From positions 44,769 to 108,768 of the forward strand of contig CALWGY010000004.1 of the NCBI GenBank assembly GCA_944380265.1: DNA of 64,000 bases, in the 5' to 3' direction. This document shows, one piece after another, positions 1 to 64,000 of this stretch. Positions within the stretch are counted from its first letter, which is position 1, and each line of letters begins with the position of its first letter. A model generated the notes under the pieces. That model was not told where the DNA came from. It made no database searches and saw nothing but the letters and a program-made list of their open reading frames with translations. The position numbers and the translations under genes were made by a program. This DNA is from an uncultured Clostridia bacterium (GTDB lineage: Bacteria > Bacillota > Clostridia > Christensenellales > UBA1242).

Positions 1-2
1 AA

Positions 3-434
3 CGTACACATGGAATTGCAGAAACAGGCGAAATAGATTATGAAACCGCAAATGCTATTGGTGTTAGTTTAAATTCGCAAAATTCCAACGACTTATATTT
101 GCTTGCAAAATGCATTCATGCCGAAGCACGTGGCGAAATTTATGTTGGAAAAGTGGCTGTTGGTGCAGTTATTTTAAACCGAGTTGCAAGCCCGGATTTT
201 CCTAACACAATTTATGGCGTTATTTATCAGCCATGGGCTTTTACGGCTGTTCATGATGGACAAATTAATCTAGAACCCGACAGCGAAGCATATCAGGCAG
301 CACAAGATGCCCTTAGTGGTTGGGACCCAACTTATGGAAGTTTGTATTATTACAATCCAGATGTTGCAACTTCAAGTTGGATTTGGTCTAGACAAGTTGT
401 TACAACAATTGGTAAACATGTTTTTGCAATTTAG
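3..434 (+). CDS. sleB: SleB-type spore cortex-lytic cell wall hydrolase, C-terminal portion (5' end outside window)
   Basis: The frame is open from the window edge, so the ORF-track TTG at 99 is an internal codon. LLAKCIHAEARGE..GAVILNRV..IYQPWAFTAV..YYYNP matches the SleB/CwlJ hydrolase domain. The preceding TGEIDYETANAIGV looks like the end of a peptidoglycan-binding repeat. A ypeB-like gene follows 9 nt later. Confidence 0.8.
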   Translation, partial: RTHGIAETGEIDYETANAIGVSLNSQNSNDLYLLAKCIHAEARGEIYVGKVAVGAVILNRVASPDFPNTIYGVIYQPWAFTAVHDGQINLEPDSEAYQAAQDALSGWDPTYGSLYYYNPDVATSSWIWSRQVVTTIGKHVFAI

Positions 435-443
435 GAGGAATGA

Positions 444-1769
444 ATGAAAAATAAAGGTTTAATTATTGGTTTGTGGATAACGGTTGGCATAACATTTTTG
501 GCAACACTTGCGGCACTTGTTGTGTTTATTGTTACAACAAACACATATCAAACACAACTTGAAAATTTGTATAAACGAAGTTTTTATGAACTTAGTTCAA
601 ACATTAATGATTTGGAAGTTGACATGAGTAAGCTTGTTGCTGTTAACGACACAACCACAAAGCGTGAAGTTTTAACTAACATATATAACAGTTGCACTAT
701 GGCAAACAACAACATTTCAAATTTGCCAATTTCCAACAACAAAATTGAAAAAGTTAATGCTTTTATTAACACTTTGGGTGGTTACACATATAGTTTGTTA
801 ACAAAAGTTAACGACAACGTTGATTTTAGTGACTATGACTATGAAAAAATTGAGGAACTACACACTGCAAGTTTAAATTTGAAAGCGGAATATAATTCAT
901 ACATTTCAACACTAAAATTTGATTATAATATTATTAACGATGTTGATTTTTCTAGCGGTGATAATTCAAGTTTTAATGCGGGTTTTGTTAACTTGGAAAA
1001 TTCAAAAGTTCCAACACTTATTTATGATGGACCATTTTCTGATTCAGTTTTAAACAAGGAAGTTAAAGGACTTCCAAACTATGAAGTTTCAAAAGAAGAT
1101 GCCGAACAAATTGTTAAAGAAAAACTTGCATTTTTAGAAGTTAAAAACATCTCACTTGCAGGCGAAAGTGATGGTGAGTTTTACACATATAATTTTAATG
1201 TTGAAACCCAAAATTCAAAACTGTTTGTGCAAGTAACAAAGCAAGGTGGTGTGCTTTTGGATATTACTGGTTATGGCACTGGTGGAACTGAAAATTTAAG
1301 TAGTAACCAAGCAATAACATTGGCAGAAACATTTGCAACAAATTTAGGCTATGAAAACATGCACCAAGTTTGGTATGCTGAAAACAAAAACATTATGTAT
1401 GTTAACCTTGCACCAATTGTCCAAGGTGTTATATATTATCCAGATTTGGTTAAAGTTAAGGTTGATAAAACCATGGGGCAGGTTATTGCATTAGAAGGCA
1501 AAAATTATTGCTATAATCATGTTGAACGAAGTTTAAATTCGCCTAAAATATCATTTGATGATGCACAAAGCAAACTTAGCAAAGCCCTGAGTGTGAAAGA
1601 GAGAAATTTGACATTAATACCAAACAAATTTGTTGGCGAAACTTTAACATATGAATTTATTTGCACATGGAAAGACTACACATATTATGTTTATATTGAT
1701 GTTGAAACAGGTGAAGAAGTTAACATTTTAAGAATAATTAAAACCACATCTGGCGATTTAATAATTTAA
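444..1769 (+). CDS. ypeB: YpeB-like germination protein (N-terminal TM anchor, PepSY-type C-terminal region)
   Basis: AGGAGG lies just upstream of ATG 444. There is an N-terminal TM helix (LIIGLWITVGITFLATLAALVVFIV). The gene sits immediately downstream of sleB, as in known sleB-ypeB operons. Its size and general sequence character fit YpeB. Confidence 0.7.
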   Translation: MKNKGLIIGLWITVGITFLATLAALVVFIVTTNTYQTQLENLYKRSFYELSSNINDLEVDMSKLVAVNDTTTKREVLTNIYNSCTMANNNISNLPISNNKIEKVNAFINTLGGYTYSLLTKVNDNVDFSDYDYEKIEELHTASLNLKAEYNSYISTLKFDYNIINDVDFSSGDNSSFNAGFVNLENSKVPTLIYDGPFSDSVLNKEVKGLPNYEVSKEDAEQIVKEKLAFLEVKNISLAGESDGEFYTYNFNVETQNSKLFVQVTKQGGVLLDITGYGTGGTENLSSNQAITLAETFATNLGYENMHQVWYAENKNIMYVNLAPIVQGVIYYPDLVKVKVDKTMGQVIALEGKNYCYNHVERSLNSPKISFDDAQSKLSKALSVKERNLTLIPNKFVGETLTYEFICTWKDYTYYVYIDVETGEEVNILRIIKTTSGDLII

Positions 1770-1854
1770 AAAGCATATTAAACAAAGTTTTTGTGTTTTG
1801 TATTCGTTGCCAAATTAACGAAAATTAGGTATAATTTACGATAAGGAGTAAGTT

Positions 1855-2946
1855 ATGAACAAGGATTGGGACGAAAACGCACTTTCGCAACTTCGTATTC
1901 ATGAGTTGCGTGATTTGGCACGTAAAATTGGTGTTAAATGTCCAACAGCATTAAAAAAAGAAGATATTATTAATAATGTAATTCAAATTTTAAATGGCGA
2001 GGCTGAACCATACAAAGCAACAAATAAAAAGGGCAGACCAACAAAAAGTGGAAAGCAACTTGACACAATTATGGATTTGTTTTTGCCAGATGAAAACAGT
2101 TTGGTTGCAGATTTATCACCAAAAGAAGATGCGGATTTTGAATTTTGCGTTAATGCACCACAAATTGAATATAATGCAGAAGATAATGAAAAAGTTTGTG
2201 GATTGTTTGAATTAATTAAAAACAACTATGGCGTAATTAGAGTTAACAACTTTGTGTGTTCTAATAATGATGTTTTTGTGCATGAGTTGTTTGTTGTGAA
2301 CAACAATTTAAAATCAGGCGATTTTGTTGAAGCATATGTTAAAACAGTTATGCCAAACAAACCACGCACAGTAACCAAAATTATTAGTGTTAACAAAAAC
2401 ATTGTTAAAGGAAACAAAAACACTTCTGTTAATGTTTATAACGAAAAAACACTTTTGGCAGGAGATAGTTTGCTTGTGTTAAATTCGGAACTAAACACAA
2501 GCGAGCAAGCCACTAATTTGTTTAACAAAATTAATGATGGTGTTAAAATGTTTGTTTCTGCATATGAAAAAAACAAACTTGAAAGCAAAAATGATAATCA
2601 AATTTATGCATATGTTAATCAGTTTGCAGGATTTAATGATATTTATTGCTGTTACAACATGGCTTTTAACAGAGCAAATGTTTTATCAGAAAGCACAAGT
2701 GTAACAATGGTTGTAAATCAAATAAGTGCATATTTTAGAGCAGTTGAAACATTGTTTTCTGGCAAAGTTGATAGTGAGATAAAACTTTCATCTTTAACAA
2801 AAGAAGAAATTTTAAATAAGTTAAAAATTGCAAAGCAAAATGGTGTTAAAGTTGTTATTGTTGACACCTTAAAGCAAGAACCAAAAATTAAAGACTTTTT
2901 AGAATTTGAGCTAACAAAAGTTGTTGATGATGTTGTGTTTAATTAA
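1855..2946 (+). CDS. Rho-like protein: Rho_N helix plus OB/CSD-like RNA-binding block, no P-loop in the C-terminal half
   Basis: LSQLRIHELRDLARKIGVKCPTALKKEDIINNVIQIL resembles the Rho N-terminal domain. A basic linker KKGRPTKSGK follows. CGLFELIKNNYGVIRVNNF..DVFVHELFVVNNNLKSGDFVEAYV parallels the Rho cold-shock-like domain. No GxxxxGK[ST] occurs anywhere in the 363 aa. Confidence 0.55.
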   Translation: MNKDWDENALSQLRIHELRDLARKIGVKCPTALKKEDIINNVIQILNGEAEPYKATNKKGRPTKSGKQLDTIMDLFLPDENSLVADLSPKEDADFEFCVNAPQIEYNAEDNEKVCGLFELIKNNYGVIRVNNFVCSNNDVFVHELFVVNNNLKSGDFVEAYVKTVMPNKPRTVTKIISVNKNIVKGNKNTSVNVYNEKTLLAGDSLLVLNSELNTSEQATNLFNKINDGVKMFVSAYEKNKLESKNDNQIYAYVNQFAGFNDIYCCYNMAFNRANVLSESTSVTMVVNQISAYFRAVETLFSGKVDSEIKLSSLTKEEILNKLKIAKQNGVKVVIVDTLKQEPKIKDFLEFELTKVVDDVVFN

Positions 2947-3011
2947 ATTAATTGAAACATTTTAATTAACAAAAAAAATACAAAAACTTAATTTAAATAA
3001 AAATGATTAAT

Positions 3012-3046
3012 AAAAAAAGTTCTCTTAAATTTAAGAGAACTTTTTT
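3012..3046. terminator. Bidirectional intrinsic terminator between convergent genes
   Basis: 9-bp stem GTTCTCTTA/TAAGAGAAC (3019-3027/3032-3040), flanked by an A-run and a T-run. Confidence 0.8.
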
Positions 3047-3071
3047 GTTTTTAACCAAACCTAAATTATTA

Positions 3072-6000
3072 TTATCTAAATTTCAAATGACGTCTAATTA
3101 CAATAAACACAATTGTTAATGCAACAACAATAACTGAAACAACAACAATAATTATAATTGAGGTTGTGTTTAATGGTTCGTTTTTAGTTACTTTGTATGA
3201 TGTTATAAGTTTGTCGTCGGCACTAAAAATTTGAATCCAATATTCACGATTTTCAGTTAATGTGTAGGAAGAAATTGCGTTAGGGCTGTTTGCATTAATA
3301 ATAATTGATGGTTGACCTGTAATTGCAATGTAGCTTTCGCCAATTTGGTCATAAATAATTTTTGGGTTATAAGTTAATGTTATTGAACTTGTTGTTGAAG
3401 TTCCAAATGTTGTTGAACTGTAAATGTAAGGAACTTCGTTGTTAATCCAAACTTCAAAAGTGAATTCAACATTGCGGTTTAATGCGTTGTTAAATTGACT
3501 TAATGTTATTGTGTAATTGCCAGTTCCAAAACTTGCAGGACTTAACCATAGTTCGCTTGTTGAAGTTAGTGTGTGTGTTATGTCGGAGTTTTGTTTTAAC
3601 AATTTTGTAACTGTGAAGTTTGAATTTTGTGGAATGCTGAAACATGGAAGTGCAATGTTTTTGTTAATTATTGTGAAACAATATGTTGTTGTTACGGTTT
3701 CGTTTTGATTAATTCTGGCCTCAATTGTAACTTCATAGTATCCATGTTCATAGAACCTGTATTGATAGAAGCTTGTTCCAACATTTTCTGGTGTTATGGC
3801 TTGTCCGTTAAGTGTTGCGGAAATAACTGGGTCGGAATAATATAAGTAGCGGTTGGTTACTTCCAAAATAACTTCACCATTAAACACGCGGTTGTTAATT
3901 GGGTCTTCGTTGTTAATTGTGAACAACACATTATTAACCAAATTTATAACAAGTTCGTTGCTTAGTCCAAATGTTTGCTCATTTCCTGCAAGGTCATAAA
4001 GTTTAAATCTGTGAATGCCGGCATTTGTTATTGTTAGGGTGTTAACTTCATTAATGTCACTATAAATTGTTCTAATAAAGTTTCCGTTGTAGTAATAGTC
4101 AAGATAAATTAAGTTGCCCCTTAAATCTTCATAGTTTCCAGTTCCATTGTTGTATGCGTCCCATGTTAGTGTTATGCTTTCAACATTGGTTTTAATTTCG
4201 CCACTGGTTAAGTCAAGTGTGCCAATGGAACCTGCGTTGTCAATTGGATATGTTGCAGTAATTCCAGTAAAGCCCAAGCCTTGGTCGGATGTTACTTCAT
4301 CAACAAAAATTATTTCAATGTATCTTTCATAACCATAGTTGCTTGCACCATAAATTCTGTAAACTTTTTTAACAAGTCCGCCAGTTGGTTCTTCGCCCTC
4401 ATTGCCTTCTTCGCCTCCGCCTTCACCAGGCAAAACAACTTGTTCATATTCAATACCTTTGTTTTTGTTTGCTCTAAGTTCAATATATTTTTCGGAACCT
4501 GTTGGGTTGTTGAATGAAGATAGGGCATAGTATCTATATAAAACTTTTGTAACTCCATCAATAACAATGGTTGATGTTTTTGGAGAAGGGCGTAATATTT
4601 GTTCAAGTCCGTTATCAATTGTAACAACATCGTAAACAACAATTTCGCCAGAAACCAACTTAAAGTAAATGTTATATGATGTGTCGGTGTAGCCAAGTGC
4701 GTTTGTTATGCTTGCGGTGTATGTGCCACTTAAACCAACTTCATAACCATTTGCAATGTTGTTTATGTATTCGGTTTGTTGTCTGCCTGCGGCATCAACA
4801 TAGTCACGTTTCAAACTTACTTGTGAATTAAATGCATCATTAGAATCCCAAGTTATAACAAAGTTTTCGGTGTGAATTGTTGGCTCATTTGGGTTTTTAG
4901 AAGTTATAAGTTTTCCACCTGATAAGTTTCTAAGTTCAATTTCAGGTAGTGTTTTGTTTATTGCAAAATAGTATGTATATTTTGTGTTTGTTTTTTCAAC
5001 AACCAATTCAACGCGGAATTGTTTTATTGTGTTTTTCTCTTTATTTTCAAAAATTAAAGTTCTAACACCATCTGACACACCTTGTTCAGTTATGCCGTAT
5101 GTTGAAAAATCATTTTCTGAAATTGCATTGCCATATGTTCCTGTTTCAAAATCATATGGGAAAATTGATAGTAAATATAAGTTTGTTTGATAGTTTAATG
5201 TTACAGAACTTGCAGTGTGGTTAACGCCTTCATATTCAATGCTTGTGCCATAGTTTATGGTTCTAACATCGTTAACACCCATGCCTTTGTAATATGGAGG
5301 GTATTCTTCTTGGTCGCGTCCACGTTCAAACACGTCAATTAATTGGAACTTAAATTCGCCAAGCCCAAATGTGTATGTTCTGCCTTGCAAGCTTGCGCCA
5401 GTTGAGTATGATTTAACAATTGTGTTTCCACGAATGTCTTGAGATTGTTCAACCCAAGCACCGTTTGTGAATTTCCAAACATGGAATTCCTTAATATATG
5501 TGCTATCGTTATCGTTTGGAATGGTTATTGTGAATTCTGTTTGTGAAATGTCGGTGAAAATTGGTTCTAGCCTATCACCCGGAACACGATATGTTATTAC
5601 ATAGTTATTAGATAAACGGTTAACAAAAGTTATTGTTATTTTGTAACCATCTTTGGTTGTAACATCAGTAAATGCAAGTTCGTTGTTAATTAGTGTTAAA
5701 AATTCTGTCCAGCTGTTAGAGTTTTGCCTATCGTTAGGGTTGTTTGTAATAACTCTTCTGGTTGTGCCATATTCAATAATGCATTTGTAGAAGTAGTCGT
5801 TATTATATTGTCCCAAATCATTAATTGAAACAAATTTTAATTGATTACCCAAAATTTCAACTGTTGTTTTTTCTTCATTATCTTCAATGTATGGAATTTG
5901 ACCAGAATCGCTGTCGGTTTTTAGTGCTGGTTCAAAGGAATAGTTAATAACGTTTGAAGTGGAGTCTGGATTATAGTAAATTGCATAAACCTTGTAGTTT

Positions 6001-9000
6001 CCAGCTTCATCACGTTCAACAACTTCATAATAACCTCTGCCTTCGGTGAACACTAATGATGCTGGCAATTTTCCATCCAAGTCGTAAGTTCTAACTGAAA
6101 AACTTGGGTTGGATTCCGAAAACCTTATGTGGTTTGTGTTTCCTTCTTCATAATAGTTTTCATCATCTGGTGTGTAGGTTTTGTAATATTCAGGGAAGTC
6201 AACATCTTCATTTTTAGCACTTAATCTTCTAACATAAAGTTGAGTTGAATCTAAAACACCGCCAAGATTTTCGTTTTGTATAAATTCAAAATTTTCGTTA
6301 ACTGCAAAGAAGTATTGATCCATTCTTGCACTATCCAAACTTTCGCTTGCAGCAAATTTTTGATTATCTAAGTTAATTAAACTTTGATAATTATATTGTG
6401 GTTTAATTCTGTCTAGAATAATGTTAAATGTGCGTTTAAAGTAATTTTTGGTTTCTTGTCCTGGAATGTTAACAACATAATCGCTTTCGTTTCCAACATA
6501 TTGCAAAGTAACAATATATTCAATGTTTTGTGTTTTTGAAAGCAAATAATCTCTGTTGTCGCCAGTTCCACCCAAATATGCTTTGCCATTTTGCAAGTAT
6601 TCTTGTTCATCAAAAATTGTTAAAATGTAATATCCTGTTTCAGATTGTTCACCAGTTTCAGTGTCAATGCTGTCAGGAACAAATGTTAAAATGTCATCTG
6701 AACTTGAACTTGTTCCATTAAATATTGTGGTGGTTGAACCATTAACTTTTCGTTCAACCAAAATTGTTGTTGGGTCAACTTCGGCACGATATTGATCATC
6801 ATTTTTTCTAAATCTAAACCTTAATGAATCGTTGTTTAAGCTGTTAAATGTTATATTGTTTGTTGTGGTGGATTTTGCAGTTAAAAGCATGTCGCTTCTG
6901 TCTTCATCATTATATTTACTGTAATATTCACCAGTTGGACTTTCATGTGTTATTTGGAAACTAAATGTGAAACTATTGTTTACAGGGTCTTCTTTTGTTT
7001 CACTATCTAATTGTGATGTTCTGTTATCTGAATTATCATAAATTGTTACGTTATATGTAGATTCATTAACAAATCTTAAACTGTTATATCCGTTGTTTTG
7101 GGTTATTGTTACATATGATGAATTTATAATTGTTTCGTCGCCTGTATTGTCAATAACAATGTTGTTGTCGGATGTGGTTATTTTATATTTCAAATTAAAG
7201 TTTGTGCTGTTTTCTGTGCTGATTGTTGAAACATAATTTGAAATATCACCACTGCTTGTAACATCTGTTGATTGAGTTAGTGTTACGCGTGAATTATATT
7301 TATCAAATGGCACATAGAAATTAATTGGTAGTTTGTTACTGTTAAAAATTGTGTCTGATGCAAAAGCAATGTATTGTTGAATTTGCAAAGCAGTGTAGTA
7401 GGTTTCATAATTTCCAAGTGTGTTAGGATTTGAAAAGTTGAAAATTAATCCAGAACCTGTTTCATAAAGCATATTTGAACGGGTGGTTTGATAAATGTTT
7501 GCATCTTCAACTGATGGGTCAATTTCAATAATGCCATTCCTGTCAACATAATAAACGTAATATCTAATAACGCTATCATATTGATAATCGCCACCTTCTT
7601 TTGCTTCATATTCACGTTTAATAACATACATTCCAGGCCTTGTTACAATTGAACTGCCATCACTAACAGGGTTAATTACTTCTGTTACTGCTCTGTCTAA
7701 TTGAGGTTCACCATTTTCGGAAACTGTTAAGTTTGAAACTGCAAGACTTCTGTTTTCAATTGAAGGAGTTTTTGCAAATGGATATTTTGGATATGGAACA
7801 CCATTTTGTATTGATTGTGTGTAATCGCCAATGTATGTGTTATCTTCCGAACCTGTGTTTGTGTTAATTGTTATGTAACTAGATGGGTCATAATCGTAAT
7901 AAGTGTAGGTTACACTTTTAACATAATAATCAGAATCTGGGTCGCCCGGCAAATAGGTAAACCTTAATTGTGTGGCAGAACTTGTTCCTTCAATTAATGA
8001 AACAAGTTCGGGATCCTCAGGGAAAGTTCCATATGCAATGCCTTGGGCATTATCTAGGAACATTCTAATAAAACTGCTTCTAATGTTGCTTTTTGCAATG
8101 TTTGTTGCACTTGTTATGTGGGAAGCATCGGTTATGGAATAAGTGTAAATTTTGTTGTCGCCAGAAAAGAATGTTTGAATTTGAGTTGCATTTTCTGGTG
8201 CAACAGGGTAGATGTTAACACTGTTTCTAAATGATGAATTTTCTAAAACTAAAGTTTCTGTTTTTGTTGCACCGTTTGTTGTGTCGGTGTAAGTAACATT
8301 AAATTTGTTAATTGGAACACATAAGTAATAAACATTATCAATAAGTTTGAACAAATCTGGTTCGTTATCAATAATTTTTTGAAGTTCTGCGTTGTCAATA
8401 ATTTCGTTTTGAACAAGGGCATCAACCTTAATTCCTTTGTAATCGCCCCATGTTAGTTTGGCTTCTTTTGTTACAATGCCATAAGGGTTGTCAATTGGGT
8501 CAACTTCTGGTGTTTGTGCATCAGAATCAACAACAACATAAGGTTTGCTTAAATCATAAATAATATATTTTGTTGCTGTGTTTCCAGCTTCATCTGCCAT
8601 GTTGAAAATGTAAATATAAGATTTTTCATCTAAAAATGCATTATCACCCGAAACATTGTTTGAAGCAATGGAAGCATAATTTAGGTTGTAAATGTTGCCA
8701 CTGCTCATATTTTTAGAGTCAATTTGAAACTCGTTTTCAATAACAAGTTCTGAGTTTAAATTTTTAATTGTGCCAGCACTGTTGTTTGATGAATATGGAA
8801 TTTTGTAATAAATAGTTCTAATTGCTGCACCACTTGCTTTTTGTGAGTAGGTTAATGTGAATGGCTGGTTAATAATTGATGAGTTGTTAAAGTTAACTTG
8901 ATTTGGGTCGGTTACAATAACATAGTTGTAACTTCCAGAACTTGAAACATTACTTCTATAAATTGGCCTAATCATAATGTCGCTAATAGGGGTGGTGTCA

Positions 9001-10850
9001 ACTGTGAAACTATATTCAACATAAACATCATCACTGTTAGTAAAGTATAGCCTTAACAAATATTTTCCATTTTGTCCATTGCCAATAATGTTTGCATTTG
9101 AGGTTGTTTCCGATTTTGTGTAGGTTCCAGAAGCAATTAATGAGCCATCAAAATTATATTGCAAATATTGTGCTCTAATTGGTGCTTGATAAAAGCTTGT
9201 GTTACTCCAAGTTGCAGAAACTCCTGTGTTAACAAAACTGTTGTTTTTAATAATGTTTGCTTGAAGTTGGTCTGTTCCTTTGTAAAGGGTAACAGTTGGA
9301 GTTGAGTTGTCAATTTGGAAAACAAATGCTTGTGAGTGTTGAACTTGTGAACCGCTTGTTTCGTTTAGGTCTGGTGTTGTGTAACGGTCAAAAGTGTAGT
9401 TTATAATAATTTCATAATATCCAGCAGCGTCTAGGGTGGTGTCTTTTGTTATGTATCCACTTTCTTTAACTGTTTCAAATGTGCTATCAGTGTAAATTCT
9501 GTATGTTGACAATGGTTGATTGCCATTAAACTTAAATGCACTGTAATAGTCAAAATATATTGGCGCCAAGTTTGTTACAGGATAGGTGTTGTAATCCGAC
9601 AAATGATCTTTTTTAAAGCCATGTGTAAATTTGGAGTATCCATCTGTGCTGTTATAAATTTTGCTTGTAACATCTGCTTGGCTAATAATTGTTCCACCAT
9701 CTTTTTGTTTAAGTTCTGTTCCGCCATCTTTGGTAAAATATGCTTTCATACCAAAAATGTGAAGTTTTAATTTTCCTTTTTGTGCATTGGTTGTGTCGTA
9801 ATCTTCATTAACATCAGATGCTAAAATGTTATCTACCACAACATATTCAGGAATGGCTTCTGTTCCAACTTTTAACAAATATTTAATTTCAAAATTGTAA
9901 GTTCCAAGGTCGTCAAGATAAAGTGTTACAGGGTAGGTATCCAAACTTTCTTCGTTTTTAACTGGATTAATGTTATCAATTGTTTCAACCGTGGTGCTAC
10001 TTAACACTGTTTTTGTTAATGTTAAAGTTCCAAGTTTGGTGTTTGGGTCAACACTAAATGAAGTTGTAACATTTTCAGTGTCTTTGTTTTTTTCGCGGCT
10101 GTAAGTTATGTTATATCTTGAAGCATCAAAGCTAAATTCTGCCAAGTTTTCGTTTGTGTAGTTATAGTAAAATTGTTTAATGTTTGTTGAATCCATTCTT
10201 CCTTCGGTGGAATTGTTAATGGTAGGGAACTTGTCATAATTTCCTTGGTCTAACAAGTAAAATGAAAAATTGTATGTTTTTCCTGTGTAAACTGTTCCAT
10301 TTTCAACATATGAATAGTCAAATTGAAATTCATATAATCCTTCACCAAAGTTTTTTGCATCAAAATAGTCAAACCAATAATATCCATTTTCAATGTTGTT
10401 TGGCAAAAGTTCGCTTTTGTATTCTGTTACGTTGTTAACTTCAATTGTTTGTCCGTTAACTTTAACGAAAACACGCAAGTATGTTAAATATTTTTCAACA
10501 TCTTGTTCACCAAAACTTATGTAAAGGTTTTCAACATTAACTGTTCCGGTGGCAACGTCACGCTCTGCATTGTAGTTATAAAGCATAACATATTCGCCAT
10601 CGTTAACTGTGTTTTTAAATGATCCGTTATAAAAGTTTTCAGATGAATAAACAAATTTGCCATCACTCATTGATGTTGAAGTTCTGTCCATAATTCCAAC
10701 TTTAAATGGCACACCTTCAACAAGTGGTTCCGCATAAGTTGTTTTTGGTGGTTTATAAAAATATGCCGTAACCAAAATGCAACCTAAAACCAAAACGGTG
10801 GCAACTATTAATGATATGTTTAAAAATTTATTCCAACTAAATTTTTTCAT
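3072..10850 (-). CDS. Giant (2592 aa) surface protein with an N-terminal signal/anchor and a C-terminal TM anchor; candidate adhesin
   Basis: Uninterrupted 7.8-kb ORF. AGGAG lies 8 nt upstream of the ATG at 10850; the ORF-track start at 10883 has no RBS. The N-terminus is hydrophobic (FLNISLIVATVLVLGCILVTAYF). The body is rich in N/T/S/Y. The C-terminus is IIIIVVVSVIVVALTIVFIVIRRHLKFR. There is no LPXTG motif. Confidence 0.75.
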   Translation of the reverse strand: MKKFSWNKFLNISLIVATVLVLGCILVTAYFYKPPKTTYAEPLVEGVPFKVGIMDRTSTSMSDGKFVYSSENFYNGSFKNTVNDGEYVMLYNYNAERDVATGTVNVENLYISFGEQDVEKYLTYLRVFVKVNGQTIEVNNVTEYKSELLPNNIENGYYWFDYFDAKNFGEGLYEFQFDYSYVENGTVYTGKTYNFSFYLLDQGNYDKFPTINNSTEGRMDSTNIKQFYYNYTNENLAEFSFDASRYNITYSREKNKDTENVTTSFSVDPNTKLGTLTLTKTVLSSTTVETIDNINPVKNEESLDTYPVTLYLDDLGTYNFEIKYLLKVGTEAIPEYVVVDNILASDVNEDYDTTNAQKGKLKLHIFGMKAYFTKDGGTELKQKDGGTIISQADVTSKIYNSTDGYSKFTHGFKKDHLSDYNTYPVTNLAPIYFDYYSAFKFNGNQPLSTYRIYTDSTFETVKESGYITKDTTLDAAGYYEIIINYTFDRYTTPDLNETSGSQVQHSQAFVFQIDNSTPTVTLYKGTDQLQANIIKNNSFVNTGVSATWSNTSFYQAPIRAQYLQYNFDGSLIASGTYTKSETTSNANIIGNGQNGKYLLRLYFTNSDDVYVEYSFTVDTTPISDIMIRPIYRSNVSSSGSYNYVIVTDPNQVNFNNSSIINQPFTLTYSQKASGAAIRTIYYKIPYSSNNSAGTIKNLNSELVIENEFQIDSKNMSSGNIYNLNYASIASNNVSGDNAFLDEKSYIYIFNMADEAGNTATKYIIYDLSKPYVVVDSDAQTPEVDPIDNPYGIVTKEAKLTWGDYKGIKVDALVQNEIIDNAELQKIIDNEPDLFKLIDNVYYLCVPINKFNVTYTDTTNGATKTETLVLENSSFRNSVNIYPVAPENATQIQTFFSGDNKIYTYSITDASHITSATNIAKSNIRSSFIRMFLDNAQGIAYGTFPEDPELVSLIEGTSSATQLRFTYLPGDPDSDYYVKSVTYTYYDYDPSSYITINTNTGSEDNTYIGDYTQSIQNGVPYPKYPFAKTPSIENRSLAVSNLTVSENGEPQLDRAVTEVINPVSDGSSIVTRPGMYVIKREYEAKEGGDYQYDSVIRYYVYYVDRNGIIEIDPSVEDANIYQTTRSNMLYETGSGLIFNFSNPNTLGNYETYYTALQIQQYIAFASDTIFNSNKLPINFYVPFDKYNSRVTLTQSTDVTSSGDISNYVSTISTENSTNFNLKYKITTSDNNIVIDNTGDETIINSSYVTITQNNGYNSLRFVNESTYNVTIYDNSDNRTSQLDSETKEDPVNNSFTFSFQITHESPTGEYYSKYNDEDRSDMLLTAKSTTTNNITFNSLNNDSLRFRFRKNDDQYRAEVDPTTILVERKVNGSTTTIFNGTSSSSDDILTFVPDSIDTETGEQSETGYYILTIFDEQEYLQNGKAYLGGTGDNRDYLLSKTQNIEYIVTLQYVGNESDYVVNIPGQETKNYFKRTFNIILDRIKPQYNYQSLINLDNQKFAASESLDSARMDQYFFAVNENFEFIQNENLGGVLDSTQLYVRRLSAKNEDVDFPEYYKTYTPDDENYYEEGNTNHIRFSESNPSFSVRTYDLDGKLPASLVFTEGRGYYEVVERDEAGNYKVYAIYYNPDSTSNVINYSFEPALKTDSDSGQIPYIEDNEEKTTVEILGNQLKFVSINDLGQYNNDYFYKCIIEYGTTRRVITNNPNDRQNSNSWTEFLTLINNELAFTDVTTKDGYKITITFVNRLSNNYVITYRVPGDRLEPIFTDISQTEFTITIPNDNDSTYIKEFHVWKFTNGAWVEQSQDIRGNTIVKSYSTGASLQGRTYTFGLGEFKFQLIDVFERGRDQEEYPPYYKGMGVNDVRTINYGTSIEYEGVNHTASSVTLNYQTNLYLLSIFPYDFETGTYGNAISENDFSTYGITEQGVSDGVRTLIFENKEKNTIKQFRVELVVEKTNTKYTYYFAINKTLPEIELRNLSGGKLITSKNPNEPTIHTENFVITWDSNDAFNSQVSLKRDYVDAAGRQQTEYINNIANGYEVGLSGTYTASITNALGYTDTSYNIYFKLVSGEIVVYDVVTIDNGLEQILRPSPKTSTIVIDGVTKVLYRYYALSSFNNPTGSEKYIELRANKNKGIEYEQVVLPGEGGGEEGNEGEEPTGGLVKKVYRIYGASNYGYERYIEIIFVDEVTSDQGLGFTGITATYPIDNAGSIGTLDLTSGEIKTNVESITLTWDAYNNGTGNYEDLRGNLIYLDYYYNGNFIRTIYSDINEVNTLTITNAGIHRFKLYDLAGNEQTFGLSNELVINLVNNVLFTINNEDPINNRVFNGEVILEVTNRYLYYSDPVISATLNGQAITPENVGTSFYQYRFYEHGYYEVTIEARINQNETVTTTYCFTIINKNIALPCFSIPQNSNFTVTKLLKQNSDITHTLTSTSELWLSPASFGTGNYTITLSQFNNALNRNVEFTFEVWINNEVPYIYSSTTFGTSTTSSITLTYNPKIIYDQIGESYIAITGQPSIIINANSPNAISSYTLTENREYWIQIFSADDKLITSYKVTKNEPLNTTSIIIIVVVSVIVVALTIVFIVIRRHLKFR

Positions 10851-11122
10851 ATGTTTTGCTCCTAACAATTTTCCATTTTTCATTGCGTGTGTTGCGGATT
10901 TAATTTAACAAAACAAAAATAATCATAATCCGACAATTACTTATTAAATTTTAGCATACCAAAAATTTTTTGCCAAATAATATATATTATAATTTAATAT
11001 AAATTAAGTTAAACTTTTCTAATTATTAGGATTAGTAATAATCAAATAATTATGTGCAAAACAACAAAAAACAGCAAATTAATGCTGTTTTTATTGTTTT
11101 TAAATATCAAATTTAGTTGTTT

Positions 11123-13168
11123 TTAAATATCAAAGTCACCAAAATCACTAAACGAGTTTGAACTGCTTTGTGCATTAACATTTAAAACTTTTTTGTTTCT
11201 TTCCCTTATGTCGTAGTAAACCTTGCTTTCATCAAGCATTTTTGGAATGATGTAATCATCTTGTGGAGGTTGCATATCATAAAACTTTTGTGCTTGTGGT
11301 AAGTAACTTGGGGTTGTTTTAACTTTAATTGGGTTTTGTTTTAAAATTGAAACAATAAGTTCATCTTTCAAACTTCCAAGTTCGGCAGGATAAATTAATG
11401 GACGAGAATCAATATTAACACTTGTGGTTGTTGTGCTTTGTTCATCTTTTTTGCCTTTTGAAGTTGTTGTGCTTTCTGTTTCAACAGTGATGTTTCCACA
11501 ACGTTTGCTAAAATCTTCTTGTGTTGCTGGGTCGTTTGAACCAATGTAAACGTGAATGTTACAGTTATCTTTTATGGTTGCTGCAACTTTTTCATCATAT
11601 TTAATTGCAAGTTGTTGATATGATTGAAGCATTAAATAGAAAAAAATGTTTCTGGAACGAGCAACAGTTATCATTGTTTCGAAGTTTTGAATTGCTGGCA
11701 TGTTTGCAAATTCATCCAGAATGTAATAAACAGTTCTAGGAAGTGCACCACCGCGTTTGTTTGCAGTGTCAACCAAAATTTTGTAAAGTTGGCTAATAAA
11801 CATGCTGGCAATTGCGTGACGTGTTACTTTTTCATCAGGAATTTTAATAAACAGAGCAGTTGGTTGGTCGGTAAATGTTTTTAAGTCCATTTCGTTTGTG
11901 TGGGTTGCGTAGCACACACCCATGTCACTAAACAAGTTTAATCTTTCCGAAACAATACCCATATAAGATTTTTTGGTGTTATCGGCATTGGTGATAACTT
12001 GGTTTGCAAGTTGTGTTGCTTGACTTAAATGGTCACGTCCAGCAAAGTAATCACTAATGGTTTTCATTGGATTAAATGGGTCGTTATCTTTAAAGTTTGC
12101 AATTTTTGCAACGTTATAAAAGTTAAATTTTTCTTTTGTCATGCCAAGTTCTGGTTTTTCACTGTCTTCAAGCATGGCAAGCATAATTGCCAAAATAAAG
12201 TCTTTTGCACCACTTTCCCATGTTGGGTCGGATTTGCTTAGCACTGGGCAAAGTGTCATGGCAATGTCTTTAAGGTCTTCCATTGCTTCCGATTTTAGTT
12301 GTTGCCTTAATCCACCAATTTGTGATTTAACTGTGTTCATATCGGCAAAAGCAACTCCATTAAATTCATACCATTCCGAATAGTAAACGCTGCTTGCAAG
12401 CCTCAAATTAGGGTAGTTGCGTGGGTCATCTCCACGGTGCACCAAAATTTCTTTTTCCAAATTGTTTGCACGAGTGTAAAACTCATATGGTCTTGTCATT
12501 GGGTTCCAACAAGTGCTTTTAAATGGGTCTTTTAGGTCAAAAACCAACACTCTGTAACCTTTTTTTCTTAATTTTGCACTATGAAAATCGTAAAGTTCAC
12601 CTTTTGGGTCAGTTATAACCATGCATGGTTTTGCGTGTGATTCGCTATAAACCTGAATGGTTGGGTTAACAAATTGTGTTGTTTTACCAGTTCCGGTTGT
12701 TCCAATTACAAGCGTGTGAATGTTTTTATACATGTTAACAAGCATTCTTCCACCAACAACTTCGGCTCTAATTAAAACGCCAATGTTATCTGTTCTTGGA
12801 AGATCGCTGTAATAGCAAAACATAAATGCTTTGTTTGTTCTTAACTCTTCCGATGTTACCCAATGTGAATCGTAATATTTTTTAAGTCCACCCTTGGTTT
12901 TAATTTTTGCTCCGCTTGATGAATCGTTTGAACCTTTCATAAGTTTTGATAAGTAGTAAAGTGCAAGAAGCAATATGCCAATTACCAAAGTTATTAAAAA
13001 TGTGCCATTAAACAGCAAATTAGGGTCAAACACAATTGAATTGTTTTCTGCAACCGAAGCAACAATATACGACACTATAACAAGTCCAATAATAATACCA
13101 AAGGCAATTAGCATGTGCTTAACAATTTTTTCTGCCAGTGGTTTTTTTTCTTTATCGTCTTTTCCCAT
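11123..13168 (-). CDS. virD4: Type IV coupling protein (VirD4/TraG/TcpA family ATPase)
   Basis: Two N-terminal TM helices, Walker A GTTGTGKT, Walker B-like YYILDEFANMP, and a TraG-type block FFYLMLQSYQQL. The length of 681 aa is typical of the family. Confidence 0.85.
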   Translation of the reverse strand: MGKDDKEKKPLAEKIVKHMLIAFGIIIGLVIVSYIVASVAENNSIVFDPNLLFNGTFLITLVIGILLLALYYLSKLMKGSNDSSSGAKIKTKGGLKKYYDSHWVTSEELRTNKAFMFCYYSDLPRTDNIGVLIRAEVVGGRMLVNMYKNIHTLVIGTTGTGKTTQFVNPTIQVYSESHAKPCMVITDPKGELYDFHSAKLRKKGYRVLVFDLKDPFKSTCWNPMTRPYEFYTRANNLEKEILVHRGDDPRNYPNLRLASSVYYSEWYEFNGVAFADMNTVKSQIGGLRQQLKSEAMEDLKDIAMTLCPVLSKSDPTWESGAKDFILAIMLAMLEDSEKPELGMTKEKFNFYNVAKIANFKDNDPFNPMKTISDYFAGRDHLSQATQLANQVITNADNTKKSYMGIVSERLNLFSDMGVCYATHTNEMDLKTFTDQPTALFIKIPDEKVTRHAIASMFISQLYKILVDTANKRGGALPRTVYYILDEFANMPAIQNFETMITVARSRNIFFYLMLQSYQQLAIKYDEKVAATIKDNCNIHVYIGSNDPATQEDFSKRCGNITVETESTTTSKGKKDEQSTTTTSVNIDSRPLIYPAELGSLKDELIVSILKQNPIKVKTTPSYLPQAQKFYDMQPPQDDYIIPKMLDESKVYYDIRERNKKVLNVNAQSSSNSFSDFGDFDI

Positions 13169-13484
13169 ATTTCACCTTAAATTAAATGTATTTTTTTGCT
13201 TAAAACAGCAATATCAACTAATAATAGTATATATATTAGTTCAACTTTTTACAAATTATTTTAAAAACTTTTAGTAAATTTGATTAATAAATCTTAAATT
13301 GTTAATAAATAATACAACAAGAAAGTTTAAAACTAAAAAATAAAAAAATAATGTAGTCAATAAAATTAGCAAAATTATGGTTTGATTTTTACTAGTTAAA
13401 ACGTCAAATTTGTTAAGTATTGGTTTTGTTTAGTTAAATATATTTTTTAAAACTTATGCAAAACATTTGTTTTAATTAAATTTA

Positions 13485-13502
13485 TGTGCTAAAATTAGCA
13501 CA
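13485..13502. promoter_or_regulatory. Perfect 8+8 inverted repeat TGTGCTAA-AA-TTAGCACA; candidate operator
   Basis: Read directly from the sequence. It ends 40 nt upstream of the pilin-like gene start, inside the divergent virD4 / pilin-like control region. Confidence 0.4.
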
Positions 13503-13541
13503 AGATATGACAATACGACAAAATGTTGGAGGGGTTTTTAT

Positions 13542-13919
13542 ATGCAAATGTTACTTATGCAAATTGCTCAATCAGTTATGGGATTATTTGCAGGATTGAG
13601 TATGTTAGGTGATACACCTGAAGAAGAAGTAAATGATTTTTATAATAGAGTTTTTAAACCAGTTGTTGACATCCTAGATGCAATGCTTGTTCCAATTTTA
13701 ATTTTGGTTGGAACTGCTGGTTCAATTTATGCAATTGTTTTAGGTGTTAATTTCAGTAAAGCAGAAAGTGCAGATAAGCGTGAAGAAGCTAAAAAACGTA
13801 TGATTAATGCAATTATTGGTTTAGTTGTAACCATTTTATTGTTAATCTTGTTAAAACTATTCACTGCAAACGCACAAGCTATTGCAAATTGGATTAATTC
13901 ATTTAATCCTGCCGAATAA
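13542..13919 (+). CDS. Small pilin-like (VirB2/TrbC-type topology) membrane protein
   Basis: GGAGG RBS; 125 aa. A hydrophobic N-terminal segment is followed by two TM helices separated by the charged loop KAESADKREEAKKRM. The gene lies directly upstream of the VirB6-like and VirB4 genes. The assignment rests on size, topology and position only. Confidence 0.45.
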   Translation: MQMLLMQIAQSVMGLFAGLSMLGDTPEEEVNDFYNRVFKPVVDILDAMLVPILILVGTAGSIYAIVLGVNFSKAESADKREEAKKRMINAIIGLVVTILLLILLKLFTANAQAIANWINSFNPAE

Positions 13920-13946
13920 AGTTAAAAATAAGTAATATTTTAACAT

Positions 13947-13980
13947 AAAAAGCATGCAGTTTTTGCGTGCTTTTTTGTTT
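13947..13980 (+). terminator. Intrinsic terminator after the pilin-like gene
   Basis: Stem AGCATGC/GCGTGCT (one G-U pair) followed by TTTTTT. Confidence 0.7.
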
Positions 13981-14672
13981 TTTAAAATAAGTAAGAAAAA
14001 TGGCTTTAATTGGTGGTTTTTAATTAATCATTTTTAATAAAATATTTGCATTAATTGTGTTTTAATAGTTAATTTTTTAATAATTGATTAAAAAATTGTT
14101 TAATTAAAATTTAAAAATTTGTTTAAATAAACAATTAAAATTTTAGTTTAAAATTAAAGTTTTTTTAAAATTAAATTTTTAATATTTTCAATGTTTGACT
14201 ATATGATCTTTTAGTGGCGTATGTAAAATAAACAAAAATTTAGTTAATATTGTAATTTATTTTAAAGTTTAAATTACCCAAAATTAGATTAACAAAAAAT
14301 TTAGTAATTCCATAAAAATTTAATTTTTAAAATGATTAACAAAAAAGATAATTTAAAATGATGGCAGTTTTATTGTTAAAAATTGATATAAAAGCAAAAT
14401 TGAAATGAAATTTTTAATTATTATTAATAAATTGCACATGCTATATTAACGAAAATATATATAAAATGATAGATATTTATAACATTTTATTGATTTTTGC
14501 CGTTTTATGTAGTAAAATTGAAACAAGGATAAAAGTTTTAGGCAGAAAAAATGATTTACAATTTGTTGTTTTAAATTTTGAAAAATTAATTTAATTTTTA
14601 CTTCGCATAATGTTCCTTATGGGAAGTGAGTAAAAAAGACAACAAAAAAATTGCTTTTTGGAGGAAGGATTT

Positions 14673-17099
14673 ATGCATTTTGCATCAATGTCATTAGGTA
14701 TTTTCGACTTTTTAATCGACTGGCTAACAGAGTTTTTACTTTGGCTTGTTGGCTTGGTGTTCGATTTGATTGGAATACTTATTGCAAACATTTTTTATGG
14801 CGTGGCGATAAGTTTTTTAAATTTAATTGATACAATTCAGCAAATATTTAGAAAACTTTGTGGTATGGATGTTTATTGGGTTGGTAATGTTGCCACAGAA
14901 GGCACTGATCCACTGCTAAGTTTGATAACTGATCAAACTGTTGTGCAAATTTTAATTGCATTAAGCTTGGTTGCAGTTGTTATGGTTGTTGTTGCTGCAA
15001 TCATTCAAATAATTAGAACCGAGTTTTCAACTGAAGGCAGTAAAAACAGCAAAGGTCAAATTTTTGGTCAAGCATTAAAAAGTTTGTTAATGTTTTTCTT
15101 AGTCCCAGTTTGTTGTATTGGCGGTATTGGTTTGTCTAATGCACTTTTAAAAACAGTTGATGCAGCAACAACTCCACAAAGTAGCAGTGGAGCATCAACC
15201 ATAGGAGCATCAATTTATGTTGCTGCTGTTTATGGAACAAATTTGGTTAGAAATGGAGAAAATGTTTCTCAAGCCGACTTGGAATCGATTGGAATTAATG
15301 TGCAATTAAACGATACAACACGTATGGAAGTTGCAAATTTAATTGATAACGCATTTAGAGGTAATTCGGTTTTATATGAAAACAATGATACCGCAAGAAA
15401 ATTTTATAATATAAATGATATTAACTTTATTTTATTTATTGGTGGCGGAGTTTTGGCGGCATATATTATGCTTATGGCAGCTTTTGGTATTATTATTAGA
15501 CTTATTAAAGGTGTTGTGTTGTTTATGGTATCACCACCAATGGTTGCTTTAATGCCATTAGATGGAGGCAGTGCATTTAAAAGATGGCGTGAAAACTTTT
15601 TAAAACAAGTTCTTGCTGCATATGGTTCAATTATTGGCTTAAATCTATTATTTTTATTGCTTCCTGTGTTAGCAAATATAAACCTATTTGATCCTTCAAC
15701 AAGCAGTGGCGGAAATGCAAACGCATTTGTTCAAATGTTATTCACCCTTAGTGGACTATTAATGTTTAAAGACATTTCATTGATGATTGCAAACATGGTT
15801 GGTGCAGAAGATGCAAGTTCAACAGGTGCTGGAGCTGCTCAAAAAGTTTTAGGAGCAGCCACAAAAGTTGGAACAGTTGCTGTTGGTGGAGCTCTTGGAC
15901 TTGGAGCTAAAGGTGTTGGCGCAATGGCTGGTGGAATTTCTAAAAAATTGGGTGATTCAAAGGCTGGTGCAGCATTTGGTGCAATTTCTAACACTGTTGG
16001 CGGATTTGGTAATAAAAGCTTACAAAAAGCAAAAGGAACTGCTGGTTCTGCATTAAACAAAGTTGCTTCAACCGCAACTGGTGGAGTTTCAAAAGGTCCA
16101 TTTAGTGGCGAAACAGATTATGATAGAGCGAAAAAAGCAAAAGCTGATAAGGCTGAAGCGAAAGCAAATAGAATTAAAAATGGAGAGGCAGGAATTGGCG
16201 ATTATATTAATCTAGATGCAGGTAAAATTGTTGGTGGTGTCTTAGGTGGTGCAGATGCAATGTTGGGTCACTTACCAAGTAAGGGATTAAAAGCTGCTGG
16301 CCGTGGACTAAAAAATGTTGGTGGTAAAATTAAAAATTCTAAACCTGTACAAGCCGCTTCAGATTGGCTACATGACACTGGAGATGCTATTAAAAATTCA
16401 GGATTTGGAAAATGGACTGCTAAAACAGCTGAAAAAATTGGTGCAGGTATATCAAGCGGAGCGGAAATTGGATCTGCAGTTTATAGCTCATATAGCGATG
16501 GTGGTTCTAAGCTTGCTACTGCCAGAACGGAATCTAGTGTTAATCGTTTAGCAGCATCTGCTGTGTTAGGTGATCTTGAAGGTGCAAATAAGAAAACTGC
16601 AGAAATTCTTGGAAAGTTTATTAAAGATTTTACTGCTGCTCAAGGCAAAAATGATATTGATGGTGTTAATGCTGCAATTAATGCACTTTCTTCACAAGGT
16701 GGCGATATTAAGGATATTGAATCCATCCTTCAAAGGATGCTTGCATTCCAACAAAGCTTGAATGGTATGACTGCAGCAGAAAAACAAACACATATTGCAA
16801 ATATGGATGTTGCATCATTAAGAGCTGATTCAGACAAAATTATTAACGAAGCTAATGATAATGCAACAAGTATTCGTGCTGCAATTAGTGGAGAACTAAA
16901 ACTTGATGCTAGTGGTAATCCAACTGGAAAAGTTGATTTATCTGGAGATGCACTTGAAAAAGTTTATGAAAAAGTTGCTAATGCTGTAACCAAGAAAGGC
17001 GTAAAACTTTCACCTGAAGAAATTACAAAAATGAAAAAAGAGCTTGCAGAAGCAACAGAAAAAAAATTAAAAGAAGCTTTAGAAAAGAAGAAAAAATAA
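14673..17099 (+). CDS. VirB6/TrbL/TcpH-like polytopic membrane protein with a ~430-aa Gly/Ala/Lys-rich and coiled-coil C-terminal extension
   Basis: GGAGG precedes ATG 14673; the ORF-track TTG at 14658 overlaps the RBS. The N-terminal ~380 aa contains at least 6 hydrophobic helices. A low-complexity tract (GAGAAQKVLGAATKVGTVAVGGALGLGAKGVG...) follows, and the protein ends KKLKEALEKKKK. The assignment rests on topology and on position between the pilin-like gene and VirB4. Confidence 0.5.
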   Translation: MHFASMSLGIFDFLIDWLTEFLLWLVGLVFDLIGILIANIFYGVAISFLNLIDTIQQIFRKLCGMDVYWVGNVATEGTDPLLSLITDQTVVQILIALSLVAVVMVVVAAIIQIIRTEFSTEGSKNSKGQIFGQALKSLLMFFLVPVCCIGGIGLSNALLKTVDAATTPQSSSGASTIGASIYVAAVYGTNLVRNGENVSQADLESIGINVQLNDTTRMEVANLIDNAFRGNSVLYENNDTARKFYNINDINFILFIGGGVLAAYIMLMAAFGIIIRLIKGVVLFMVSPPMVALMPLDGGSAFKRWRENFLKQVLAAYGSIIGLNLLFLLLPVLANINLFDPSTSSGGNANAFVQMLFTLSGLLMFKDISLMIANMVGAEDASSTGAGAAQKVLGAATKVGTVAVGGALGLGAKGVGAMAGGISKKLGDSKAGAAFGAISNTVGGFGNKSLQKAKGTAGSALNKVASTATGGVSKGPFSGETDYDRAKKAKADKAEAKANRIKNGEAGIGDYINLDAGKIVGGVLGGADAMLGHLPSKGLKAAGRGLKNVGGKIKNSKPVQAASDWLHDTGDAIKNSGFGKWTAKTAEKIGAGISSGAEIGSAVYSSYSDGGSKLATARTESSVNRLAASAVLGDLEGANKKTAEILGKFIKDFTAAQGKNDIDGVNAAINALSSQGGDIKDIESILQRMLAFQQSLNGMTAAEKQTHIANMDVASLRADSDKIINEANDNATSIRAAISGELKLDASGNPTGKVDLSGDALEKVYEKVANAVTKKGVKLSPEEITKMKKELAEATEKKLKEALEKKKK

Positions 17100-17113
17100 T
17101 TTTTAAAGCATAT

Positions 17114-17143
17114 AAAAAGGTTCGGTATTTCCGAACCTTTTTT
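17114..17143 (+). terminator. Intrinsic terminator after the VirB6-like gene
   Basis: Stem GGTTCGG/CCGAACC, loop TATTT, then TTTTTT. Confidence 0.8.
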
Positions 17144-17652
17144 ATGATTATACTTTAATTAAAAATAATTAAGATTAAGTTCAAAATTTATTTTTTTAAA
17201 TGAAAAACAACAATAATTACTGGCAATAGATATTGTTTTGTTAAGATGTTTTTTATACTAATTAAAAAGACCGCTATTTTATTTGAAATCGTTAAGATCT
17301 TTAAAATTTATTAATATTAAAAAAATATAATAATTAATACATAATTAAAAATAAAATTGTGTAGCATCTAGATATTTTTTATTATAGTTTTTTTATTTTT
17401 TGTTGTGTAGTCACGAAAGCATTGAAACCACACGAATTTATTTGAGAAGAACATCTTTAGAACAACAAGAAATTGTTAATTCGGTGGTTAATTGGTAATT
17501 TTTATTGCATTTTTAATTGAGTTTTCACAAAAACTATTAGTAAATTATTGTTAAATTTTCTTTTCAATATTTAATATTTATTATATACTAAAATATATAA
17601 GTGCGGGGTTTTCCGCAAATTTAAATTACGTGGTTTTAAAAGAGGAAAAGTT

Positions 17653-27238: not shown

Positions 27239-28129
27239 ATGAAAATTGGTTTTATTATTCCATTGCTTGACGAATATGACATTGAAAAAGGTTACAACAC
27301 AATTGCAAAGGCTTGTTCCGATTGCAGTGTTGATTTTGATGTTATTTTTGCACTAAACTCTAAATTAAGTGCAGTTTTCACAAAAATTAGAAATGTTTTT
27401 GTTGAAACCAAAGCTGTTAAAGCATTTATGGTTGACAGACCTTGCGACCACTATAAGCTAATAACTCTTGCAATGGAAAAATGTGAAGAATATGATGCAA
27501 CAATAATTTATTCTGGAAAAGAAGAAATTAATGCCGATGTTATTAAAGCTTTTATTACCAGTTATGAAGCAGGCAACAAAATTGTTTATCTTAAAAAGGT
27601 TTACAGAGGCTTTAAGAAAATTGTTGCAGGATTTAAGGCAATGTTTTACAAACTTGGCGTTAAACTTTTAGGTGTGTTTAAAGATATTAATGCCGAAACC
27701 GACATTCAGCTTTTAGATGCTGATGTTGTTAAAACAATTAATCAGTTGCCAGGCAAAAACCGACAACTTAGAACCCTAGATTCGCTTTTATATTACACAA
27801 CTGACATAATTCATTTGGAAGTTGATTCAAAAGAAGTTATTAATCCAAATTACACCGTTAAAGACAAATCTTATGTTAAAAATGCAGTTGTTGCATATTC
27901 AAGTTTGGGTGTGGGTTTAATTTCTGCTATTTTAAGTATTGTTATTTTAAGTGTTAAAATTAGATGGCACTATTTAATCCATGTTGGTTTGTGGTTATTG
28001 TTTTTGGTGGGTATGGTGTTGTTTTTGGTGTTTAACACCAGAAAAACATTAACATACAGAGCTGGCACATATGTTGAACCAAGTGAATTTGTTTCGCTAA
28101 AAGATAAAATTGAATACTACAATATGTAA
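27239..28129 (+). CDS. Glycosyltransferase-like protein with C-terminal TM helices (divergent GT2/GtrB-like)
   Basis: The N-terminal IIPLLDE..FDVIFALN layout resembles a GT-A fold, and two C-terminal TM helices are present. No clear DxD motif was verified. Confidence 0.35.
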   Translation: MKIGFIIPLLDEYDIEKGYNTIAKACSDCSVDFDVIFALNSKLSAVFTKIRNVFVETKAVKAFMVDRPCDHYKLITLAMEKCEEYDATIIYSGKEEINADVIKAFITSYEAGNKIVYLKKVYRGFKKIVAGFKAMFYKLGVKLLGVFKDINAETDIQLLDADVVKTINQLPGKNRQLRTLDSLLYYTTDIIHLEVDSKEVINPNYTVKDKSYVKNAVVAYSSLGVGLISAILSIVILSVKIRWHYLIHVGLWLLFLVGMVLFLVFNTRKTLTYRAGTYVEPSEFVSLKDKIEYYNM

Positions 28130-28181
28130 AAACCAAACGCACCACTTTTTTAAGTGGTGCATAGTGTTTAAGGATTAGGTT

Positions 28182-30128
28182 ATGGATTTTTTTAATAATG
28201 AGCAAGATAATTCAAAACGTAATGAACAATTGCTTGATATAATAATGGAAGAGCATAAACGTAGGGAAAAGAAACATAACATAAACAAAGGTTATTTACT
28301 TAACAAAAGAACAGGGAAAGTTTCAAATCCATTTGAACGTGACCCTAAACTGGAAGAAGATAATTCAAAAAATGATGACCGTGATTTTAAGCATGCACCA
28401 GTAAACAGTGGTGCAACAGGCGAACCTGCGTTTGTTGTTAAAGGTGGAACATATCATAGCAACAAAAAAAAGCTTAGTAAAAAATCAATAATAACAATTA
28501 TTAGTTTTTCGGTTGCACTTGTGTTAATTGCAGCGGTTGTTTTTTGTTGTGTTTATTTTTTGTCGGAACACAAAATTAACATTGTTTGTGGAAACAGGCA
28601 AGGAATAACTTTGGTTGATTCAAAAAACAAGGAAATTAACGAAATTTCGTTAAGATTAAACGAAGAAATTTCTTTTAAAATTGTTATTAACAAAAATTAT
28701 TCAAACTCAAATGTTGAAGTTTGGTACAATAACAAAAAACTTGAACCAAACAAAGATGGATACTACACAATTAAATGTTTTGGAAATCCGGCAGATTTAA
28801 GAATTATGGGTGTTGTTGAAAACGATTATAGCATCACTTTTGACAATGGAAATGGTTACAATTATTATGCTAACGCAGAAAGTGGTGTGGTGGATTTGTT
28901 GAACGGACAAACCAAAACAAACTTTTTTGGAAACACATTAAGTTTTAAAGTGTTAGATAAAAATAGTAACATTGTTAAACAACCTTATATTGCGGTTTAT
29001 AGCAATAACACATTATTAACTCCAAACGAATTTGGTGTTTTTGAAGTTAAATTTGATAATGACCAAAACATAACTTTAAAAGACCATAGCCCATATGAAT
29101 ATTTTAAAATTGAAGAAGAAACAGTTGAAGACACAACAACTTACACCATAACAGGATTAACCGAAATGGGCTTAAAATCAAAGGTTTTGGTGTTGCCAAG
29201 TGAATATAACGATGAAGAGTTAGAATATAACTTTGTTGGGTTAAACTATTATCCTAATGTGGAAGAAATAATTTTGCCATATGGAAGTTTGTTAAACCCA
29301 ATTAATTATAATTACTTTAACGATTTACAAAAAATAACCATTAGCGAAAATTCGACTGTTAATGATGGTTATTACACTGAAAATGGATTACTATATTTAA
29401 AAGCAGAAGTTGTTAGTTATGCGGAAGGTGAAAGACAAACACAAACACTAACACAACTTGTTAAGTGTCCAGATGGGTATGGAAAAACCCTTAATGAAGG
29501 TGAAAGAATTGTTAGTGTTAACCCAGATGAAATTTGTAGTTATGCTTTTAACAAGTTAAACTACATTAAAACCATAGAAATTGGAAGCAACACTTTTTCA
29601 ATTCAACCACTTGCATTAAAATCAACAAATTCAAGCAATACTTACACAATTAATTTTAACAACAACACACATTTTAAAGTTGTTAACAACATAATTTATT
29701 CCTATGATGAATCGGAAATTGTGGCTGCACCATTTTACAGTGGAGAACTAACAATTCCGAGTGGAAAAACAATTTTGGAAAATGCTTTTGCATTTAGTGG
29801 TTTAACATCATTAAAATTTGAAAGCACTGCAACACTTTCATCTGGTGCACTAAGCCTTATGGAAGAATTAAAAACAATTGTTATGCCTTCTAACGTTTCA
29901 GAACTTACCACAAACATGTTATTTGGAAACATTAGCCTAGAAACAATTGATTTAAGAAATGTTAGTGGAGTTATTACAATTTCAAACAACACAATTGAAA
30001 ATTGGTTGATTGTTAAAAACATTGTGGTTAAAGATGATCAACTTGAAAATTATTTAACAACATATGCCGATGCTCCGTTTGTTAACATGTTTATTAGTGT
30101 AACAGAGTTTGACAATCAAAACAGTTAA
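28182..30128 (+). CDS. Membrane-anchored surface protein with BspA-type leucine-rich repeats
   Basis: Charged N-terminus, one TM helix (IITIISFSVALVLIAAVVFCCVYFL), and C-terminal repeats of the type I..YAF....L..I.I......I...AF. Confidence 0.6.
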   Translation: MDFFNNEQDNSKRNEQLLDIIMEEHKRREKKHNINKGYLLNKRTGKVSNPFERDPKLEEDNSKNDDRDFKHAPVNSGATGEPAFVVKGGTYHSNKKKLSKKSIITIISFSVALVLIAAVVFCCVYFLSEHKINIVCGNRQGITLVDSKNKEINEISLRLNEEISFKIVINKNYSNSNVEVWYNNKKLEPNKDGYYTIKCFGNPADLRIMGVVENDYSITFDNGNGYNYYANAESGVVDLLNGQTKTNFFGNTLSFKVLDKNSNIVKQPYIAVYSNNTLLTPNEFGVFEVKFDNDQNITLKDHSPYEYFKIEEETVEDTTTYTITGLTEMGLKSKVLVLPSEYNDEELEYNFVGLNYYPNVEEIILPYGSLLNPINYNYFNDLQKITISENSTVNDGYYTENGLLYLKAEVVSYAEGERQTQTLTQLVKCPDGYGKTLNEGERIVSVNPDEICSYAFNKLNYIKTIEIGSNTFSIQPLALKSTNSSNTYTINFNNNTHFKVVNNIIYSYDESEIVAAPFYSGELTIPSGKTILENAFAFSGLTSLKFESTATLSSGALSLMEELKTIVMPSNVSELTTNMLFGNISLETIDLRNVSGVITISNNTIENWLIVKNIVVKDDQLENYLTTYADAPFVNMFISVTEFDNQNS

Positions 30129-30312
30129 ATGAACTTGCTAGCAAGTTCATTTTTGTTGTCTAAGCCCCCCAGATAGTCTGGGGTTACTCCAAAATGAAAA
30201 ATCACCAGTAAAACTAGTGGATTTTTATTTTTTAAGCATATATAAATTTGATGATTGGTTATAAAACAAAAAATTTAGGTTAAAATTTTATTAATTTTTT
30301 AAGGAGTTAAAC

Positions 30313-31419
30313 ATGACAGAAAAACAAAAATTGGCGGAAAGAATTGTTAAATATTCATTAAATGTAAAACCTAACGAAAAAGTTTTGGTTGAATACAGCG
30401 ATTGTGAAACTGATTTTTTAAATTTGTTACAACTAGAAATTTTTAAAGCAAAAGCATATCCGTTTTTTAAAGAAATTAACAGAACTTTTAGAAAAAACGA
30501 ACTGGAATTTGGGTCGGAAGAATTTTTTGAAAATATGGTTAAACACGACAAAATTTTGTACGGAAACATGGACTGTGTTGTGCTTATTTTGGGTAGTAAC
30601 AACATTTTTGAATTTTCGAATGTTAATGCAAAAAACAAGGCACTTTTTGAAAGTGTTTACACAAAACAAATTCAAATTGACATAAGGCTTAAAAAACGTT
30701 GGGTGCTTTTAAGGTGGCCAACTGCAAGTTTTGCACAACTTTCAAAAATGGGAACAAAAGAGTTTGAAGAATACTTTTTTAATGTTTGCAATTTAAACTA
30801 TGAAAAATTGCACAAAGCAAGCGAAAAACTTAAAAAATTAATTGAAAAAACCGACAAAGTTAAAATTGTTGCACCAAACACAAACCTAACTTTTTCAATT
30901 AAAGGCATGCCTGCAATAATTTGCAGTGGGCAGTGTAACTTGCCAGATGGCGAAGTTTACACAGCACCAATAAAAAACAGCATTAATGGCGAAATTATGT
31001 TTAACATTCCATCAATGCAAAATGGCTTTAAATTTAAAAAAATCTGGTTAAAATTTGAAAACGGAAAAGTGGTGGATTTTAATTGCAACAATAATAACCT
31101 ATTAAAAACAATTTTAAATTTAGATGATGGAAGCCGTTATGTGGGGGAATTTGCATTTGGCATTAATCCACATGTTAAAACCTTTATTAACGACATTTTG
31201 TTTGATGAAAAAATGTGCGGAAGTTTGCATATGGCACTTGGCAATGCATATGACGATTGCTTTAATGGTAACACAAGTGCACTTCATTGGGATTTAATTT
31301 TAAACCAATTTTCTAGTTTTGGTGGTGGCGAAATTTGGTTTGATGGGGTTAAAATTAGAGAAAATGGACTGTTTATATTACCTGAATTAGTTGCACTAAA
31401 TCCTGAAAACTTGATATAA
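30313..31419 (+). CDS. M29-family (AmpS/PepS-type) aminopeptidase
   Basis: The N-terminus KLAERIVKYSLNVKPNEKVLVEYSD and the C-terminal GEFAFGINP..HMALG blocks are typical of thermophilic-metalloprotease M29 aminopeptidases. Confidence 0.75.
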   Translation: MTEKQKLAERIVKYSLNVKPNEKVLVEYSDCETDFLNLLQLEIFKAKAYPFFKEINRTFRKNELEFGSEEFFENMVKHDKILYGNMDCVVLILGSNNIFEFSNVNAKNKALFESVYTKQIQIDIRLKKRWVLLRWPTASFAQLSKMGTKEFEEYFFNVCNLNYEKLHKASEKLKKLIEKTDKVKIVAPNTNLTFSIKGMPAIICSGQCNLPDGEVYTAPIKNSINGEIMFNIPSMQNGFKFKKIWLKFENGKVVDFNCNNNNLLKTILNLDDGSRYVGEFAFGINPHVKTFINDILFDEKMCGSLHMALGNAYDDCFNGNTSALHWDLILNQFSSFGGGEIWFDGVKIRENGLFILPELVALNPENLI

Positions 31420-32508
<1,089 letters not shown>

Positions 32509-32614
32509 AAATTAAAAACAGATTTTATAAAACTTAAAAAAACACTACAAATTTTTAATGTAGTGTTTTTTTAGTATTTTAAATTTTAATTATTAAACAT
32601 TAATTGTTATAATT

Positions 32615-32914
32615 CTAGTTTTCGTGATAAATAACTTCTTTGCCTTTTTTTAATGCATAATTAATTTCATTTTTTGTGGAGTTTCCAACATAGCCACCAA
32701 TGTTAACCACATAAATTGCGTCACTTATGTCAATTTTTTTAAAGTGAGCGTTAACAATGTTATTCATTTCTTTTTCGGTTGTTGTTTCTGGGGCTATATC
32801 ATAAACGCATTGAATAACACACCAACCATATTGTTTTTCCAAATCGCTTGCAATTTTTATCATTTGTTTTTCAAATTTCATGCTTCCGCAAATTGTAACC
32901 ACTTTAATTTCCAT
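32615..32914 (-). CDS. 99-aa protein, possibly nucleoside 2-deoxyribosyltransferase-like fold (tentative)
   Basis: AAGGAG lies 5 nt upstream of ATG 32914. The ICGSMKF..DAIYVVN..GYVGNST..EI.YA pattern resembles small NDT-like Rossmann proteins. This was not verified. Confidence 0.3.
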   Translation of the reverse strand: MEIKVVTICGSMKFEKQMIKIASDLEKQYGWCVIQCVYDIAPETTTEKEMNNIVNAHFKKIDISDAIYVVNIGGYVGNSTKNEINYALKKGKEVIYHEN

Positions 32915-33107
32915 AATTGCTCCTTTGTTAACTAAAATCAATATATCACATAAAAATTATAATTAAAAATAATTTATAACAAAACTTTAAATTATTAGCA
33001 TTAATAATTTTGCTGAACTAATAAAAGTTATTAATATTTGTTATTATGGTGTTTAATATTTGTTAATTTTATGTTATAATTAAAAAGTTTTAAGGAGTAT
33101 GATAAGT

Positions 33108-33605
33108 ATGAAGTGTCCTATATGTGGTGCAAAAATGGTGGACGGAAAAGTTTGCAAATATTGCAGTGTTACTTCCGACCAAGTTTTGCAGGCTAGCAAT
33201 AAAGAAGCAAAAAAAGCTTTTAAAGAAAAACGACATAAAGATGTTTGCTACACAACAAACATGCCAAGCGATGTTAACAAAACAAAACTTGTTTTGCTAA
33301 CTGTGTTTTTGGGTTGGTTTGGCGTTGGTGATTTTTATGTTGGAAAAAACATTAAGGGCAGTTACTGTGCTGTAAGTTTTGGACTTGCCATAATTGCAGC
33401 CATTTTTAATTATTTGGCAACTTATCATGGACTGGGCGGAAAAGAAGTTATTAATGTTTTTATGAGCATAACATCATATTTGATGGTGGTTAACTTGCTG
33501 TTTTGGGCAGCAGACATTGTTGGCTTTATTTTTAAAACCTACAAAGTTCCAGTGATACTACCAGAATCGGAAGTAAAAATTAAACATCACAGCATAAAAA
33601 AATAG
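33108..33605 (+). CDS. Zinc-ribbon plus TM2 domain membrane protein
   Basis: CPICG..CKYC zinc ribbon, then LLTVFLGWFGVGDFYVGK, which is typical of TM2 domains. An RBS is correctly spaced for the ATG at 33108. Confidence 0.65.
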   Translation: MKCPICGAKMVDGKVCKYCSVTSDQVLQASNKEAKKAFKEKRHKDVCYTTNMPSDVNKTKLVLLTVFLGWFGVGDFYVGKNIKGSYCAVSFGLAIIAAIFNYLATYHGLGGKEVINVFMSITSYLMVVNLLFWAADIVGFIFKTYKVPVILPESEVKIKHHSIKK

Positions 33606-33617
33606 TTAGAGGTTAAA

Positions 33618-34694
33618 ATGAAAACAGTTGTTGTTGGAATGAGTGGTGGCGTTGATTCTTCTGTTGCTGCCGCACTTTTAAAGGAACAAGGATATAATGT
33701 TATTGGCTTGTTTATGCATAACTGGGAAGAAGATGATGAAGATGGTTGTTGCACAGCCGCACAAGATTTTGAAGATGTTAGGCGTGTTTGCAACAAATTA
33801 AACATTCCATATTATTCTGTTAATTTTGCAAAAGAATATATGGATAGGGTTTTTTCTTACTTTTTAAGGGAATATGCTGCTGGCAGAACTCCAAACCCAG
33901 ATGTTTTGTGCAACAGGGAAATTAAGTTTGGCCCATTTTTGGAATATGCACTTTCATTGGGTGCAGATTACATTGCAACAGGACATTATTGCGACATTGA
34001 GCACAAAGATGGATATCATTATTTGTTAAAGGCAGTTGACCAAAATAAAGACCAAACATATTTTTTAAATCAGTTAAGCCAAAAACAACTTGAACGCGTT
34101 TTGTTTCCGCTTGGCAAATTAACAAAGCCAGAAGTTAGAAAAATTGCAGAAAAATATGGCTTAAACACTGCTGAAAAAAAAGATAGCACAGGAATTTGTT
34201 TTATTGGCGAACGCAAATTTAGAGAATTTTTGAAAAACTTTATTCCTGCAAAAAAAGGCAAAATTGTTGATTTGTCTGGCAATGTTGTTGGCGAGCACGA
34301 TGGCGTTATGTATTACACACTTGGGCAACGAAGAGGGCTTAACATTGGCGGAAAAAGTGGAACCGAAGGTGGCAGATGGTTTGTTGTTGATAAAGATGTT
34401 AAAAACAACTTGTTAATTGTTAGCCAAAAAGATGAAAGTCCGCTTTATTCAAAAGCACTTATAAGTTACAGCATTAATTGGATTCCAAAAATGCCTGAAA
34501 AAACCGAGTTTAAGTGCTACGCAAAATTTAGATATAGGCAACCAGAACAAGAAGTTAATGTTAAAATTGAAAGTAACAAGGTTTTGGTTTCGTTTGTTAA
34601 ACCACAGCGTGCCGTAACACCGGGGCAGTTTGTTGTGTTCTATGATGACAAAGCTTGTTTGGGTGGCGGAATTATTGAAGAAGTTATTAAGTAA
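33618..34694 (+). CDS. mnmA: tRNA 2-thiouridine(34) synthase MnmA
   Basis: The PP-loop [21 protein letters not shown], and KDQTYFL. Confidence 0.9.
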
Positions 34695-34766
34695 AACATA
34701 ACATTTTAAATTTAACAAAATTGTTAATAATTGAATAAACTATGTTAAGTTAATAATTAATTATGA

Positions 34767-34795
34767 TTGACAAATTTGTTTTTAATCATTAAAAT
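34767..34795 (+). promoter_or_regulatory. Sigma-A promoter for the S-box-metK transcript
   Basis: TTGACA, 17 nt, TAAAAT. Confidence 0.55.
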
Positions 34796-34799
34796 TAAT

Positions 34800-34932
34800 G
34801 TACCATAAAGAGTGTGCGAGGGACAGCCCCGTTGACCACACAGCAACCTGGAACGTAATGTTTTAAGGTGCTAATGGCTGTTCGATGGAAAAAATATTAA
34901 CATTTAAATCCCATCGAAAGATGGGATTTTTT
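34800..34932 (+). promoter_or_regulatory. SAM-I (S-box) riboswitch with terminator expression platform
   Basis: The conserved core AGAG..GAGGGAC.GCCCC.UUGA..CAGCAACC...GGUGCUAA is present. UUCGAUGG (34881-34888) can pair with CCAUCGAA (34911-34918) as an antiterminator, or CCCAUC/GAUGGG plus a U-run forms the terminator. The element lies directly upstream of metK. Confidence 0.8.
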
Positions 34933-34966
34933 AATCTTTATGGAATAAGTTTAAAAAGGAGAAAAA

Positions 34967-36058
34967 ATGAAAATTTTAACCAGTGAAAGTGTTAACATTG
35001 GGCACCCAGACAAAACATGTGATGTTATTGCCGATTGTTTTTTAGATGCAGCACTAAAAGAAGATGAAAATTCGCAAATGGCGGTGGAATGTGCCATTAA
35101 AAACAACAAACTTTTCATTTATGGTGAAGCAACAACAAAAGCAAAAATTAACTATGATGAAATTGCAAAAAAGGTTTTAAAGTATGTTGGTTACGATGCA
35201 GAAAATTTTGAAATTATCAAGGAACTTTCGCATCAATCGCCCGACATTAATTCGGCAGTTGTAAAAAACACAGAAATTACTGCAAACGACCAAGGCATAA
35301 TTTTTGGTTATGCTTGTTCCGAAACCGAAAACTACATGCCAAAACCATTTGAAATTGCAAACAAACTTATGATGGAATATGAAAATTTTAGGCTTAACAA
35401 CAAAAACTTTTTTGCTGATGCAAAAAGCCAAGTTAGTGTGGAGTATGAAAACGATAAGCCTGTGCGTGTTAACACAATTTTGTTGTCGGTTTCTCATAGC
35501 GAAAAACTAACTTTGATTGATGTTAGAAATCAAATTTTAACAAATGTTGTTAAACCTGTTTTAAAGCAGTTTAATGCCGAAAACGACAACCCTAAAATTT
35601 TAATTAATGCTGGTGGCAAATTTACAGTGTGGGGTAGTTTTGCTGACAGTGGTTGTGTGGGCAGAAAAATTGTTGTTGACAGTTATGGTGGATTTAGCCG
35701 TGTTGGTGGTGGCTGTTTCAGTTCAAAAAATGCAAGCAAAGTTGATAGAAGTGCGGCATATTATTTAAGATATGTTGCAAAAAATTTGGTTGCAAACCAT
35801 TTGGCTGAAAAAGTGGAACTCCAAATTAGTTATGGTTTTGGGTTAAACGAACCAATAAGTTTTAACATTGAAACGTTTGGAACAGAAAAAGTTGAACTAA
35901 GTAAAATTTATGAAATTGTTAAAAACAATTTTAATTTTAAACCTCAAAAAATGATGCAGGAACTTAAATTAAACAAACCGGTTTTTGCAAAAACTGCGTG
36001 CTATGGCCATTTTGGCAGAGATTTTGAATGGGAAAAAATTAAAAAGTTAAACATTTAA
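34967..36058 (+). CDS. metK: S-adenosylmethionine synthetase (short, divergent)
   Basis: GHPDKTCDVIAD, DQGIIFGYA, DAKSQVSVEY, GRKIVVDSYGG and GGGCFSSKNASKVDRSAAY parallel the canonical MetK blocks, with several substitutions. An S-box leader lies upstream. Confidence 0.8.
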   Translation: MKILTSESVNIGHPDKTCDVIADCFLDAALKEDENSQMAVECAIKNNKLFIYGEATTKAKINYDEIAKKVLKYVGYDAENFEIIKELSHQSPDINSAVVKNTEITANDQGIIFGYACSETENYMPKPFEIANKLMMEYENFRLNNKNFFADAKSQVSVEYENDKPVRVNTILLSVSHSEKLTLIDVRNQILTNVVKPVLKQFNAENDNPKILINAGGKFTVWGSFADSGCVGRKIVVDSYGGFSRVGGGCFSSKNASKVDRSAAYYLRYVAKNLVANHLAEKVELQISYGFGLNEPISFNIETFGTEKVELSKIYEIVKNNFNFKPQKMMQELKLNKPVFAKTACYGHFGRDFEWEKIKKLNI

Positions 36059-36114
36059 AAAAAACAACAAAACTTTTTGGTTTTGTTGTTTTTTATTGAT
36101 TATTTTTAGTTTAA

Positions 36115-37203
36115 CTAATTTAAAACAATATTTTTGCATATGTCAAAAATAAATGTGTTTTTAACTTCATTTTTAACATTTTCAAATGTGCAGTTTTTTG
36201 CATATAATGGAACATTTTTTGAAGTGTGTGACTTTTTTGAATATAAGTTGTTAGAAATTTCAGTTTTATTATTTGCCAGTTTTAATCCACCTGTTTCATG
36301 GTCGGCAGTAATTAAAACTGCTGTGTCATCTCTGTTTAGGGCAAAATTGTAAACAGTGTTTGCAACATCAAAAAGTGTTCTAACTTCACAAAGTGCGGGC
36401 AGTAAGTTTTTCTTGTGGCTAAACTTATCAATGTGTGCACACTCAATCATTAAAACAAAACCTTCTTCATTATCTAAAAATTCAAGAGCAAAATCAACAA
36501 CTGAACTAAGGTTTGTTTGATTAGTTTCTTCTATGTTGTAAATTGATTTTAAATTTTCAATGTTTGCCACAATTTTTTGTGCATTTGCATTATTATTTAA
36601 TTCGGATAATGAATTGCACATAACATAGTTTTCCAACAAAAATTGAGATCTGTATTTTTCATACAAATTGTGTGTTTCACCAACCAACAAATTAATGTTG
36701 CTTGTTACTTGATCAAGCACAATATCTTCCGAGTTGCCCCTGTCAGTTGTGTGGCTAGAAAATGCGGCAGGTGTTGCACCAGTTAAGTTGTCGGTTGTAA
36801 CAATGCCTGTTTTTTTGCCATATTTTATTGCAATTTCCATAATGTTTTCTAAAATACTGTTTCCGTCCATACCAATTTTTCTGTTAGCAACATTAACACC
36901 TGTTGCCATTGCTGTTGCTGCGGCAGCGCTGTCGGTTGTGCCAATTGATTTTGATGAAGTGTTCACTGTGGTTAAATAGTCATTTTCAAAAATTAAATTA
37001 TTAATGTCAAAGTGTATTTTTGCATTGTTTATGTGGTTTTGTCCCATTCCGTCACCAATAATTAGTACAACATTTTTTATGTTATTGTTGGTGATAATTG
37101 TGGGGTCCTTAATATTTTTTACGCAACCAGAAAATGTGAATAAGGTTAATATTAATGTTAAACAAACAAAAAATATATTTGTTATTTTATTAATTTTTCT
37201 CAT
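36115..37203 (-). CDS. Alkaline phosphatase family protein (secreted or lipid-anchored)
   Basis: Signal-like N-terminus with FSGC, VLIIGDGMG, and the active-site block TDSAAAATAMATG. Confidence 0.8.
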   Translation of the reverse strand: MRKINKITNIFFVCLTLILTLFTFSGCVKNIKDPTIITNNNIKNVVLIIGDGMGQNHINNAKIHFDINNLIFENDYLTTVNTSSKSIGTTDSAAAATAMATGVNVANRKIGMDGNSILENIMEIAIKYGKKTGIVTTDNLTGATPAAFSSHTTDRGNSEDIVLDQVTSNINLLVGETHNLYEKYRSQFLLENYVMCNSLSELNNNANAQKIVANIENLKSIYNIEETNQTNLSSVVDFALEFLDNEEGFVLMIECAHIDKFSHKKNLLPALCEVRTLFDVANTVYNFALNRDDTAVLITADHETGGLKLANNKTEISNNLYSKKSHTSKNVPLYAKNCTFENVKNEVKNTFIFDICKNIVLN

Positions 37204-37349
37204 AATTTTTCCTTAGTTATTTTTAATATTATAAATAACAAATAAATTTTTGTGAACTAATTGTTTAAATTTAAACTTTAAATAAAGTTTTGAAATTATT
37301 AAAAAATCAGTGTTAACTTATTAAAAAATTTTTTAAACTAAAATTGTTA

Positions 37350-37358
37350 TGGTATAAT
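37350..37358 (+). promoter_or_regulatory. Extended -10 element TGGTATAAT placed 7 nt before the yigZ ATG
   Basis: TGnTATAAT spans 37350-37358. The ATG is at 37365 and has no Shine-Dalgarno sequence in front of it. Confidence 0.45.
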
Positions 37359-37364
37359 GTTTAT

Positions 37365-37949
37365 ATGGTAAAAACAATTAAAACAAACGAAACTGCTTTA
37401 ACAGAAATAAAAAAATCAAAATTTTTTTCATATGCGTTTTATTGTGAAACTTTGGAAGAAGTTAAAAACTTTTTGGATGGTTTAAAGTTGGAACACAAAA
37501 AAGCAACGCATATTTGTTTTGCATATGTTGTTAATGGTTTTGTTAAGGCAAGTGACAATGGCGAACCACAAGGAACGGCAGGTGTTCCAATTTTGGAAGT
37601 TATTAAAAAACAAAATTTGGAAAATGTTTTAATTTGTGTTGTTAGATATTTTGGTGGAATAAAACTTGGTGCAGGCGGACTTATTAGGGCATATGGCGAA
37701 AGTGCCAAAAATGTTATTGAAAAGTGTGAAATTTGCAACCTTATTAATGCCACACATTACACATTAAAACTTGAATACACACAAGAAAGTGTTTTAAACG
37801 ACCTTAAAAAATTAGCAAATATTTTTTATTTAGATGTTAAATATAATCAAAAAATTGATGTTAGTTTTTATGCAACCGAATTAATTGATTTAAAAAATTT
37901 TGAGAAGTATAATTTAACAAAGCAAGAAAATTTATTAATTAGGAATTAA
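37365..37949 (+). CDS. yigZ: YigZ/IMPACT-family protein
   Basis: IKKSKF..A, KATHICFAY, GEPQGTAGVPIL and VVRYFGGIKLGAGGLIRAYG. Confidence 0.8.
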   Translation: MVKTIKTNETALTEIKKSKFFSYAFYCETLEEVKNFLDGLKLEHKKATHICFAYVVNGFVKASDNGEPQGTAGVPILEVIKKQNLENVLICVVRYFGGIKLGAGGLIRAYGESAKNVIEKCEICNLINATHYTLKLEYTQESVLNDLKKLANIFYLDVKYNQKIDVSFYATELIDLKNFEKYNLTKQENLLIRN

Positions 37950-37950
37950 A

Positions 37951-38559
37951 ATGTCACAAATAACAAAAATTGAAAAACAATCAAAAAACAAAGATAGGGT
38001 TAACATTTTTTTGGATGGTGAGTTTTGTTTGGGTTGTTCGGTTGAACTTATGGTTAAGTTTAATTTGAAGGAGAACAAAGAAATATCTGAGCATGAACTT
38101 GAACAACTTGTTTTTGAAAACGAAAAAAGTTTAGCATTAAAAAAAGCTGTTGAGTTGCTTGGTAAAAACCTAAAAACAAAATCACAAATGAAAAAGTACT
38201 TAAAAGATAAAGGTTATTTGCCACAAATTGTTGATTATGTTTTAGAAAAACTTTGTGAATATAATTATATTAATGATGAAAATTATGCTAAAATATATGT
38301 TAGAAGTGTAAAAAACAAATATGGCAAACTTAAAATTATTAACGAATTAAAAGCAAAAGGTGTAAAAGAAAGTGACATAAATGCTGTTATGGACAGTTTT
38401 GAAACGGAAGAAGAAGTTGTTTTTAATTTGGCAGAAAAATATTTAAAAAACAAAGAAATAAATTTTGAAACACTTTCAAAACTTTACAGGTTTTTAATAA
38501 GCAAAGGTTTTGAATATGATTTGGTTTTAAGTGTTGTTAACAAGTTTAAGGAGAGTTAG
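37951..38559 (+). CDS. recX: RecX-like regulatory protein
   Basis: About 200 aa of three-helix repeat character (KNLKTKSQMKKYLKDKGY...IVDYVLEKLCEYNYINDENYAKIYV), as in RecX. Confidence 0.65.
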   Translation: MSQITKIEKQSKNKDRVNIFLDGEFCLGCSVELMVKFNLKENKEISEHELEQLVFENEKSLALKKAVELLGKNLKTKSQMKKYLKDKGYLPQIVDYVLEKLCEYNYINDENYAKIYVRSVKNKYGKLKIINELKAKGVKESDINAVMDSFETEEEVVFNLAEKYLKNKEINFETLSKLYRFLISKGFEYDLVLSVVNKFKES

Positions 38560-38561
38560 TT

Positions 38562-38927
38562 ATGTTGGCGGTTGGTGTTGATTCAGTTGATATTGTTAGA
38601 ATGCAAAAGTTTGTTGATAATCAAAGGTTTTTAACAAAATTTTTTACGGACTATGAAATTAAATATTGCAACTTAACAGTTAACAAAACAATGCGTTTGG
38701 CTGGGCTGTATTGTGCAAAAGAGGCATTTTTAAAGGCTTTGGGAATTGGCATTGGTGGCGGAATTCCACTAAACGAAATTGAAGTTAATCATGATAAAAA
38801 TGGAAAACCTTTTATAAAACTAAGTGATGCAGCAAAAAGGCTTGTTAACATTATGGGTTTTGAAGATTGGCAAATTAACATAACCCACACCCACACAGTT
38901 AGCACAGCAGTTTGTGTTTTAAATTAA
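38562..38927 (+). CDS. acpS: Holo-[acyl-carrier-protein] synthase
   Basis: GVDSVDIVRM, FT..E..YC, AKEAFLKALG, and the C-terminal ITHT..VSTAV. Confidence 0.8.
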   Translation: MLAVGVDSVDIVRMQKFVDNQRFLTKFFTDYEIKYCNLTVNKTMRLAGLYCAKEAFLKALGIGIGGGIPLNEIEVNHDKNGKPFIKLSDAAKRLVNIMGFEDWQINITHTHTVSTAVCVLN

Positions 38928-39070
38928 AACAAGAATTTTTCTTGTTTTAATTTTTTTGATAATAAAAAAACATAACAATAAAAAACAAATGAGTTTTATG
39001 CATTTATTTTTTTTGTTTTAAGTTTATGTTTAATATTTTTTTATGATATAATAATAATTGGAGAAAACAT

Positions 39071-40138
39071 ATGGGAAAAATAAAATGTGATTTTAATGTG
39101 CATCTAGACAACTTTGTTAATTATGAAGCAGTTAAAAATGTTTTAATGATGGCGGAAAAACACAAAGTTAAAGCAATAAGTCTTATGGAACATGATGCAC
39201 TTAATTTATATAAAGCTAATGGTGTGCTATATAACTTAATACAAACTGGCGAAATAAACAATTATTACACAGGAAAAATTGTTTCTGGAATTGAACTTAA
39301 TTGCATAATTAATGATGTGCCAATTTCAAAACTTAAATTTAATTATAACAACTATAACATGCATTTAACATTGCTTGATTTTGATTGCGAGAAAATGGAA
39401 ACTTTTAAATGGTTTGACACAAAGTTTTTGGAAAAGTGTTTTTTAAAAGATGTTAAGGCAATTATAAAAATTTTAAAAAAGTTAAAACTTGAAGCACCTA
39501 AAAAAAGGTATTTTAAGTATGGCACAAAAGTTGGAACGCAAGTTTTTAATTTTATGAATGAAAATTTGGATAGAAAACAAAAGTATCAATTAAAACTTGG
39601 TGTTTTTGAAAATTCAGTGGATTTTAACAATTTGTTTTTGGATCCAACTAGCAAACTGTTTTTTAAAAGTGCAGCCATTCCGTATTTAACAGATGTGTTA
39701 GAATTTGCAAAAAGCATTGATGCAAGAATTTATATTTCGCACCCTTGCTACATGAATGCAAAGTTTAACACAACAGATTATTTAGACACACTTTTAAGTT
39801 TAAAAACAGATTTGGCTTTTCCATATGATGGTTTGGAAGTTAATTATCATTTAAATTCGGTTAACGACACAAAACTTTTGCATGATTATGCAACTTCTCA
39901 CAATTTAGATGAGTGTGGTGGCACAGGTTTTAAGTATGCAATAACACCGCAAAATCCAACAGGACAAACCTATGTTGTTAGTAACGGACAAAAAAGTTAT
40001 TTTGTTCCAATTGTTGGAAACATGATTAAAACTTTTTACGAAACTGGAAATGGTGATGCATTAATGGAAGAAAGTTTTGTTAACAGATTAAGCGATATTA
40101 GAGAACAAAAAAGATTTGGTGGAACGGAAGAAAATTAA
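39071..40138 (+). CDS. Hypothetical protein, possibly a degenerate PHP-domain fold
   Basis: The N-terminal CDFNVHLD..KAISLMEHD resembles PHP motif 1-2 but lacks one His. Weak call. Confidence 0.3.
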   Translation: MGKIKCDFNVHLDNFVNYEAVKNVLMMAEKHKVKAISLMEHDALNLYKANGVLYNLIQTGEINNYYTGKIVSGIELNCIINDVPISKLKFNYNNYNMHLTLLDFDCEKMETFKWFDTKFLEKCFLKDVKAIIKILKKLKLEAPKKRYFKYGTKVGTQVFNFMNENLDRKQKYQLKLGVFENSVDFNNLFLDPTSKLFFKSAAIPYLTDVLEFAKSIDARIYISHPCYMNAKFNTTDYLDTLLSLKTDLAFPYDGLEVNYHLNSVNDTKLLHDYATSHNLDECGGTGFKYAITPQNPTGQTYVVSNGQKSYFVPIVGNMIKTFYETGNGDALMEESFVNRLSDIREQKRFGGTEEN

Positions 40139-40374
40139 AAAAACAAACAAATTTCTTGTTTGTTTTTTTTTGATTTTTATTTTTTGGTTTCATATTTTTT
40201 AGTGCTAAAAATAAACTTGAATTTTATTCTAAGTAATTTTTTTAAATATTGAATGCTGCAAATATAAAAGCAATTTTAATTTAAAAAATCCAAAATTTGG
40301 AAAATTAAATATTATTTTGTTTTTTTGCACACAATAAAGTTATTAAGTTTTTAAAAATTTTGGTTGGGAAATTT

Positions 40375-40611
40375 ATGGAAGATAAAAATGGTTTTAATTT
40401 TGAAAATTTGGTTAATAATTTAAAAGATAAAAGGGTTGATTGTAACTTTAAAAAAAATTTAGAGCATACAATAAATAACAATAGTTATTGCAGTTTGCTA
40501 AAAAGTTTTTATGCAGAACATAAAAATTTCATGGTTGAACTGGCAGAAGAAAACATTAATACTATTGTTGACCTAAATAATTATGTTAACTGGATTAAAT
40601 ATGGTAAATAA
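40375..40611 (+). CDS. 78-aa protein overlapping the mazF start; candidate non-canonical antitoxin
   Basis: Called from position only: its stop overlaps the mazF start in ATGGTAAATAA. I see no resemblance to RHH or AbrB-type MazE. Confidence 0.35.
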
Positions 40612-40954
40612 TGAAATTAAACGAGGAGAATTATATTATGCTGATTTAAGCCCTGTTGTTGGAAGTGAACAAGGGGGAGTTAGACCTGTGTTAATTGTGC
40701 AGAACGATGTTGGAAACAAGTTTAGTCCAACCGTTATTGCAGCGGCAATAACAAGTCAAATTAACAAAGCAAAAATTCCAACACACATTGAAGTTAAGGC
40801 TAGTGATGTTGGGTTGCCCAAAGACTCGGTGGTGCTACTTGAACAATTACGAACTCTTGACAAACGCAGGTTAAAGGAAAAAATTGGAGAATTGGACATA
40901 AAAAAAATGAAAATGGTTGACAGTGCTTTGTTAATAAGTTTGGGGTTTAACTAA
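40601..40954 (+). CDS. mazF: MazF/EndoA (PemK-family) mRNA interferase toxin
   Basis: [77 protein letters not shown] is very close to Bacillus EndoA. An alternative upstream ATG exists at 40583. Confidence 0.9.
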
Positions 40955-40984
40955 AAGGCAATCTTAATTGGATTGCTTTTTTTG
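40953..40984. terminator. Intrinsic terminator after mazF
   Basis: Stem GCAATC/GATTGC, loop TTAATTG, then TTTTTTT. Confidence 0.75.
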
Positions 40985-41030
40985 TTTTAAAAATTGGAAT
41001 TGAACAAGCCTTAATTTGTGGTTGGCAAAT

Positions 41031-41197
41031 TGTGTTGTATGTGGAAAAGGTGAGTAAAAACTTTTAGTGGGGTAAGCCCTGCGATGTTAAAATTTAACAT
41101 CGGGTAAATTTTAACTTTTGCTTTCGCAAAATGGCACAAGGGGTTGTGCCAGAGCAGGGCGGAAACCTTAAATTTACAATAACTTTATAATAACACG
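41031..41197 (+). ncRNA. Unclassified structured element, copy B (closing helix P0 plus four-way junction P1-P4)
   Basis: P0 is 41031-41040/41187-41197. P1 is 41076-41082/41154-41160 (GCCCTGC/GCAGGGC). P2 is 41086-41096/41105-41115. P3 is 41116-41121/41126-41131. P4 is 41133-41139/41144-41150. P2 and P4 match copy A in sequence, while P1 has a different sequence but still pairs. Confidence 0.5.
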
Positions 41198-41325
41198 TAA
41201 TTATTGTTTTAAATAATAAAATTTAAAAATAATAAAACCATACTTTTTTAAAAAATCACAACAAGAAAAAAACAAAAAAACTTTATTAAAACATTTGACA
41301 AATGCAACTTTATTAAAAATTGGGT

Positions 41326-41354
41326 ATTGCAATTTGATTTGTTTGGTGTTACAA
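41326..41354 (+). promoter_or_regulatory. Sigma-A promoter for the 309-aa ORFan gene
   Basis: TTGCAA, a 17-nt spacer ending in TGT (extended -10), then TACAAT. The start codon is 26 nt downstream. Confidence 0.55.
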
Positions 41355-41379
41355 TTTAGTATCAAAAAGGTGGTATATT

Positions 41380-42309
41380 ATGGAATTTGTAACAAATGAA
41401 TATAAAGAATATTTCAAAAATGCTCATGAAACTTTAAAACAACTAGACTCAGTTGCATATGAAAACGGATTGGGTCATTTGTTTACTGAAAAAGAATTAA
41501 GGAAATTTAAATACGCTTCCGAAGTTGACAGGATTAATGAATATGCATATCCGGTTATGCAACCAACAATAGACAAAATTATTGCTTTTGCACAAGATTC
41601 ATTTTTAAGTGAAAATCCACAAGTTAAAAATATGATAACACAACTTGTGCAATATAAAAGTTTTAAACGTGGCGGAAACAAAAACAGCAGGCAAGACAGG
41701 GGTGCAGTTGAAATTTTGAAAGATAACATTAAACAATATCTTGAAAATCCAACACAACTTCCAAAAGCAACTGTTAAAAAGAAAGACCCTGTTAAAAAGA
41801 ATATTAATCAATCAAAACTTAAAGAACCAAGAGTTTTCACTTTAACCGATAAAGATGAACTTGTTAAACCAAACGAACAAACTTGGCAAGCGTTAAGAGC
41901 TTTGGAAAGAGCATGGGCAACCTTAATTAAAGCAAACATTGAACACAGAATTGACAATCAAAACCCAACAGAAAATTGGGCTGACAGAATGCATGTTTCT
42001 TGGTTTGAAGAACTTCAAGCATATAAAGATGCAAAAGTGTTACTTAAAAAAGATGATGACAAAATTAGAGAAAAAGCAAGCACTTTGGCAAAGCAATTTG
42101 AATCTTACGTAAAAACAAAAACAACTCCACTTGATGCTGCAAGCACGCATGCAAAATCAAGACGTAAATTTTTTGCTTTAAAAGGTAACATTAAAAAAGC
42201 AGTTAGAAAACAAGAACAAATTGAACAACAACTAGTTGAACAAGGCAAAAATTTGGAAGAAAGATTAACTGAAACAACTCCAATTAAAGATGAAGGCAAA
42301 AATAAATAA
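41380..42309 (+). CDS. 309-aa Lys/Glu-rich soluble ORFan
   Basis: An RBS (AAGGTGG) is present. No signal peptide, TM helix or recognisable motif was seen. Confidence 0.6.
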   Translation: MEFVTNEYKEYFKNAHETLKQLDSVAYENGLGHLFTEKELRKFKYASEVDRINEYAYPVMQPTIDKIIAFAQDSFLSENPQVKNMITQLVQYKSFKRGGNKNSRQDRGAVEILKDNIKQYLENPTQLPKATVKKKDPVKKNINQSKLKEPRVFTLTDKDELVKPNEQTWQALRALERAWATLIKANIEHRIDNQNPTENWADRMHVSWFEELQAYKDAKVLLKKDDDKIREKASTLAKQFESYVKTKTTPLDAASTHAKSRRKFFALKGNIKKAVRKQEQIEQQLVEQGKNLEERLTETTPIKDEGKNK

Positions 42310-42500
42310 CAACAAAATAAAATTGAAGGTAAATGGTAAATAATTACCTTCAATTTTAGTGTTTAAATTAGAAAAATTCACTATTGACTATGCACAACAA
42401 TTTTGGTATAATTTAGTAAGAAATATTATGGTTAATATTTCTAAAAAAAAATTAAAAAATGTTTTACTTTATGTTGGTGGCACATAAAGGAGGGTTAAAT

Positions 42501-44786
42501 ATGGCAAATGTAACTTTAACACCAGTTCAAGTAATTGCAATTAAACAAGCAATTAGAAGAATTAGTACACAAACTCATATTTCTATCAATGAACTTAATG
42601 GTTATTTATCATCTGGTTTAATGCCTGATGTTGTTTCTCAGGCACTTTTAAATATATATAAAGTTCCAAAATTGGAAGATATTCCTGCTGTGGCAAAAAC
42701 CACAGTTGTAACTGTTGAAAAAGTTGCGCAAATTTATGCAGCTGTTCAAGAGGCAAAAGAACTTGCTTCCGCTGCTCCAAGGAAATATTTAACTGGTGCT
42801 GAACAAATGGCGGTTGTTACAACCATTGGTAAATTAAAAACATATATTAATGAATTAGAAACATTGCGTGCAGAAATTGAAACAAAGCAAAAACTTGCAA
42901 CAAATCCTGCTGATAAACGTAACTTACAAGACCAAAAAGCAGCAATTACAAAACGTATTAAAGCAAGTACAAAAGTTTATGGTGTTTTGTTGGAAGCTAA
43001 AAAGGGTAGTGTGCTTGAAGATGTTTATAATTGGTTGTTTGTAAAATCTGGAATAAAAAATGAAAAAGGCAAACAACTAAATCGTGCATTAGATGATTTT
43101 CATGCAGCACCAGATAAATCTTCTTTACCAACAGGAAACCAGGCACACAAATTAATTAATGAACTTGGCAGAGTTGCTGGTCGTGGATTTGTTTCACCAA
43201 ACCCAAATCCTAATCCAAACCCAAATCCTAATCCAAATCCAAATCCAAACCCTAACCCAAACCCTAACCCAAATCCAAACCCAAACCCAAATCCTAACCC
43301 AAACCCAAACCCAAATCCAAATCCAAACCCAAATCCAAATCCAAACCCTAATCCTAACCCAAACCCAAACCCAAATCCTAATCCAAACCCTAATCCTAAT
43401 CCAAACCCTAATCCAAACCCTAATCCTAATCCAAACCCTAATCCTAATCCAAACCCTAATCCAAACCCTAATCCTAATCCAAATCCTAATCCAAACCCTA
43501 ATCCAAACCCAAACCCTAATCCTAACCCAAACCCTAATCCTAATCCAAACCCTAATCCTAATCCAAACCCTAATCCAAACCCTAATCCTAACCCAAACCC
43601 AAATCCTAACCCTAGCCCAACTACTCCAGATTTTAAATATAAAACATTGCATGTAAGCAAGGGCAGAAGGTTTGTAAACTGGCTTGGAAAACACTGGTTG
43701 TTACTTGGCACACTTGTTGCAGCAGCAGGACTTACCGCAGCAGCATTTTTAGGACCAGCAGGTATGTTTGCAGCAACAGCTGTTGGCAGATTTGCTTTAT
43801 ATAATGTTGTAACTTTAGGTAGTATTGCTGTTGGTGCTAATGTGTTTAAATATTTATTCTTCCGTCGTCACAGACAAGCAGCAACTGACCAAGGTCATTT
43901 GTTAAGAAGAGAAGCAAAAATTCAAAGAAAATTAAGAAGACTTGAAAGATATAGACAAAAAATTAACACATTAGATCAAAAAATTGAATCATACATGAGT
44001 TTAGGAAAAACAAATGGTTTAAAACGTTACAAAAAAGCAATTAAACGTTTGCAAAAGCAACAAGCTAAATTGGACAAAAAAATTGGCAAAGATTCTAAAT
44101 TTATTGGTCGTGAACTTGAAGATAAAGATGCAAAAAAACCTTACGGAAAAGTAAAACGTGCATTAAAAATTTTTGTTGGACATGCTCCAATGGCATATTA
44201 TGTTGACAGGCACAACAAACATATGGATATTTTGGCAGATAAAACCAATAAGTCAAAATTTAAAGATAATAGGCTTGATGGAAACTTAACTGATGAAATG
44301 TTCCGTTGGCATATGTTCCGTCGTAGATATATTGAGGATGCTAAGAAAAGAGAAGCAAGTGCTGCTGATCGTGAAGTGAAGGCAACAGCAGATGGACAAA
44401 ATGCTTTAGCAAAAGCCTTTGCAAGCCATAAAGCAAAGGTTGCGGAAACTCAACAAAGAGTTAGAGATGTAAATCCAGACGGAGCACATCTTGGTGAACC
44501 TGCAAAAGATTTAGTTTTGCATGACACAACATCAACACATTTTGAACCAGATTCAGAAGAAAAAAGAAAGGGTAAAAGAAAAGCAGAAGAAATTGAACGT
44601 ATCATTCATAACGGCAGAGATGCTATGGGTGGATATTCAGGAAAAACTGCGGTTGTTTCTAAATATTTCAAAAACAGAAGTGAAGATATTGCAGCAAAAA
44701 CAGAAATTGCTGGGGACGCAAATGAAGCTGAAGAAATTAAAAAAAGAAATACTCCAATAACCCCTTCTTCTCACAGAACAATGTAA
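42501..44786 (+). CDS. 761-aa membrane protein: helical N-domain, P(NP)69 tract, TM cluster, basic coiled-coil C-domain
   Basis: AAGGAGGG RBS before ATG 42501. The Asn-Pro tract is 43197-43613. The hydrophobic cluster is WLLLGTLVAAAGLTAAAFLGPAGMFAATAVGRFALYNVVTLGSIAVGANVF. The C-terminal ~330 aa is rich in Lys/Arg. Confidence 0.7.
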   Translation: MANVTLTPVQVIAIKQAIRRISTQTHISINELNGYLSSGLMPDVVSQALLNIYKVPKLEDIPAVAKTTVVTVEKVAQIYAAVQEAKELASAAPRKYLTGAEQMAVVTTIGKLKTYINELETLRAEIETKQKLATNPADKRNLQDQKAAITKRIKASTKVYGVLLEAKKGSVLEDVYNWLFVKSGIKNEKGKQLNRALDDFHAAPDKSSLPTGNQAHKLINELGRVAGRGFVSPNPNPNPNPNPNPNPNPNPNPNPNPNPNPNPNPNPNPNPNPNPNPNPNPNPNPNPNPNPNPNPNPNPNPNPNPNPNPNPNPNPNPNPNPNPNPNPNPNPNPNPNPNPNPNPNPNPNPNPNPNPNPNPNPNPNPNPNPNPSPTTPDFKYKTLHVSKGRRFVNWLGKHWLLLGTLVAAAGLTAAAFLGPAGMFAATAVGRFALYNVVTLGSIAVGANVFKYLFFRRHRQAATDQGHLLRREAKIQRKLRRLERYRQKINTLDQKIESYMSLGKTNGLKRYKKAIKRLQKQQAKLDKKIGKDSKFIGRELEDKDAKKPYGKVKRALKIFVGHAPMAYYVDRHNKHMDILADKTNKSKFKDNRLDGNLTDEMFRWHMFRRRYIEDAKKREASAADREVKATADGQNALAKAFASHKAKVAETQQRVRDVNPDGAHLGEPAKDLVLHDTTSTHFEPDSEEKRKGKRKAEEIERIIHNGRDAMGGYSGKTAVVSKYFKNRSEDIAAKTEIAGDANEAEEIKKRNTPITPSSHRTM
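43197..43613 (+). repeat. 417-nt imperfect hexanucleotide repeat encoding P(NP)69
   Basis: AAC/AAT and CCA/CCT codons are interleaved irregularly. Higher-order units such as AATCCAAACCCTAATCCT recur. Confidence 0.95.
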
Positions 44787-44807
44787 TAATTAAATTTAAT
44801 TAGGCTT

Positions 44808-44841
44808 AAAAAAATCACTGATTTTACTCAGTGATTTTTTG
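44808..44841 (+). terminator. Intrinsic terminator after the NP-repeat gene
   Basis: Stem ATCACTGA/TCAGTGAT, loop TTTTAC, then a T-run. Confidence 0.8.
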
Positions 44842-45009
44842 CTTTATATTAATAATTTCTTTTATATGAAATGAGATTTTGGTTTTTAATTTAATAAAGC
44901 GTAAACATACACTTTGTATTTATTCATTTTTTCCCTCATAAAAACATTATACCATATCAAAGTTGATATTAAAATATTTTTTCAAATTAAAAAACACAAT
45001 TTTTTGTTG

Positions 45010-45038
45010 TTGACAATTTGTGATGTATGTTGTATTAT
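45010..45038 (+). promoter_or_regulatory. Sigma-A promoter for the ileS leader
   Basis: TTGACA, 17 nt, TATTAT. Confidence 0.6.
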
Positions 45039-45044
45039 TAAGTC

Positions 45045-45314
45045 AGTTTAATAAATTAAAATTAAAAGCGTTTTAAAAAAGGACAAGTTTGTTTTTTTAA
45101 TTAAGTTGCATTACAGAGAACCAATTATTTTGCTGAGAAATTGGTTGCAAAACAAAACAAATATCACCTTTATAGCTTATCTTCTGAAAAATGTTTTGTT
45201 TAGTAAGTTGATACGTTATCTCTACGTTAGTGAGAGGTGTGTGATTGCACATTTGTTATAAATGGTAATAATGCTTGTGGCATTGTTTTTATAACAATGT
45301 TCACAAGTTTTTTT
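45045..45314 (+). promoter_or_regulatory. Probable T-box leader (Ile specifier) with an AT-rich antiterminator
   Basis: The expected order of elements is present: AGAGA (45115-45119) at the base of a stem AACCAATT/AATTGGTT, a candidate specifier AUC+A (45163-45166), AGUA (45202-45205), and F-box-like ACGUUA twice (45213, 45224). The antiterminator helices are 45253-45260/45290-45297 and 45267-45274/45280-45287, around a bulge AAUGGU (45261-45266). The competing terminator is 45273-45307 plus a U-run to 45314. Confidence 0.6.
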
Positions 45315-45371
45315 AAACGCAAATTTTTATTAAATGTTTTTAAAAATTTAACAATTTTTAAGGAGTTTAAA

Positions 45372-48300
45372 ATGTATAAAAAAGTTGATGCAAACTTAAA
45401 TTTTCCAAACGAAGAAAAAGAAGTTTTAAAATTTTGGCGTGAAAATGATGTTAAAAAACAATGCATGAACCACAATGCTGGCGCAAAAAGGTTTAACTTT
45501 TATGAAGGTCCACCAACAGCAAATGGTGTGCCACATTCAGGGCACGTTTTAACACGTGTTTTAAAAGATGTTTTCACACGTTACAAATCCATGCAAGGAT
45601 ATTTTGTTCCAAGAAAGGGCGGTTGGGACACCCATGGTTTGCCTGTTGAACTTTCAGTTGAAAAAGAACTTGGAATTTCTGGAAAACAGCAAATTGAAGA
45701 ATATGGGGTTGAAGCATTCATAAAAAAGTGCAAAGCAAACGTTTGGAAATATGTTGACATTTGGAAAGAGTTTTCCGACCGTGTTGGTTATTTTGTTAAC
45801 ATGGAAGATGACTATTATGTTACATATTACGATAGTTACATTGAAAGTGTTTGGTGGGCACTAAAAGAAATGGACAAAAAAGGGCTACTTTACAAAGGTT
45901 ACAAAATTTTGCCTAGTTGCCCACGATGCGGAACAGCACTTAGTTCGCATGAACTTGCACAAGGCTATGAAGACAGAAAAGATACAACTGTTGTTGCAAA
46001 ATTTAAGGTTGTTGGAGAAGACAACACATACTTTTTAGCATGGACAACCACCCCTTGGACACTTCCTTCCAACATTGCACTTTGTGTTAATGCAAACGAA
46101 GATTACGCAAAAGTTAAACAAAATGATGAATATTACATTTTGGCGGAAGCACTAATTAAAAATTATTTTAAGGAAGGCGAGTTTGAACTTGTTGAAACCT
46201 TTAAAGGCAAAACACTAGAATTTAAAAAATATGAACCTTTGTTTGGTTTTGTTGATGCAAAAACCGCAGAAAAAGGCTACTATGTTACTTGTGATGACTA
46301 TGTAACATTAACCGATGGAACAGGAATTGTTCACATTGCACCTGCTTTTGGTGAAGATGACTCGCTTGTTGGAAAAAAATATAACTTACCATTTGTTCAG
46401 TTGGTTGACAAATTTGGAAAATTTACAAGCGAATGTGGAAAATATGCTTATCAAGATGTGTTTAGTAAAAATGATGAAATTGTTTTTGATTTGGAAAAAG
46501 AAAACAAAGTTTTCAAAAGTCAAAAACATGTTCACAGTTATCCACATTGCTGGCGTTGCCACAGCCCACTAATTTATTTTGCACGTTCCAGTTGGTTTGT
46601 TAAAACAACCGAACTAAGGCAAAATATGGTTAAAAACAATAACACTGTTAACTGGCTTCCAGAAAATGTTAAAAATGGCAGAATGGGCAACTTTTTGGAA
46701 AACAACATTGATTGGTGCCTAAGCCGTGATCGTTATTGGGGAACACCACTTCCTGTTTGGATGTGCGAATGTGGTCATTATCATGTTGTTGGAAGCAAAC
46801 AAGAACTTAAAGAACTTGGAAAAATTGAAGGTGACATTGAACTTCACAAACCATATGTTGATGCAGTTACAATAACTTGCGAAAAATGTGGTAAACAAAT
46901 GAAACGTGAACCAGAAGTTATTGATTGTTGGTTTGATTCTGGCTCAATGCCTTTTGCACAACACCACTATCCTTTTGAAAATCAAGAATTGTTTAAGGAA
47001 AGTTTTCCTGCTCAATTTATTAGTGAAGGAATTGATCAAACACGTGGTTGGTTCTATTCACTTCAAGCAATTTCTACTGCATTATTTAACAAAAGCCCAT
47101 ATGAAACCTGCATTGCAAACGGCATGGTTGTTGATGAAAAGGGCAGAAAATTAAGTAAAAGTTTGGGTAACTACATTCCACCAATGGAAATGCTTTCAAA
47201 AATGGGTGCTGACCCAGTTAGGTGGACATTTTACACAGGTGCTCAGCCTTGGAATAACATAATTTTAACTGAAAACACAGTTAGTGAAAGCCAGAAAAAA
47301 TATTTTGGCACACTTTGGAACACTTATGCGTTTTATGTTTTGTATGCTGAAATTGACAAATTTAATCCAACAGAACACAAACTTGAAGATTGCAAACTAA
47401 GTGTTATGGATAAGTGGATTTTAAGCGAACTTAACAAATTAATTGATTACGTTTGCTCCGAACTTGATAAGTTCCACGTAACCGAAAGTTCTAGGGCAAT
47501 GGAAAACTTTGTTGACAAACTTTCAAACTGGTATGTTCGTTTGGGCAGAAAACGTTATTGGGGCGAAGAGTTCACGGAAGATAAAAAAGCAGCATATGTA
47601 ACACTTTACACAGTGCTTTCAACATACGCAAAACTTTCTGCACCATTCACTCCGTTCATAAGTGAAACAATATATCAAAATTTGGAACGTAACTTTGACA
47701 AAACCAAACCAGTTAGTGTGCATTTGTGCAACTATCCAACTGTTAACAAAAAACTTATTGACAAAACATTGAGTGAACAAATGGAACTTGTTTATGCTTA
47801 CACTGAACTTGGCAGAAGTGCAAGAAATTTGTCTGGCATTAAAAACCGACAACCACTTAACGAACTATATTTAACAAATGCAAACAGCAAAACAACCCTA
47901 AAACCAAATTTGGTTCAAATTTTGAAAGATGAACTAAATGTTAAAGATGTTAAACAACACGAAGATTTAAGTAAATTTGTTAACTACACCCTAAAACCAC
48001 AACTTAAAACATTAGGGCCAAAATATGGCAAAAAGATTAACGAAATAAGGGAATTTTTAAGCACTTGCGATGCATTAAAAGTTGTTAACACAGTTGAAAA
48101 TGGCGAAGTGTTTAAAACCGTTTTGGGTGGCGAAGAAGTTGAATTTACAAAAGATGATTTGCTAATTTCTGTTAGCCAAAAAGAAGGTTATGCTTCTCAA
48201 ACAGATGGAAACATTGCTGTAATTTTGGACACACACTTAACAGAAGAACTAATTGAAGAAGGAATTTACAGAGAATTTGTTTCAAAAGTTCAAAATTTAA

Positions 48301-48503
48301 GAAAATCATCAAACTATGTTGTAACCGACAGAATTCACATTGAAATTTCTGGAAACGAAAAACTTGAAAACATAATTTTAAAATTTGCAAATCAAGTTAA
48401 ACAAGATGTTTTGGCTTTAAGCATTAAAAAAGGTGACAAAGGTGAATTTACTGAAAACTTTAACTTGAACGATGAAATTTTAAAAGTTTCAATTAGAAGA
48501 TAA
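45372..48503 (+). CDS. ileS: Isoleucyl-tRNA synthetase (long, type-2-like by length)
   Basis: An AAGGAG RBS precedes the ATG at 45372. HIGH motif PHSGHVLT, KMSKS motif KLSKS, and a CP1 editing region. 1043 aa. The ORF-track start at 45237 lies inside the leader terminator. Confidence 0.9.
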   Translation: MYKKVDANLNFPNEEKEVLKFWRENDVKKQCMNHNAGAKRFNFYEGPPTANGVPHSGHVLTRVLKDVFTRYKSMQGYFVPRKGGWDTHGLPVELSVEKELGISGKQQIEEYGVEAFIKKCKANVWKYVDIWKEFSDRVGYFVNMEDDYYVTYYDSYIESVWWALKEMDKKGLLYKGYKILPSCPRCGTALSSHELAQGYEDRKDTTVVAKFKVVGEDNTYFLAWTTTPWTLPSNIALCVNANEDYAKVKQNDEYYILAEALIKNYFKEGEFELVETFKGKTLEFKKYEPLFGFVDAKTAEKGYYVTCDDYVTLTDGTGIVHIAPAFGEDDSLVGKKYNLPFVQLVDKFGKFTSECGKYAYQDVFSKNDEIVFDLEKENKVFKSQKHVHSYPHCWRCHSPLIYFARSSWFVKTTELRQNMVKNNNTVNWLPENVKNGRMGNFLENNIDWCLSRDRYWGTPLPVWMCECGHYHVVGSKQELKELGKIEGDIELHKPYVDAVTITCEKCGKQMKREPEVIDCWFDSGSMPFAQHHYPFENQELFKESFPAQFISEGIDQTRGWFYSLQAISTALFNKSPYETCIANGMVVDEKGRKLSKSLGNYIPPMEMLSKMGADPVRWTFYTGAQPWNNIILTENTVSESQKKYFGTLWNTYAFYVLYAEIDKFNPTEHKLEDCKLSVMDKWILSELNKLIDYVCSELDKFHVTESSRAMENFVDKLSNWYVRLGRKRYWGEEFTEDKKAAYVTLYTVLSTYAKLSAPFTPFISETIYQNLERNFDKTKPVSVHLCNYPTVNKKLIDKTLSEQMELVYAYTELGRSARNLSGIKNRQPLNELYLTNANSKTTLKPNLVQILKDELNVKDVKQHEDLSKFVNYTLKPQLKTLGPKYGKKINEIREFLSTCDALKVVNTVENGEVFKTVLGGEEVEFTKDDLLISVSQKEGYASQTDGNIAVILDTHLTEELIEEGIYREFVSKVQNLRKSSNYVVTDRIHIEISGNEKLENIILKFANQVKQDVLALSIKKGDKGEFTENFNLNDEILKVSIRR

Positions 48504-48536
48504 AAAAATGCTACGATAATTCGTAGCATTTTTTTA
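48503..48536 (+). terminator. Intrinsic terminator after ileS
   Basis: Stem ATGCTACGA/TCGTAGCAT, loop TAAT, then TTTTTT. Confidence 0.85.
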
Positions 48537-48612
48537 AATTTGTTTTAAAATTTAATTTTTTAAAATTTGACTAATGCACAAAATTCTACTAAACTAATGC
48601 TAGGAGTTAAGT

Positions 48613-49293
48613 ATGTTAAATGTAATTTATGAAGATAATCAAATTATTGTTGTAATAAAACCACAAAACATTCCAACACAAGAAGATAGTTCAAAAGATG
48701 CCGACATGTTAACACTAGTTAAAAACTATATTAAAGAAAAATATAACAAACCGGGCAATGTTTTTGTTGGACTTGTTCACAGGCTAGACAGGCCAACAGG
48801 CGGTGTTATGGTTTTTGCAAAAACTTCCAAAGCGGCTGCAAGGTTAAGCGAAAGCATTAAAGAAAACGAACTTAAAAAAAATTATTTAGCAATTGTTTTG
48901 GGCACATTAAAAGAAAAGAAACAAAAACTTGTTAATTACTTAAAGAAAAACGAAAAAACCAACACAGTTACAGTTGTTGGGCAGGCTGTTAGTGGGGCAA
49001 AATATGCTGAACTAGATTACACCGTGATAAGCGAACAAAAAAACACAAGTTTGTTAAAAATTAATCTTGTAACAGGCAGAAGCCACCAAATTAGAGCACA
49101 ACTAAGTAATCTAGGAAACCCAATTGTTAACGATGTTAAATATGGCTCAAAAACAAAAGGAAACTTGATGCTTTGGGCATATGAACTAAAACTTGTTCAC
49201 CCAACAACAAAACAAAAAATGACTTTTAAAGTTTTGCCAGATTGCGTTGGGGCTTGGAAAGTTTACGAAAACGCTATTAACACATTGGCATAA
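48613..49293 (+). CDS. RluA-family pseudouridine synthase (no S4 domain)
   Basis: HRLDRPTGGVMVFAKT and TGRSHQIRAQL. Confidence 0.8.
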   Translation: MLNVIYEDNQIIVVIKPQNIPTQEDSSKDADMLTLVKNYIKEKYNKPGNVFVGLVHRLDRPTGGVMVFAKTSKAAARLSESIKENELKKNYLAIVLGTLKEKKQKLVNYLKKNEKTNTVTVVGQAVSGAKYAELDYTVISEQKNTSLLKINLVTGRSHQIRAQLSNLGNPIVNDVKYGSKTKGNLMLWAYELKLVHPTTKQKMTFKVLPDCVGAWKVYENAINTLA

Positions 49294-49585
49294 ACAACAA
49301 TGTTTTGTTTGTGATGTTAACGCACGCATTGTGTTGTTATTGGAATTTTTAAAACACTTACTTAGTTTAAGTTTTATTAAATACTTAACAATAACATGTT
49401 TAGTTTAAAATGTTTTTAGATAACAAAAAAAAAGACTTAATTTTAAGTCTTTTTTTGTTTATGTTAATAAAAATTTAATAAAGTTACAATAAGGGGGGGG
49501 TTAATAAAAATTTATCAAGGGATTAATAGAGATTTAATAAAAAGTTAATGAGTGTTAGTAAAGTTTTAATATGAGTTTATTAAGT

Positions 49586-51208
49586 TTAATAAATTCCGTG
49601 GTCATTTGCAAGTTTGTTTGGGTTTGGTGTTTCTTCAATGTCGGTAACCAAACAAGTTGTTGTTAACATAATTGAAGCCACACTGCATGCGTTTTGAAGT
49701 GCGGTTCGGGTTACTTTTGTTGGGTCAATAATTCCTGCTTCAATTAGGTCAACATACTGGTTGTTAAGTGCGTCATAACCAAAGTTTTTGTTGTCACTTT
49801 CCAAAATTTTGTTAATAACAACTCCGCCATTAATGCCAGCATTTTCTGCAATTTGCATAATTGGAGCAGAAAGCGCTAAATAAACAATTTCTGCACCTGT
49901 TTTTTCGTCACCACTAAGCAAATTGATTTGTTGTTTTAGTGCGGGCATGCACCTAATTAATGCAACACCACCGCCAGCAACAATTCCTTCTTGTGTTGCA
50001 CTTTTTGTTGCAGAAATTGCATCTTCAATTCTAAGTTTCTTTTCCTGCATTTCAGGTTCGGTGGTTGAACCCACGCAAATAACGGCAATTCCACCTGTTA
50101 GTTTTGCAAGTCGTTCGGTTAATTTTTCACGGTCAAATTCGTTTTCGCAAAGTGAAATTTGGGCTTTTATTTTTGAAACTTGGTTTTCAATTGCTTCTTT
50201 TGTTCCATTTCCGCCAGAAATTAAGCAACTATCTTTTGTTACTTTAACATTTTTTGCAAAACCTAACATGTCAAATGTTAAATTGTTTAAATTATAACCA
50301 AGTTCATCGGAAATTAGGGTTGCACCAGTTAAAATTGCAATATCTTGCATAAAACCTTTGCGTTTGTCGCCATATGCAGGGGATTTTACTGCCACACAAT
50401 TTAAGTTGCCCCTTAACTTGTTTAAAACAAGGGTTGCCAGCACTTCGTTTTCAATTTCATCGGCAATAATTAAAAGTGGCACATTTTTTGAACTAACTTG
50501 TTCCAAAATTGGCACAAGTTCGTTAACATTGTTAATTTTATTTTCACACAAAAGTATGTAAGCATTTTGCAAGTTTGCTTCCAGTGTTTCGGAATTTGTT
50601 ACCATGTATGGCGACAAAAATCCGCGGTCAAACTGCATGCCTTCCACAATTTTTAATTCTGTTTTAAATGTTTTTCCATCTTCAACTGTAATAACTCCGT
50701 TTGTTCCAACTTTTTTAAATGCTTCCGAAATAAGTTCGCCAATTTCGGTGTCGCCAGCACTGATTGATGCAATTTGGTAAATCTCGGTGCTGTTTTTTAT
50801 TGGTGTGCTAATTTTTTTAAGTTCTTCCGTAACATTTTCACATGCCTTTAAAATACCTTTTTTTAGCACAATTGGGTTTGCGCCAGCGGTGTAGTTTTTA
50901 ATGCCTTCACGCACAATGCTTTCAGCCAAAACACAAGCGGTTGTTGTTCCATCGCCTGCAACATCGTTTGTTTTTATGCTAACTTCTTTCAAAAGGCTTG
51001 CGCCCATGTTTTCAAATTTGTCGCTTAAAACAATTTCTTTTGCAATTGTAACACCATCGTTGGTTATAAGTGGTGTTGCAAACTTTCTGTCTAGCACAAC
51101 GTTTTTGCCTTTTGGGCCAAGTGTGGCTTTTACAACCGATGAAAGTTTTTTAACACCTGTTTCCAATTTTTTTATTGCATCAAAGCCTTCTAAAATATTT
51201 TTTGCCAT
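49586..51208 (-). CDS. groEL: Chaperonin GroEL
   Basis: AKNILEG..LGPKGKNVVL, DGTTTA, and the full-length 540 aa. It follows groES after a 3-nt gap. Confidence 0.95.
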   Translation of the reverse strand: MAKNILEGFDAIKKLETGVKKLSSVVKATLGPKGKNVVLDRKFATPLITNDGVTIAKEIVLSDKFENMGASLLKEVSIKTNDVAGDGTTTACVLAESIVREGIKNYTAGANPIVLKKGILKACENVTEELKKISTPIKNSTEIYQIASISAGDTEIGELISEAFKKVGTNGVITVEDGKTFKTELKIVEGMQFDRGFLSPYMVTNSETLEANLQNAYILLCENKINNVNELVPILEQVSSKNVPLLIIADEIENEVLATLVLNKLRGNLNCVAVKSPAYGDKRKGFMQDIAILTGATLISDELGYNLNNLTFDMLGFAKNVKVTKDSCLISGGNGTKEAIENQVSKIKAQISLCENEFDREKLTERLAKLTGGIAVICVGSTTEPEMQEKKLRIEDAISATKSATQEGIVAGGGVALIRCMPALKQQINLLSGDEKTGAEIVYLALSAPIMQIAENAGINGGVVINKILESDNKNFGYDALNNQYVDLIEAGIIDPTKVTRTALQNACSVASIMLTTTCLVTDIEETPNPNKLANDHGIY

Positions 51209-51211
51209 TTT

Positions 51212-51493
51212 TTAATCCTCCAAAACTGCCAAAATGTCGGCTTGTTTAATTAGTAAGTAAGTTGTTTTATCAATTTTAAATTCGTTTGTTGCATATTTGT
51301 TAAATAGCACGGTGTCGCCTTTTTTAACCTTGAATTCAACAATGTCGCCATCAATTTTGCCACCACAGCCAAGTTCCACAACTTTTGCCATGTTCGGTTT
51401 GTCTTTTGCAATGTCGGGCAAAACAATTCCGGTTTCGTTTTTTGTTTGGGTTTCAATAAGTAAAACCTTGTCAAACAGTGGTTTAATTTTCAT
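51212..51493 (-). CDS. groES: Co-chaperonin GroES
   Basis: MKIKPLFDKVLL.. with GGAGG 5 nt upstream of the ATG at 51493. The ORF-track start at 51505 overlaps the RBS. Confidence 0.9.
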   Translation of the reverse strand: MKIKPLFDKVLLIETQTKNETGIVLPDIAKDKPNMAKVVELGCGGKIDGDIVEFKVKKGDTVLFNKYATNEFKIDKTTYLLIKQADILAVLED

Positions 51494-51680
51494 TTTTTCC
51501 TCCAAATTATGTTATATTTAATTTTACAATTTTTTTCTATTTTTTAATATTTAACACGCAAACGAAAATGTTTTTAAATTGATTAATTTTGAAAAATTTT
51601 GTTGAAATATTAATTAATGCGAAAAACTTGTAATATACATATAAAAGTAAATCATGAGTTTTTAAGGATTTCAATTTTAT

Positions 51681-52499
51681 ATGTCAAAAAAAGTTTTAAG
51701 ATATAGCGACACAAAGTTAATAAAACTTAAAAAAAACAATGGTTTTAAAAGTTTTTTTATTTTTATTTTTTGTTTGTCAATTTTTTTAACAGTCATGTTT
51801 GTTTCGGGTGCGTTTTCAAGGGTTTTAAAAGTTAACAACTTTTCTTTTTTGTTTGATAAAAACAAAATTAGTGTGGATACTCACAGTTATTATGCCGTAA
51901 CCATGGGGCAGTATGATTCGGAAAGTGAAGCTCAAAGTGTTGCAAGTGGTGTTAGCATTATGGGTGCAGGAGCATATGTTTGGCTGAATGGAAATAAATA
52001 TTATGTTATTGGAAATGTTTACGACAATTTAACCGATGCCGAAACTGTTTTAAAAAATGTTAGCGGAAACAATTATGATGTTGGAATTTTGGAAATGAAA
52101 TTTAACAAAATTGCGTTTGATAATGAAAACTACACAACTGACCAAAAAAAAGTTATTTTAGAAAGTATTAAGTTTGTTGATGAAGTGTTTAAAAAATGTT
52201 ACAACTATTCCATTAAGTTTGACAAAAGCGAAGTTGTTGCAACTGTTGTTTCAAGTGAACTTAACACATTAAAAGGTGACACAACGGTTTGGGCAGGAAA
52301 ACTTGATGCAATAAATTCTGTTGTTGCAACAAACGAAACAATTTTGTTAAAAAACGCATATGTTTCCATAAACAGCGAGCTTGATGCAAGTGTTTTAAAG
52401 GTTATTGATGGAAGCAGTGTTAACAAAGACTTAAAATATTTAACAACTGCTGTGGCGGTTATTAAATATAATTTGTATAAATCAATTAATTCTTTGTAA
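51681..52499 (+). CDS. Membrane-anchored protein with a possible SPOR-like domain
   Basis: One TM helix (FFIFIFCLSIFLTVMFVSGAF). YYAVTMGQYDSESEAQSVASGV..GAYVW..NKYYVIGNVYDNLTDAETV resembles a SPOR repeat. Confidence 0.4.
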   Translation: MSKKVLRYSDTKLIKLKKNNGFKSFFIFIFCLSIFLTVMFVSGAFSRVLKVNNFSFLFDKNKISVDTHSYYAVTMGQYDSESEAQSVASGVSIMGAGAYVWLNGNKYYVIGNVYDNLTDAETVLKNVSGNNYDVGILEMKFNKIAFDNENYTTDQKKVILESIKFVDEVFKKCYNYSIKFDKSEVVATVVSSELNTLKGDTTVWAGKLDAINSVVATNETILLKNAYVSINSELDASVLKVIDGSSVNKDLKYLTTAVAVIKYNLYKSINSL

Positions 52500-52582
52500 A
52501 AAAAAGTATAAAAATTTGTGTGATTTGTGGTTTTGGACTTATTTTAGTTTAAAAAAAAATAAAAATATAGTAATATTTAATT

Positions 52583-53092
52583 ATGAAAAAATATTATGTT
52601 GGATTAATAATTAAAATTGTTTGCATAGCATTAATAATTGGAATTGATTTGCTTACAAAAGTTTATTTTCAAAACTATTTTGAGTCTGGCGGAGAAGACA
52701 TAACTTTAATTAACAATGTTTTGGGAATAACTTACACAATAAACACTGGTGCTGCATTTGGAATTTTTGATGACAACACTGTTCTACTAATTATTTTCAC
52801 AGTTTTGTTTTTGATTATTTTTGCGTTCATTGATTTTTATTATAAAAGCGAAAATGGTTGGTACATTGCAGGATTTTCCTTAATTGTGGGCGGAGCACTT
52901 GGAAATTTTATTGACAGAATTTGTTTGGGCGGAGTTAGAGATTTTATTGAACTAAAATTTATTGAATTTCCAATTTTTAATTTTGCCGACGTGTTTTTAA
53001 CTTGCGGTGTGATTTGTTACTTGGTTTATTTAATTTTTTATGAATTCAAAAAAACTAAGCACGAAAAAACCGACATAACAAATGAGGAATAG
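52583..53092 (+). CDS. lspA: Lipoprotein signal peptidase II
   Basis: NTGAAFG, GGALGNFIDR and FNFADV. Confidence 0.9.
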   Translation: MKKYYVGLIIKIVCIALIIGIDLLTKVYFQNYFESGGEDITLINNVLGITYTINTGAAFGIFDDNTVLLIIFTVLFLIIFAFIDFYYKSENGWYIAGFSLIVGGALGNFIDRICLGGVRDFIELKFIEFPIFNFADVFLTCGVICYLVYLIFYEFKKTKHEKTDITNEE

Positions 53093-53999
53093 TTTGAAAG
53101 AATTTATAGTTTCGGAGCAATTTAATAAAACTAGGCTAGATTCATTTTTATTTCAAATGGATTCTTCTTTTACTCGTTCACACTATAAAAATTTAATAAC
53201 AAACGGACATGTTTTGGTTAATGGAAATTGCGTTAAGGCAGGGTACACACTTAAAACAAACGACAAAGTTGAAGTGGAAATGTTGCCACCAAAACCACTT
53301 GAAACAAAACCTGAAAACATTCCAATAAACATTGTTTATGAAGATGATGATTTGGCAGTTATTAACAAAGATAAGGGCATGGTTGTTCACCCAGCAAACG
53401 GAAATTGGGAGGGCACACTTGTTAATGCACTACTGTATAACATTAAAAATTTGAGTGGCATTAATGGGGTTATTAGACCCGGAATTGTTCACAGGCTAGA
53501 TAAGGACACAAGCGGACTTATGGTTGTTGCAAAAAACGATTTTGCACATGTTGAACTTTCAAAACAAATTGCAAATAAAACTTGCAAACGTGTTTATTTA
53601 GCACTTCTTTTGGGAAATCTTAAACAGAGTGAAGGTGTTATTAAAACTTTAATTGGCAGAGACCCAAAAAACAGGCTTCGATTTACGGTTGTTGAAAACG
53701 GCGGAAAATTTGCTGAAACACACTATAAGGTTTTGCAAACTTACAAAGATTTTTGTTTGGTTGAATTTGAGTTAAAAACAGGCAGAACTCATCAAATTAG
53801 GGTGCATGCAAAATACTTAAATCATCCAATTGCAGGCGATGACCTTTATGGCGGAAAATGCAAATTTAAAACAAATGGTCAAATGCTGCACGCATACAAA
53901 CTAGAATTTGTTCATCCACGCTCGCATAAGCTTATGCAGTTTGAAGTTGGCTTGCCAGAATATTTTTTAAAAATATTAAAAAATTTACAAACTTTTTAA
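53082..53999 (+). CDS. rluD: 23S rRNA pseudouridine synthase RluD (S4 domain plus catalytic domain)
   Basis: RLDSFL..SRSHYKNLI..G.V.VNG, HRLDKDTSGLMVVAKN and TGRTHQIRVH. The gene overlaps the lspA stop. Confidence 0.9.
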   Translation: MRNSLKEFIVSEQFNKTRLDSFLFQMDSSFTRSHYKNLITNGHVLVNGNCVKAGYTLKTNDKVEVEMLPPKPLETKPENIPINIVYEDDDLAVINKDKGMVVHPANGNWEGTLVNALLYNIKNLSGINGVIRPGIVHRLDKDTSGLMVVAKNDFAHVELSKQIANKTCKRVYLALLLGNLKQSEGVIKTLIGRDPKNRLRFTVVENGGKFAETHYKVLQTYKDFCLVEFELKTGRTHQIRVHAKYLNHPIAGDDLYGGKCKFKTNGQMLHAYKLEFVHPRSHKLMQFEVGLPEYFLKILKNLQTF

Positions 54000-54082
54000 T
54001 TTATAACTATTTACTAAATTTTGCTGTTTTGCTAAGATAATAAATAGGTTAATTAATTTTTGAAGTTTTAAGGAGAAATATA

Positions 54083-54340
54083 ATGTCTAAATTCGGATTT
54101 CGTTCTTTTGCAAATTTAATGGCATACATTGCAGTTGTGCTTGTTGGTGCGGCACTTTTAATTCAGTCGCTTTTGTCCGGCAATCAAATTGCAGCAGCAT
54201 TTAAAATGGTTGCTGATGTTATTGCATATGTTATGCTTGCAATTTCAAGTTTTTCATATGCAAAAAGCAGACGAAATGTTGTGTTTATTATAATTTGGTT
54301 AATTGCAGTTGTGTTAATTGTGGTTTCATATATCATTTAA
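54083..54340 (+). CDS. 85-aa membrane protein with three predicted TM helices
   Basis: AAGGAG RBS, hydrophobic helices, and a terminator at about 54346-54380. Confidence 0.55.
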   Translation: MSKFGFRSFANLMAYIAVVLVGAALLIQSLLSGNQIAAAFKMVADVIAYVMLAISSFSYAKSRRNVVFIIIWLIAVVLIVVSYII

Positions 54341-54420
54341 ATTAAGTTGGCAACAAAAATAAAGTTGCCAATTTTTTTTATTAATGCTAACATAAAATTA
54401 TTAAACAAAAGTTGGTTAAA

Positions 54421-54753
54421 ATGAATTTTAAAAATCTGTTAAAAAATAAGTTTTTCATAATTTCAATATGTTTATTGGTGTTAATTATTGTTAGTGCCAG
54501 TTTAACACGAGTTAGTTCTGTTTTTTTTATGATAACGTGCTTTTTGGCGTGTGCACTTTGCATTGTTGTTGGAACAAAATTTGTTTTTGATGTTGTAAAA
54601 CTTAAAAAAGATGAAACTTCAAGTTTGTTGCCACTAACAGAAGAGCAAAAAGAAAAGGTTAACAAAAACAAAAAATTTGAAAAAGCAAATTTAATTATTA
54701 GAATTATTGTGTTTTATTGTTTTGCAATTTTGTTTTTTGTTTTGGCTTTTTAG
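54421..54753 (+). CDS. Small membrane protein (about 110 aa)
   Basis: Three hydrophobic helices and a charged loop. I prefer it to the antisense ORF 54387..54671, which has no membrane or other protein-like features. The RBS is weak. Confidence 0.4.
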   Translation: MNFKNLLKNKFFIISICLLVLIIVSASLTRVSSVFFMITCFLACALCIVVGTKFVFDVVKLKKDETSSLLPLTEEQKEKVNKNKKFEKANLIIRIIVFYCFAILFFVLAF

Positions 54754-55047
54754 TAAAAAATTGAACTGGAAAATATTATTTAAAAAACACCAAAAAAATG
54801 TTGGTGTTTTTTTATGTGTTTAAAAATAATTAGCAATACTTTTTAAATGCACAGGAACAACATAAAAAACTTTTTTGCCATTATTTTGTAAGGTAAGAAG
54901 ACAAACATTAAAGTTTAAAACATGCAAAAATTGTGCAAGCAAAGTGAGTGTTTTGTTCATTTTAAAGCAATTTAAGTATCATATTAAATTGCCAAACACA
55001 CATAAAAGTGTTAAAATTACTGGTAGTTAAAATTTTAAGGAGAAAGT

Positions 55048-56337
55048 ATGGATTACAAAATTAAAAAATTAGAAAAAAGCATGGTGCAAATTGACATCAC
55101 TTTAAATAAAGATGAATGGCAAAAAGAACTTGAAGAAGCATACACAAAAACAAGAAGCAAATATAATGTTGAAGGGTTCAGAAAGGGCAAAGCACCAAGA
55201 AAAGTTATTGAAAAAATGTATGGTGAAAATGTGTTTTATGAAGATGCTTTAAGCGAAGGATTTTATAAAGCATATATGCAAATTTTAAGTAAAGAGGCAA
55301 CACTTGAACCTGTTGATGCTCCAAATTTGAGCGTTAAACAAATTGATGACAATGGTGCAGTGCTAGAAGCAAAAGTTGTTGTTAAACCAGATGTTAAAGT
55401 TACAAAATATAAAGGTTTTGATGTTGAAATTGAAAACAAAAAAATAACCAAAAAAGAACTTGATGCAGAAATTAATCGCGTTAAAGAACAAAATGCAAGG
55501 CTTGTTGAAGTTGACCGTGCAATTAAAAATGGCGATGTTGCAAACATCAATTTTTCAGGCAGTGTTGATGGTGTTAAGTTTGAAGGTGGCACAAGCGAAA
55601 ACTATGACCTAGAAATTGGAAGCAAAAGCTTTATTGAAGGTTTTGAAGAACAATTAATTGGATTAAAAGCAGGAGAAGAAAAAGATGTTAATGTAACTTT
55701 CCCTGCAAAATACCACGCAAAAGAACTTGCAGGAAAACCTGCTGTGTTTGCTTGCCGTGTTAATGCAGTTAAAGAAAAACAATATCCTGAACTTAACGAT
55801 GAGTTTGCATCAAATGTTTCCGAATTTGAAACTTTTGAAGAATACAAAAAAGATTTGGAAGAACATTTGCAACATCATGCAGATGAACATGCAAAAATTG
55901 ATGCTGAAAACAAAATTATTGACAAAATTGTTGAAAACACCGAAGTTGAAGTTCCTACTCAAATGGTTGAAAACGAACTTGACAATTTGTTAAAAGACAT
56001 GGAATATAGGCTTATGTATCAAGGACTAAACTTGGAAGCATATGCAAACTATATGAACACAACTGTTGAAAAATTGCGTGAAAGCAGACGTGATGAAGCA
56101 TTAAAATCTGTTAAAATTCGTTTAGCATTAACTTACATTTTGGATAAAGAAAAAATTAATGTTACCGATGATGAAGTTAATGAAAAAATTAAAGAAATGG
56201 CAAAATCTGCCAAAAAAACAATTAAAGAGTATAAACAAACATTAAGTGAAGATAGAATAAACTACTTAAAAAATGATATACTTATGAATAAACTTTTAAC
56301 CTTCTTGCTTGATAAGAACGTTAAAAAATCTAAATAA
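55048..56337 (+). CDS. tig: Trigger factor
   Basis: The ribosome-binding motif GFRKGKAP, a central FKBP-like block (ANINFSGSVDGVKFEGG), and a position upstream of clpP-clpX. Confidence 0.9.
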   Translation: MDYKIKKLEKSMVQIDITLNKDEWQKELEEAYTKTRSKYNVEGFRKGKAPRKVIEKMYGENVFYEDALSEGFYKAYMQILSKEATLEPVDAPNLSVKQIDDNGAVLEAKVVVKPDVKVTKYKGFDVEIENKKITKKELDAEINRVKEQNARLVEVDRAIKNGDVANINFSGSVDGVKFEGGTSENYDLEIGSKSFIEGFEEQLIGLKAGEEKDVNVTFPAKYHAKELAGKPAVFACRVNAVKEKQYPELNDEFASNVSEFETFEEYKKDLEEHLQHHADEHAKIDAENKIIDKIVENTEVEVPTQMVENELDNLLKDMEYRLMYQGLNLEAYANYMNTTVEKLRESRRDEALKSVKIRLALTYILDKEKINVTDDEVNEKIKEMAKSAKKTIKEYKQTLSEDRINYLKNDILMNKLLTFLLDKNVKKSK

Positions 56338-56417
56338 TTAAAAAATGCTAAAATAATCAAATATAAAAATTAAATTGTTTGTTATTATTTTAATTTTAAT
56401 TAAAATGGAGGCAAAAA

Positions 56418-56996
56418 ATGTTAGTACCTTATGTTATTGACCAAACAAGCACAGGGGAAAGAAGTTACGATATTTATTCTCGTTTGCTTGAAGATAGAAT
56501 AATTTTTATTACTGGTGAAATTGATGATAATGTTGCAAACACTGTTGTGGCACAATTAATTTATTTGGAAGGAAAAAATGCCGACAAAGACATTTCACTT
56601 TACATTAACAGTCCAGGCGGAAGCATAACAGCAGGAATGGCAATTTACGACACAATTCAGTACATTAAATGTGATGTTCAAACAATTTGCATTGGTCTTG
56701 CTGCAAGCATGGGTGCATTCTTGTTGTCTGCCGGAACAAAAGGTAAAAGAATGTGTTTGCCAAACAGCGAGGTTATGATTCATCAACCACTAAGTGGTGT
56801 TCAAGGCCAAGCAACCGACATTGAAATAACAGCAAAACATATTTTAAAAATCAAACAAAAAATGACAGAAATGCTTGCAAAAAATTGCGGTCAACCAATT
56901 GAAAAAGTTGCAGCCGATGTTGAACGTGACAATTGGATGAGTGCAGTTGAAGCAAAAGAATATGGTTTGGTTGACAAAGTTATTGAAAAAAGATAA
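56418..56996 (+). CDS. clpP: ATP-dependent Clp protease proteolytic subunit
   Basis: [17 protein letters not shown], the active-site block [11 protein letters not shown], and MIHQP. Confidence 0.95.
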
Positions 56997-57066
56997 ATTT
57001 GATTTCCGCAAAAGAAAATAATTTAATTTGTTTTTAGTTTTATTCCAATAGTTTTTTAGGAGAATT

Positions 57067-58359
57067 ATGAAAAAAGATATTAACAACATGTTTTGTTCCT
57101 TTTGCGGGAAAAACCGATTAGAAACAAAACGCTTAATTTCAAGCCCAGATGGTTTAAGTTTTATTTGTGATGAATGCATTTCGGCTTGTAACGAAATTTT
57201 AAAGGAAGAAGACCGCGAAAAAAGTTCGGATAAAATTGACTTGCCAACACCAGAAGTTATCAAAAAAATTTTGGATGACTATGTTATTGGGCAAGATGAT
57301 GCAAAACGGGTTTTGTCGGTTGCAGTTTATAATCACTATAAAAGAATTAATTACAACATTGATGCAAAAAACAAAAAAGATGGTATTGATTTAATTGACA
57401 TTGATAAAAGCAATGTTTTGTTGATTGGTCCAACTGGAAGTGGTAAAACCTTGCTTGCAAAAACACTTGCAAAAATTTTGAAAGTGCCTTTTGCACAAGC
57501 AGATGCAACCACCTTAACCGAGGCAGGATATGTTGGCGAAGATGTTGAAAACATTTTGCTTAAATTAATTCAAAATGCAAATTATGACATAAAGCGTGCA
57601 GAGCGTGGCATAATTTATATTGACGAAATTGACAAAATTACCAAAAAAAGCGAAAACCGAAGCATAACCAGAGATGTTTCGGGTGAAGGTGTTCAACAAG
57701 CGCTTTTAAAAATTATTGAAAGCACATTGGCTTCTGTTCCACCACAAGGTGGCAGAAAACACCCACATCAGGAACTTTTGCAAATTGACACATCAAACAT
57801 TTTGTTTATTTGTGGCGGAGCATTTGTTGGGCTTAAAAACATAATTGAAAAACGAACATCATCTTCTTCACTTGGCTTTGATTCAAACATAAGCAGTGTT
57901 AAAGATGAAAGCACGGGCGAAGTGTTAAAGAAAATTCAACCACAAGACTTAATTAAATTTGGACTAATTCCAGAGTTTGTGGGCAGACTTCCAATTGTTG
58001 TTGGGCTTGATGATTTAACGGAAGATGCTTTGGTTGAAATTATGCAAAAACCAAAAAATGCCATAACAAAACAATATAAGGAAATGTTTAAAATTGATGG
58101 CGTTGAACTAGAATTTGCACCAAACGCAATTAGAGCGGTTGCTAAAAAGGCAATTAAGTTAAAAACTGGTGCTCGTGGGCTTAGAACAATTTTGGAAAAT
58201 TGCATGCTAGACTTAATGTTTTTAACACCAAGCGACAAAGAAATTAAGAAAATTGTTATTTCGGAAGATACAATTTCAAATGGGGCAAAGCCTGAAATTA
58301 TTAGAACAAAAAAGGTTACGGAAAATAAAAAATCCAACAAAAAGTTGGAAACAGCATAA
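57067..58359 (+). CDS. clpX: ATP-dependent Clp protease ATP-binding subunit ClpX
   Basis: Zinc finger CSFCGK..CDEC, Walker A GPTGSGKT, Walker [10 protein letters not shown], and the ClpP-binding-type loop LGF. Confidence 0.95.
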
Positions 58360-58469
58360 AATAAAAGTGTTTTAACGCACTTTTATTTTTTTTGTTGGTT
58401 AAACATGTTTTGTTGTGGTATTATATATTCAATAAACAAATTTAAACTGATAAAAATAAAAGGCTTAAC

Positions 58470-58937
58470 ATGACAAAAATTTTGGTTGTGTCCGACACTC
58501 ATGGCAACAAAGACGGCTTAATGGAAGTGGTTAAAACATGCAAATGTGAGCATGTGTTCTTTTTAGGCGATTTACTTAAAGATGTTGAAGAACTTGAAAT
58601 AAAAAATTTGGTTAAGGTTAGGGGAAATTGGGACTATGATTTTAAGGTTAAGTTAACCGAATTTTTGGAGATTGAAAATGTTAAAATAATGCTAACACAT
58701 GGGCACAAATATGGCGTTAAAAATGGGCTTGGTGCACTTATTAACGAAGCAAAAAAGGAAAATTGCAAACTTGTTTGTTATGGCCACACACATGTTCAAA
58801 ATTTTTTGGAAGTTGATGGCATTTATTTTTTAAACCCGGGTGCATTATCAAATTTTAAAAAAGGTAAATTTACTTATGCCGTTGTTACAATTGATAATGG
58901 AAAAATTTATGTAAATATGCAAAATAATTTAAAATAA
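58470..58937 (+). CDS. YfcE/MJ0936-family metallophosphoesterase
   Basis: VVSDTHGN, GDL, GNWD, THGH and GHTH. Confidence 0.8.
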   Translation: MTKILVVSDTHGNKDGLMEVVKTCKCEHVFFLGDLLKDVEELEIKNLVKVRGNWDYDFKVKLTEFLEIENVKIMLTHGHKYGVKNGLGALINEAKKENCKLVCYGHTHVQNFLEVDGIYFLNPGALSNFKKGKFTYAVVTIDNGKIYVNMQNNLK

Positions 58938-58941
58938 TTTG

Positions 58942-64000: not shown

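Follow-up and report, generated by a model that had tools for sequence, protein, structure and literature searches.

The bcr1 element of the Bacillus cereus group is an intergenic non-coding repeat of the Firmicutes with a branched, 'cruciform-like' fold, in which stem-loops are closed by a long stem. Compensatory changes keep its pairing, and close relatives differ in where they carry it (PMC3184786). It has two stem-loops, occurs in many copies per genome with a defined 5-bp direct repeat, and is transcribed. REP, BIME and REPIN sequences are short palindromic intergenic repeats that evolve with their lineages and may act as terminators or stabilisers, and REP elements are proposed to travel in the form of a folded single strand of DNA (PMC3116915, PMC3733652). 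REP sequences are single hairpins of 20-40 nt or doublets with a GTAG or CGTC tag, and genomes hold tens to hundreds of them together with a cognate RAYT gene. The TD-1 and TD-2 repeats of Treponema denticola are species-restricted (28-36 copies) and consist of adjacent hairpins with modular stems and overlaps on opposite strands, their function being unknown (PMC1950547).

Two copies of a structured element, A and B, are present in the 64,000-nt stretch of DNA analysed here (the window), which is chromosomal, has a G+C content of ~31% and belongs to an uncultured spore-forming member of the Clostridia. Compared on structure and distribution, bcr1 appears to be the closest described kind: the element likewise keeps a branched fold and is absent from the orthologous sites of relatives. 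It differs from bcr1 in having three hairpins, in its two known copies in ~84 kb of sequence, and in stems that are perfect without wobble pairs. In contrast to REP and REPIN sequences, it forms a nested four-helix junction of ~90 nt and carries no GTAG or CGTC tag, and no RAYT gene was seen among the annotated genes of the window. TD-2 (Rfam RF03162, clan CL00124) is the best Rfam match of a sister element from another locus (L013, positions 7074-7156), with 33.2 bits against a gathering threshold of 48.7. Copy A reached 17.8 bits with the same model (E = 3.4) and copy B gave no match. TD-2 differs from the element in being three hairpins in a row with no closing helix, and it comes from another phylum.

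Structure and pairing of the four-way junction

Both copies share one architecture, a closing helix (P1) around three hairpins (P2-P4) with one to five unpaired junction bases. The core of copy B covers positions 41076-41160 of the plus strand, with P1 at 41076-41082/41154-41160, P2 at 41086-41096/41105-41115, P3 at 41116-41121/41126-41131 and P4 at 41132-41139/41144-41151. These four helices, which the first-pass annotation had placed from the letters of the DNA (with P4 at 41133-41139/41144-41150), were borne out by folding and by a descriptor scan that accepted perfect Watson-Crick pairs only (≥6 bp in the closing helix, ≥5 bp in each of three hairpins, and linkers no longer than 4 nt). The core of copy A (20479-20566, plus strand) has 11 bp in P1, 12 bp in P2, 7 bp in P3 and 8 bp in P4, with one unpaired junction base. 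It is followed by an extra hairpin that copy B lacks, AGTTGTATGC/GCCTACAACT, and then by ACTTCCAATGA (20574-20615, plus strand). As had been noted at the outset, the P2 core and P4 have the same sequence in A and B; each of the two patterns occurs twice in the window, at copies A and B, against zero expected matches. A T-run after P1 is absent in both copies, so neither qualifies as an intrinsic terminator.

RNA folding gave z-scores of -4.9 for copy B and -5.5 for copy A, and DNA folding gave z-scores of -7.7 to -8.6, with both strands of both copies producing the same junction. There are 38 pairs in the core of copy A and 32 in that of copy B, and no junction with at least 26 pairs was found in 1.28 Mb of Markov-random sequence. 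Thus, the four-way junction is real and lies far beyond chance. The 70 core pairs of the two copies include no wobble pair, and no unpaired base is conserved. The plus strand of P2 contains an extended -10-like sequence, TGTTAAAAT, in both copies and in strain L114, a strain whose copy of the 309-aa gene downstream of copy B is 97% identical; no paired -35 box accompanies it. Several other identities were rejected. A tRNA-like cloverleaf does not fit the arm sizes and loops, and ARAGORN found neither a tRNA nor a tmRNA between 20300 and 41400. An integron attC-like site was dismissed because the GTT/AAC boxes have reversed polarity and are missing from copy B, and visual inspection showed no -12 element for a sigma-54 promoter based on TGGCAC.

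When copies A and B are aligned, all 30 shared pairs form, and all are Watson-Crick pairs, with two compensatory changes and no uncompensated change in a stem. From A to B, an A-T pair of P1 becomes C-G, and the inner pair of P3 changes from T-A to C-G, in agreement with the shift of a G-C pair reported earlier for this hairpin. P1 itself had been described as made of unrelated sequences in the two copies, which proved incorrect: its strands (GCACTGC in A, GCCCTGC in B) share six of seven identical pairs, and the seventh is compensated. Every loop does differ between the copies, as claimed, and with nearly every loop base changed the loops are saturated. All cells (100%) pair in register, compared with 33-52% when the partner strand is slid. 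A shuffle control gave 118/500, significance being unattainable with only two sequences.

The corresponding locus of strain L114 differs from copy B by seven substitutions in the 90-nt core and by three in the 130 nt upstream. All of the core changes fall in loops, linkers or helix ends. P2 and P3 are each longer by one pair, P4 is shorter by one or two, and P1 is remodelled into GCCCTG-C-GCTG / CAGC-A-CAGGGC. The same junction is still predicted, with slightly higher stability than in copy B (-41.8 vs -38.2 kcal/mol). These counts, together with the unchanged fold, indicate a core that evolves faster than its surroundings while its shape is kept. Comparison of A, B and L114 at the sequence level thus shows pairing that is actively kept, with fast change in loops and helix ends. 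The two compensatory changes, the absence of uncompensated ones, the saturated loops and the junction kept in L114 uphold the selection on structure that the first-pass annotation had proposed. Selection for folding and hairpin-templated (template-switch) correction, singly or jointly, would maintain the perfect arms, and the same processes, alone or together, can explain the extension and re-registering of arms in L114. Hairpin-templated correction at imperfect palindromes is a known template-switch mechanism (PMC7202029).

An outer helix, P0, had also been proposed for copy B, formed by TGTGTTGTAT (41031-41040, plus strand) and ATAATAACACG (41187-41197, plus strand). P0 pairing is present in both copies, and the bulged A and two G-T pairs described for copy B are present in its sequence. 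However, the 52 nt after P1 (41164-41215), which contain the 3' strand of P0, are replaced in L114 by ~80 unrelated nt, whereas the sequence of the 5' strand and the junction stay. This loss of one strand argues that P0 is not a conserved helix.

Genes, promoters and empty sites in related species

The window encodes SleB, YpeB, a Rho-like gene, a T4SS-like cluster, fba, gapA and mnmA, as well as a SAM riboswitch with metK, recX, acpS, mazEF, ileS, groESL, tig, clpPX and tRNA genes. Identical matches to its proteins were found only in ENA and Logan metagenome assemblies. No transposase, recombinase or Y1 transposase gene is present among the annotated genes, and no relaxase, oriT or plasmid/ICE context was found in the window.

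Each copy follows an intrinsic terminator, as had been claimed. Copy A, which adjoins a VirB4-like gene, lies downstream of the terminator of that gene (20323-20351, plus strand), and copy B lies downstream of the mazF terminator (hairpin and T-run, 40953-40988, plus strand), which belongs to the upstream gene. The next promoter after copy A is that of a 1611-aa gene (TTGAAT, 17 nt, TG-n-TATAAT; 20727-20755, plus strand). After copy B comes the promoter (TTGCAA, 17 nt, TG-n-TACAAT; 41327-41355, plus strand) of a 309-aa gene with no Pfam domain (41380-42309, plus strand). This copy stands in housekeeping surroundings between mazEF and ileS. P1 and the -35 box are 160 nt apart in copy A and 166 nt apart in copy B, close to the equal spacing that had been pointed out, but in L114 the gap widens to 190 nt, and the spacing is thus not fixed.

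No homology was found between the proteins encoded 3' of A and of B. The first-pass annotation had called both genes ORFans, a label contradicted by the 309-aa protein, which has 18 homologues with 36-100% identity and conserved synteny across the clade. Judged by these homologues, the downstream genes are clade genes without a Pfam domain rather than ORFans. Five related species (L116, L015, L016, L019 and L022) keep the order recX, acpS, 355-aa gene, mazE, mazF, 309-aa gene, large gene and ileS. The spacer between mazF and the 309-aa gene is 133-162 nt long in these five species and 425 nt long in the window, and all five retain the promoter GGGTATTGCAA..TGnTACAAT without the element. A similar picture was obtained at the other locus. 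The VirB4-like protein shows 62-99% identity among the best 120 of its 470 homologues, and the spacer between its gene and the 1611-aa gene is 476 nt in the window vs 226-230 nt in L025 and L027. The VirB4 proteins of these two relatives are 88% and 94% identical, and the promoter ATTTTATATTGAA..TGTGATAwAAT is retained there, again without the element. In the nearest species found (VirB4 94%), one scaffold spans both loci and the element is absent from both.

Since the genes and promoters are conserved in relatives in which both sites are empty, the element would be a lineage-specific insertion. Parsimony favours gain over loss elsewhere and points to extra DNA that entered two unrelated loci, each time in the gap between a terminator and a promoter already in place. 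The same comparison shows, as far as sequence conservation can, that promoters and genes are independent of the element, and by its conservation the T4SS-like cluster is a chromosomal feature of these bacteria. A functional link of the element to the promoters and to the T4SS genes had been suggested. Neither part is supported: the same promoters and genes occur in relatives without the element, the cluster is conserved chromosomally, and copy B lies among housekeeping genes. By these sequence comparisons, the element is not a promoter-linked or T4SS-linked control element, and in practice annotations should neither treat it as regulating the genes 3' of it nor list those genes as ORFans.

Further copies and junctions of the same shape

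A covariance model (R1) was built from copies A and B and run on the window with filters off, where it scored 112.7 bits for copy A and 106 bits for copy B as its sole two matches. A covariance-model search for more copies had been proposed with the first description of the element. It recovered both known copies and revealed no others in the window or in the ±10 kb extensions available for this species (~84 kb in total, two copies), and no window-type copy in 1.11 Mb from 80 related loci around VirB4 homologues. Pattern scans of viral_contigs and of the JGI metagenomes gave 0 matches each, and blastn in distant mode against plasmids and phages returned nothing for either copy A or the CASFQL01 unit described below. 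At gathering and E-value thresholds, Rfam returned no family for copy A or B, the best matches being at chance level (E = 0.35 or worse).

A pattern scan of species-representative genomes, which combined the P2 hairpin with GGCACAA, returned seven loci in one metagenome-assembled genome (MAG) and one chance match. This MAG, CASFQL01, is AT-rich and labelled 'uncultured Christensenella sp.'. In 56 kb of CASFQL01, a model and the descriptor scan revealed eight perfect junctions with 39-43 pairs each and linkers of 0-1 nt. In five of the eight, P1 has the form GGnCTTTGTGC / GCACAAAGnCC and the arms include GTAAAAATTTT, GTGAAATTTTAA and CAAAAGT. The neighbours of the CASFQL01 junctions are housekeeping genes, including SpoIVB, Sua5, LepA and a P-type ATPase.

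A related species whose 309-aa protein is 61% identical has a differently armed junction (L015, 1905-1983) between the terminator of the 355-aa gene and mazE, a site that is empty in the window. The 1.11 Mb around VirB4 homologues (80 metagenome contigs) contained about seven more junctions, none of the window type. One of them, at 20296-20391 of L068, has 42 pairs, is G+C-rich and begins 10 nt after a stop codon, with a T-run following it, which places it in a terminator position; T-runs also follow junctions of the same shape at L009 7311 and L007 7739. Further examples include L096/L105, and a sister element at 4594-4689 of L013 lies just 5' of a promoter-like site. The positions of sister elements are varied, some of them directly after stop codons. 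An AT-only candidate in the window (14060-14140) and a match in L016 were left out of the set because they probably reflect chance or paired terminators.

The junctions of CASFQL01, L015, L068 and L096/L105 demonstrate that the shape recurs with unrelated arm sequences at non-syntenic intergenic sites, and its copy number varies strongly among genomes. The set stands for recurrence of a shape and cannot show common descent of all its members. Membership in a repeat or MITE family with terminal inverted repeats and target-site duplications had been named as grounds for abandoning the first interpretation. The dispersed, non-syntenic behaviour of a structured repeat is indeed seen, but no clear terminal inverted repeats with target duplications were found.

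Across the sixteen confident elements, there are 576 Watson-Crick pairs with no wobble pair and no internal mismatch, an absence that is partly built in because the scan demanded perfect pairing, although copies A and B were found independently of it. When G-T pairs were allowed, only 0-3 extra pairs were added per element, mostly noise. Loops are short, with 35 of 48 measuring 3-4 nt. Both window copies and most CASFQL01 copies are co-oriented with adjacent genes. No promoter-like site is common to both window copies upstream, and no terminator follows either copy.

Readings of the element and a possible route of movement

We consider that the chances are about even that the element is a species-restricted, probably mobile, structured intergenic repeat of the bcr1/REP/MITE/TD-2 kind. 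Copies A and B would then be members of a non-coding repeat with a core of ~90 nt, in which four perfectly complementary helices stack in a junction, and effects on neighbouring genes would be incidental, with other junctions of the same shape occupying terminator positions. The pairing seems to matter in single-stranded nucleic acid, with DNA likelier than RNA. A palindromic single strand of DNA fits better than an RNA gene because both strands fold equally well, wobble pairs are missing, loops are short, promoter and terminator are not shared, and no unpaired base is conserved. The constraint would act on a fold formed during replication or on a mobilisation intermediate. A structured RNA, either a stand-alone sRNA or a transcribed repeat of the bcr1 type serving as a stability element, processing site or protein scaffold, is possible but on balance rather unlikely. 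It stays a live rival because the copies are oriented as their flanking genes and bcr1 is a comparable repeat that is transcribed and shows compensatory changes (PMC3184786). The compensatory changes in P1 and P3, the fold preserved in L114 and the RNA z-scores of -4.9 and -5.5 would also be expected of an RNA, and the best sub-threshold Rfam match of the sister element (33.2 bits) is to TD-2, a multi-hairpin candidate sRNA. The two G-T pairs of P0 in copy B work on the plus strand only, but P0, the sole strand-specific helix, is lost in L114. An RNA gene is also at odds with the position of both copies 3' of strong terminators, with no shared upstream promoter-like site and no terminator of their own. 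Nor does it agree with the lack of wobble among 70 core pairs and of any conserved unpaired base, the equal folding of both strands, the absence of the element from the nearest relatives, or the lack of an Rfam family at threshold.

Two readings tie the element to its neighbours as DNA. A regulatory or architectural site, which by cruciform extrusion or regulator binding would tune the promoter ~160 nt downstream, could account for the strong extended -10 promoters 160 and 166 nt 3' of the two copies and for the identical P2 and P4 sequences. Perfect palindromes with short loops favour cruciform extrusion, and the L013 element at 4594-4689 is also found just 5' of a promoter-like site. However, every related species examined has the promoters and genes but not the element, the spacing increases to 190 nt in L114, A and B are followed by unrelated genes, and sister elements lie at varied positions, some right after stop codons; this reading is regarded as very improbable. 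Still less credible, to the point of being hardly tenable, is a single-stranded DNA element serving the T4SS, such as a single-strand origin, a primosome or primase site, or a Frpo-like promoter for transfer. Copy A does adjoin a VirB4-like gene, single-stranded DNA of either strand folds strongly, and the -10-like TGTTAAAAT is kept on the plus strand of P2 in A, B and L114. Against this, the cluster is conserved chromosomally in element-free relatives with VirB4 43-94% identical, mazEF and ileS flank copy B in a housekeeping neighbourhood, no hairpin alone rebuilds a promoter with paired -35 and -10 boxes, and the window has no relaxase, oriT or plasmid/ICE context. A single-strand origin or Frpo-type promoter was rejected on the chromosomal setting, the missing paired -35 box and the lack of similarity to plasmid or phage records.

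Several observations also count against the preferred reading, a mobile structured repeat. Two copies are seen in ~84 kb of the species, and the window offers no mobilising enzyme. The chief weakness of this reading is that clear ends and a convincing target duplication were looked for and not found. The window copies have no dif-like site, and the link to CASFQL01 rests on a chosen pattern. If the mobile-repeat reading is true, gut Clostridia known only from metagenomes carry a repeat family that is unmatched in the libraries searched and is defined by shape, not sequence. Elements of this kind interrupt assemblies, may pass for sRNAs or riboswitches, can give rise to terminators or alter promoter spacing, and mark recent genome change between close strains.

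A mobile repeat of this kind would spread, or be moved in trans, through an enzyme recognising folded DNA. Candidate movers are a Xer-type tyrosine recombinase and a HUH/Y1 transposase of the REP-RAYT type, the former being named on account of the dif-like sites that flank a family of similar appearance in another genome. In the window, P1 (7-11 bp) and P0 (~10 bp) are inverted repeats around the core, although the 3' arm of P0 is missing in L114; beyond P1 and P0, no terminal inverted repeat common to A and B was found. Copy A is surrounded by CCCACAT and a 19-nt repeat with 84% identity at a distance of 256 nt, which approximates the extra length at this locus, and copy B by the exact direct repeat TTGTTTTAAA; chance is plausible for both in AT-rich DNA, and the termini that they imply differ between A and B. 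At the empty sites of relatives, the intergenic DNA is too diverged for insertion boundaries to be placed.

The pattern-matched units of CASFQL01 are 164-167 nt long, gene-free and chromosomal at seven or more loci, and are arranged as two-copy head-to-tail tandem arrays. Each tandem unit comprises a perfect junction and a fifth hairpin. Between the units lies ACTTCCTAGAA TATAAA TTATGTGCTGT, identical to the B. subtilis dif site (PMC3025954) at 23 of 28 bases, including 11/11 of the XerC arm. Where an array ends, the left arm and the TATAAA centre persist next to an unrelated right arm, a pattern expected for integration by exchange in the central region, and the head-to-tail arrays are such as repeated Xer integration would give. 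The units resemble two kinds of Xer-dependent mobile DNA, the dif modules of Acinetobacter plasmids and IMEX elements, in being bounded by 28-bp sites (XerC arm, 6-bp centre, XerD arm) and in their head-to-tail arrays (PMC6449649, PMC3025954). They differ in being gene-free, ~165 nt long and chromosomal at seven or more loci, vs one dif site or plasmids. The window copies differ from both in having no dif-like site; the best 28-mer, with 17/28 matches, was discarded as this level is reached at dozens of places in the window.

What the CASFQL01 units and the window copies have in common is the 28-nt TTAAAATTTAA hairpin, a small A/T hairpin and GGCACAA at the same 53-nt span. Alignment of the CASFQL01 unit with the window type is significant over the P2 hairpin only, and the search pattern was chosen by the authors. 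The order of arms in CASFQL01 matches that in the window if the junction is opened at a different arm, giving the shared circular order of TTAAAATTTAA arm, small A/T arm, GCACAA/TTGTGC arm and variable arm. These sequence features are suggestive of a relationship between the window copies and the dif-flanked units. We regard as distinctly doubtful the further proposal that both belong to one undescribed class of gene-free mobile DNA, in which perfect-junction modules of ~100-200 nt would move as a folded strand or small circle via Xer-type recombination. Such a class would explain the dif-like ends, the tandem arrays and the same circular arm order opened differently, and this dif-flanked tandem version, if true, would extend Xer-dependent mobility to tiny gene-free chromosomal modules. 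As a weak lead in the window itself, ACTTCCAATGA, which follows the fifth hairpin of copy A, matches 8 of the 11 bases of the dif XerC arm.

Tandem and dispersed junctions in a related genome

The MAG CASFQL01, an AT-rich related genome labelled 'uncultured Christensenella sp.', carries two-copy tandem arrays of gene-free units of 164-167 nt at no fewer than seven chromosomal loci (L008 7500-7843, L009 3790-4140 and L013 ~6700-7010, as well as L007, L010, L011 and L014). Each unit is composed of a perfect four-way junction, in which a closing helix (P1) surrounds three hairpins, together with a fifth hairpin. Between the units lie dif-like 28-mers (ACTTCCTAGAA TATAAA TTATGTGCTGT), which match the XerC/XerD recombination site dif of B. 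subtilis at 23 of 28 bases. At the array ends, the dif-like sequence is retained through its XerC-like arm and TATAAA centre, beyond which the DNA is unrelated.

The same genome contains five dispersed junctions (L009 1795-1888 and 7311-7408; L013 4594-4689 and 7061-7163; L007 7739-7832) that share the P1 helix GGnCTTTGTGC / GCACAAAGnCC and have similar arms (GTAAAAATTTT, GTGAAATTTTAA and CAAAAGT). Several of them are followed by T-runs in the manner of terminators. A comparison of L013 7074-7156 with TD-2, the Rfam multi-hairpin motif of Treponema denticola, gave a sub-threshold score of 33.2 bits.

Junctions next to a stop codon and a strain breakpoint

A G+C-rich perfect four-way junction with 42 pairs was found at L068 20296-20391, on one of the metagenome contigs that carry VirB4 homologues, where it begins 10 nt past a stop codon and has a T-run after it. 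Taken alone, the middle arm of this junction is a classic bidirectional terminator. At copy B of the window (junction core 41076-41160), the adjacent 52 nt (41164-41215) are replaced in the close strain L114 (~525-600) by approximately 80 nt of unrelated AT-rich sequence, and the breakpoint sits exactly at the junction base, directly past the 3' end of P1.

The T4SS-like cluster and its AT-rich spacer

The T4SS-like cluster (3072-25619) encodes a 2603-aa protein, a VirD4-type coupling protein, a T4SS pilin, an 813-aa protein, a VirB4-like ATPase and a 1611-aa protein. Its synteny is preserved, with adjoining housekeeping genes, in relatives whose VirB4 proteins are 88% and 94% identical, and VirB4 homologues are widespread in metagenomes with identities down to 43%. 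The cluster looks like a chromosomal feature of the clade rather than an ICE.

The spacer between the pilin and 813-aa genes (13920-14657) consists almost entirely of A+T and spans 738 nt, compared with 286 nt in L027, the nearest species. It includes an AT-only four-way-junction candidate with 28 pairs and long linkers (14060-14140), which may have occurred by chance. A palindrome with perfect arms (ACTTCGCATAA TGTTCC TTATGGGAAGT, 14600-14627) precedes the ribosome-binding site of the 813-aa gene by approximately 30 nt and resembles dif or another recombinase site, or an operator. The palindrome is missing from the corresponding spacer of L025 and L027, and its position does not coincide with a GC-skew switch.

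Other genes and RNAs of the window

The large gene past the 309-aa gene (42459-44786) encodes 711-813 aa, its length differing among strains and species, and has a repetitive acidic/proline-like middle, especially at 43100-43711, with a weak match to Trypan_PARP. In the same region, again especially at 43100-43711, both strands contain long ORFs and the GC skew is locally reversed. The 363-aa protein encoded at 1855-2946 has Rho N-terminal and RNA-binding domains, with no ATPase domain match among the domain results. A SAM riboswitch is located upstream of metK (34800-34927), and tRNA genes form a cluster of five on the plus strand (59006-59460), with one on the minus strand (62677-62756).

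Follow-up and report, generated by a model that had tools for sequence, protein, structure and literature searches.

The window analysed here, a 64,000-nt stretch of a contig from an uncultured Clostridia bacterium, encodes on its forward strand a 761-aa protein in which a proline is followed by 69 uninterrupted Asn-Pro dipeptides. A regular-expression recount places this P(NP)69 tract at residues 233–371, as 417 nt in the frame of the 42501–44786 open reading frame, in exact agreement with an earlier note on this DNA, which had located it at nt 43197–43613. The gene is preceded by that of a soluble protein, hereafter called the partner, and the features of the locus are collected in Table 1. 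Three other open reading frames, 43100–43711 (−), 43194–43694 (−) and 43159–43656 (+), were rejected as genes, since they are stop-free frames produced by the repeat.

Table 1. Features at the locus of the 761-aa protein (positions in the window)
Feature	Position	Strand	Basis
Partner gene P0019, 309-aa soluble Lys/Glu-rich protein, net charge +12, pI 9.4	41380..42309	+	Conserved; no family match
Sigma-70-type promoter: TTGACT, 17-nt spacer, TG-extended TATAAT	42384..42412	+	Best match of the region, 11/12 positions, extended −10
Shine-Dalgarno sequence GGAGG, 7 nt before the ATG at 42501	42489..42493	+	Read from sequence
761-aa open reading frame P0001, stop codon included	42501..44786	+	Translation
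N-domain, residues 1–232, helical, fold unclassified	42501..43196	+	AF2 pLDDT 89, pTM 0.87; conserved in alignments
P(NP)69 tract, low-complexity disordered linker	43197..43613	+	Residue and regular-expression count; pLDDT ~30
Basic juxtamembrane segment, residues 372–397 (KYKTLHVSKGRRFVNWLGKH)	43614..43691	+	20 aa preceding the hydrophobic block contain 6 K/R, 0 D/E
Hydrophobic hairpin, residues 398–454	43692..43862	+	Sole stretch with a Kyte-Doolittle 19-residue mean >1.5
Basic helical C-domain, residues 455–761, net charge +29, pI 10.1	43863..44783	+	AF2 and charge calculation; conserved
Intrinsic terminator	44809..44840	+	Prediction; RNA contigs end at 44805–44816

The architecture of the protein bears out a good part of the earlier description, according to which a helical N-domain without a signal peptide is followed, beyond the tract, by a cluster of transmembrane helices and a very basic C-domain. 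The AF2 model has a helical N-domain, the N-terminus is neither signal-like nor hydrophobic, and the hydrophobic residues 398–454 precede the strongly charged C-domain. The hairpin is made up of a first transmembrane segment (TM1) of ~20 aa, a G-P turn and a second segment of ~33 aa, and AF2 models helices there at residues 387–416 and 418–500. The tract itself, composed of two residue types only, is predicted to be without stable structure (pLDDT 28–40 over residues 229–380).

Results

Reality of the gene and of its repeat

The independent scaffold L006 shows 100% identity to the left and right of the tract, within which its two contig ends share an overlap of 55 nt. Two further contigs, L008 and L010, show an identical order of units on entering the tract, and in three other samples the whole of it is covered, with 0 mismatches, by tiled short-read unitigs. 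All these assemblies agree with the tract, a comparison that had been proposed earlier as a check for collapse or frameshift. The count of 69 units rests on short-read assemblies; as the internal repeats are no longer than 65 nt, 150-nt reads should resolve it. The frame is kept across the tract between two independently conserved domains, and selection between alleles of the gene is purifying (dN/dS 0.16–0.31; below 0.35 in the folded domains). RNA contigs from chicken-gut metatranscriptomes, which may include DNA carry-over, cover positions 41389–43225 and 43580–44816. Under purifying selection, with a promoter, a ribosome binding site and a terminator of its own, and with a transcript in metatranscriptomes, the 761-aa gene is real and functional.

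Evolution of the NP array

The tract is written with 39 CCA, 31 CCT, 36 AAT and 33 AAC codons, which are the genome's two usual codons each for Pro and Asn. Its first and second codon positions are invariant (278/278) and its third positions are mixed; all four hexamer types are present, with no more than three identical hexamers in succession. The pattern had been described as an irregular scrambling that would fit selection for the peptide repeat while limiting slippage. The scrambling does not hold, since the order of the hexamers contains significantly fewer distinct words of 3–5 units than shuffled arrays (P ≤ 0.0008) and the array carries exact internal repeats of 56–65 nt, and selection against slippage is not needed to account for a block-duplicated unit order in ordinary genome codons. 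The scarcity of unit words and the exact repeats indicate instead that the array grew by duplication of blocks of 18–48 nt, and the periods found by TRF are 18, 30 and 48 nt, with 83–87% match. The other half of the earlier proposal, that higher-order units allow the length to change, stands: the NP array changes through duplication and loss of 18–48-nt blocks and through recombination between diverged alleles.

A narrow syntenic family with an upstream partner

The protein had been taken for an ORFan, a view that its relatives and their conserved synteny overturn. Homologues at 40–48% identity, with conserved N and C parts, were found (n = 15), and an HMMER scan of 1.84 billion representative proteins gave 20 matches only. 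Common to all full-length members are a helical N-domain, a hydrophobic block of 55–61 aa and a very basic helical C-domain, whose net charge ranges from +14 to +33 across the family; in the juxtamembrane segment, the motif NW[LI]GKHWL is conserved among the members. The gene order yigZ-recX-acpS-antitoxin-mazF-partner-this gene-(ileS)/rluA-groEL recurs in both close and distant members. A homologue of the partner lies directly upstream of every member that bears an N-domain, the distant ones included (profile E about 1e-18), and is absent where the homologue is without N-domain and linker. The protein thus belongs to a narrow, uncharacterised, syntenic family of uncultured gut Clostridia, and this co-occurrence suggests that the N-domain most likely acts jointly with the ~300-aa protein encoded upstream; no paralogy was found between the two proteins. 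The slot occupied by the 761-aa gene immediately precedes the ileS T-box leader; in the most distant family member, lgt is adjacent and a DivIVA-domain gene is three genes away. Having ileS as a neighbour here, and lgt and divIVA nearby in the most distant relative, is a hint of a part in organising the cell envelope or division.

Scans of Pfam, NCBIfam, PADLOC and PHROG yielded no significant match for the whole protein, either of its domains or the partner: PADLOC returned no match for either protein, all PHROG matches had E > 0.02, and none of the four libraries had a match for the partner. The only family-profile matches, to sigma-factor region-4 chains of the PDB, were insignificant (E 0.2–1). 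Foldseek searches of the PDB with the full model and with the N-domain model reached a best E of 0.24–0.38 (0.38 with the N-domain) and a TM of at most 0.29, and their top matches, to helical bundles of a generic kind, to CdvB/ESCRT-III and to BAR domains, were rejected. A match to the Pfam model Trypan_PARP scored 24.2 bits against a gathering threshold of 100 and was limited to the repeat, in keeping with the earlier remark that any likeness to parasite antigens is one of composition. When metagenome DNA was scanned for AAYCCN x12, the matches listed were mostly telomere-type AACCCT arrays; among them, no non-telomeric run exceeded 20 units, and the coding runs of about 16–18 units lay in unrelated proteins. 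A characterised bacterial (NP)n protein, of which the earlier note knew none, was not found in these searches either.

Turnover of the linker

Across the family, the segment between the N-domain and the hairpin is 71–182 aa long and of low complexity, and its compositions include NP, T/P/V, GGGTTPPP, PQK-rich, S/T/N, G/N/D, (GGSSS)n and D/E-rich, with a net charge of −57 in the D/E-rich relative. A table of the linkers counts nine unrelated compositions among orthologues whose flanking domains are conserved in the alignment, and the contigs L002 and L004 break at (TP)n and TPV tracts. The linker also differs between strains of one species. In L005 and L007 the partner gene is 100% identical, yet the linker is of the T/P/V type. 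The T/P/V linker measures 129, 130 and 137 aa in three strains, and the range within the species is 129–145 aa, so that the strain comparison proposed earlier does reveal length polymorphism, together with the replacement of NP by T/P/V in some strains. A passage from NP to TP by point mutation (AAY to ACY) was considered and rejected, as ACA predominates in the T/P/V allele, whose unit structure is also different. In a second strain, ~7% diverged and seen in RNA, the linker both begins and ends with NP-type sequence.

Among strains that are otherwise 98–100% identical, the gene stands out as an island of divergence whose N and C alleles are mosaic: dS between its alleles is 0.33–0.48, versus 0–0.06 in the neighbouring genes, and the C-domain is the part most diverged between alleles of the species. 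Strains of this species thus carry deeply diverged, recombined alleles of the gene. Several of the Thr-rich alleles are adjoined by a glycosyltransferase (GT2-TPR) gene. The encoded protein is without a hydrophobic segment and should therefore be cytoplasmic, and a possibility is that Thr-rich linkers could be O-glycosylated in the cytoplasm by this adjacent enzyme.

Topology

In 12/12 members the hydrophobic block is preceded by 5–7 K/R and no D/E and followed by 6–9 K/R. Both flanks of the hairpin being strongly positive and a signal peptide missing, the positive-inside rule places the tract most probably in the cytoplasm. The second hydrophobic segment, ~33 aa long, contains a conserved Arg and Asn, so the hairpin may instead be a 3-TM or re-entrant arrangement. 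A ruler spanning the cell wall, as had been suggested, is unlikely for a tract so placed, a cytoplasmic tract having been named there among the grounds for excluding it. The rigid span of ~40 nm that went with it is a contour length only (about 43 nm), and worm-like-chain estimates would give a reach of about 9–18 nm rms.

Discussion

What could be the role of a tract of 69 Asn-Pro units? We propose, as the probable reading, that P(NP)69 is the local version of a hypervariable disordered linker, which would serve as a sequence-independent tether at the inner face of the membrane. The hairpin would insert with both ends in the cytoplasm, and the N-domain would hang from the inner membrane face on a flexible leash; from N- to C-terminus, the protein would consist of N-domain, leash, basic segment, two-helix hairpin and ~300-aa basic C-domain. 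In such a tether, length and disorder would matter and sequence would not, in parallel with the ZipA PQ domain and the FtsZ C-terminal linker (CTL), and P(NP)69 would be a recently expanded form of the linker of the family. The perfect purity of the 69 units could also stem from selection for NP itself, and not from recent expansion.

Compatible with this tether is a more active role for its variation, in which in-frame length change and allele exchange adjust the leash under diversifying or frequency-dependent selection, for example by phage or conjugation. Such tuning would agree with the three lengths of 129, 130 and 137 aa, with the alternation of NP and T/P/V in one species, with the mosaic N and C alleles and with the excess of dS over the flanking genes, but we consider it unlikely, since dN/dS below 0.35 in the folded domains gives no signal of positive selection, the defence and phage libraries returned no match, and the small number of length differences could have arisen neutrally.

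In Gram-positive bacteria, it is surface-exposed proteins that more typically have T/P-rich linkers and deep allelic polymorphism, and their wall-spanning regions are typically T/P-rich or made of X-Pro repeats. An extracellular stalk, a reading close to the ruler of the earlier note, has to be considered, in which the N-domain is exported, the Pro-rich tract spans the wall and the C-domain stays inside; a divergence island with mosaic alleles is often seen in surface or phage-exposed proteins, and the glycosyltransferase gene beside several Thr-rich alleles would also suit it. Against this, a signal peptide is missing, and 370 residues would need to be translocated N-terminus first, past a segment with 5–7 K/R and no acidic residue directly before TM1 in every one of the 12 members. 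A hairpin with its N-terminus outside would also expose the C-domain, with its +14 to +33 charges; the (GGSSS)n or net −57 linkers of the relatives are not like wall spacers, and the adjacent GT2-TPR protein is itself cytoplasmic by its lack of a hydrophobic segment. A stalk is, in our opinion, distinctly improbable.

Still less do we favour a semi-rigid polyproline-II rod, with the Asn-Pro chemistry selected here as, for example, a ruler of fixed length or a multivalent site for binding or modification. The 278 unchanged first and second codon positions beside mixed third positions, the NP-type linker ends of the ~7% diverged strain, and the fact that proline at alternate residues disfavours compaction are in line with such a rod. 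Nevertheless, strains of the same species use T/P/V, relatives carry Gly/Ser or acidic linkers, recent block duplication explains the purity equally well, and the length varies both family-wide and within the species (71–182 and 129–145 aa, respectively). The (NP)n rod that the earlier note had in mind as the functional element is thus replaced, in orthologues and in strains of the same species, by unrelated linkers of 71–182 aa, and we hold it to be very unlikely. Finally, a collapsed or chimeric repeat in a reading frame that is not real is extremely improbable, because, even though short-read assemblies break within the tract, no long-read run was found with which to count the units and the AACCCT unit, being the eukaryotic telomere repeat, draws foreign reads, the frame is preserved between independently conserved N and C parts, separate contigs agree exactly on either side of the tract and overlap within it, the unitigs of three samples tile it without mismatch, internal repeats do not exceed 65 nt, all orthologues have a linker of similar size, and the gene is found in metatranscriptome contigs.

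What had looked like a unique NP rod in an ORFan now appears as a two-gene module, conserved, expressed and uncharacterised, with a free linker sequence. This is a new protein family, with neither a Pfam or NCBIfam model nor a fold match in the PDB, and its confidently predicted N-domain is a good target for structural and functional work in a poorly known gut lineage. Its linkers (X-Pro, Gly/Ser and poly-acidic, and the alleles within one species) are a natural replacement series for ideas on disordered tethers. It is a tentative suggestion that the protein and its upstream partner form a lineage-specific membrane-tether module, previously unrecognised, in cell-envelope or division organisation. 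If the tether module is true, the repeated rewriting of its leash as NP, TP, GGSSS or poly-acidic sequence would be a natural experiment on sequence freedom. As such tracts break short-read assemblies and mimic the telomeric AACCCT, orthologues will often be truncated in MAGs and resemble ORFans.

Comparison with known systems

The NANP repeats of Plasmodium CSP and the EP/GPEET repeats of trypanosome procyclin belong to eukaryotic, secreted or GPI-anchored surface coats, and they resemble the NP tract in composition only, the repeat unit being different. Nor does the protein have the organisation of LPXTG-type proteins: its N-terminus is not hydrophobic and ~300 aa follow the transmembrane block. 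A conserved LPTGN (residues 209–213), considered as an LPXTG motif, lies about 185 aa before that block and was rejected as a misfit. In Bacillus subtilis the slot upstream of ileS is occupied by divIVA; no DivIVA domain was detected in the 761-aa protein or in the partner, and the likeness is one of gene position only, which by itself is not proof of function.

Extended X-Pro spacers that link a membrane anchor to a functional domain are known from the (Glu-Pro)n-(Lys-Pro)n region of TonB and the (TP)n linkers of glycoside hydrolases, and an X-Pro dipeptide repeat between anchor and domain is what the 761-aa protein shares with them. The TonB spacer is periplasmic, about 30–70 aa long and charged. 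Here, unlike in TonB, the tract is uncharged, has 139 residues, stands before the transmembrane segments and is predicted to be cytoplasmic; a Pfam search of the 761-aa protein gave no match to the TonB_C domain.

Closer in design is ZipA of Escherichia coli, described in PMC6904479 (citing Ohashi et al. 2002) as a transmembrane helix followed by a charged region, a PQ tether of 100 aa and a globular domain. The 761-aa protein would share with it a Pro-rich low-complexity tether (~100 aa in ZipA) from the membrane to a folded domain, and it too has a basic region beside the membrane. The elements of the ZipA type (anchor, charged region, Pro-rich tether and folded domain) are all present here in reversed order, with a probable cytoplasmic location; unlike in ZipA, the folded domain is N-terminal, the hairpin anchor lies in the middle of the protein and there is an additional 300-aa basic C-domain. 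No Pfam match to ZipA_C was obtained at E ≤ 1, and no sequence or fold similarity to ZipA was found. In the C-terminal linker of FtsZ, both length and sequence vary, as stated in PMC9939409 (citing Gardner 2013 and Buske & Levin 2013), and the same pattern of conserved flanks around a disordered linker of freely varying sequence and length is found among the orthologues studied here. The two differ in the protein and in the position of the linker, which in this family is longer, in many cases an almost perfect tandem repeat, and putatively sequence-independent in its function.

Family, architecture and linker turnover

Our results show that the gene carrying the P(NP)69 tract, which the earlier note had taken for an ORFan, belongs to a real but narrow protein family. 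A word-indexed search with its C-terminal part as query retrieved 15 proteins (699-742 aa, 40-48% identity). The family profile, run with HMMER against all 1.84 billion representatives, gave 20 matches at E<=0.001, 14 of them at E<=1e-30. The homologues come from uncultured Clostridia of human (Hadza), sheep-colon and other gut samples, and the species of the window is present in chicken-gut metagenomes. From close to distant members the gene order is kept: yigZ, recX, acpS, an unknown gene, antitoxin, mazF, partner, family gene, and then ileS or rluA and groEL. Between acpS and the mazF pair, the close relatives (loci L001, L003 and L005) share a conserved 355-aa ORF that has no match in Pfam or NCBIfam and is missing from L012, L013 and L141.

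In the family alignment the N-domain (residues 1-232), the juxtamembrane and transmembrane part and the C-domain are all conserved; the stretch that separates the N-domain from the membrane region is unalignable, and here the members carry linkers of very different composition. The NP tract itself has a pLDDT of ~30 in the AF2 model. Because stiff X-Pro, flexible Gly/Ser and polyanionic stretches are all accepted at this one position, the linker is best read, from these comparisons, as a disordered spacer and not a sequence-specific element.

Linkers found at the same position in family members
Member	Length (aa)	Composition
Window	145	P 49%, N 47%
L005 (same species)	137	T/P/V
P0017	109	T/P/V
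P0002	83	GGGTTPPP repeats
Hadza-type cluster	98-131	P/T/Q/K-rich
P0003	108	S/T/N-rich
P0021	161	G/N/D-rich
P0026	182	(GGSSS)n
P0031	165	D/E/G-rich, net charge -57
P0033	71	K/P/E/G-rich

The N-domain modelled alone reached high confidence (pLDDT 89, pTM 0.87); against the PDB neither it (best E 0.38, TM<=0.29) nor the whole-protein model had a significant fold match, and Pfam, NCBIfam, PADLOC, PHROG and PDB sequence searches gave nothing significant. Homology thus provides no function for the folded parts. Homologues of the partner (~290-365 aa, soluble, K/E-rich) lie upstream of every member bearing an N-domain, down to L013 and L140, the most remote of these (profile E ~1e-18). P0036 (452 aa), the remotest relative of all, has a short N-terminal stretch followed only by the hairpin and a coiled-coil tail; its locus lacks the partner gene, but the acpS-mazF surroundings are the same, with lgt and a DivIVA-domain gene coming next. 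For this reason the hairpin and basic helical domain look like the family core, and the N-domain, linker and partner like a co-inherited add-on.

Coordinates of features (window unless a locus is named)
Feature	Position	Strand	Remark
VirD4/TraG-type coupling protein	11123-13168	-
VirB4/TraG P-loop ATPase	17653-20307	+
355-aa ORF	39071-40138	+
Partner gene, 309 aa	41380-42309	+	upstream of NP gene
RNA contigs, 1.8 kb (X26, X27)	41389-43225		93% identity, lower stringency
Intergenic hairpin	~42323-42357
Promoter TTGACT, 17 nt, TG-TATAAT	42384-42412	+	predicted; region's top match
GGAGG	7 nt 5' of NP-gene ATG	+	sequence inspection
NP gene, 761 aa	42501-44786	+	translation
P(NP)69 tract	43197-43613		residues 233-371
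Tract-overlapping 'ORFs', 165-203 aa	43100-43711; 43194-43694; 43159-43656	-; -; +	not genes
RNA contigs, four runs	43580-44816		~98% identity
Terminator of NP gene	44809-44840	+	predicted
ileS leader	45064-45244	+	T-box match
GT2-TPR paralogue	62910-63998	+	33% identical
GT2-TPR genes	L005:7505-8626; L003:6075-7175; L004:1312-2382; L135:4247-5197	-
Broken (TP)n linker	L002:1-240		PWPIPTPWPTP

Assembly and origin of the tract

As the earlier note had read it, with identical coordinates, the tract is Pro followed by 69 unbroken Asn-Pro pairs. Three stop-free frames overlapping it were rejected as genes, being a by-product of the repeat. Short-read assemblies end within the tract: contigs L008 and L010 reach 10 and 28 units into it before they break off, their unit order being exactly that of the window, and scaffold L006 has a 100-N gap there, although both flanks are 100% identical to the window and the contig ends at the gap in fact overlap by 55 nt. 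Unitigs from three chicken-gut runs tile the tract without mismatch, and 150-nt reads can resolve it because its internal repeats are <=65 nt. These independent assemblies agree with the window sequence, conserved domains on either side uphold the reading frame, and the collapse or frame shift that the earlier note had considered is very improbable; the count of 69 units, from short-read assemblies, is plausible. Loci L002 (a sheep-colon relative) and L004 have contigs that begin inside (TP)n and TPV linker repeats, the former broken by Trp-Pro units, and illustrate how such linkers truncate gene models in MAGs.

The tract uses CCA 39, CCT 31, AAT 36 and AAC 33 times, the two Asn and two Pro codons normal for this genome (the window is low in GC, ~31%); outside the tract the counts are AAT 63, AAC 75, CCA 48 and CCT 19, with CCG and CCC almost missing. 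The description 'codon-scrambled' holds in that codons are mixed and the same hexamer occurs at most three times in a row, but the four hexamer types do not follow one another at random. Distinct 3-, 4- and 5-unit words are far fewer than in shuffled arrays (P<=0.0008), composition is unequal between the first and second half, TRF periods are 18, 30 and 48 nt, and exact repeats of 56-65 nt occur inside. Unit order and internal repeats bear the mark of an array that grew as blocks of 18-48 nt were duplicated; this and the usual codons of the genome suffice, so that the selection to limit slippage invoked earlier is unnecessary.

AACCCT, one of the four hexamers, equals the telomere repeat of eukaryotes (CCCTAA), and telomeric reads and contigs of foreign origin attach to the tract, visible as loose ends in run X3 and as depth spikes. 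For the same reason scans for coding (NP)n (matches L014-L133) yield mostly telomere arrays at contig ends. Among the matches listed, coding (NP)n elsewhere occurs only as short tracts of ~16-18 units in unrelated proteins, most of the remainder being telomere-type AACCCT arrays.

Alleles within the species

Between the window and L005, a strain of the same species, the flanking DNA is 97-100% identical and the partner gene 100%, whereas the N-domain is 88-91% and the C-terminal part 84% identical. Synonymous divergence (dS) reaches 0.33 in the N-domain and 0.48 in the C-domain, compared with 0-0.06 in recX, acpS, mazF and the partner. The NP gene is likewise a divergence island relative to L134 and L135. 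Fast positive selection was rejected, dN/dS between alleles being 0.16-0.31; the alleles are old, under purifying selection and moved by recombination. L134 and L135 join an L005-type N-domain (99.6%) and a T/P/V linker to a window-type C-domain (97%), which makes the alleles mosaics whose parts meet in or near the linker. T/P/V linkers measure 129, 130 and 137 aa across strains, and the strain comparison proposed earlier thus found polymorphism in both length and kind.

Expression and neighbouring genes

Contigs from four chicken-gut metatranscriptome runs cover the 3΄ part of the gene and stop at the predicted terminator. The 1.8-kb contigs run through the partner gene and the intergenic region into the family gene, taking in its N-domain and 29 nt at the start of an NP-type tract; in a second, diverged strain the linker ends are of NP type as well. 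The NP gene is therefore present in RNA libraries, where DNA carry-over is possible and contig depth is a poor expression measure. A single RNA contig crosses the intergenic hairpin and the strong promoter from the partner into the N-domain, and possibly there is a read-through transcript with the partner, besides the gene's own promoter.

At four of six loci with Thr/Pro/Val-rich linkers the family gene is followed closely by a convergent gene for a soluble GT2 glycosyltransferase (366-373 aa) that has a TPR domain; this gene occurs at none of the four loci with NP, PQK, GGSSS or acidic linkers, and its only counterpart in the window is a paralogue 18 kb off. Cytoplasmic O-glycosylation of Thr-rich linkers is possible, although the loci are few and phylogenetically related. 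The VirD4/VirB4-type genes lie ~22-31 kb upstream of the NP gene with housekeeping genes in between, and no link between them was found within the window. The ileS leader matches the Rfam T-box over its full length (E 3.7e-7; 42 bits, below the gathering score of 93) and looks like a divergent T-box.

Topology and proposed role

The only hydrophobic stretch of the NP protein spans residues 398-454, and no signal-like N-terminus was found. Of 12 members, all 12 have 5-7 K/R and no D/E in the 20 residues that precede the hydrophobic block (55-61 aa), and 6-9 K/R in the 20 that follow it. The block has a Gly-Pro break ~20 residues in (AF2 helices 387-416 and 418-500), and the C-domain is strongly basic across members (net +14 to +33, pI 9.4-10.2). 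By the positive-inside rule this would be a hairpin with both ends cytoplasmic. Given the charge pattern, the lone hairpin and the signal-less N-terminus, the tract is most probably cytoplasmic; a cell-wall-spanning ruler, against which the earlier note would itself count a cytoplasmic location, is correspondingly improbable. The tract's span of ~40 nm stands as a contour length (43 nm), but not as an end-to-end distance, for which polymer theory would give 9-18 nm (rms) at persistence lengths of 1-4.4 nm.

We propose that the protein is a cytoplasmic, membrane-anchored tether. The hairpin would anchor it; the basic C-domain would lie against the cytoplasmic side of the membrane, with anionic lipid or nucleic acid as possible ligands; and the N-domain, probably with the partner protein, would sample a ~10-20 nm shell below the membrane via the disordered leash. 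The gene lies directly upstream of the ileS T-box leader, with lspA-rluD downstream, and this context, together with lgt and DivIVA near the distant relative, points faintly to envelope or division organisation.

The NP gene is less exotic than on first reading, and reveals a module that is conserved but uncharacterised, and a striking series of natural linker replacements. Neither the family with its architecture nor the extreme (NP)69 form, pure throughout, is described in the libraries and literature searched, while disordered low-complexity tethers as such are of a known kind. The nearest functional analogues are the PQ tether of ZipA (PMC6904479) and the C-terminal linker of FtsZ (PMC9939409), although the NP protein belongs to neither family.
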